A DNA stretch of 43,905 nucleotides from Chrysochromulina tobinii. Its lineage: Eukaryota. The stretch is taken from the NCBI GenBank assembly GCA_001275005.1, contig JWZX01003026.1:1-43905 (forward strand). Reading direction: 5' to 3'. Positions 1 to 43,905 of this stretch are shown in pieces (position 1 is the stretch's first letter; each line of letters starts with the position of its first letter). Position numbers and translations under genes: made by a program. Under the pieces are notes generated by a model. It saw nothing but the letters and a program-made list of their open reading frames with translations. It had not been told where the DNA came from and did not search any database.

Positions 1-759
1 ACCAGCATGGCCAGCCACATGCCGTCGTGTTCCGCAACGTTCGCTGCGTGCCAGACTTCCACTACACGCTGCTCTCGGTCACGCAGCTCTGGGAAGAACA
101 GCGCATCGACGCGCAATTCGCCGACAGCCGCTCTCTCCGCCTGCCCAACGGCATGCGCTTCCCATACCTTGCCAACCGTCGCCTGCCGTCTCTCTCCATG
201 GTCAGCACAGCTCGCCTCGTGCCCAAGCCACCATCCACCCTGGTCGCCGCGCCCAATCTGCCGACCACGCTGGGGCGCTCGTCACCTTCCTTGACGCATC
301 CGCCGCCCGGTTTGGGGTTAGTGGTGTCTCCGTTGTCCGCTTCCAGCTCGAGCACCTCCGAGCTTCCACCTGTTCACGAGGTTAGGAGCCTTGGAGCTGA
401 GCCAGCCCCTCGGGAGGACTGCACTCTCCCTGGCTGCACCGTAAATCCTCCATCAGCTCCATCAGCTCCACCTGGCCTGTCACAGCCAGCCGCTGCCTCC
501 GTCGCCTCCAATCAGGCTCCTTCGCCCCAGTTTGCAGCCCCCTCGCCGCCTCTGCACTCGAGCTCGCCATCGCCTGCTTCTACTGGTACTGCAGCACCCC
601 CCGAGCCAAAGGTGTTCCCTGAGTACAGAGGGCCTCAACACCCTCCCACTCTCGAGAACCAGCGGCAAGGAGCACTGCCCACTTCATCGACCGCCTCCAA
701 CCGGGCTCTTGGGTTCCATCGCGTCGGCGCCACCTCCCACGTCGCTCGCCTCCCAGCGA

Positions 760-3573
760 CTCACCGGCAGGCCGCCGCGTGTGATGGACCTCGCCTCCTT
801 TGGCTCACGCGCCGTCGTGCTCAAGCCACCGACTCACCAGCACAAGCCGAGCCTCAGCCCGCGCGGCTGGCTTGGCTCCTTTCTCGGCCGCTCCCGCTAT
901 TCCAAGGGGGGGTACGACGTGCTAGTCGGCCAGAAGATCGTCACCTCGTCGAGCGTCCTTGTCGACGAGGAACACTTCGACTGGGCTCCGCTTGCCAAAC
1001 GGCACCAGCCCCTCACCGCCGTCGCTCACGCCCCCGAATCGCCTCAGCGTCCGACCGCCCCGCCTCGCCTTCTGCCCGCCGGCGCCCCCGCGACGCGCAC
1101 CCTCGCCGACCCAATCTTCGGCCCCGCGCCATTATTGACGTCCTCGGTCCACGGGGGGGTCTCGCTGCCCCCTCCTCGCGACGATGGGGGGGTGCCATCA
1201 CCATCGCCCTCGGCCTCACAGCCCGCGCCGCAATCCCCACCATCTCCGCCTCGTTCGTCATTGCCGCGCGCTTCCCCCGTCGCCTTCCCCCCGCTCGACG
1301 ACCCACCTACCAACGCCTGTGACGGCGTTCCGCAGCGCGCTGCCCGCCCCAAGCCCTTGGTCGACTACTTCAAGAAGCAGCCCCGCAGGCGTGAGTGGGG
1401 CCCCAAATGGCTTGATGCGGTTGGTGCCGACCCCAGAATCCCCGGGCCCCTCGCCACCGTGCCCGAGGAGACGCCCTCGACCCCACCGGCTCCCTCGCCT
1501 CCATCGCCGTCGGCTGCGCTCTCGCCTCTACCCGCTTCCTCGCCCGTGGATTACTCCCCCGACGGCACCCACGGATTCGGCTCCTCATACACTCCCTTTG
1601 TTACGGCCGATGCCTCCGAGCCTCTTCCGCCCCTTCCTCCCGGCGCTGCCCTCCGACTCGAGATGACCGGCACCCGCGCCGCGCTGCACGCGCACCTCTA
1701 TTCACACCTCGACATCATGGAGGCATCCGTCGCTCAGACGCTCTTGGCCGCGGCCGCCGACGCGCCCTTGCCGAGGGCAGCAACTCTTGACCTAGTACCG
1801 ATCTCGCCGTGGTCCGCTCTCGACAGCCATCGCGTCCCTCACAAATCGGTGCGGCTTCCCGGCGGCGGCCGCGCTCTGCCCGTGTTTGTCGCCCTCGGGC
1901 TCAACGAGGACCTTTACTCGCCTGACGTACTGACCAATCTTGCTCGTCTTGGCCAAGCTCTTCGCGCCGACTCTCCCGGAGCTCCTTCCACTCATCGTGA
2001 GGCCGTTGAGGCTGGGCAGATCTGGCTAGATGCCGAAGCCAAAGAGCTTGGCAACCACGCGCGGAACGCCTCCTGGACTTCGATTCCGCGCAGCGAGGTC
2101 CCGAGCGATCGCCGCATCCACAAGCTGATATGGGTGTACAAGCTCAAGCGCGACGGGTCAGCCAAGGCGCGACTGTGCGTGCAAGGCAACACTTTGCAGC
2201 CGGGAGTCGACTTTGACCAAACCTGGTCCTCTGCCCTCCGCTATTCTTCAGCACGCGCGCTCTTCGCCTACGCCGCGCGCAAGGGTTGCCGCGTGCGCAG
2301 CGTAGATCTGGTCGCCGCTTACCTGCAAGGCCGCTTCGTCGACGGCGAGGTCGTCTACTGCTACCTTCCGACCGGCTACGTCGAGCTCGACTCCAACGGT
2401 CAACCTCTGATCGCCCGTGTCGAAAAACCTATATATGGCATCCAACAGGCAGGCCGTCGCCTCCAACGCATGCTCTTTGCGTGGTTAATCGCACAAGGCT
2501 TCACCGCCCTCGATGACTCCGACCCTTGCGTGTTCACTCGCGTTCACCCTGACGGCGAGATCATCACCATCGGCGTGTACGTCGACAACCTTCAGATCGT
2601 GCACTCCGCCGTGCTCGACGCCGACGGCCGCGGCCCCGCTGGTTGTGCCTACAACTCCTTCATGGACTCGCTCGCCGGCGACTGGGACATCACCGACGAG
2701 GGCCCCATGGAGGACCTCCTCGGCATCGAGGTAGACTACCTCGCAGACGGCGCGATCAAACTGCACCAGACGTCCTACATCAAGAAGCTCGTCGAACGCT
2801 TCCTTCCGCACGGTCCGCTTGAGAAAGTGCAGCGCGGCTCGCTGCCCTACTCGTCCGACTTCCTCAAGCACATCGCCGACGCGCTCGCGCTCCCCCCGGA
2901 GAGCTATCCGGAGCTGGTCCGACCCATGCAGGAGCGCCTCGGCTGCCTCATGTACGCGGCAACATCTACTCGCTGTGATATCGCCTTCCCTGTGCACTAC
3001 CTGTGTAAGTGCCTTCAGCGACCTACGCCCGAGCTCATCCGCGAGACGGACTTTATCCTCTCGTACCTCGCGCGCTTGCCGTCAGCTGGCCTTACGTACA
3101 CACGCGAGCAGATGCGCCTTTCGGGCTTCTCCGACGCGTCGTGGGAGACAGCGGCCTCGACGTCTGGCTGGGTGGTACTGTGGCAATCAGCCGCGCTGTC
3201 CTGGGGCTCGCGCAAGCAAAAGTCCATCGCGCTGTCTTCCTGCGAGGCCGAGATCATCGCCCTCTCCGAGGCCGCCAAGGACGTGGTCTACCTGCGCAAG
3301 CTCATTCGCGGCCTCGGCGAGCCCGAGCCCGGACCGTCGACGCTCGCCACCGATTCCCAGAGCGCGCGTGACGTCTCATACAACCCAGAGCACCATGATC
3401 GCATGAAACACGTCCAACGACGGCACTTCTTCATCCGCGACATGGTCGAATCCTTCGAGATCGAGGTGCCCTTCGTGCGCACCGCCGACAACCTCGCCGA
3501 CTTCTTCACAAAGCCGATGAAATCCGCCAACCGGTTCCACGCCTTCAGGAAAACTATTATGAACGAGCTGTGA
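760..3573 (+). CDS. copia pol C-terminal frame: SH3-like post-integrase region, reverse transcriptase, RNase H
   Basis: Uninterrupted frame (ORF 532..3573) carrying the copia RT and RNase H motifs; homology appears to begin near 760. Confidence 0.9.
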   Translation, partial: LTGRPPRVMDLASFGSRAVVLKPPTHQHKPSLSPRGWLGSFLGRSRYSKGGYDVLVGQKIVTSSSVLVDEEHFDWAPLAKRHQPLTAVAHAPESPQRPTAPPRLLPAGAPATRTLADPIFGPAPLLTSSVHGGVSLPPPRDDGGVPSPSPSASQPAPQSPPSPPRSSLPRASPVAFPPLDDPPTNACDGVPQRAARPKPLVDYFKKQPRRREWGPKWLDAVGADPRIPGPLATVPEETPSTPPAPSPPSPSAALSPLPASSPVDYSPDGTHGFGSSYTPFVTADASEPLPPLPPGAALRLEMTGTRAALHAHLYSHLDIMEASVAQTLLAAAADAPLPRAATLDLVPISPWSALDSHRVPHKSVRLPGGGRALPVFVALGLNEDLYSPDVLTNLARLGQALRADSPGAPSTHREAVEAGQIWLDAEAKELGNHARNASWTSIPRSEVPSDRRIHKLIWVYKLKRDGSAKARLCVQGNTLQPGVDFDQTWSSALRYSSARALFAYAARKGCRVRSVDLVAAYLQGRFVDGEVVYCYLPTGYVELDSNGQPLIARVEKPIYGIQQAGRRLQRMLFAWLIAQGFTALDDSDPCVFTRVHPDGEIITIGVYVDNLQIVHSAVLDADGRGPAGCAYNSFMDSLAGDWDITDEGPMEDLLGIEVDYLADGAIKLHQTSYIKKLVERFLPHGPLEKVQRGSLPYSSDFLKHIADALALPPESYPELVRPMQERLGCLMYAATSTRCDIAFPVHYLCKCLQRPTPELIRETDFILSYLARLPSAGLTYTREQMRLSGFSDASWETAASTSGWVVLWQSAALSWGSRKQKSIALSSCEAEIIALSEAAKDVVYLRKLIRGLGEPEPGPSTLATDSQSARDVSYNPEHHDRMKHVQRRHFFIRDMVESFEIEVPFVRTADNLADFFTKPMKSANRFHAFRKTIMNEL

Positions 3574-3627
3574 CCCTTCATGCCGCTTCGGGAGATAGTC
3601 TGCCCTTCCGTGTCACCCACGTCGGTC

Positions 3628-3637
3628 AGAGGGGGGG
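3628..3637 (+). other. polypurine tract of the copia element; 3' LTR would start at about 3638
   Basis: AGAGGGGGGG about 55 nt after the pol stop, the usual PPT position. Confidence 0.7.
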
Positions 3638-3796
3638 CGTCCGAACGCGTCATCACGCGTCAAGTAGTTCACAGTCCGGTGTTGTTTCGTGTAACGTACG
3701 GTAGGCGAGGGTTAGGCGCGGTTTTTTAGGATTCAAGCAGGCACTCGACCTCTTCAGTCCGACGCCGTGCGCTCCGACCGCACGCGCAACGACGCT

Positions 3797-3925
3797 GATA
3801 TGTATCCAGTGTGACACCAAGGAAGCGTCCAAGATACATGTTTAACATGACATGTATCGTGATTTTGTATCTCGGTGTATCCTGATGTATCATAAGATGT
3901 ATCCTGATGTATGTATCCAGTGACA
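3797..3925. repeat. AT-rich cluster of TGTATC motifs with a 9-bp inverted repeat; possible transposon-end or LTR remnant
   Basis: TGTATC at about 3801, 3853, 3866, 3876, 3886, 3898 and 3912. GATACATGT (3833-3841) pairs with ACATGTATC (3850-3858). ATGTATCCAGTG is repeated at 3800 and 3911. Confidence 0.6.
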
Positions 3926-3979
3926 TCACGTGTTCACGTGGAAGCAAAGCAATGAGGGAGGGCGAACGCAGGGGAGAGA

Positions 3980-5302
3980 ATGCGCCAGCGGCCTATGCTC
4001 TTGAGAGAGTACATCCGCCACGCACTCTACGTGCGCGGCGATGGCGGGTACTTTGGTAAGCATGTCGTCGGTGGCCTGACTCAAGCCATCGACTTTGCAG
4101 CTCTCAAGGACGAGGCTGCGTACCGACGCCGCGTGGCGGATGTTGCAGCGGTCGCCGCCTCACGCGGCAGCGCGTGGCTCACGCCCTCCGAAGTGTTCAC
4201 GCCGCATTACGGGCGATCGGTCGCACGCAGCATCATCCAGCGGCATCGCCATCTATATCCGGGTGAGCCGCTGCAAATCATTGAGGTGGGTGGTGGCAAC
4301 GCAACCTTTGCTACAGACGTGCTCGGACATGTGCGTCAAGACGCAGCCGATTTGTTCGGCTCGTGCCGCTACGTGATGCTCGAGATCTCCGAGCGCCTCG
4401 CCGGCATCCAACGTGAGCGCTTGCGCAATGAGGGCTTCGAGGACAACGTCGAGGTGGTCCACCGATGTGCGTTTGAGTGGGCCCAGGATCGCAGCGGCGG
4501 CAGCAGCAGCGTGCTCGAGGGCCCATGGCACATTGCGATGCTCGAGGTGCTCGACAACATGCCGCACGACAAGGTACGTGTGCGCGAGCGTGCCGATGGC
4601 AGCCTCGAGGCCGTGGAGGCGCTCGTCATAGAGGAGGAGGTCTTTGACAGCACGACCAAGTCTGCGAGGCTGCAGTATACCGAAGACTTCCGACCGTTGC
4701 AGGAGGCCACGGTGCGTGAGGTCCTCGAAAGCCTCGGCCTCACCTCTATGGACGCGCTGCACGAGCTGCAGGCCGACATTGCCGCCACCGAGGGCGCTGG
4801 CGCGGGCGCGGGACTGGCGCTAGGTATGCATGGGTTGCTCAGCGGCCTCATGTCGGCCGCGGCGCCTCTGGAAGCTTTCATTCCAACGGGCAGCCAGAGG
4901 CTCCTCGGTGCGCTTTGTCACGCGTGCCCGGAGCACCAGTTCACAATCGCCGACTTCAGCTGGCTGCCGCCGCAGCCCAGTGGCGCGATTCTCGCGCCGG
5001 TGGTGCAGACGCAGCGTGGAGGACATACGATCGACATGCGTGGCGACTACCTGCGTCATCCAGGCGAGGCTGACATCCTGTTCCCGACGCACTTTGGGCT
5101 GCTGGCGCGGCTAGTGGGAGCGGCCTCCAAGGCTTCGCGGGGTTCGCGGGGGCAACCGGTCGAGGTGAGCCACGTGTCAACCGCCGACTTTATGCGCCGC
5201 CACCACGACGTCAAGACGACCGCGACGCGCGACGGCTTCAATCCGCTCCTCGACGATTTTGTGAACACGCGAATACTGTGGACCGGCGGCGACCATATGT
5301 GA
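3980..5302 (+). CDS. NDUFAF7: SAM-dependent methyltransferase, MidA/NDUFAF7 family (complex I assembly arginine methyltransferase-like)
   Basis: LREYIRHALY...GYF, WLTPSEVFTPHYG, IIEVGGGNAT (SAM motif I), LEISERLA, LEVLDNMPHD, GEADILFPTHF. Confidence 0.85.
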   Translation: MRQRPMLLREYIRHALYVRGDGGYFGKHVVGGLTQAIDFAALKDEAAYRRRVADVAAVAASRGSAWLTPSEVFTPHYGRSVARSIIQRHRHLYPGEPLQIIEVGGGNATFATDVLGHVRQDAADLFGSCRYVMLEISERLAGIQRERLRNEGFEDNVEVVHRCAFEWAQDRSGGSSSVLEGPWHIAMLEVLDNMPHDKVRVRERADGSLEAVEALVIEEEVFDSTTKSARLQYTEDFRPLQEATVREVLESLGLTSMDALHELQADIAATEGAGAGAGLALGMHGLLSGLMSAAAPLEAFIPTGSQRLLGALCHACPEHQFTIADFSWLPPQPSGAILAPVVQTQRGGHTIDMRGDYLRHPGEADILFPTHFGLLARLVGAASKASRGSRGQPVEVSHVSTADFMRRHHDVKTTATRDGFNPLLDDFVNTRILWTGGDHM

Positions 5303-5540
5303 CCATTTTGGGCTTTCTTGTTAACAGTGAAACGAGACACAGCGACACAGGGGGCGCGAACAACCACAAAATAATCTGTAATCTCGGAAAAGCTGTGGGG
5401 AGCTAAGCACAGTGAGAGTTAGAGCGACCAGTGATCTGCGAGCCCACCCTCGCGAAGTGGTGGGGCACAGGCCGATTCGATGACCTTTTCAAAAGTTTTG
5501 TTCACAGGACATTGTTGCGAAGACGCGCCTTTTGGCGCCC

Positions 5541-6469
5541 ATGGCCGACTTCGACGATGGTGTGGCTCACGCTCGATTCAACTCCCACCACGCCCATATC
5601 GCTCGCCAACTCTGAATGCCCGTATCATCGCACCCTCGTACCGTGCGCGCAGCACCCTCGAGCAGTACCTCGGACGACATTGAGCGGCTGCGTATTGTGT
5701 GCGTCAACGAGCGCTTTGCGCCCGAGCTGCTGCCACACGAGGCGGAGCTCATCAAGCGCTTGCAGGACATGGTCGAGGAGCAGGTGAGTGTGCGCACATG
5801 TCACCCTGCAGCAAGTGGATATTGCTCGCGCCTCACCGGCGATCCTGCTCGCACAGGAGAAACGGATTTCCGAGCTCAGAGCAGACCAGTCGCAGTCGCG
5901 CCTGATCTATGAGCTGGAGAAGGAGCGCGTCATGTATCGACTATCCTCGTATTTGAAGGCGCGCATCTGTAAGATCAAACGTCTCGCGCTGTACCTCGCC
6001 TCCCCCGAGGGTGCCGATGCACGCTCACACATGACCGATAAGGTACGTGCGAGGCGCGTGTGCTGCTACGCTGTCAAGCCCCCCGGCGGTGCTGCGAGTG
6101 GCCACCGAGCTCGAACCCGACCACGCCCCCGCCGACGCCTTAACCACCGCGCCACCCTGTGTGCAGGAGCAAACCTTCCACAATAAGTACGTGGAGCTGT
6201 ACAAAGAGCATGTGATGCTGGAGGCATGGGGGCACGCAAGCGCACAGGCATTGCCGCCCCGTGTCAAGGACATCGCCTCGGCGGCTGAGCTTCTTGCGAA
6301 GCCGCCCAACATCCAGACGCACGTCTTCTGCGTCGCCACGCGCGCGTGTGACCCGATCGTGCTGAGCAGTGGTAGAGTAGTCGATCAGCTCGCCAGAGGC
6401 GAGGTAGCCATGCTACCGTATGCGCCACTCCGCCCGCTGCTTGCCAATGGCGACGTGCAGCTGTGCTAG
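5541..6469 (+). CDS. SLD5: DNA replication GINS complex subunit Sld5; 4 exons: 5541-5559, 5653-5783, 5857-6042, 6167-6469
   Basis: NERFAPELLPHE, YELEKERVMYRLSSYLKARICKI, PPNIQTHVFC and C-terminal YAPLRPLLANGDVQL match Sld5/GINS4. Three GT...CAG introns join the pieces in frame. Confidence 0.88.
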
Positions 6470-6850
6470 ACTGAAGCCTGCTGGGGGGGCTGCCGTGCCA
6501 TGTGCTTGGCGTTGTAAGCCTGTGTCTGGACCGGATCGGCAGAACCGCTGAAGGCGGGCGGAGAAGGGCCGGGACTGGGGGGAGAGCGGGGAGTCGCATC
6601 CGGGCGGCGGGTAACGATGAACCCACGACCCGACGCCGCCCACGACCGAACCGGGTCGTCGCGTCTCCCGAGATCCGCCCACCGTATGCTGCGCTCGCCG
6701 CTCATCCTAATTTTTTGTAATACGCGGTGTATGCGTCGATTTGTTCTGATATTTGAAGAAGCTGATAAATTGTCACACTGATACAGCCGCTGTTAACCGG
6801 ATAGTGGGTGCCTAGCTGCGTCCCTGTTTCCGGTGCTTCTCTGCAATGTG

Positions 6851-6922
6851 AACGCCGCGCTTGCCTCAAGTCTTTGCGTCCCAGTGGCGTGGGTTTCAGC
6901 GTAGACCTTCATGAGCGGTGTC
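6851..6922 (-). promoter_or_regulatory. candidate eukaryotic SECIS element (form II) in the 3' UTR of the 7400..6990 gene
   Basis: Minus strand reads CCGCUC-AUGAA-GGUCUACGCUG-AAA-CCCA-CGCCAC-UGGG-ACGCAAAGACU-UGAG-GCAAGCG. It has an AUGA/UGAG core, a GGUCU/AGACU helix II, unpaired AAA 12 nt above AUGA, a CCCA/UGGG mini-stem and a CGCU/AGCG helix I. Confidence 0.72.
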
Positions 6923-6989
6923 GTTCGCGAGGGTGGGTAGTCGGTGCCTAACTAGAAGAAGGTAAAGAGGGGATGCGAGAGCCTGTCAC

Positions 6990-7400
6990 TTAGCCCGGCG
7001 GAGCGCCGCGGCGACCTCCACCTTTGGTACCATGGGACGGGGGTTGCTGCTGGCTCTTGACCCCCGTGCGTCAGGGCTTGATAAACTTTTTCGCGCCGAA
7101 CTCGCCCTGCATGCGGTACTCCTTGACCTTAACATCTTGGCGGATCTCCTCGCGCGAACCACCCTCGATGCAGGAGCCGAAGAGATCCTCGGCCGTGACT
7201 TTGCGCTGCTGCCTCTGTTCATCGCACGATGACAACACAGCTTCCGCGTGCGCGAGCCGGGCGGCCACGATGGCTGCGATGATGGCTCTCCGCTTGGTTT
7301 CCAGCGCACTGGCGGCGGACGCGGAGACGGGTTCACACAGATCACCCTGGGACGGGCTCGCAAACGGGCTCGCGGTTGCGAAGCCGAGTTCCTCGAGCAT
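6990..7400 (-). CDS. candidate selenoprotein of unknown family, 136 aa with Sec at residue 110 (109 aa if TGA is a stop)
   Basis: ATG at 7400 follows an AT-richer upstream region. The frame MLEELGF...YRMQGEFGAKKFIKP-TGA(7073..7071)-RTGVKSQQQPPSHGTKGGGRRGAPPG ends at TAA (6992..6990), with the SECIS-like hairpin downstream. Confidence 0.62.
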
Positions 7401-7652
7401 ATCCCTTCGACACGTTCCCGGCACCGTTCCCTGTGAACAAGCTCCTGGAAAAAGTATTTAAACATTCAACCTTGCTTCACCAACAGACACCTTTCCACCA
7501 ATCTCAGTTATTTGCCGTTCTGACGCGACAATTCCACATTGACGAGCAAGCCGCCTCGCCGCACGCCGGTGCTCGCTAAGTGAAACCGGCAATTCACTTT
7601 GGTTTGGCACCGACACTAGGCGCTTGGCTATCTTGTAGTACGACCACCCGAA

Positions 7653-10600
7653 CTAGGCTAGTAGTACTACCTTGAGCGAGGCTCGCTTGGGCTTGGTGTC
7701 GGGCTTGGGACTGCCGACCTTCTCGCTCACCTCGAGACTCGAGGTGAGCGAGAAGGTCGGGGTGGCGAAACTGCCGTCCGTGATGCGCCGTTCGCCGGGC
7801 TGGCCTCGACGCGCGGCGCGCTCGGTGCCCTTCGTCTGGAACTCGTCCAAAGCCATCTCGACGATCTCGTCGGCCGTGTGCTGCCGCGGCTTGTCCCCCG
7901 CCGCCAGTGCTCCTCCCGCGCCGGTCAGCTGCCATAGCTTCTGGGCCTCCTTCGCCTGGCGCGTCTTGAGCGCCTCCTCTGAGACGAAGGACATGGCGAT
8001 CGGAGCGAACTCGCCACCGCCCTCGCCCTGACGGTCCTTGTCGAGGGAGATGATCACCTTGGGGTCGCAGGCACCCTTGAGGAACAGGGAGATGTCATAC
8101 GTGCCATCTTCGTGGTCCTCGACCTCGAGGAGCGCCTCCTGCTGCGGCGGCAGGTTGGCCGACTGCAGCCGGCCTGCGACGGCCGCGCCGCCGTGATCAA
8201 CCCGGTTGCCGCACCGGTCCTTGACCGTCAACAGGATCGAATACTTGCGCTGCGAGAAGAGGGCATTCGACACCGGACACTCTGGGTCTGTCGGCAGCTC
8301 GTAGCTCGAGCGTCCAATGTCGGGCAGGTTGGGGATGCACTCAAAGTCGACTGGTGAGCCCGCAATGGGCGCGCCCGCGAGTCGCACGTGCATTGCGTAC
8401 CGCCCCGCGAGCTGCGGCTCGTAGCGAACGTCGTAGTTGGTGAGGCCCGACCGGATGGAGATGTTCGGCATCAGCTCGAGCTCGGTGCCCTCGGGGGTCG
8501 TGAGTGTCACGCTCAGCGCACCTTCGGCCGCCGCGGTGTTGTTTCCCAGCTTGTCGCGGATGCGAGGGCGCACCACGATAGGCTCACCTGCGAGGATCTC
8601 ATTCGAGTCCTCGTAGGTGCTCCTCAGCTCGCGCATCTGGCTCCGCTTCTGGGCTGTTACCTGCTGCTTGAGCCCGGCGCCCTTCCCGCGCCCCTCCGCG
8701 TTCGGGTCGAGCCGCGTGAAACCCTCGACGCTGCTTCCGCGCGCGTGAGCGCGGCCCGCCGCGCAGTGCATCTCAAAGGGCGAGAGCGGTAGCGCGACGC
8801 GCTTGTCGTCGTCGTCGGCGCAGCACCACACGTGCAGCTCGAGGTCACCCGCCACATCAGCCACGTACTTCACCTCAAACTCCGCGCCGTGCCACGTGCC
8901 CTCGATCGGATGTGCGACGGCACTCTTCCACCGATCGGCTATGATCGTCTTCTCAGCACGGTCTTTCTTATCGACGCCTTCGACGGGAGGAAGCATGGCC
9001 ATCTCGAACTTGAGATTGGCCGACGGCTGCGCCGCGTTGCCGAAGCGGTCCTTGCACTTAATGCGGAAATCCGCGGGCTTGCCGGCCACCGCCTTGGTCA
9101 ACCCGCTTCCGATGAGCTCCGACTGCTTCAGATCGGGCGGCTCGCTCGTGAGCGTGAGTGGCATGGGGGACCCGAGAATGGGAACGCCGTCCACGCTCAC
9201 GTGCGCGTCGAAGACGCCCGCCACCTTCGAGCGCCATACGAGCAGGTAAGTGCCATCGTTGTTGTCGACCACACGCGACTCGATCCTCTTGTCGCCGCCA
9301 GAGCACACGATAGTCGCACCGCCCGCCTCGCACGCGTTGCCCATCATATCAGACGCCTTGAGCACCACGCGGCAGCCCGACTCACTCGAGTTGCCCACCA
9401 CACCGCGCATAGGCAGCATGTGCGCGAGCACTGCCGTAGTGAGCGCAGAGGCGGGCCCAGCCGACACCTTGAGCACGAACGGTGACCCAGGCAGCTGGAC
9501 GCCTTCGTGCCGGAGGGCCACGTGCAGACGGTAGGTGCCGCACATGGCGATCGAGTAATGCACGTTGTGCACCTCGACGATCTGGCCGTGGGCATGCAAA
9601 CGACCCGGGTCGACTCCGCCAAACGCGAAGCCGATGCGCTTCGGGTCGGAAGCGAGCTCGTTGGCGTACACGGACTGGTACGAGGCCGCGTCTATCGTGC
9701 TCTTGATCCGCTTGTGCGTATCAACCGTGGGCAGCGCCACGGCCGTCGCGAGCTTGCCAAGGCGAGCAGCGCCGACAGCCTTCGATATCTGCATCGCCAG
9801 CATAGCCTCGCCGCCAAAGCGGCGGTCGACGGCGATCCGTCGCGCCCACATGATCTGATGCTGCTGCCGCTCGCCCGCCGGCAACACGCCGCGTGGTGTG
9901 ACCAGCTCTCGCCCACCCTTGTGCACAGTCACCCACCCGATGGCCTGCCGGGGAGTCGCTGCCCCCCTCCCTCGGGGCGACGAACGTGGGGCGGGGGCAG
10001 CGGGGACGGGCTTAGGCATGTCGGTTGCAGTTTGGCTCGTCGAAGCGTGGAAGGTGGTCGAGGGTTGGCTGGTCGAAGCGTGGAAGGTGGTCGAAGCGTG
10101 GAAGGACGATGAGGGAGGCGCAGAGGCGGCGGCGATGGCCTGGGCTGAGGAGGGCTTGGTTGGCGTCCTGGGCGTGCGTGGGGTTGCCGATGATCGGCGG
10201 CGGCCGCTGCTGCTGCCACTCGAGCTGGGGCCGGCGGTGGCCGTGTAGTGCCCGAATGGCGCAAACGTGCCTGCCCGGAACGGCGACCCATTCTCGTGGC
10301 TCGGCAGCGGCAGCGGCGGCTCCACCGGACGCGTGCCACCGCCCGGGCTGCGCGGCGTGCGTCCGGGGGATTTGGCGCGGGGGGTGGGCACGCTCTCAAG
10401 CCATTGCGGGCGTACGACGTGCGCGTCCCGCCAGTCATAGCGTCCCGGGAGGTCGAGCTCTGGCCCATCGTTCTCATCCGCGAGCGCGACCGACGCTCGC
10501 ACCGCGGGTTGACCATCCTCGACAGTGTGCACGCACTCCAATAAGGTCAGCCGTTGACCCGGGTAGAGCTGCCCAAGCTTTTCGCTCTCGAGCTCGAGGC

Positions 10601-11756
10601 CCGAGCGCACCACGAGCGGCTTGCGCGAGGTCACCAGGCACTCAAAGGTGTGCAGCAGCGGCACGAAGCCCGCCAGTCCCGGTGGGCGCGAGGTCGGCGG
10701 CGCGACGACGCTGCTGATTTCCTGCGAGATGGCCTGCACAGCGGCGGCGCCCGCACCCTTCTTGGGAGGCTTCGCACTCGCGATGGCGGTCGTGATGGCA
10801 GGCTTGGCATTTGCGGTGGCGGTCGTGATGGCAGGCTTGGCACTCGCAATGGTGGTCGTGATGGCAGGCTTATCACTCGCAATGGCGGTCGTGATGGCAG
10901 TCTTGGCACTTGCAGTGCTTGGCTTGGCGGTGGCGCCGATGGTGGTGGCGGCGATGGTGGTGGCGGCGATGGTGGTGCCGGCGGTGGTGGTGGCGGCGGT
11001 GGTGCCGGCGGTCCCGACACCGGGTGCGCCCAGAACATCAGTGCTCATGCCCCTAGGCCGACTTGCTTGCATTCCTCGCTCGGGCCCTGGTTTCGGACTG
11101 CTGGTCATCGATTTGGTCATCGATTTGGCGACCGACGCTTGCTTGCTCGGGGAGGTCTCGGGGAGTCGGGGATTGCTTTTCCCGGCGATGGCCGCTTGCT
11201 CTTCGTATGCGGCGACCGCGGCGGCAGTCTCCGAGTCACAGATCTCGACGAAGACGTCGATCTCTTCGGCGTGCGCCGACCGCCCCTGAGCGTCCCGGAA
11301 CTCGAGCTCGAACATCTCCTCCTTGCGTGCTGTCGCATGCAGGAGTGACTTCCCGCGAAGGACGCAGTGAGGTGCCGAGGCGGTGCGCGTGCTCACGAGG
11401 CATAGGAACGGGCTGTCCGCCAATGGCTCCCCCAACAGAGAGACGCTGATGAGGTACTTGCCCGAAGTTATCGGCTTGAAGCCGACAACATACTGCCCGT
11501 CCTGGTTGTCGATGATTTTGGCACGCACCTTCTCGCCAGCGCCACGGCCACGGATGGCGACCAAGAAGTTGTCGCCGCCATGAGTCTGCCGCTTGCCCGT
11601 CTCATCGTACGCCTCGATGGTGAATGTGGCGAGCTCCCTCGCTATGGCTCCCTCGAGGCAAGCACCCGTCACCTTGCACAGGGCTGGCTTGGTTGGCTGC
11701 CCTCGAAAGAGTGGTGGTGCGTCGGCCTGCGCGAGTTGGATCCCCGATGACGCCAT
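7653..11756 (-). CDS. Filamin/ABP280 Ig-like repeat protein with low-complexity inserts
   Basis: Repeated filamin motifs: IIDNQDGQYVVGF..SGKYLISV..SPF, GTYRLHVAL..GSPF, VVDNNDGTYLL..GVFDAHVSV..GSP, GRYAMHVRL..GSP, VEDHEDGTYDI. Confidence 0.85.
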   Translation of the reverse strand: MASSGIQLAQADAPPLFRGQPTKPALCKVTGACLEGAIARELATFTIEAYDETGKRQTHGGDNFLVAIRGRGAGEKVRAKIIDNQDGQYVVGFKPITSGKYLISVSLLGEPLADSPFLCLVSTRTASAPHCVLRGKSLLHATARKEEMFELEFRDAQGRSAHAEEIDVFVEICDSETAAAVAAYEEQAAIAGKSNPRLPETSPSKQASVAKSMTKSMTSSPKPGPERGMQASRPRGMSTDVLGAPGVGTAGTTAATTTAGTTIAATTIAATTIGATAKPSTASAKTAITTAIASDKPAITTTIASAKPAITTATANAKPAITTAIASAKPPKKGAGAAAVQAISQEISSVVAPPTSRPPGLAGFVPLLHTFECLVTSRKPLVVRSGLELESEKLGQLYPGQRLTLLECVHTVEDGQPAVRASVALADENDGPELDLPGRYDWRDAHVVRPQWLESVPTPRAKSPGRTPRSPGGGTRPVEPPLPLPSHENGSPFRAGTFAPFGHYTATAGPSSSGSSSGRRRSSATPRTPRTPTKPSSAQAIAAASAPPSSSFHASTTFHASTSQPSTTFHASTSQTATDMPKPVPAAPAPRSSPRGRGAATPRQAIGWVTVHKGGRELVTPRGVLPAGERQQHQIMWARRIAVDRRFGGEAMLAMQISKAVGAARLGKLATAVALPTVDTHKRIKSTIDAASYQSVYANELASDPKRIGFAFGGVDPGRLHAHGQIVEVHNVHYSIAMCGTYRLHVALRHEGVQLPGSPFVLKVSAGPASALTTAVLAHMLPMRGVVGNSSESGCRVVLKASDMMGNACEAGGATIVCSGGDKRIESRVVDNNDGTYLLVWRSKVAGVFDAHVSVDGVPILGSPMPLTLTSEPPDLKQSELIGSGLTKAVAGKPADFRIKCKDRFGNAAQPSANLKFEMAMLPPVEGVDKKDRAEKTIIADRWKSAVAHPIEGTWHGAEFEVKYVADVAGDLELHVWCCADDDDKRVALPLSPFEMHCAAGRAHARGSSVEGFTRLDPNAEGRGKGAGLKQQVTAQKRSQMRELRSTYEDSNEILAGEPIVVRPRIRDKLGNNTAAAEGALSVTLTTPEGTELELMPNISIRSGLTNYDVRYEPQLAGRYAMHVRLAGAPIAGSPVDFECIPNLPDIGRSSYELPTDPECPVSNALFSQRKYSILLTVKDRCGNRVDHGGAAVAGRLQSANLPPQQEALLEVEDHEDGTYDISLFLKGACDPKVIISLDKDRQGEGGGEFAPIAMSFVSEEALKTRQAKEAQKLWQLTGAGGALAAGDKPRQHTADEIVEMALDEFQTKGTERAARRGQPGERRITDGSFATPTFSLTSSLEVSEKVGSPKPDTKPKRASLKVVLLA
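7714..7760. repeat. perfect 23-bp inverted repeat with a 1-nt spacer inside the filamin CDS
   Basis: CCGACCTTCTCGCTCACCTCGAG-A-CTCGAGGTGAGCGAGAAGGTCGG; the arms are exact reverse complements. Confidence 0.95.
10765..11010 (-). repeat. coding minisatellites: about 33-nt units (AKPAITTAIAS-like) and 15-nt units (TTIAA/TTAAT-like)
   Basis: GTCGTGATGGCAG recurs with 33-nt period, and GATGGTGGTGGCGGC-like 15-mers are in tandem. Confidence 0.85.
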
Positions 11757-11982
11757 GTGATTCGAAGCTTTCGGCCGAGCCGGTTGTGCCTTCCGCCAGA
11801 ACAGACACTGCCTGTCGTTCGAGACCGGAGCGAGCGCAGTGCTGCAGGCCCAATTTGCTTCAAAATCGAATCAAATGCATGTTGCAGCCCAAATTAGATT
11901 TCAGAGTCCGCAGAGGTGCACACTCCAAATGTGGCAAACCTGCGCATGCAAAAATCGATACGAATCAGTTGCGTAGTCAAGA

Positions 11983-14299
11983 ATGGCAGCACGTCTTCTT
12001 GCGGCCCTGCCTGAGCCTGCTTGGCGTAAGGCAGCCGCAGTGCTCGACGCAGACTTCGCCATAATGTGCCGCAAGCGCAGTCAACGTGAGGCTGAGGATG
12101 CTCGCCGTGCCAGGTGGTATCAGTCCTCCGACTCCTCGCAGAATCCTCATTTGGAGTTGGAGGCGGAAGACTCCGAGCACTTTTGGCACTGTGCGAATAC
12201 CGCCGTGAAATGGGAGGGCACGCGTGCGGCTCAACTCATGATACAGCGTCGATGCGTGCTGCGTTTTAACCCACAGGTCGTTGATGCGCTCCACGCCTTT
12301 TGGGAGACATCCCAGAACAGTGGCGCCACCACTGTACCTACAAGCTGGCCACTCGCAGCGGGCAAGGCTCGGGACTCGGTGCCCCCAACCATGGACCGCA
12401 TTGAGCATGCGCGTTGCTACGGCAAGATCTACATGGTGCTCATCCATGACTGGGACATCGCTATGGCCAAGATGACGCTTGAGGCCGAGTGGGAATATGA
12501 TGCGCAGGGCGCGGAGACTCTGAGCCGTGTCCAGCTCGGTGACGGGCTCTTCGAGGTTGCGGATCTCTGGTGCCACGCGCTCCGTCCGGCTCAAGCCTCC
12601 GCCGGCGTCGGCGTCGCGGCCGCGGAGTATGCCCACTTCCTACTGAATCTGCTCGATCGCATCGCCACAGATTCGTCTCCACGTGTCTGGCTTGAGGGCG
12701 GCGTGATCGCCGCGTCAGTCGTGGAGGCCAATGCCGCCCGGCCGTTGTGGAAGCCGCCCGCGCCCCCCGCGCTGGCAGGCGGAGCCGAGCTGACGCGAGC
12801 GGGCCGCCACATACAAGCCGAGGCCCTTCGTAAACAGGCGGTGCTGTCGGTGCAGGCGGGGATGCGTCGCCGGCACGCCAAGCAGGCGGCCAGCCTAAGG
12901 CTCGCGGCCGTGCGGCTGATTCAACGCCGGTTTCTGATGTGGCTCGAGGCACGGCGCCCCCGGATGGGCGCAACATCACCGCCGCCGCCGCACGGAACAC
13001 CTCGGCGCTTCGACTCACCGGGCACCTTCAGGCGCCGCGAGGACGCTCACGAGGACGCCTTTAGAGATGCGAGCGCCCTAGCGGGCGCCGAGGGGGCGGC
13101 CGTGATCCTCCAAGCAAGGGCACGGGGGGAGCTCGCACGGCGCCAGGCCGAGGAGGCACGCCTCGAACATCACAATGCGAGCGCCAAGCGCTTCCTCTGC
13201 GAGACGGTGTATCACACGTCTCGCGAAGAAGACAGGCTTCATGAGGGTCCCACCGGCGTCGAATCGGGCGAGGACGGTGCCAGCGAGACTCACGCGAAGA
13301 GCCAGGAGCTTTGCAATGAGCTTTGCAATCAGCCCACGGACGTGCTCCTGCACGTGCGTGGGACCTCGATGGCTCAGAATGGAATGTACCCTACGTTCAG
13401 CACGCCGATGGCTCCAGAGGCTCATCCAGAGTACACTGGCATGTCGCCTCTGCGCCGGCCGAGCTACCAACGCGCCCACGGCGGCGCCCACGTCTTGCGC
13501 CCGCCCTGCTCGAGCTCGAATTATTCAGGGCTACCCAGCTCACCGCCGTGCTCGAGCTCGTACTTTGCAGGGTTACCCAGCTCAATCTTGTACCCGGGCT
13601 ACCTTCTAGGGAAGGCGGGGGGGATGGGCGCTGTGCACGGGGCCGCGCGCGCCATAGCTGGTGCATCGGCATCTGAGGTGTCCATGGGAGATGGGTGGTC
13701 GCCACAGCAGCAGGCCATTGAGCAAGCGCTCAGACACCACATGGCCACTGGTGCAGCCACTGCCTCGTCCGCCTCTGCCACTGCCACAGAGCCCTATCAG
13801 CTGATGGGACGCATTGCAGCGGGTTCCAACGTCAAGAGCGTGTCGAGCTTGCCATGCCCCGATGACGTGCCCCGAGTACCTTCGTGGCAACGCTACGCTG
13901 TGAGCACACCTTCCCTACTCGTGGCCGAAGTGAATCCGCATGGCGTGCCACAGCGCTACGATCACGCCGCTGAGCGCCCGGGCTTGACAACGCTACCCCT
14001 GGGGAAGGATGGACTGCATCGTATGGCGTCATCACCCTCTTTTGAGAGCAGGATCCCACTTCGTTCCTACCCCGAGATGATTGCCGACCGTGCCAGGCAG
14101 GCCCCACAGGCTGCGCACCTCTTGGCACGACGTCCGGGCGGGATCGGTAAGCCAGCCGGGGCAGTCTTGTACTTGGACAACCGTCCGGGCTATCAACCCG
14201 CTTTGGCCATACTTGCCCCCTTCCAGCCGCGCGGTATTGGGGCGACAAGGGGCGCTGCCGCCACCGAAGCAGCGAGCAAGCGCGCTGTGCAGAGCACTC

Positions 14300-14343
<44 letters not shown>

Positions 14344-15291
14344 GAAGATGGCAGGTCCACTGCAGTCAGCGCCCCGATGGCCGCTCATGCCCAGCACACG
14401 ATGCACGCGCTGCCCCATTCGCCACCAGCCATGCCCACCACCAGAATTGAAATCTCGCTCATGCCATCCAACCCGCGAATGATATCCCAACGAACTCGAT
14501 CAATGGCACATCGGCCATCGACCGCACCGGCGCACCGGCGCGATGCACGGCCGTCCGAACCTAATAAGGACCTCGGAGTCTGTGCAGACTGTAGCTCGCC
14601 GAGATTTAGCTTCTCAAGCATCGAGGAGCTCCTCAAGGGCCCGGCGAAAGGGAGAGGCGCACGTCCTTTTTCTGCCGCGGCCCGGACCGTCGATGCAGGC
14701 TCATTGCAGCACCAAGCACCTTCAACACTGGTACCAGTGCAGGCGGTGGCCGGTGCCACTCGTGAGCCGTTCTTGGAGCTGCTCAATCAGGGGGGTGAGC
14801 CGCTGCTGACGCGTATGGTGAAGGTCGCTCGTCTGGAGAACGCCATTCCAGTGGAGGAGGGCGCAGCTCATCCTCACGTCGAAGGCGACGCACTCGCCCG
14901 AGCACCTTCACAAGCGCCGCTCTCGTCTCACAGCGCGAGTACTGAGCCTGCGGCATGCCAGGGAGGTGGAGGGAAGGGAGGAGCAACTCTGGGCCGTGTC
15001 ACACCGCTCCCAAGCCCCTGCTTTGCTCCCTGCTTCAAACCGGCTCCCGTCCTGGGCTCTTTACAGGGCTCCTTGCCATCAAAGCAAGTTCATACACCGA
15101 TGGGGTCGCGCGCTGTCTTTGCACCGGCTCCGCGAGCGCCGCAACGAGAGCCGCGGGCTGCAGCGCCCCCCGGCTCGGCAGGGGCGATGGGCGGGGCATC
15201 TGGCTCCTCGGGTTCGAAGATGCTCACCATCATTAGCCTGGAGAGCGAGGCTTCGAAGCGAGCCAAGACTCTTCTAGCAACGATTGGGTAA
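11983..15291 (+). CDS. uncharacterised protein with an EF-hand-like helical N-terminal domain, IQ calmodulin-binding motifs and a long disordered tail
   Basis: 1102-aa ORF with IQ-like motifs VQAGMRRRHAK, IQRRFLMW and LQARARGELARR. The N-terminus looks globular (EWEYDAQG...LFEVADLWC...EYAHFL). Head-to-head with the filamin gene. Confidence 0.7.
13501..13584 (+). repeat. 42-nt tandem duplication in coding sequence (PPCSSSNYSGLPSS / PPCSSSYFAGLPSS)
   Basis: Two adjacent near-identical 42-mers, 13501-13542 and 13543-13584. Confidence 0.85.
14302..14340 (+). repeat. (CAG)13 microsatellite encoding polyQ
   Basis: Read directly from the sequence. Confidence 0.95.
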
Positions 15292-15509
15292 GTTTTGTCG
15301 TGTGTGTACTGGCTACGCTGCGGCAGCCGAGCTGAAACCGCCGGTAAAAACGCGGTACACGCAACAGTCAACACGGCTCTCAAATGTCACATGTGTGCTT
15401 GTGTACTACCTGCTAAGAACCTACGCTAAGAGCCTGCACAGCTGAGCTCGCCTGCACTCGCAGAGCTCGCAACCGTGAGATCGACGCACGACGGTGGGCC
15501 CACAGGGCC

Positions 15510-17760
15510 TCAGGGGCCGCCTTGGGGGGGGTCGGCTTCGCGCTTCGGTCGTGGCGCCGGGCATGGCGCTTGGGCACCGTCCCGGTGACTCGGCTGACGG
15601 CGGGAAGGGTGACGGCCCGAGAAGCGCGTCGAGCATGGCTGGCCTCGGTGCGATGGTGAGTTGGCGGCGGCGCCCTGGTGTTCGCAGAGCAACGAGCTGT
15701 GGCCGCTGGCTATGGAGCGCGTGCGCTGCAGCCGGCGCCGCGTTGGGTACGTATGGGGCAGCGGGCGTGACGCCGTCGAGAAGGAGCCGGCATCGGTATG
15801 GTGGAGTTGAACCACTCGCTCGTGCCAACGTCTTCCGTGGAGCTGCAAAAAGTCCTCTACCGAGAGGTCCGCAAGCTGCTGCATCTCGAGCTCGAGATTG
15901 GACTGCGAAATAGACGACATTCCGCGTGTTGAGATGTCCTTCATCGGGATAGTGCTCATGCGCAATCCTTGAAGAGTGCCACACCGCTGGCCGAAGAAGC
16001 CGCCGCCTCCGCCTCCGCCGCCGCCTCCGCCTCCGCCGCCGCCTCCGCCGCCGTTACCACCACCACCGCCGCCACCGCTTAGGTAGCCACTGACGAGCAA
16101 CTCGTGGCCGCCGCCCGTTGCCGCCGCTGAGGCCGCAGCCGAGAAGGCCGCCGCGGAAACCTGCCCCGCCGAAGCCGGCCGACAGCTGCGCCGACAGCTG
16201 CGCCGACACCCCACGCGCGCTCAGGGCGGCGCTCAGGGCGGCGAGGTTGGAGGCGCAGAGGCCGGCGCCGAGGCCTGCACCGCCCATCCCCATGCCGTTC
16301 AGCACGGCATGCGCGAGACTCCCTAGTTGCGAGAGGTGCTCCAGGGATGAGAGCCCATCCCAACCGCCCAGCCCGGCGCCGCCGAGCAGCCGCGACGACG
16401 CCGACGTGCCTGCGCGCGCCGCCACGCGAGGTTGGAAGGCGCGCGGAGGCAGTGCCACCGTTGCCACCTCCGCCGCCACCTCCGCCGCCGCCTGCTCCGC
16501 CTCGTCCGCCGCCGCTCGCCACCCCTTGCTCTGGTACGCCCGTTGGTGTGCTCGCGGGCGATGGCGCGTGCAGCATTTCCGTTAGTCGCTCCCCCGAATG
16601 GCACCTTGCTTGGGCTGCGGCGGAGCCTTGCTCATTGTGTCGACTTTGATCGGCCGTCTTGCGCTTTGTGTCGACGCGCTTCTCCATGTGCACAGCCTGT
16701 ACTTTTGGAGGTGCGACTTGATGCACAGGCGAGTGGGAGCGTTCTCGCCGTGCAGGTCCATGATCTGGGCGATCGCCTGCGGCTTTGTCTGCTCGTGCCC
16801 AAGCTCGGCCACGGCGGCCTCGAAGCGATAGTGGAGGTGGCGAGCGGCGGCGGGTGACCGGACGAATCGCTGCTTTTGCTGCGGACCGGGCGGGTCATCT
16901 CATAGGCCGCTCAGGCCGCCGCTCAGGCCGCGGCCGAGGCCGTCGCCGAGGCCGCTGCCGACACTTCAAGCCATGGCCCCTCCGCCGCCGCCGCCGCCAC
17001 CGAAGCTGGGGCCGCCGCCCGGGCTTCCGCCGAGGCCGCCGAAGCCACCGAGACCGGCGTTCGTAGGCACGCTGCGCGAATGCATGAGCGCGATGTCGCC
17101 GCCCAGGTCGCCGCCCGGGCCGCCGTCCAGGCCGCCGCCGAAGCCGCTACCCAGACCGCTGCCGAAGCCGCCACCCTTGCCGCCACCGTTGTTGCCGTTG
17201 CCGCCGCCACTGCCGCCACTGCCGCCACCGTTGCCACCGTTGCCGCCGCCGACCACGCCTCCATTGCCGTCCGCACCGCCGGACCCGGCAAGTGATCTGA
17301 CTGGCGAGTCGCTCGTCTGAAGATGGACGAGGCAGCCCGCTGCCAGCCGGAAGGTTGGTGGCGAGGCACCCCGAGAGTCCTCGCGACAATTCTCCCATGA
17401 GGAGACCGCTCGGGTGGGGGGGCGCCGCATTCCGAGCCCGCCGCCGAGCCCGCCGCCGAGCCCGCCGCCGAGCCCACCGCTCAGGCCGCCGGTTAGCGAG
17501 CGACTGAGGCTGCCGCTCAAGCTGCCGCTCAGGCTGCCGAGGAGTGCACTAGAGCCAACAAAGCCATCCGCGCGATCCTGCAGCGAGGGGAGGGAGCGCA
17601 CACGCTCAGTCGCGAATGCGTGGAGCCGTGACAATAATGAGGGTGCACGCGCTTCACCAGCCCTCGAGGATGACACCGTGCGCCAGTGCCGGCTGCGCGC
17701 GCCGAGGGCCGCGAGTGCGACGAGCAGCGAGGTGGCGAGGGCGAGGCATCCGAGCAGTCG
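15510..17760 (-). pseudogene. disrupted GARP/G2-like (SHAQKYF-class) MYB transcription factor with Gly-rich flanks
   Basis: 16876..16693 reads QKQRFVRSPAAARHLHYRFEAAVAELG..KPQAIAQIM...PTRLCIKSHLQKYRL. An in-frame TGA lies just upstream, the frame shifts right after KYRL, and the Gly-rich segments lie in different frames. Ends are approximate. Confidence 0.7.
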
Positions 17761-18042
17761 ATTGGCAACCCGCGCACGGGGATTCTGAAGGGCAAAACGG
17801 TCGGGCCAGGCGCCGGTGCTCTGTGAGAGCTCGACAGGCGACGTGGCGTTCTCGGACGCGCACTAGCCGCGCACTTCTCGCTCGCTTGGGCCCCAGGAAG
17901 ACCCACGAGTGGGGGGCAAGGAGGCGATCCTTCGCCGAGCCAAGTGGTCGGTATGCGTGTTTAGGAGTTTTGAAACCGTTCCGGTTTCCTACGTTGGAAA
18001 GAAGCCGCTAGAAATCGTGTGTTCCCGAACGAAGAAAACTCA

Positions 18043-18927
18043 ATGATGCTCATCGCGTTCCTCGTCAGCACGACCGCCCAGTGGCCGCCAACGCTCACGC
18101 AGATTGGAGCTGTGGGCAACATTCCTACGTGCTTCACTCCTTGCACTGCAGTCCTTACGGCGCAGGCTACGGCTGTTACGATTGGCACCCCCCCCGCCGC
18201 TCAACCCGATCTCACATGCGATCAGCTCAACAAGAATCTGAATAAGTGTGCCGACAAGTGCACCGAAGCAGAATTCAAAACTGGCCTGGCCGCTATCCTC
18301 CCTATTTACATGGACGCGACCGCCTCTAAGACTCAGATGGACAGTCTTATCAATTCCTGCAAAACATGCTTCCCCAGCGATGCGCTCGTCACAATGGTTG
18401 ACGGCACGCCACGCCGCCTCGACGCGCTCCGCGCGGGTGACACCATCGTCGCCGCCCGTGCCGACGGCACCCTCACCAATGACATCGTCTCTCACCTCTC
18501 CCTCGCCGATGCGGACGCGCAGGGCACCACTTTTGTGGTGCTCACGACAGAGTCTGGCCGCAATCTCACGCTGACGGCCATGCACCATTTGCCAGTTGGC
18601 CCGAAGTGCTGCGCCAACCTCAAATTGGCACAGGATGTCGTCGTCGGCGAGACTATCTTTGAGGCGGTCGTGAGCGCAGCCGTGCGTGCCACGCAGGTCA
18701 TTAAGATTGGCTCGGTGATCAAGGCGGGCCTGCACTCGCCGGTGCTTACGCACGGCGCGATGCCGATCGTGGACGGCATTGTGACTTCCTTTGACGCGAT
18801 GCACGCAGTGCGCCTTGCCACCGCCGGGCTGCCCCTGCTCGAGGCGACTGGGCTCACCAACACCTTCCGTGATGCCGTCCTCGGTGATCGCAAGTATATC
18901 CGTTCGCACGACGGGTACATTGCCTAA
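18043..18927 (+). CDS. secreted Hedgehog-type Hint (Hog) autoprocessing protein with a Cys-rich N-terminal domain
   Basis: Hydrophobic signal MMLIAFLVSTTA. Hint motifs: TCFPSDALV..DG..RRLDALRAGD, FVVLTTESGRNLTLTAMHHLPV (TxxH), AQDVVVGETI, GLHSPVLTHGAMPIVDGIVTS. Confidence 0.88.
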   Translation: MMLIAFLVSTTAQWPPTLTQIGAVGNIPTCFTPCTAVLTAQATAVTIGTPPAAQPDLTCDQLNKNLNKCADKCTEAEFKTGLAAILPIYMDATASKTQMDSLINSCKTCFPSDALVTMVDGTPRRLDALRAGDTIVAARADGTLTNDIVSHLSLADADAQGTTFVVLTTESGRNLTLTAMHHLPVGPKCCANLKLAQDVVVGETIFEAVVSAAVRATQVIKIGSVIKAGLHSPVLTHGAMPIVDGIVTSFDAMHAVRLATAGLPLLEATGLTNTFRDAVLGDRKYIRSHDGYIA

Positions 18928-19367
18928 GCAAGTCATGCTGGGTACATGCAGGGTGGCGCCTGCAGGGTGGTGGCAAGAGGCGATATCTCGCACATACACG
19001 ATGGTTCAGCTGCATCGGCTGCATTGGCCTATTCAGAGAGATGAAGGCACCCTGTGTCTGATGAGCCCTTCCTTTTGATCAGATGCGTTCCAGAAGCGAC
19101 AGAAGGAAGTTAAGACGAGATTTGGTGGGGAAGGGAAGGAACTTAGGGTTGGCGTCGCGTCGAGTGTCCCGCATGCTGACCCTTGGCTTTTAAGGTTTGT
19201 ATCATTAATGTATCTGATCAAGGCTACTCACGACAGGGGGGGTTGAGGTGTCACAGACTAGGTGTGTCCACACTCCACAGGAGCTCGGGAGGGGGGGGGG
19301 TAAGGTGTCACCGGGTTTAACGACGGGTGACATCAAAAATTCACCAGGGCATGGCTTGATTTAGGAA

Positions 19368-19525
19368 TAACTCATGAGTTAAGATCACACAGGCACTTGT
19401 ACATGTATGAGTTACTCAACTCAAAGATCACAAAGGACCTTGTAACTCAAAGTCAAACTCAACTAGATCACACAACATCTCGTGACTCATTGCTCATAAC
19501 TCAAGATCCTCTACTCAAGATCTTG
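19368..19525. repeat. AT-rich degenerate tandem array (about 40-43 nt period) with a 14-bp palindrome
   Basis: AGATCACA at 19382, 19425 and 19465, AGATCC at 19504, several ACTCAA motifs, and TAACTCATGAGTTA at 19368-19381. Confidence 0.65.
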
Positions 19526-19829
19526 CGTTCTTGCGGAGTCACGAGCTCCCACCGCCAGACCGCGGGGCTTAGTCTGCCTCCCTCTTCCTTGTCCTTCTCG
19601 CAGACCTGAGACGGGTTTGAGTGACGGGTGGGATCTGGGAAGTACGTGTGAGGATGATGTGCTGCGCTGTCGTGGACCCCCCTATTATGCGTTATTGAAG
19701 CTCTCAGAACGAGCCATGCGCCCGCCGGCTACCAAAAGCACCGCACTCAACCTCTTCCGGCGGTCCGTCCTTGACCGTCGCTTCGAAGCGCCCATAACGG
19801 CGCTCAATCTCGCACGAAAAGCAAAATAC

Positions 19830-21529
19830 ATGAGACGCTCGTTGCTTCTTGCGAGCGGTCTCCTCTGCACAGCCTCGCGCCGGCTTCCGCCGCAGCTCTT
19901 GCACCTGCCAGCTGGTGGCGTCGCCCCAGCCGTTGGTGCTCGATGTTTGGCCGTGCCGCCGGTGCGGCGATGTCCTCAAGAGATCCTGCGCACCTGCGCA
20001 TCGGAGCAGGCTGGCGACAACATGCCCATCCTCTCGGTGAACACCGAGCTGGACTTCTCGCTGCCTTATCGCGTCCTCGCCTTCTATGCTATCGCACCCG
20101 TTGCTGCGCCCGACGACGCCGTCGCTGAGCACCGGCAATACCTCTTAAAGCACGACATGGTGGGCCGTGTGTACATCTGTGCGGATGGCCTGAACGCGCA
20201 GGTCAGCGGCACCACGGCGAGCTGCGAGGCCTACCGCGCCTTTGCGGCCGCCGCCTTCCCTGGCATACAGCTGTTTTTCAAGGAGGACCCGGTCGCCGAG
20301 CCCGCCTTTCCCAAGCTGCGCGTCAAGCATAAGGCGCTCGTGCCAGGTGTGGCAGTGGACCTTAACGCGCGCGGCGAAGACGTGGAGCCCGAGCGCTGGG
20401 CGGCGATGATCGCCCAGGGCGACGGCATCGGTGCGCCCCAACCCACAATCCTCGACGTGCGCAACGGGTACGAGTGGGACGTGGGCCACTTTGAGGGTGC
20501 CGAGCGGCCCACGCTGGACGAGTTTGCCGAGTTTGACGCGGCTGCGTATGGGCTCCCAACGGACCCTGAAGCGAAGAAGTCGACGCCCGTGATGATGTAC
20601 TGCACCGGTGGCATCCGTTGCGAGTACTTCTCCGCCAAGCTCAAGGCTGAGGGCTTCGAGAAGGTGTACAAGCTGCAGGGCGGCGTGCAGCACTACGGCA
20701 ACACGATGGCTGCCCGGGGTGGGGCTGCCCGCGTGCAAGAAGAGGTGCAGGTACCGGTGCAGGCGGCGGCGGCGGCGGCGGCTGAGCAGGTGGCGGAACA
20801 CGGCCCGCCGAGCAGTGCGAGCAGCAGCAGTGGCAGCAGTGGCAGCAGCAGCGGCAGCGGCAGCGGCCATGATGGCGGCGGCAGCGAGAGCGGTGTGAGC
20901 TCACCGCTAGTACGTCTCGCGGCTAGAGAGGGTCAGAGGCGAGGCAAGGCGAGCACGGCCAGCACGGGTCCCGTGCCCCATTGGCGGGGCTCCATGTTTG
21001 TCTTTGACCGGCGCAACACGGTGCGCTTCGGCGCCGAGGGGGCGGTGGCGATCGGATCCGATAGCATCGAGCCTATTGGCCAGTGCGAGCACTGTAGCGC
21101 AAAGACCGAGGCTTTCATCAATTGCGTACGCGGCCGCCTTCAGAGACACTCGAACGCATGCGCCACGTGCAACTAGGTCCACCCTCCCAAGCGCGCACCA
21201 AGCCATCAATTGTGAGCATGTGCATGCTCTGCCCCCCCCCCTCGTGGACGCAGTGCAACATCGACTGCAATCGGCTTCATCTCGTGTGTCCGCGGTGCCT
21301 GGCGGAGAGGCGGGGCTTCTGCTGCGAGTCATGCAACGACGCGCCTCGCCGCCGGCCTCTCGACCTGCTGGCGGCGACGGACGAGAATGGGCAGTTCGAC
21401 TTCAAGGCGGCGATCGCGGCCACGCAGGGCCCGCTACCTGGCCAAGCCGACCCCAACAAGCTGGTGAACGTGAAGCCTGCTAACGTGCCACGCAAGTTGT
21501 GGGACGCCGACGTCCATGGCACGAGGTAA
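19830..21529 (+). CDS. trhO: rhodanese-domain tRNA U34 hydroxylase TrhO (UPF0176/YceA family), probably organelle-targeted; intron 21126-21253
   Basis: GRVYICADGLNAQVSG, FPKLRVK, ILDVRNGYEWDVGHF, MYCTGGIRCE, LQGGVQHY, WRGSMFVFDRR. Splicing gives FINC|CNIDCNRLHLVC...CCESC. The N-terminus is Arg/Ser-rich like a transit peptide. Confidence 0.9.
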
Positions 21530-21692
21530 GGATCTAAGTCAAATTGGATCCCAACGGTTCAGGTACCCGGTAGTTTGCAGTTTGAGCCGGCTGCCTTCCC
21601 CGCTCCGCGGACGTGCTATTTGGGGGGTATTTCACTTACGTTAATGTTTGCGGTGAACTTGCGCGTTCTGACGAAACCGCGCAATTCCGAGC

Positions 21693-24600
21693 ATGTTCGG
21701 TCTTCTCGTCGCTGCGGCTGCGGCCGAACCTGATTGGCGCACAGTGGCCTGGCACACCATCACCGAGGAGCCGCAGCACAATATGAAGGGCAAGCCTATC
21801 ATCTCCGGCGGCATGCCCATGGGAAACGGCGAGACCACGGCCCTTGTGTTCCCTGTTGGAAAGGCGTTCAACACCTCGGCGACCTTTGGCCTGGGGGCTG
21901 GCGTGCACATCAGGCTCGGAATGATGACGGCCATGGCATCTGATATGGCGCCCATGGAGCTCGGCATCGTCAGTATCATCACGGACCCACCGCTCGGAGA
22001 CGTTGGTTTCCTCCAGGAGCTGTACCTTCACAATGCAACCGTTGAGGTGTCCACTTCAGTCGGCAGTGTGCTCGTCTGGGTTGACGCCTCCAGCAACCGC
22101 GTGACCGCGCAGGTCTCGGGCAATTTCAGAGACGTCTCGGTGCTTGTCAGTTCGTTGCGACCAGCGGAGCGTTTCGCTTACGGTGGGCGGTGCTCCAAGC
22201 CCACCTCGGCGCCGGACGTGTTCTCGGTCCCAGCGGGTCCAGGTAGTCTCGGGCTGTCGCACCGCAACGACGACTCGGACATCGCGCTGCTCGACAAGCC
22301 CGCCGCCTTCAACAGCACACTCGATCAGCAAGGGCTGAGCTCGCTCTCTGACGAGCTGCAGCCGATGGATGCCTGGCGTCACCTCACGTTTGGATTCGTC
22401 GTCTCGTCCGACGCGCTGGTCGCCAAGCCAGGCCGGCGAGATTTCCTCCAGGGCAAGGCGAGGGCGGCCGTTGGGGAGTGGACTACGAGAGAGATTGTCA
22501 TCACGACGCTCGCACAGCAGTCCCCAAGCCAGGCAGCTTGGGAGCGGGCAGCCTCGGAGTTGCACACGTCCCATCGCCGACTCGATGCGGCCCAGGCGCG
22601 GGGCGAGCACGTGGCGAGCTGGGCCTCCTTTTGGGAGCGCTCGCATATTTGGGTCTCCGGCGAGACGGCGGCTGGTGACGCCAATCGTGCTGCCCGTACG
22701 CTGAGCGCTTCCCTAGACCGCAGCCTCTCGCGCGAGGCGGCGGTGCGTGCGCTGCGCGCTCTCATGCCGCAGGACGCGCTCCTCTCCCTAGACGCGTCCA
22801 CGCTCACGCTTGCCGATGGCGCTCGTGTCGCCAAATGGCCCGACACGGGCAGCCAAGGGCACGACGCGTCGCAGCCGGACCCCTCGCGGCAGCCCATCTT
22901 CCGCGTTGCAGGCGCAGTGGGGGGGCGGCCCGCCGTCGTCTTTGACGGAGCGACGACGTTCCTCGCCAATAAGGACATGCCGCTTCCGTCGCAGTCGACC
23001 ATCGTTGCCGTCTTCCAAGACCACGGTACAGCTAATGACTGCTGCACGGGGGTCTTCTACTCCGGCGGCGGCTGCAACGGGCTCAGTACGCAACACGCAT
23101 CGTTCGACAACGACCCGAACGCGTCAGTGCTCTTGATCGATTGGAGTGGCTCGACGGACACGGGCACGGACGACGTGAAGAACCGTCAGATTGTCGCGAG
23201 CGTCGTGTACAATGCGAGCGGCGCCTTTTCCTTCGCCGACGGCTGCCTGCAGAGCCAGACGGGCTCCCAGGTCGGCGCGGCAGGTAAGAGCTTCATGATC
23301 GGCTCGCGCAATAACGAGATGGGCCGCTTTTTCAACGGCACCATCAGCGAGATCCTCGTCTACGCGCGGCCGCTCAATGCGACCGAACTTGCCGCTGTGC
23401 ACACATACCTGCTGACCAAGTGGCCGGCGGGCAGCCCGCTACGCTGCCGCGGCCTTGGAGACGAACTGCTCGAGCTCACTAGACGCTATGCGCAGACGCG
23501 GTACGTCCAGGCTATCCAGGCCGGCACGTGGGTGCCGATCAAGTTCAACGGGATGGCGTTCACGAGCCAGCTGCCGCCCGAGACGACGAGCTCGGGGCCC
23601 ACCTATCGCGACTGGGGCAGCTGTAACTGGTGGCAGAACACGCGACTTGCGTACTGGAACATGCTCGCCCCAGCCGACTTTGACAGTCTCGAAACTATCC
23701 TCGAGTACTTTCGACGAATGCTGCCCCTTCTCGAGCGAAGGACTCCCCTGGCGTTCAACCATTCGGGCATCTACATCACGGAGACGAGCACGCTCTTTGG
23801 GCTGTACGATCCATGCGACTACGGCAAGTCTGCTGCGGAACGCACACCAGCCGATGTGCCCTTCGGCTACGAGGAGAGCCGTTGGACCCGATTCGACTTT
23901 GGCGGCGATGGCGGTCTTCCCGAGCTGTGCATGATGCTGCTGGACCACTACCTGTACACCCTTGACGACACGATGATGGCTAAGTACTTGCCGTTGCTCA
24001 GTGGCACCCTCGACTTTTTCGCGCGCCACTACAACTACAGCGCGGCTGATGGCAAGCTACGAATCTTTCCCACGCAGGCCCTCGAGACCTATCAATGTCC
24101 CAACTGGCCTGCCACGGAAGCTGACTGCCCACTCAACGACCACCCGACAGTGGCCGCGCTACACGTGCTCACAGAGCGAGCACTCGAGCTGCCCACCAGC
24201 CTCACGAGCGCGGCGCAGCGCACGCAGTGGGCCGCCCTACGCGCCTCGTTGCCTGAGCTGCCGATGGTCTTTGAGGAGGGGAGGACTGTAGTGGCACCCT
24301 ACGAGGGCTATCCGAAAAACGGCATCACGACGGGCAACGTGGAGACTCCGGAGCTCTACTCGACGCACCCGTTCCGACTGCTTACGCTCGCCGCCTCCCG
24401 CTCGCGCGGCGTCGACATTGCGCCGTCCATCTACTGCCTGGAGCAATCGAGTCGGTCGACCTGCCGCTACTCAGACGACAACGAGGGCTGGACGCAGGGG
24501 CTCATGAACGCCGCGCTACTTGGGCGCGCTAGCCGGGCGGCAAGCAAGGTGCTGGAGCGCTCAAAGACGAAACCGGCGATCGGTTACCGCTTCCCTGCGT

Positions 24601-24881
24601 TCATGGACCACATGCAAGATTACCAGCCGTCGGAGGACCACCTGGCAAACTTGAACACTGCCTTGCAGTTTATGCTCCTCTCCCCCGCTGACGATGGCCT
24701 CGAGGCGGGCGGTGTGCTGCTTTTCCCGGCATGGCCTTGCTCGTGGGATGTGGACTTCCGGCTCGCGGCGCCGCGAAAGACCTACGTCAGCGGCGCTCTC
24801 GTCAACGGCACACTCGTGCGCCTCGACGTGGATCCGCCCGAGCGAAAGGGTGCTGTGACCGTCCTGCCATGCCAACCGTAG
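21693..24881 (+). CDS. secreted GH95-like/DUF5703-type (alpha/alpha)6 glycoside hydrolase with an inserted LamG/concanavalin-like domain
   Basis: Signal peptide, then MPMGNGE, WASFWERSHI, PIKFNG, YRDWGSCNWWQNTRLAYW, FPTQALETY, NVETPELYSTHPF, GYRFPAF, LFPAWPCSWDVDFRL. Intronless. Confidence 0.8.
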   Translation: MFGLLVAAAAAEPDWRTVAWHTITEEPQHNMKGKPIISGGMPMGNGETTALVFPVGKAFNTSATFGLGAGVHIRLGMMTAMASDMAPMELGIVSIITDPPLGDVGFLQELYLHNATVEVSTSVGSVLVWVDASSNRVTAQVSGNFRDVSVLVSSLRPAERFAYGGRCSKPTSAPDVFSVPAGPGSLGLSHRNDDSDIALLDKPAAFNSTLDQQGLSSLSDELQPMDAWRHLTFGFVVSSDALVAKPGRRDFLQGKARAAVGEWTTREIVITTLAQQSPSQAAWERAASELHTSHRRLDAAQARGEHVASWASFWERSHIWVSGETAAGDANRAARTLSASLDRSLSREAAVRALRALMPQDALLSLDASTLTLADGARVAKWPDTGSQGHDASQPDPSRQPIFRVAGAVGGRPAVVFDGATTFLANKDMPLPSQSTIVAVFQDHGTANDCCTGVFYSGGGCNGLSTQHASFDNDPNASVLLIDWSGSTDTGTDDVKNRQIVASVVYNASGAFSFADGCLQSQTGSQVGAAGKSFMIGSRNNEMGRFFNGTISEILVYARPLNATELAAVHTYLLTKWPAGSPLRCRGLGDELLELTRRYAQTRYVQAIQAGTWVPIKFNGMAFTSQLPPETTSSGPTYRDWGSCNWWQNTRLAYWNMLAPADFDSLETILEYFRRMLPLLERRTPLAFNHSGIYITETSTLFGLYDPCDYGKSAAERTPADVPFGYEESRWTRFDFGGDGGLPELCMMLLDHYLYTLDDTMMAKYLPLLSGTLDFFARHYNYSAADGKLRIFPTQALETYQCPNWPATEADCPLNDHPTVAALHVLTERALELPTSLTSAAQRTQWAALRASLPELPMVFEEGRTVVAPYEGYPKNGITTGNVETPELYSTHPFRLLTLAASRSRGVDIAPSIYCLEQSSRSTCRYSDDNEGWTQGLMNAALLGRASRAASKVLERSKTKPAIGYRFPAFMDHMQDYQPSEDHLANLNTALQFMLLSPADDGLEAGGVLLFPAWPCSWDVDFRLAAPRKTYVSGALVNGTLVRLDVDPPERKGAVTVLPCQP

Positions 24882-25391
24882 CCGTCGACGATGACAGAGT
24901 CTCTTAGCGCGCACGGCAGTCAAAACTTGAATCTTTCCTTGGGGGGAGTCTGGGTCGGTGGGGGGGCTCCCCGTGGCTAACAGTGAGGCGAGATCCTTAT
25001 CTCCGCACTCCGCTGTTACGGTGTTCTCGTTGGGCTTGTCGAGGTCGCGGCGGATCTCGCGGCGACGCGACTCGACTCGGGACGCGCGGCCGGGACGGGG
25101 ATGCACCGGACGCCCACGCCATGGTTGCCGGACGCTGCGCGGCCGCGGGTGGGATCCAGTGGCCTCCGGTGGGATCAAGTTATTATTTAAGACTTCGGCG
25201 CATTTGTGCCTCCGTCGCGCGACGTAACGTCGTAAGTCGTAACCAAGATACTATGTAATTAACCAACCGAAATAACAAACCTGGCTCGGTGGCTGGTGCG
25301 TGGTACAGCGCGGCCGCAACGCCGGCGCTCCAGGCTGATCCTGCAATCTGACTGCCCGCCGCTGGCGCTGACGCTGACTGCAATCAAACAT

Positions 25392-26379
25392 TCAATCTAT
25401 CGCGGTGGCCTTCCGATGATGGTCGCTATGTGCCTGATCGACAAACATGCGGTAGTGGCGCAGAAGGTTACCTATGATGGTCAAATCGTAGGGATTGCGC
25501 TCCCCGTCAGTGATGGCCGGGTCTCGCCCACGGATCCCGCAGCACCTTGCGTCTCCCCACCAGGCGCCACTGCTCGACGGTTGCTTCGCCATCAGCTTCG
25601 GATCGGCCACCACTGGTACCGACGCTTCCGCGAGGTCGGGCCGCCACACCTTGGACGGGCTTGCAGGGGGAAGCCCCTGGCAAGGGCTGGCATTCGATTT
25701 CGATGGGCTGCCAGCCTTACCCTCCTCCTCCTCCTCCTCCTCCTCATTGTCCAACTCGGGCCGCCACATCACAGTGCCGCCCGGCAGCGCGGGAGAGCCT
25801 GCTACATATCCCGGGGAGTCTGCTGCATATGCGGGAGAGCCGGATGCTAAGAGGCCTTGGCGAAGACGCAGTTCGGCGGCGGCCTGCGCGCGTGCCTGTG
25901 CCGCGTAAGCTTCGCGCGCTACTTGAGCTGCCTCGAGCTGTTCTTGGAGTGTCTCCTTGGCATTTACAAGCTCCTTGAGCTGAGCCGCTTGGGCGGCTTG
26001 CTCCTTTTGCAGCGCAGCCAGCTGCGAGGCCAGCGCCTCTGATGGCCCGCCATTCGCTGTGTCATTTGTTGCGTCCACCGGAGGCTTCTGACTCGAGGGC
26101 TGACCCTGCGCCTTTGCTTGCATGAGGCTGGCTGCTCGCTCCTTTGGAATGTCGTCTATCTCTTTCTTCTTGCCCTCTTCCTCCTCTCGAAAGTGGACAG
26201 CCCACTCCACGGTCATCCACGAACCGTCCTCGCGATCCAGCGCATTGGCCCACTTCACCTTGCATTCCTCGCAATAGTCTCTTCCAGCTGCCGTGTGCCA
26301 CACGCGCATCTCTCCTATGAGGACCTTGCCGCAGTTGATCCCGTCGCAGCACAGCACTTGTGGCCCCGCCTCCTCCTCC

Positions 26380-26414
<35 letters not shown>

Positions 26415-27623
26415 CTCCTCCTCCTTCCCTTCCACCCCCTCGCCCTCGGCCGCCACGGCCGCCAACGGTTCCTCTTTCGGCGCCCTCACGAACGCAAGCT
26501 CGGCAGCGCTCGCAACGTCCGCTTGCCAGCGACGTCCATCAGTGCTCCAGAAGCTGCTGCCAGTGCGCGCGAGCACCTGCTTGCGCAGCTGAGCGACGTC
26601 CTCGTGGAAGTCGTCGATCGCCGTGCCGGTTAGGTTGCATCGGAGGAGCACGGAGCTCTGACAGAGCTCGGCGGGTAGCGCACCGATGGGATTACGCTCG
26701 AGGAAGAGCGTCTCGAGCATTGGCCAGCAGAGCGTGCTTTCCATGGGCGCTTTGGACGCTTTGCTCGCCAATGCTCGAGACGAGGAGCTACCGACAGCGC
26801 TGTCCAACCTCAGACCCACTTGGTGCGCCGTCGTGATCAGGGGTTGTGGGGCTCGAGAAGGTACGTATGGTCTGCTAGGTAGCTCGGTCAGCGCGTTGTC
26901 ACCGACCTGCAGGAAGCGTAGCGCTGCGCATGCGGTGAGCGACGATGGCAAAGTGGACAGCCCATTCTTCATCAAAAGCAGCCGCTGGAGCTTCGGCGTG
27001 GCGACAAAGTAGTCATCGGGCAGCGACGCAATGCGATTATTGTGCAGCTCGAGGAGCTCGAGCGCCGAGTTGGGCGAAAGCTCGGGCGGCGCCTCCAAAT
27101 TGTTGTTGTACAGCCGCAGCTCGACAAGTGAGTTGAGCGGCCCAAAGCTTGCGAGGCGCACGAGTCGGTTGTCGTACAAATTGAGCACTTTGACGTTGGT
27201 CCAGCCCTCGACGGAGGTGAGAGCGAGGAGCTTATTGGCGGCGACATTGACCTCTTCGAGGGAGCTCAAAGAGCCTACCTCAGGAGGCAGCTTGATCAGC
27301 TGGTTATTGAACACGTTGAGCACCCTGAGCTTCTTCAGCTTACCGACAGCTGCGGGCAACGCCTTGATTCCGTTGCGGTATAGGATGAGCTCTTCGAGCT
27401 CCGTGCACTCGCCGATAGCGTCCGTAAGTGCGGTCAGCTTATTGTCACTCGCGTCCAGCATCGTGAGCCCGCTGAGCATGCTGACGATCATCTCAGGCAA
27501 CGTCGAGAGGAGGTTGGAAGAGACGTTGAGCGTCGCGACTGTCGCAGGATCGACCACATCTGGCAGATCGGTGAGCGCCTGGAGGCGTTGGTCGTGCAAA
27601 TCCACGATGAAGGCCGCGACCAT
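25392..27623 (-). CDS. leucine-rich repeat protein with a poly-Glu tract, a small Cys cluster and a coiled coil
   Basis: Many LxxLxLxxNxL repeats (LEELILYRNGI, LRVLNVFNNQL, LVELRLYNNNL), the cluster CCDGINC...YCEEC and heptads LASQLAALQKEQ. ATG at 27623. Confidence 0.85.
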
Positions 27624-27921
27624 GCCCACTTTGGGTAGGGTCGAACGTTACAAATGTTAAACATGTCGCGGATTTTGGACAACACGGAACGTTTCTGTCC
27701 AGACGTGACTTGACATGACACAGATAAAACTGCAACTGCGCACCCCGGTCAATTCATCGGAGACAAACAGAAGACTGTCTTGAATACAAGGCAAATCAAA
27801 CACGATAAAAAACAGACAACTAAGGAAGCCTATCGAGTGTGCTCTCGAGGCTAGCAGCGGAGGTGCCCTAACTTGACTTCTTGTTCAGCTGTTCACGCAC
27901 TTAGCCGTGAAGGCGAAGGAA

Positions 27922-29772
27922 ATGGCGTTCAGCACCCAGACGACGGTCTGGGTGAAGCCGCTGCCGTCGGAGGCTCGTGGCTGGCCGGCCCGCTCGCAGC
28001 CGTGCAACCTCGTCGCACGACTCACCAGTGGGCTCAACGAGGCGTACGCCTCCGTGCGCGCCTCGCGCGTGCAGGGTCGCCACTTACCCCTGCCAATTGA
28101 GACGAGTGCAGACGGCCAGCTCGTGCTCTCGCTGACAATGCCGCTGATCGCGCAGCGATACCGCTACCTGCACACGCTCTCCGCATCCGATCTCTCACAG
28201 CTTGTGAGCGCCGTCGACACGTACCGAAGCTGCCCTCCGGCGGTCGATGGCCGTCGCTTGCCTCTCGTCGCGCTCAAGATCCTCAATGCGCAGCACTGGG
28301 CGCTCGGCGCGCAGGAGTACGAGCGTATGCGGCAGCTGTGGCGAGACCTCTCGCGCGAGGGCGTGGAACCGAGCCTCGCGCAAGCGCGCACGCACTTTGA
28401 GCAGGGCGCGCACTTTTGCATCGTCTTCGACTTGCTGATGCCGCTGTCATCTCTGGATTGCAGCGCAAATTTCCCGGCGCTCGGCCCCGCTGGCGGCAGC
28501 GCGGCCGTGTCCATGGCGGCGCACACGTCAGCCGCGGGTGCTGCGACGACGTTTGCGCGGCCGCGGCCGTTGGTGGGCACGCTCACGCCCGCGCCGCCGA
28601 CGGCCTTCGGCGCCGCCAGCCCTTTTGCACCCATGCTCAGCAACGGCGCGGCGGCCGCGGGCCCGAGCGCAGCCGCCTCCGGCAGCGCCGGCTCCGTACG
28701 CGCGCCGCGGCCTCGGCTCGCGATCGAGACGCTGCGCCTTGCGAGTGCGCAGCTGCTCGGCGCGCTGGCGAGCATGCACAGTCGACAGCTGGTTCACGCC
28801 GATCTCAAGCCCGATAACATCATGCTCGAACCTCCGCTGCCACCGGGCGCGGGAGAGAGGGCGGGCGCGTCGCGTGCGCTTTCCGCGCCCGGCGGCAGCG
28901 GGCTGGGGGGCCGCGTGCTGCTCATCGACTTTTCGAATGCGATGGGGCTTCACGAGGCGCCTGCGTACCATGATGACTTCGAAGTGCAGACCCTCGCGTA
29001 CCGCGCGCCCGAGGTCGTGTATGGCGTCCCGTTTGGGTGCGCGATCGACCTATGGTCCTTTGGGGTGACGCTCGCTGAGCTGTACAGCGGGCGCGCGCTC
29101 TTGCATGCCGCCTCGCGTGGTGGCCTCGCCGTGGAGCTCGCGGGGATGCTCGGGCAGCCTCCGCCGCGCCTCTTCGGCGCGGGCAAGTATGCGCCTCAGC
29201 TGCTTCCTCTCGTGGCACACACCGCCGAGCCGCTCACGCTCATGCTGCGCCGGCAGCGGTTGAGCGCCGTTCTGAGCGCACCCACGGACGCGCCCGCGCA
29301 GCAGCTCGTCGATCTGCTCGCGCGGCTGCTCACTTACGATCCGGCTGAGCGACTCGACGCGCGCGAGGCGCTCTGCCACCCCTTCCTCGCGCCAACGTTT
29401 CCGTTCCGCGCGCTCCTGAGCGCTGCCCCGCCGCCGCCACCGGTGGCGCAGGCGGCCACGCAGGCTGCAGAGGCGGCCGGTGCGCGGACGTTCAAGAGCG
29501 AGACTAGCAACGGTGGCGGGAGGCCGGCCGCGCCGCCGAGCGTCGCCGAGGCACTCGCCGAGGCGCCGGCCGCCGCCAAGGGCGCAGCGCTGACCGCGAA
29601 TGGCAGCCCGGGAGGAGCCGCGCGGGTACCAAAGCGCAAATTTGGCTTGGGGACTGGCATCGGCATCGGATCCACGCCCAGCCCGGTGATTAGCCCGAGG
29701 GCGCCTTCGAGGCCGCGCCCAGCCCCCGGAACGATGGCGGTGACATCGCTGGAACGATCGCTGGAACGATGA
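27922..29772 (+). CDS. atypical CMGC Ser/Thr kinase (DYRK/HIPK-like)
   Basis: VALKIL, HFCIVFDLL, HADLKPDNIML, IDFSNA, VQTLAYRAPEV, IDLWSFGVTLAELYSG, LLTYDPAERL..EALCHPF. Confidence 0.85.
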   Translation: MAFSTQTTVWVKPLPSEARGWPARSQPCNLVARLTSGLNEAYASVRASRVQGRHLPLPIETSADGQLVLSLTMPLIAQRYRYLHTLSASDLSQLVSAVDTYRSCPPAVDGRRLPLVALKILNAQHWALGAQEYERMRQLWRDLSREGVEPSLAQARTHFEQGAHFCIVFDLLMPLSSLDCSANFPALGPAGGSAAVSMAAHTSAAGAATTFARPRPLVGTLTPAPPTAFGAASPFAPMLSNGAAAAGPSAAASGSAGSVRAPRPRLAIETLRLASAQLLGALASMHSRQLVHADLKPDNIMLEPPLPPGAGERAGASRALSAPGGSGLGGRVLLIDFSNAMGLHEAPAYHDDFEVQTLAYRAPEVVYGVPFGCAIDLWSFGVTLAELYSGRALLHAASRGGLAVELAGMLGQPPPRLFGAGKYAPQLLPLVAHTAEPLTLMLRRQRLSAVLSAPTDAPAQQLVDLLARLLTYDPAERLDAREALCHPFLAPTFPFRALLSAAPPPPPVAQAATQAAEAAGARTFKSETSNGGGRPAAPPSVAEALAEAPAAAKGAALTANGSPGGAARVPKRKFGLGTGIGIGSTPSPVISPRAPSRPRPAPGTMAVTSLERSLER

Positions 29773-29994
29773 GGTCTGAGAGATCAGTGCTTTGTACTAC
29801 GTAAGTCCGTGAGTGCGCGTGCTGAGACGGGTAACAGGACGCTGCGCGCGTTTGTGGAAGGCTCACGCTCGCGAATCTTGATACAATCGCCGTCATGGTC
29901 GAAGCATGCATTTGCAAACTACAAACTTTTAAGTCTTGGGCCCGCGTAAACTCGAAGTGCAGAGAGACAAGAGCAGTGAAGTAGAGTGGCCTCG

Positions 29995-30363
29995 ATGAAG
30001 CGCGGTGCCGCCGTCAACTTGGACTTCGCCGCACAGCTCACCGAAGCGGCCGAAGCTGCGATCGCCTCCTTCGACGAGGCCTCCAAGAAGAGCAAGACGT
30101 GTGCGGTCTCAGCTGCCAAGAAGGTGCTTGCCGACATGGAGAAGATGATGGCCCAAGGAGCAGAGAAACTCGAATCGACGCGGGGCGAGTTGAAGCTCTT
30201 CCGGGACGAGGTGCGCACGATCCAGCAACGCGAAAAGTCGGATCTCTCCGCGCTGACCGAACAGTACAAAGCCAAGGCCAAGGCGGTAAGCTCTGATGCG
30301 ATGCGCAAGCTGCACAAGCTCTCCTCATCCGTGCACGGCGAGGACGAGAGCGATGTCGAGTGA
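29995..30363 (+). CDS. small coiled-coil protein of unknown function (122 aa)
   Basis: ATG at 29995, GC3-rich codons and a charged helical sequence. Confidence 0.6.
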   Translation: MKRGAAVNLDFAAQLTEAAEAAIASFDEASKKSKTCAVSAAKKVLADMEKMMAQGAEKLESTRGELKLFRDEVRTIQQREKSDLSALTEQYKAKAKAVSSDAMRKLHKLSSSVHGEDESDVE

Positions 30364-30936
30364 GAGTGCGAGTCGACGCTCGCGCCGGAGAGAGCATCGG
30401 TGAGTGGCATGGAGACGGAGTGCAGCTGCTCTGAACTCGTCAGATCGGCCACGACTCCGGCCGCACCGCACGCTACACGCGCCCACGAGCGACGAGGCAC
30501 ATCACTCCTCGCCTCTCTACGCCGGTTCGCCCGCAGCACAAACGAGAACACATGCGTTCGATACATTCGTCAACAGATGTGCTGGAGCCCTGTGGGTGTG
30601 TGGAGCGCGCGCAGAGCCAGAGGCGAGGGGCAACGCGGCGCGTGGCTGGAGAGGCCTCAAGCGGCATCACTTGTGGTCGGTCGGAATCGCGGAGTGTAAC
30701 GACTCACAGTCGAACACGGCTCACGGGCCGCTGGTAAAGTTACGCGTAATCATGGCGCCGTCGTGCTCCTACCGTGATCCGTGTGGGGAGCCGCGCGATG
30801 CATTCGAGTTTCGACGCGTATCTTTTCGCACGCTTTTTTAGCCTCGGGGCCGACGCCCCGCTCGCACGCCACCACCTAACCACCGACGGGCGCCACAGCC
30901 ACCGCTCGGCACCCGCGAGTGTCTTCATACCGTACT

Positions 30937-32580
30937 CTAAACTACGTGGTCCCTCTTCTTGCGCGGCGCATGATTTGCGCCTCGGACGCTCGCCGCGCTG
31001 CTGCCGCGCAAGAGCGAGGCGCCGCACATCCACGCAAACAGCAGCAGGACGATCGCACCCGCCGCAAGACCGTACGGTCGCAACTCGGCGCTGAGCCCTC
31101 CTTGCGGTCGCGTCTCGCCCATGCGCGTGAGATCGTTCCAGCACTCGAAGCGCGGCTCGAGGCAGAAGTGCTCGTAGAGCACCTTGAGCACGAGGGAGCG
31201 CCTCCAGTGCACCGAGGCCTTGACGCCCGGTTGGGGGCGCGACACCTCGCGGCACTCGGGGCAAAGGGAGCGAGAGGGCCACTGCACCTTGGCGAACTCT
31301 GCGAACTGCGCTGCGGCCGAGTCGGTGAGCTCCGCAGCGCCCAAGCGCTCGTTGACGTGGTTGTGCGCCTGCCAGAGCCAGAGCGCGGCACGGTGGCGCC
31401 CGTGCTCGTGCTCGCTCGCCATCTCGCGCACGTCCTTCTCGAGCGCCGCCGCGAGCACCATGAAGTGGCCGCGGCAGTCCTCGCACCCGAAAAACTCCTT
31501 GACGTAGCCGACGACGGCATGGAGGCTCGGTAGGGCCTCGGGCTCGGAGGCGTGCGCGAGCAGGCTGTGGAAGAGCAGCCAGAGCGCACACGGATATGCA
31601 TGCAGCTCCGCATGCGACGAGTTGCATGCATGCCATGACGATGGCCACGCGTCCACGCCGCTCTGCGTCAGCAACGCTCGCCACTCCTCGGGACTCGGCA
31701 GCGACGCCCGCCCGTGCAGCCCGCTGAGCAACTCGGAGGCGCCCGTGGCGGCGGCGCCGCCGTCGCGCCCGTGCGGGAGCGCGCGGTGCAGCAGGTGCAG
31801 CCACGCGCGCAGCGCGCCCAGTTTGGTGCGCGCGTATGCATGCGAGGGCGCCGCCGAGAGCGTAGCGAAAATCTCCAGCTCGAGCGTATAGCGCGCTGCC
31901 GCGAGCACATCGTCCACAGGCACTGGCCACGGCATCGGGCGCAGCTGGAGCATGGCGGCGTCTGCGGCCGGATGCTGAATCACCACCGACGCATTATGTG
32001 CGGCGTGCTGCAGCATGGAACCGACCGCGCGTGCGGCGGCGTCGCCCTGCCGCATCACGTCATTCGCCACCATGCGCCCGACTGCCTGCGAAGCCGCTGC
32101 TGCAACAGTGGCTGCCGTGGCCGCAGCGTCGGGCACGGCTGCAGCCGTGCCCGTGCTCGTCCTATGCTGCTCCTGCACCCACGCAAACACAGCCTCCTTG
32201 GTGTGCGAGCCCTCAAACTTTTTCTCACCTGGGAACAGGACAATCGTCGGGTACGCGCTTATGCCGTGTGAAGTGCAAATATCCTTGTGCTCAGGACAGT
32301 TGACGGCGGCGACCTTCAGCTCCGGAAACTCGCGGCGCGCCTGCAGCGCGATCGCCTCGTACGTCGGCGCAAATTTCTGGCAGTGGCCGCACCAGGCGCT
32401 GTAGTATTCAATCAGTGTGAATGGCTGCTCGCTGCCTGCACCCGAAGGCACCTCCGAGAGAGCAACGTAAGAGGTGACGGGCGAATCAGCCTTGTAGAGG
32501 CCCTCCGCATGCACCGCGGCCGCGATCGCGATAGAGAGGAGCGCGAGGGTGCGACCGCCGCACAATGGGTTGTCGGCCAT
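30937..32580 (-). CDS. QSOX: quiescin-sulfhydryl oxidase (thioredoxin + Erv/ALR domains, C-terminal TM)
   Basis: Signal peptide, Trx YSAWCGHC, Erv YPCALWLLFH...FFGCEDCRGHF...LWLWQAHNHVNERL, KVQWPSRSLCPEC and a TM helix near the C-terminus. Confidence 0.92.
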   Translation of the reverse strand: MADNPLCGGRTLALLSIAIAAAVHAEGLYKADSPVTSYVALSEVPSGAGSEQPFTLIEYYSAWCGHCQKFAPTYEAIALQARREFPELKVAAVNCPEHKDICTSHGISAYPTIVLFPGEKKFEGSHTKEAVFAWVQEQHRTSTGTAAAVPDAAATAATVAAAASQAVGRMVANDVMRQGDAAARAVGSMLQHAAHNASVVIQHPAADAAMLQLRPMPWPVPVDDVLAAARYTLELEIFATLSAAPSHAYARTKLGALRAWLHLLHRALPHGRDGGAAATGASELLSGLHGRASLPSPEEWRALLTQSGVDAWPSSWHACNSSHAELHAYPCALWLLFHSLLAHASEPEALPSLHAVVGYVKEFFGCEDCRGHFMVLAAALEKDVREMASEHEHGRHRAALWLWQAHNHVNERLGAAELTDSAAAQFAEFAKVQWPSRSLCPECREVSRPQPGVKASVHWRRSLVLKVLYEHFCLEPRFECWNDLTRMGETRPQGGLSAELRPYGLAAGAIVLLLFAWMCGASLLRGSSAASVRGANHAPRKKRDHVV

Positions 32581-32820
32581 GTGACACGTTCAACACAACG
32601 CGCGAAGGCAACATTATAGCGGCCACGGAAAAGAAAGCCTTTTGTCTTTGTCATGGTCGAATCCGTCTCGTGCAGTGAAGAACAACAAACAATTCTGGGC
32701 CTTACACGACTCGACTGTACAAAAATGTGATACAATTGTAATGCGCGGAGACCGGCTCCCCTCGCGCATTCTCGTATCTCAGACGACTTGAACCGTAGAT
32801 GGCTGGAAGCAATGAGTCGC

Positions 32821-33328
32821 TTACTCCTCCTCCTCATCATCGGCCGCATCGCCACCACCCACGGCCGCGAATGCGTACTTCGGGTCCTCGAGCGGGTTAT
32901 ACTTGGCGCTCTTGGCGCGCGAGAGCGCGAGCTCCGCCTGACGCTTGGCAAGCGCGAACCAGTTGGCCTTCTGCTTGCGTCCCCTCATTTTGCTCTTGCG
33001 CTTCTTCGGCACACTCCACATCACGATCGACGACTGCTGCGTGCGTGCAGCCCGGAGCCTGTGAGGTGTGATGCGAGGGAGTGCGGGGTGAGCGTGACGC
33101 CTCGATCTTCAAGCCCGCGAGCGACGCTAGGAGGCACGCTGGCACTTCAGAAGCTAGTGCAGCGGCGTCGCCAGGCAGCGTTCAGGCGCGTGCATGTGTC
33201 GCGTACTGGGCGGAGAGGACTGAGCCGCTGCTGCTGCTGACGCTGCTCGCCGCCGTGGGCGGCATGCTGAACATCAGCGCGGAGGAGGCGCCGATAACGG
33301 CTGCGAGGATGACGAAGATGCGAGCCAT
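32821..33328 (-). CDS. rpl32: nucleus-encoded plastid ribosomal protein L32 with bipartite presequence; exons 33328-33207 and 33058-32821 (119 aa)
   Basis: SVPKKRKSKMRGRKQKANWFALAKRQAELALSRAKS matches plastid/cyanobacterial bL32. Exon 1 gives MARIFVILAAVIGASSALMF plus a Ser-rich transit-like region. The GTACGC...CACAG intron keeps the frame. Confidence 0.85.
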
Positions 33329-33635
33329 TCTAACTGCACGCAGACGATCGGCTCTAGCGAGACTGCTGGAGCTGGACTGAGCGACGCGGTCCAGGAAGCA
33401 GACGGTCTGAGGAAAAGTGTGAGGCCACGAGAGATCGAACCTCGCTCGCTCACGACGACGCTTTATGTATGGTTGCTCATCTCACTGAGGGTCACCGAAA
33501 GTGCAGCTCGAAACCGCCAAACCACTACATGTACTTTGACGTACTGAACGAAAGTTTCCCTCGCCTGCGTTCGTCGAGCGCGCGAAGATTGCCTCCTCAC
33601 GAGCATGCGCTACTTGGCGAAAAAGGAGGATCACG

Positions 33636-35906
33636 ATGAGCGTGGCTGTATCATCCTTCTTCCCGAACGCCCCACCCTCCGCACCGCGCAACGTCGCTAT
33701 TCGTGCCGCCCCTGCCGCCGCCCTCCCCGCCACCTCCTCCATCCGTGCCGTCGGCCACTCTGTGGATGAGGCAGAGCGCACTCGCACTATCAAGCCGCTC
33801 CACTTCCCCTCGGTACGGACGGCGCTGTGGGACCGCACGCCGCTGGGTGCCGCGCTCACGTTGCAGCCTTCGACGCCGCACCTGGCCATCCCACCGCGCC
33901 TGCTGTCCATGCTCGCGGAGCACGCGGCAGCCGGCGGCGGCGGTGCGGGGGCTGTGATGCAAGCTTACGCAGCCGGCTCGCCGTCCACGGATAGCGGCAT
34001 CAACCAGGGTCGCTCCGTTCCCACCTGCGAGATACGGGCGCATGCTTTCGTCACGTGCGGCACCGCCGCTGCCTACGCCGCCGCCTGCGCGCCCCCACCA
34101 CACGAGGCACTCCGGCTCTTGCGGGCGGCACCGCCCGGCACGCAACCGTGCGCAATCCCGGTGGGCGCTGTCCCGTGGGCAGCCGAGCGGCCCGAAGCGC
34201 GTCCCGAAGGCGTGGCGTACGCGGCGCTGCTCGGGCGGAGCGAGGCGGCGCTCGACGGCACGCGCACTCTCGCCGTGGGCGACGCGATGCCCGTGCACTG
34301 TGCTTGCGCGACAAGTCCCGACTGCGCAGCGCTGCTCGTGCGGCTCGAGGCGCTCGTGCCGACGCTGACGCTCGAGGCGACGCCGCTGCGCGCGCTGCAC
34401 GTGCTGAGCAGCCCGCTCACTGCAGCGCTGCGCCAGCCCTCGTTCAGCGGTCAGCTGCGCACTGGCTTCCTGACGATGGACCAGACCCGCAGACTGATCT
34501 GCCTGGGCGAGGGCGATCCCAAGGCCTTCGAGGCGCCGCTCGTGGGCGTATGGGTGGCGGGCGTGCGATCGCTCGCCGAGCCGTACGCGTGGGCCGCGTG
34601 CGTGCGCTACGCACGGCTGCGCTCGCCCACCGCCGAGGCCCTCACCGCCAGCGACGGCAGCTGCGCCTTCCTATGCCTGTCGTACGAGGAAGCCCCCCCC
34701 GACAACACGGCCGCGGCTGAGCCATCGCCGCCGCCGCCAAGAACTTCGGCCATATTCCCGCGTCTGTACGACGTCGCCCCGAGGCGCCAGCCCAGCCCGT
34801 ATCGCCTCGTCGGGCGCGCCGTGCAGGTGGCGCTCCCGGTGCCCGCGTCTGCCGCGGCCGAGACAGGAGTCTCTGTCGACCTCTACGCATGCGAACGCCC
34901 CGAGCTGAGCCTTCTGGTGCGCGCACTGCCCGAGTACCCGGGCGAGGGCGCGCCGCCGGTTGACGACGCGCCTCTGCCGACGCCCAAGGCACCCCTTGCT
35001 CTCACCGAGACGACGCGCGCCTCCGCTGCCGCCGCCGCCGCAGCCATGGCCGCCACCACCACGGCCGCGAGCGCTGCGGTCACGGCGGCCGACATTGCAG
35101 ATCGGGCGAGCATGCCGAGCCTCTTCACGAGCCGCCCAAGGCTCTTCACAAGCCCGAGGGCGACTGTGGTGGAGGCGCCACCGACCCCGCCATCGAACCC
35201 TGCGCCGCCGGACGGGCCGTCGGTCGCACTGGTGCACTCGATGCAGGCGCAGCTGGCCGCGATGGGCACACGGCTCGAGGAGCAGCAGCGCACGATCGAG
35301 GAGCAGAAGCGCTGCATCGAACGGCTCACTCGCGAGCTGCACGAGACGCGGGGGAAGGCAGCGGTAACAACTGCCCCAGTAAAGCCGTCGCGCTCTGCAA
35401 AGGCGGCGCCGCCCGACGCGCCTACAGAGAAGTTGCCGTTGCGCCGCGTGCCGCCAAAGCACCGCCACTCACTTGATGTCACACTTGATGAGAGCTCTGG
35501 CGAGGTCGACACAGTGCCACAGGCACCTGCGCTCGAGGGAATCCTGCTGCGCGTGCCTCTGCTAGGGGAAGACGCCTTGGGCGCCTCCCCGCCGCCATCG
35601 CCGCCATCGCCGTCATCGCCGTCGGCACCCGCTCTGGATGAGGCGCCAGTGATGCCAAAGATCGAGTACGAGAGCGATGAGGAAAAGGACTCGGACGAGT
35701 ATGATGAGGACGGGCACGAGTTCGACGGCCACACCGCCGAGGTGAGGGCCGCGTTGTCCGCCCTGTCGGCTCTGTCCGAAACCGTGTCAGAGCTCGCCGA
35801 GCGGCGAGCTGCAATCGCAGCGAACACTAACGTCGACGTGTCACGCATCGAGTACAACGAGGAGGAATTCGAGGTTGACGACGAGAGCGACGGCGAGTTC
35901 GATTGA
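33636..35906 (+). CDS. STIL: STIL-like centriole assembly protein (STIL N-terminal domain, coiled coil, acidic tail)
   Basis: LHFPSVRTALWDRTPLG and GFLTMDQTRRLICLGEGDPKAFEAPLVGVWVAG resemble the conserved STIL N-terminal blocks. Coiled coil MQAQLAAM..EEQQRTIEEQKRCIERL. Confidence 0.78.
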   Translation: MSVAVSSFFPNAPPSAPRNVAIRAAPAAALPATSSIRAVGHSVDEAERTRTIKPLHFPSVRTALWDRTPLGAALTLQPSTPHLAIPPRLLSMLAEHAAAGGGGAGAVMQAYAAGSPSTDSGINQGRSVPTCEIRAHAFVTCGTAAAYAAACAPPPHEALRLLRAAPPGTQPCAIPVGAVPWAAERPEARPEGVAYAALLGRSEAALDGTRTLAVGDAMPVHCACATSPDCAALLVRLEALVPTLTLEATPLRALHVLSSPLTAALRQPSFSGQLRTGFLTMDQTRRLICLGEGDPKAFEAPLVGVWVAGVRSLAEPYAWAACVRYARLRSPTAEALTASDGSCAFLCLSYEEAPPDNTAAAEPSPPPPRTSAIFPRLYDVAPRRQPSPYRLVGRAVQVALPVPASAAAETGVSVDLYACERPELSLLVRALPEYPGEGAPPVDDAPLPTPKAPLALTETTRASAAAAAAAMAATTTAASAAVTAADIADRASMPSLFTSRPRLFTSPRATVVEAPPTPPSNPAPPDGPSVALVHSMQAQLAAMGTRLEEQQRTIEEQKRCIERLTRELHETRGKAAVTTAPVKPSRSAKAAPPDAPTEKLPLRRVPPKHRHSLDVTLDESSGEVDTVPQAPALEGILLRVPLLGEDALGASPPPSPPSPSSPSAPALDEAPVMPKIEYESDEEKDSDEYDEDGHEFDGHTAEVRAALSALSALSETVSELAERRAAIAANTNVDVSRIEYNEEEFEVDDESDGEFD

Positions 35907-36749
35907 ACTCTCAAGAGGACCAGCATGTACAACACTAATTGAGGTAGCAGCTCTGGGCTGTGGTGTGTGTGTCAGAGTCTCAGAGAGCAGGTCCGGAACG
36001 CGCGCACACGCAACGGAGTGTGTGCGCCGCCGCCGGACATCGTGACGTGTACCTGTTTTGTACCTGTGAGCGCGGGGAGAGACCGAGTCACCAAACCACG
36101 CGGAATTGACACATGTGGACGTCCGGCCCGCGGCGGGACCGCGCCCCTCTGTTTGACTGTGTTGTAGTCCTAGCGAGGGTAGCGTCCGCCGACCTCGCTC
36201 CTCGGAAGCTGAACGATCACACGACCGCCGTCCATGCCGCCGTCACGCGTCCTGCGGGGTCGGGTCCTCGCCTGCCGACCGTCCTCACCGCTCACGACCT
36301 ACTCACGACCCGGGCCGCGCGGCTCGCCCACCGCGCGGACCCTGGCGGCCACGGTAGTGGCCCACGGCCCAGCACGCCCCGCGCGGCCCGCGGCTCCCGC
36401 CCGGCGGCCGAGGCTGAGCGAGCGCGAGCGCGACGCGCCGCGTTCCCGTCAGCGCGCCGTGCGTCGGTGCACGCCCCCGCCCCGGTCTGCGACGCGACCC
36501 CGGGACGGCGCCGCGCCGTGTCGCCGCGCTTCGCCTTCGCCGAGTCGCAGTCGAGCGTGGCCGGATCGTACTATTGGTCTATTAGCTTTCCGACCAGAAC
36601 GCAAGGCGAAATAGGGGACTCACGACTCAGAGCTCGGCCCTCCACAGGGACAGCTCTCGGGGCTGTTTCTTATTTAACATTCCTTGGAAGTGTGAAGCAC
36701 AGAGAAGACTCTCTCAAGGAGCAGCATTTCGGGTGTGCGGCAGTTGCTG

Positions 36750-38570
36750 CTACTCGCGCTGCTGAGGTAATACCTGTTCCTGCCGGAGCGCAGCGAGCTC
36801 CGCACGCAGCCGCGCGTTCTCTTCGAGCAGCGCACGCGTCTCCGATTGCAGCCGCGGCAGCATCTCGATGGCTTGGCGAATCTCTTCGAGATCGGCCGGC
36901 CGCTCGAGCGTCGTCGATGCATGCGTGACGATCGCGTCAGTGAGCTCGCGCTCGGTGCGGTGATGGCTCAGCTCGTACGCATCCGTCGCGCCTGCGCGGA
37001 TGAAGAGGATGGTGGGCAGCTTGTCGATGCGGAGGGTGCGCGGCAGGTCATTGACGCCCGCGTCGAAGCGCGCGATGCGGACTCGGGATTCGTCCTGCCA
37101 GCGCCCGGCAACCGCCTCAAACTCGGCGTCGAGCGCCTCACACCCATCACACCAGTCCGTGGTGACGAGGAGGAGCACGTCAACGGTCGCCTCGAGCACG
37201 AGCTCGTCAAAGGTCGAGGCCACCACGATCGTGAGCGGCTCCAGGTTGAGCAGCGGCGGCGCCACGGAGCGAAGGGTGGGCGCGAGGGTGCCCGCTACGA
37301 CGCCTCGCACCCACCCACCTAGCTGCTCACGCGCTGCCACGGTCGGCTCCCATGCCGACGTACCGACGCCGCCGCCACCGCCGCCCTCCGCATCGGCCGC
37401 GTCCGGAGCAGCCGCGCCCTTGCGCGTCGGCGGCGCGTACACGTAGTGCGCGCCATCATGCTCGGCAGCGAGCGCGGGAAGCAACTCGCGGTTCAGGGCG
37501 AGCGAGGCAGCGTGCTGCTCATACCTCTCGGCATCGAGCCATACGAAGAGGGCGCGCCCCCTCCAGCCGGCGGCGACGCTGCGCACGAGCTCGCGGGCGT
37601 CATCGTTGCGCCCAGCCTCCTCGGCTGACGCATTCACAAAGAGCCAAAAGAGAGGCAGGGGCGGCGCCGCCTCCTCGGCCCTCCCTCCCGCCGCCACGCC
37701 TCCGCGCGCCTCGTACTGATCGAAATTGTGCGGTCCGATCTCGGCAAGCAGCGGCAAGCGGTAGAGCCCGAGCCAGCTGGCCAACTGCTGCTCGAGGATG
37801 GCCTCAGTGTGCGCGCGCGATTCGGCTGCGGCCGTTGCCTCCTCGCCCGAGGCGGCCTCATTGCCTTCCGCGCTCAGTTCACCTGGATAGACGAACGTCT
37901 CGGCATCGGGGCCGTCGAGGCCGCGGCAGAGGACAAGAAAGGGCTGCCCTTGTCCCTTTCCGTGCCAGATGAGCTTGCCGCTAGACTCGGCAAGCTCGTT
38001 GGCGAGGCTCGGTGACGCTACCACGAAGCTCACTTGGCGGCGCAGCCGCGCATCCGCCGCTGGCAGCGCTGCAAAGACGGTGCGCGCCATCGAGCCCGGC
38101 GTCGCGAAGAGCACGGCCGTCAGCTCACTAGCGCGGATCTCCTCGTAGATGTTCTCCGTGGTCGTTGCCTCGAGAAGCGCAGGCGACGCCTCTCGGCGCA
38201 GGTGGGAGGCGAGGGCTGTGGCTGACGTGAGAGGACCACGGAAGACAGCTGGCGCGTCGGCGTCGCCGTGGTACAGGCGAAGCGCAGGAAACGAGCGGAT
38301 CCCTGATGTCTCAGCAAGCTGTGCATCCTCGCTGACGGCGACTCGCACAGCCGCCGGAAGCAGCCCGGTGACAGAAGACAGCAGTGGCCTCAAGCCGGAA
38401 GGCTCGTGTGGGCACTCGGGCAACGCATGGAGCAGCAGCACGAGCGTTGACCCGGCAACGAAGCTTGTGAAGTTGCTCCTGTCGATCTGCGCCAGCGGTA
38501 AGGCGAGCGTGCAGTCCAACCGTGTGGCCAACAGCAAGGTCAGCGTAAGGAAGCCCACAGGAGCCCACAT
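36750..38570 (-). CDS. protein disulfide isomerase-like protein (a-b-b'-a' layout; first site degenerate, last site WCDGC)
   Basis: Signal peptide MWAPVGFLTLTLLLA, GIRSFPALRLY, LPLLAEIGPHNFDQY, PLTIVVASTFDELV..DVLLLVTTDWCDGC..IARFDAGVND..LPTILF and a C-terminal coiled coil. Confidence 0.82.
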   Translation of the reverse strand: MWAPVGFLTLTLLLATRLDCTLALPLAQIDRSNFTSFVAGSTLVLLLHALPECPHEPSGLRPLLSSVTGLLPAAVRVAVSEDAQLAETSGIRSFPALRLYHGDADAPAVFRGPLTSATALASHLRREASPALLEATTTENIYEEIRASELTAVLFATPGSMARTVFAALPAADARLRRQVSFVVASPSLANELAESSGKLIWHGKGQGQPFLVLCRGLDGPDAETFVYPGELSAEGNEAASGEEATAAAESRAHTEAILEQQLASWLGLYRLPLLAEIGPHNFDQYEARGGVAAGGRAEEAAPPLPLFWLFVNASAEEAGRNDDARELVRSVAAGWRGRALFVWLDAERYEQHAASLALNRELLPALAAEHDGAHYVYAPPTRKGAAAPDAADAEGGGGGGVGTSAWEPTVAAREQLGGWVRGVVAGTLAPTLRSVAPPLLNLEPLTIVVASTFDELVLEATVDVLLLVTTDWCDGCEALDAEFEAVAGRWQDESRVRIARFDAGVNDLPRTLRIDKLPTILFIRAGATDAYELSHHRTERELTDAIVTHASTTLERPADLEEIRQAIEMLPRLQSETRALLEENARLRAELAALRQEQVLPQQRE

Positions 38571-38816
38571 CGACGTGGAGATTCCAAAGTCCGCAAAATC
38601 TGGCACCTTTTCCAGTTCTCGGATCCGAGAACCTCAAGCCTTGCTGTGAGCACAGCCGTTTCACAAAGAGAGTGCCCTCGAACTGATACATGTACCCGGT
38701 AACTCATCAATGCGAAGTCGACGTGCGGCGATCCTCAATGGCCTCTGGTGCACTTGCTCTGTGGCCATGAGCACTTTGCCGAATCCGAAGATGACGGCAC
38801 ACCTTAAGCAGCTGGC

Positions 38817-38820
<4 letters not shown>

Positions 38821-38892
<72 letters not shown>
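38821..38892 (+). repeat. (CAG)24 microsatellite just upstream of and in frame (as AGC/Ser) with the cathepsin ORF
   Basis: Read directly from the sequence. Confidence 0.95.
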
Positions 38893-38896
<4 letters not shown>

Positions 38897-38962
38897 GATG
38901 ACAGCAGCAGTGGCCTGAGCAGCAGCAGCGTCGGCGGAGGCGGCAGCAGCAGCAGTGGGCCA

Positions 38963-40372
38963 ATGGGCGCGGCCCGTCGGCCGCCACCGGCCGTGCGAAG
39001 CTCTATGTGGCCCATCGGCGCACTGGTGCGCGCACTGCGCGAGGATCGGCCAGATGTCTACCGGTACGCCGGCTTGCCAGAGCGTTGGGACTGGCGCGAT
39101 GTGCACGGGGTGAGCTACGTACCGCCCGTGCGCTCGCAGGGCTCGTGTGGTTCGTGCTACGCGAGCGCCACCATCGCGATGCTCGAGGCGAGGTTGGCGA
39201 TCGAGTCGGGCGGGCGCGTGCGTCCGAGGCTATCGGTGCAGGAAGTGCTCGAGTGCTCGCCGTACTCCCAAGGATGCGGCGGCGGCTTTCCGTACTTGGT
39301 GGGCAAGTATCTCACCGACGCTGGCGTCGTCTCGGACATGTGTTTCCCCACACAGCCCGCGCAGGGTCATCAGCGCTGCACCGAGCGCTGCCAGGGGCCA
39401 GCACAGCGCTGGCGTGCGACCGACTACCGTTATGTGGGCGGTCGGTACGGCAGCTGCTCCGAGGCGGCGATGATGATCGAGATCTACACCAACGGGCCCG
39501 TGGTCGCCGGTTTCGAGGCCACTAGTGCGCTGTATTCACACGACGGGGCAGGCGTCTTCTCCGAAGCTGCGGCAGCCGCTGAGGCGGCCAGTGCCGCCGC
39601 CAAAAACGCGAGCGCGCACCGCGTGAATGCCGAGCCGAGCTGGGAGCCGAGAGGCATTTGGGGTGACGCCCATCACGACGCCCACATGGTCGAGCGTCGT
39701 GCAGAACCGATCGTGCAGCCAGGCAACGGCGGCGCTAGGGCCGCGAGCGTTGATCGGGAGCGACCCGCAGGTCAGGTGCACGCCAGCCGCACGCTTTCCG
39801 GGTTGCATGCCTCTGCTTCGTCACTGCACATAGCCAGCTTCACGGAGGCTGTCGATCGGGCTGTCGATCCGCCCTTGGGCTCGCAACAGCAGCCGGTGGA
39901 CACGCGTTCCGATTTCAAGGCGACGAATCACGCCGTGCTCATCGTCGGCTGGGGCGTCCTCGACGGCACCAAGTACTGGTTGGCGCAGAATACGTGGGGT
40001 CCGCAATGGGCCAACGGCGGTTACTTTAGGATGCGACGCGGCAGTGACGACTCGGCTGTGGAATCGATGGTCGTCGCCGTCGACGTAGATGGCGCACTGC
40101 CGCTGCCGTCGATGGAGCTTGTCGACGAAGCGGACGACACTGTCGCTGGCCTCGCCGTGAGGGGCGCTCTGCGCCGTCTCACGTTCCGGAGGCAGCAACT
40201 CTGGAGGTCGCTCAAGCCCAATCGAAAGCCCAAGGGGCGTCCACCGGAGGGTCCACCTGCGAGCGAGGGGCCACGTTCGCCCAAGCGCGTGGAAGAACCC
40301 AGTAGCCTGCTGCCTCACGCTCTGCCTCTGCAGGCCATCCCCGAGGACATCCCGCCCCCGAAGCACAGCTAA
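38963..40372 (+). CDS. papain-family (C1A) cysteine protease, cathepsin C-like; true 5' end uncertain
   Basis: LPERWDWRDVHGVSYVPPVRSQGSCGSCY, LSVQEVLECSPYSQGCGGGFPYLVGKY, TNHAVLIVGWG, YWLAQNTWG..W..GYFRMRRG. Catalytic Cys codon at 39155, His codon at 39929. Confidence 0.88.
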   Translation: MGAARRPPPAVRSSMWPIGALVRALREDRPDVYRYAGLPERWDWRDVHGVSYVPPVRSQGSCGSCYASATIAMLEARLAIESGGRVRPRLSVQEVLECSPYSQGCGGGFPYLVGKYLTDAGVVSDMCFPTQPAQGHQRCTERCQGPAQRWRATDYRYVGGRYGSCSEAAMMIEIYTNGPVVAGFEATSALYSHDGAGVFSEAAAAAEAASAAAKNASAHRVNAEPSWEPRGIWGDAHHDAHMVERRAEPIVQPGNGGARAASVDRERPAGQVHASRTLSGLHASASSLHIASFTEAVDRAVDPPLGSQQQPVDTRSDFKATNHAVLIVGWGVLDGTKYWLAQNTWGPQWANGGYFRMRRGSDDSAVESMVVAVDVDGALPLPSMELVDEADDTVAGLAVRGALRRLTFRRQQLWRSLKPNRKPKGRPPEGPPASEGPRSPKRVEEPSSLLPHALPLQAIPEDIPPPKHS

Positions 40373-41140
40373 ACCGGGCTGTCAGGGTCGACATCGGCTT
40401 GTGCGCAATGTCATTGCGCTTTGGCACTATACAGAGCTGCCTGAATTTAATGGTGGTTCTGAGCTGTCAGCGGGACCGCGCCCGCAAGCGCGACGCTAGC
40501 CGCGCTTGGGCTTGCCTTCCTCACACCTTTACACCTGGACCGACAACGACCGCCCGCACACCGAGGCGGCTTCACTGTTCCTCGTCGCGCGTGTACCCGG
40601 CCGATGTTCGGGAACTCGCCCGGCCCGCGAGGCAGCCGTCCCGAGGACGGGCGGTAGTCCCGGTAGTCCCGTACGAGCTACGACGTACGTCGTGGCGCTG
40701 CCGGATCCGCGATTTCCGGACGCGTGCGTCCTGCGGACCGTACGCCGTGTACCGAGCGTGCGGATGGACCACTACTATAGGGGACGCTATGTTGAAAGAT
40801 AAAAACTCATCTCGAAGCGAAGCGCAACCACAAGGCGCGCGCCGCCGCGCGAGCGGAGGGGCGGAGCCGCCCGACGCGAACGGCACACCGCGGGACGGAG
40901 AGAACGCACCGCACGCGTCCTTCGGCTGGGATCCACTACACATCTAGATCACACCAAACCACCGCGAGACTGTCGCGCGCGGCCTCTTTCTGGATCATCC
41001 TCGCGCTCGAGAACACGCAATCCGAAGGCGCGAGCCTGGTAAAGGCCGAGGCCACATGACCTACCGTTCAATCTGCCACCTGAGCGCCCTCGAGCCGGAG
41101 TGTGCAAGGCAGCACCGGGGGTGCTCTTCTGCAGGGAAGC

Positions 41141-42106
41141 TCACTGGGCGGCGGCGTCCAGCATGCGTTCGCGGGCAGCGTGCTTGGCGACGAACGGGTG
41201 CGTGAGCACCTGCTCGAGCGTCATTCGGTCCGCGGGCAACTTTTGGAGCAGTGCGGCGATGAGGTTCTTCGCCTCGTCCGAGACGTGTACGTCGTCGGGG
41301 TAGCGCGGCGTCATGTTGATGATGTTCCGGTGCGTCTCGTCCACCGAGTCGCTCGTCTCAAAGGGGGCGCGCCCCGTGAGGCACTCATAGCAGAGCACGC
41401 CGAGCGCCCAAACGTCGACGCGGTTGTCGTACACGCCGTCGCTGAGCATCTCGGGCGCCAGGTAGTCGAGTGTGCCGCAAAAGGTCTTGCGCTTGTGCTT
41501 GGCGATCGTCGACCAGCCAAAGTCGGCGATCTTCAGGTTATCCTCCGCGTCCAGTAGCAGGTTCTCGGGCTTGATGTCGCGGTGGATCACCTTGTTCTCG
41601 TGCACCACGCGCAGCGCGTCCGCAATCTGCGCAATCCATCGCGCCGTCTGGGCCTCCGAGAAGCGCTCCTCTGCTTGCAGCCGCTTGTACAGCTCACCGC
41701 CCGTGGCAAGCTCGAGCACCAGGTACACGCGCTTATCGTCGTGGAAGTAGCCGTACAGGCGCAGCACGCCTGGATGGCGCAGCCGCGACTGGATCTCCAC
41801 CTCATCCCTGAGCTGGTCGTAGATAGCGTGCCGGTCGACTTGCTTCTTGAAGATGACCTTGAGCGCGACAACCACCCCAGACTCTTTCTCGCGCGCGAGG
41901 TACACGTTGCCGTACTTGCCCTTGCCGAGAGCTCTACCCACCTCAAACGAATCCAGGGTCCACTCCTTTGGGCTTGCGGCGCCGCCGCCGGACGTGGGGG
42001 TTTTCGCGGCGATGCGCGACTTGCTCGCCGATGAGATGGTGGGCGTCTTCATAATGTTGGAGGCGGAAAAGGAGACTGTGCGTGGACTCTGCGGCACGGT
42101 CGCCAT
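41141..42106 (-). CDS. AURK: Aurora kinase
   Basis: WTLDSFEVGRALGKGKYGNVYLARE, QLRDEVEIQSRLRHP, LYGYFHDDKRVYL, HRDIKPENLL, IADFGWS, RKTFCGTLDYLAPEM. Confidence 0.95.
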   Translation of the reverse strand: MATVPQSPRTVSFSASNIMKTPTISSASKSRIAAKTPTSGGGAASPKEWTLDSFEVGRALGKGKYGNVYLAREKESGVVVALKVIFKKQVDRHAIYDQLRDEVEIQSRLRHPGVLRLYGYFHDDKRVYLVLELATGGELYKRLQAEERFSEAQTARWIAQIADALRVVHENKVIHRDIKPENLLLDAEDNLKIADFGWSTIAKHKRKTFCGTLDYLAPEMLSDGVYDNRVDVWALGVLCYECLTGRAPFETSDSVDETHRNIINMTPRYPDDVHVSDEAKNLIAALLQKLPADRMTLEQVLTHPFVAKHAARERMLDAAAQ

Positions 42107-42388
42107 GTTCAATGCAACTGCGCCCCTTGAGAGAGCACAGCGGGTTCAAAGGGACCGCGAGTTTCAGTTCACACAGTCTCATTTCGTCAAAACCCCACCA
42201 TCCTCACTGTGTGGGGTTGTAGTTCGCGGTGTGGGTTGTGTTGGGGTTTGCCGTGGAAGCTTATTTGGTACGCCGCGGCGCCTCGGGACCGCCGATTTCC
42301 TGGCATTTTCCTCTGGTTTTGCGTTGCGCCTGGTGGGCTGCAGGGCAAAGCACAAAGAAGGCTTCTTCTTGCTAGTCGCTCTTGCTTG

Positions 42389-43905
42389 ATGTCGACTGCT
42401 GCCCCCCCGAAGAAAAAGGGGTCCGACAGGCTGGCGAGCTTCTCGAACGCGTACGAGCTGAACAACTTTTCTTTGAACAATTCGTCCCGCGCTCGCACCG
42501 ACCCTACAACCAGCGATTCCAACCCCGGAGAAAAGGCGAACCCTGCCTCGACGCGGCTGCCGTCGGTGGGGTCTATGTCACCGGGGCGACGGTCTGACCC
42601 GTCGCCGCTCGCCTCCCCAAACAGGACCATGATGTTCCCTGGGACTGTTACCCAGCCAGTTACCACGGAGAAGAAGGGCGTAAAGCAGCACCGTAAGAAA
42701 GTGCGCTGTTTGATGATGGCCGTGGCGGTTGGGATTGTCGCCATCGTCGCTGTGGCGGTGGGGGTGGCCATTGGGCTCCTCTCGGCGAGCGAGCTTCTTG
42801 GTGAAATCTTCTCGACGACGTCTCCACCCCCACCGTACTCGCCGCCGCCGTTCCCCCCCCGCGCGTATGCCACGTACACGATGCTGACCATCGACGTGGG
42901 GTCCTCTTCGGTGCGGCCTTCCGTGGCTGCACTCTCCGCCTCCATCTCGAGCGCCCTCGGCCAGACGGCGCTCACCTCCTTTGTCGTCACGCAAAGCTCC
43001 GATGTCAACGTCACCGTGGACTCGACCGTCGTCACCGGCGCGGCGTTGGCGAGCGCGGCCTCGCAGCTCATGTGCGGCAGCGCGACGGGCTCCGACGCGT
43101 GCGGGGTGACGCTGGCCATGACCTCGGGCGGAGTCTCTGCGGGTAGAAGACTGCAGTCTCTCAATGGGCGGGCGCAGCTGCGGCTCAGACGCGTGCTGGC
43201 GCCCGATGCTGTCATTGGCGACCGACTCCTCCCCGGTGGACCAAGTGCGCTCGCTGCGGCCGCCCGTGTCGCCCCGTCCGCCATCGGCAACGTCGTCGAG
43301 GCAAAACCGGATGTCACAGTGGCCATCACCACGGCCACACCGGATGCCACTACCACCGGCGCCACCGCCGGCAGCACGAGTGCCCTCGCGACCGCAGTCA
43401 CCACCGCGGCTGCGACCACGCTTGGCGTGCCGCCCAGCGCCGTGGTCGCGTCGCCTCCCCGAGTCTTCTACCCGCCGGCACCGCCTCCCGGCGCGCCGCC
43501 CTCGCCCCCGCCGCCCTCGCCCTCGCCGCCGCCCTCGCCCTCGCCCTCGCCACCAGCTGCCGCCGCCGCCCTCGCCACCGCCGCACCCCTTTGCTAACAT
43601 CGCGGCGTGCACGGGTGTGGGCGCCTGCTGCATGGCTCTCTACCGCTACAACCCAGGGTCTCAATGCAACAATGTTCCTGTGTGGGACTTACGTTCCTGG
43701 TCACATCCCGGCGGCTCCTACATCACGGCCGCGCCGCTCTGCGGCACAGTGCGCCACAACTGGATTTCAAGGTCCAACAGCCACGCTAACTCCCAAAACC
43801 CGGAGGACGACAACTCCATGCTCAATGGAGGCGCCCCGCGCGTCGGATATTTCCGTGACCGCCTCTGCCCGCCGGAGCCGCCGCCGCCCCCCTCGCCGCT
43901 CCGAC
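42389..43905 (+). CDS. type II membrane Ser/Thr/Pro-rich (PPSP) surface protein; continues after a frameshift near 43553 into a Cys-rich cytochrome-b5-like domain; runs off the window
   Basis: TM helix LMMAVAVGIVAIVAVAVGVAIGLL after basic KKVR, a GRRLQ motif and SPPPP runs. The +1 frame from 43554 is open to the window end and contains VWDLRSWSHPGGSYI..LCG. Confidence 0.7.

Follow-up and report, generated by a model that had tools for sequence, protein, structure and literature searches.

An apparently undescribed gene family of algae and giant viruses that very probably encodes selenocysteine

The UGA-interrupted gene of the Chrysochromulina tobinii window

The stretch of DNA analysed here, referred to as the window, comprises 43,905 nucleotides from Chrysochromulina tobinii. 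It is eukaryotic, with a GC content of approximately 64% and GT-AG introns in a gene neighbouring the one under study. The gene under study is interrupted by an in-frame UGA and is flanked by a filamin-repeat gene (11756-7653) read in the same direction and by an SLD5-like gene that converges with it; its features are collected in Table 1. The SLD5-like (GINS) gene, at approximately 5540-6469 on the plus strand, has introns near 5784-5856 and 6043-6166 and is covered by RNA to approximately 6760, its RNA contigs ending where those of the UGA gene end.

Table 1. Features of the UGA gene and its 3' region in the window
Feature	Position	Strand	Basis
ORF, single exon, 136 aa with UGA readthrough (109 aa without)	6990..7400	-	ORF list, unspliced RNA contigs, strain comparison
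Ala-rich helix, residues 27-64 (predicted)	7209..7322	-	AlphaFold2 and alignment
RKVTAEDLFG, short conserved motif, residues 66-75, predicted one-turn helix	7176..7205	-	Homologue comparison and AlphaFold2
Conserved core motif, residues 98-119, Q-x-E-[FY]-G-x-K-K-x-I-K-P-U-R-T-G-x-K-S-Q-Q	7044..7109	-	Alignments
In-frame TGA, predicted Sec110	7071..7073	-	TGA in 136 of 137 family matches listed, TAA in one
C-terminal tail, basic, Gly/Lys/Arg-rich, made only with UGA readthrough	6993..7043	-	ORF translation; homologue charge; viral pN/pS
Type II SECIS-like element, 3' UTR	6858..6917	-	Core AUGAA 6912-6908 / UGAG 6868-6865, AAA 6896-6894, apical mini-stem 6893-6880
RNA contigs spanning ORF and hairpin	6751..7420	- (contigs themselves do not give strand)	RNA runs

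The first-pass annotation of this DNA had proposed a minus-strand reading frame that starts at ATG 7400, meets a single TGA as codon 110 in the context YRMQGEFGAKKFIKP-UGA-RTG, and stays open for 26 further codons up to a TAA at 6992-6990. We found the frame to be exactly so. We looked for an intron or an early transcript end that would separate the UGA from the hairpin downstream, and saw neither. In six of the six RNA runs examined (of 14), UGA and hairpin lay together on unspliced contigs without a joint, a single contig spanning ORF and hairpin in five runs and two overlapping contigs doing so in one; these contigs reveal neither the strand nor the true ends of the transcript. The neighbouring gene was spliced in five of the same six runs, and the RNA contigs showed no splicing from the upstream filamin gene into the UGA gene. 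Comparison of the window with strain loci L001 and L002 gave zero substitutions over 6819-7415, with variable sequence on both flanks; a further locus, L003, was identical to the window over the compared stretch and so gives no independent support. An alternative-frame ORF of 159 aa (7465-6986) was rejected, as its start lies upstream of all RNA contigs and in the strain-variable region.

A hairpin had also been claimed downstream on the same strand. It is present, with its core 77 nt past the stop and 158 nt past the UGA, and RNAfold returned the same shape. The element has an AUGAN...NGAN core, a helix I in which CGCU pairs with AGCG (6917-6914 with 6861-6858), an apical AA 11-13 nt above the core and an apical mini-stem (CCCA/UGGG). 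Helix II (5' arm 6907-6897, 3' arm 6879-6869) does contain mismatches, as had been cautioned, but is weaker than had been described: there are two 2x2 mismatches rather than one, leaving 7 of 11 positions paired. The stability of the hairpin resembled that of shuffled sequences (z -1.23, and z -0.18 in a second run). The Rfam SECIS_1 model (RF00031) reached 16.6 bits for it (cut-off 35; E 1.2), and did so only in a scan of 231 bases; over 2.2 kb or the whole window it made no SECIS call. A strict SECIS descriptor, composed after the hairpin was seen, passed it as the sole site on both strands of the 43.9 kb; a covariance model derived from AT-rich viral elements missed this GC-rich hairpin. 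By itself the window locus is suggestive rather than decisive, and what raises the observation above chance is its conservation in homologues and not the single locus.

Homologues and the codon at the UGA position

Protein searches returned 12, 40, 182 (the best 120 of the 182 listed) and 38 matches, and a pattern leaving the codon at the UGA position free found at least 120 loci in IMG/VR, with approximately 140 estimated. The motif IKP-UGA-RTGxKSQQ was conserved across haptophytes, diatoms and giant viruses. Residues flanking the UGA (K, P, R, T, K, S, Q and Q) were nearly invariant, and codon tables of the core motif showed that third positions vary. Among the 137 codon-free matches listed (the window together with loci L001-L136, amounting to 113 distinct sequences), the codon was TGA in 136, TAA in one and Cys or Trp in none; the family sequences are related by descent, so such counts are not independent events. 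When the pattern was restricted to upstream residues it gave 104 matches, of which 102 were in the family (101 with TGA, one with TAA) and two were unrelated. All 15 of 15 metagenome loci carried TGA followed by RTGxKSQQ. Nine matches to a pattern requiring TGC, TGT or TGG were found in viral contigs, none of them related to the family. Named members include Chrysochromulina rotalis, the source of the one named relative of the window's own type, and the diatoms Pseudo-nitzschia arenysensis, P. delicatissima and Thalassiosira antarctica, whose protein records end at IKP.

The first-pass annotation had looked to homologues for retention of TGA, conservation beyond it and SECIS elements behind the stop, and all three were found. 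Cys homologues, which it had counted as further possible support, appeared in none of the searches, and among the matches listed Cys occupied the UGA position in 0 of 177 database proteins.

Database records themselves would suggest that the protein stops at the UGA, at 109 aa in the window, with the rest being UTR, or else that UGA globally encodes Trp: of 178 database proteins among the matches listed, 56 end exactly at IKP and 116 have W next. However, seven of the seven W-proteins that could be matched to DNA carry TGA, and one cluster contains both W and IKP-ending forms, so the W in databases is a gene-caller reading. Single cases of G, R and D at this position are known from protein records, not DNA, and the G and R codons (in two database proteins) are single-base neighbours of TGA. 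Neighbouring viral ORFs stop at TGA in 28 of 236 cases and use TGG for Trp, which argues for the standard code in these viruses. Selection also continues past the UGA, with a pN/pS of 0.17 before it and, over the unforced codons +15 to +21, of 0.15 after it (69 viral sequences from one clade); these downstream codons are under purifying selection. No other reading frame was open throughout all homologues. A protein ending at the UGA, or a reassigned UGA, is therefore highly improbable.

The true stop of the family was TAA in 121 and TAG in 16 of the 137 matches and TGA in none, which is what recoding of UGA by a 3' element would predict. This also counts against leaky readthrough without selenium, in which a near-cognate tRNA (Trp, Cys or Arg) would act at UGA-C to give short and tailed isoforms, and the kink-turn would bind some other L7Ae-family protein. 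The same holds for the finding that a sense codon replaces the UGA in 0 of the 137 DNA matches listed. Other codon evidence runs in its favour. UGA-C is a leaky stop context, and the Arg after the UGA is encoded by CGN in 112 of 113 sequences, versus 167 of 239 upstream Arg codons; the lack of any Cys homologue would fit leaky readthrough as well. The 3' elements, considered below, bear on it from both sides.

A tree of 50 rows had good support at only 6 of 47 branches, and the window's own row was lost to de-duplication; the tree being poorly resolved, we claim no direction of transfer. Among prokaryotes there were three pattern matches in 185,579 genomes, two of them chance and one (L137) family-like, and a search of phages gave no family match. 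Locus L137 (1523-4808), from a Candidatus Shapirobacteria bin, is an AT-rich contig with a viral-type gene and hairpin, and is likely a misbinned giant-virus contig. One viral copy, L124, has TAA in place of UGA together with an intact tail and a full-length hairpin, reflecting either recent inactivation or an assembly error.

Giant-virus members and the 3' RNA elements

All 11 classified viruses, of 18 bins looked up, belong to family IM_01 of the Mesomimiviridae (table of PMC8575486), and cultured Mesomimiviridae infect Chrysochromulina and Phaeocystis (PMC8575486). Genes neighbouring the viral copies include those for NCLDV major capsid protein, VLTF3, A32 and RNA polymerase. Gene order is not conserved, the biggest group with shared neighbours comprising eight loci. 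At one such neighbourhood (L016, 2162-7640) the translated ORFs resembled, by eye, PRPP synthetase, GAPDH, an ABC ATPase and a fatty-acid desaturase, and one looked Bax-inhibitor-like. The family gene was single-copy in four of four viral genomes searched. In three viral genomes no tRNA-Sec scored above the cut-off, the weak matches being ordinary tRNAs.

We compared the regions behind the gene across the family with a descriptor of the kink-turn core plus two helices. Of the distinct 3' regions it matched 102 of 116. The controls gave 11 of 116 for reverse complements, 14 of 107 for regions upstream, 22 of 111 for regions further downstream and 170 of 580 for shuffles. Two provisos apply: the window's twin L001 came out as "none", its helix I being cut off by a 130-nt limit, and by eye the register was wrong in a few loci (L061, L071, L088, L113 and L136). 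An RTGAC lay at most 90 nt from the stop in 99 of 113 viral-type loci versus 5 of 113 on the other strand. Positions 1-4 of helix II were paired in 43, 39, 39 and 38 of 45 elements picked by sequence alone, without a pairing test, compared to shuffled means of 27, 24, 33 and 26. The covariation score of 33 longer elements was 0.59, versus 0.22 when shuffled and at most 0.23 when slid, for a set that was selected for pairing and in which kin share changes. Applied to 17 held-out loci, a viral covariance model built from 33 elements placed its match directly after the gene in 11, its ten best hits among them; over three whole viral genomes, with 150 candidates scored per genome, it found nothing. 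Rfam SECIS_1 matched 5 of 20 loci at E values up to 5, all below the cut-off (best 32.8 bits), and RF00031 gave no match in three viral genomes. No SECIS was found in the Mimivirus genes examined in PMC3521657.

Elements in the family range from full type II structures down to hairpins of approximately 45 nt. The cellular homologues L013, L014 and L015 have type II shapes with apical A's (z -3.45 for L013), and the contig of L004 ends too early to show a 3' element. In contrast, 31 of 99 viral elements have at most 20 nt between the core halves. These short elements retain the kink-turn core without the usual helix length, and the canonical helix II length and apical AA are absent from the same number, although cores and stems covary; in 26 of the short elements a compensatory change was seen at 9 of 11 predicted pairs. 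From the list of filters, the shortened hairpins would probably fail the length filters of SECISearch3.

Loss of helix length with retention of the core would suit a role for the viral mRNA as a sink, tying up SBP2 and Sec-tRNA and so lowering host selenoprotein synthesis, and host selenoprotein expression does shift during giant-virus infection of Aureococcus (PMC5917014). This idea concerns the viral copies only. It leaves the cellular gene in need of a separate explanation, and purifying selection on viral codons past the UGA argues that the protein product matters; we consider it quite improbable. The many short viral hairpins, and the weakness of the window hairpin, would also fit leaky readthrough. 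Type II SECIS shapes with apical A's in the cellular homologues stand against it, as do the codon data above, and overall we judge leaky readthrough very unlikely.

We conclude that the window gene in all likelihood encodes a selenoprotein of 136 residues, with SECIS-directed insertion of Sec by the host at UGA 110 as the presumed step. By analogy with established eukaryotic recoding, the hairpin in the 3' UTR would be the docking site of the host's selenocysteine machinery, with SBP2 on the kink-turn core and eEFSec bringing Sec-tRNA to the UGA. The Mesomimiviridae would carry a stripped version of 65-90 residues with its own hairpin, and would borrow the machinery of the host.

The predicted protein, its possible function and its relation to known selenoproteins

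The protein had been described as belonging to no known family, and comparison with Pfam, NCBIfam, PHROGs and PDB sequences brought no match. Nor did these four resources support a suspected resemblance to the basic tail of ribosomal protein eS30. Unlike the thioredoxin-fold selenoproteins (GPx, SelW/T/H/M/U, PDI and Prx), the family has neither this fold nor a CxxU/UxxC-type motif, as had been noted from the window sequence: there was no profile match, no strands were predicted, and a Cys within 12 residues of the predicted Sec is absent in 132 of 137 listed. A viral sub-group (L026, L073 and L084), with NTCSGTAFIKP ahead of the UGA, is among the few with such a Cys. The claim that there is no transmembrane helix is likely right, although the window protein is a borderline case (best 19-residue hydropathy 1.68).

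AlphaFold2 gave a pTM of 0.20 (core) and 0.29 (full-length protein), with coil around the predicted Sec. The Ala-rich helix (pLDDT above 90 at residues 31-50) is found in haptophyte-type cellular members and is missing from viral and diatom members. The EDLF motif forms a short predicted helix at residues 70-74, and a loose form of RKVTAEDLFG occurs in 80 of 110 distinct sequences. Net charge past the UGA was +5 to +8 in three examples. Some cellular homologues carry upstream domains, namely La (E 1.5e-16), R3H (weak, E 0.0013), ubiquitin-like and ankyrin, as fusions of various types.

These features suggest how the protein might act. A basic, unfolded segment could dock onto a partner and offer it one selenol whose redox or covalent chemistry would need a partner thiol for its resolution, as in the tails of SELENOK and SELENOS. 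We tentatively propose, by analogy and with rather more doubt than conviction, that the family is a portable docking motif presenting one selenol, probably in an RNA-protein setting; the case for this setting is thin because the fusions come from automatic gene calls of differing kind. With Sec insertion retained, the function could instead be that of a selenium switch, in which selenium must be available for the basic tail to be made, the tail perhaps serving as a signal for localisation, RNA binding or degradation, and selenol chemistry is secondary. A pure switch predicts that no Cys substitute occurs in any homologue, as we found, and the positive charge of the tail and the lack of any predicted fold or active site are compatible with it. 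On the other hand, the near-invariant residues on both sides of the UGA suggest one continuous binding motif centred there, and the viruses keep the gene in single copy (4 of 4 genomes). The switch competes only with the functional part of the selenoprotein reading; we think it unlikely, and still a minority prospect if Sec insertion is granted.

SELENOK and SELENOS carry Sec at penultimate positions, whereas in the family loci compared it lies 13-30 residues from the C-terminus (26 follow in the window). The family also differs from them in lacking their Pfam similarity and any convincing membrane helix, with none at all in viral members. It resembles them in small size, in placing Sec within a disordered Gly/Pro/basic segment (disorder: PMC13059024), and in occurring in algae almost only in the Sec form (PMC7539508).

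The family shares with eukaryotic SECIS-dependent genes (type II; RF00031; PMC3753652) an in-frame UGA, a 3' UTR hairpin, a UGAN core with GA on the far side and helices I and II, and in cellular copies also apical A's and a third helix. The differences are that about a third of the viral elements are shortened, and that the family lacks a Cys homologue, which most known selenoproteins have according to PMC3753652. Molluscum contagiosum virus MC066L (GPX1-like) and a fowlpox GPX4-like protein are likewise products of viral UGA genes with a eukaryote-type SECIS read by the host, and were described in 2019 as the only proven viral selenoproteins (PMC6769590). However, the poxvirus proteins are captured, folded peroxidases, whereas here an unfolded motif protein is spread over an estimated 140 or so IMG/VR contigs of Mesomimiviridae.

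Haptophytes and diatoms are rich in selenoproteins (PMC7539508), and other alga-restricted families of unknown function have come from SECIS searches, such as the Ostreococcus hypothetical selenoproteins 1-3 and MSP (PMC2375036) and further algal families (PMC7539508). The sequences of the three Ostreococcus proteins given in PMC2375036 have no motif in common with the UGA family, and none of the families in the abbreviation list of PMC7539508 fits, in a comparison by family name. The motif did not occur in the supplementary files searched from PMC2375036, PMC6627142, PMC5917014 and PMC3753652. A full-text literature search covering open papers gave no description of the family, although the "Hypo" list of PMC7539508 or the "hypothetical" list for Aureococcus could include it. 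We therefore describe a conserved gene, very probably encoding selenocysteine on the evidence of comparative sequence analysis, whose family is common to algae and giant viruses and is apparently undescribed.

Going further, we suggest that a fold-less family in which Cys never substitutes for Sec may have been exchanged between phytoplankton and Mesomimiviridae, and that the viral copies may recruit the selenocysteine machinery of the host by means of a minimal hairpin, a kink-turn with neither the canonical helix length nor apical adenines; we hold this to be nearly as probable as its negation. If so, no selenoprotein family common to cells and viruses would precede it outside the poxviruses, and it would be a natural test of the minimal SECIS. 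The dozens of natural SECIS variants attached to one gene family make the minimal needs of eukaryotic UGA recoding testable. Since gene callers truncate or mistranslate the family and searches based on Sec/Cys pairs are blind to it, algal selenoproteomes are likely undercounted. More than 100 giant-virus contigs keep a gene that algal hosts also have, and virus replication in the plankton would thereby be linked to trace selenium. A Sec never replaced by Cys, in an unfolded peptide, also presents a clean case for what selenium does beyond sulfur.

Other features of the window were seen in passing. The genes at 30937-32580 (minus strand; QSOX-like, with thioredoxin and Erv1 domains) and 36750-38570 (minus strand; PDI-like) have no strict SECIS call and encode ordinary CxxC motifs. 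A near-perfect inverted repeat at 7703-7772 lies in the 3' end of the filamin-repeat ORF, its matches to miRNA precursors being far below cut-off. At 445-3573 on the plus strand is a Copia-type retrotransposon pol region (RVT_2, E 2.5e-30). Finally, a 60-base stretch at 5412-5474 (plus strand), which forms a GC-rich hairpin and matches no Rfam family, was 90-95% identical to high-depth contigs of other sequences in every RNA run examined, unlike its flanks, and may be part of a conserved non-coding RNA.
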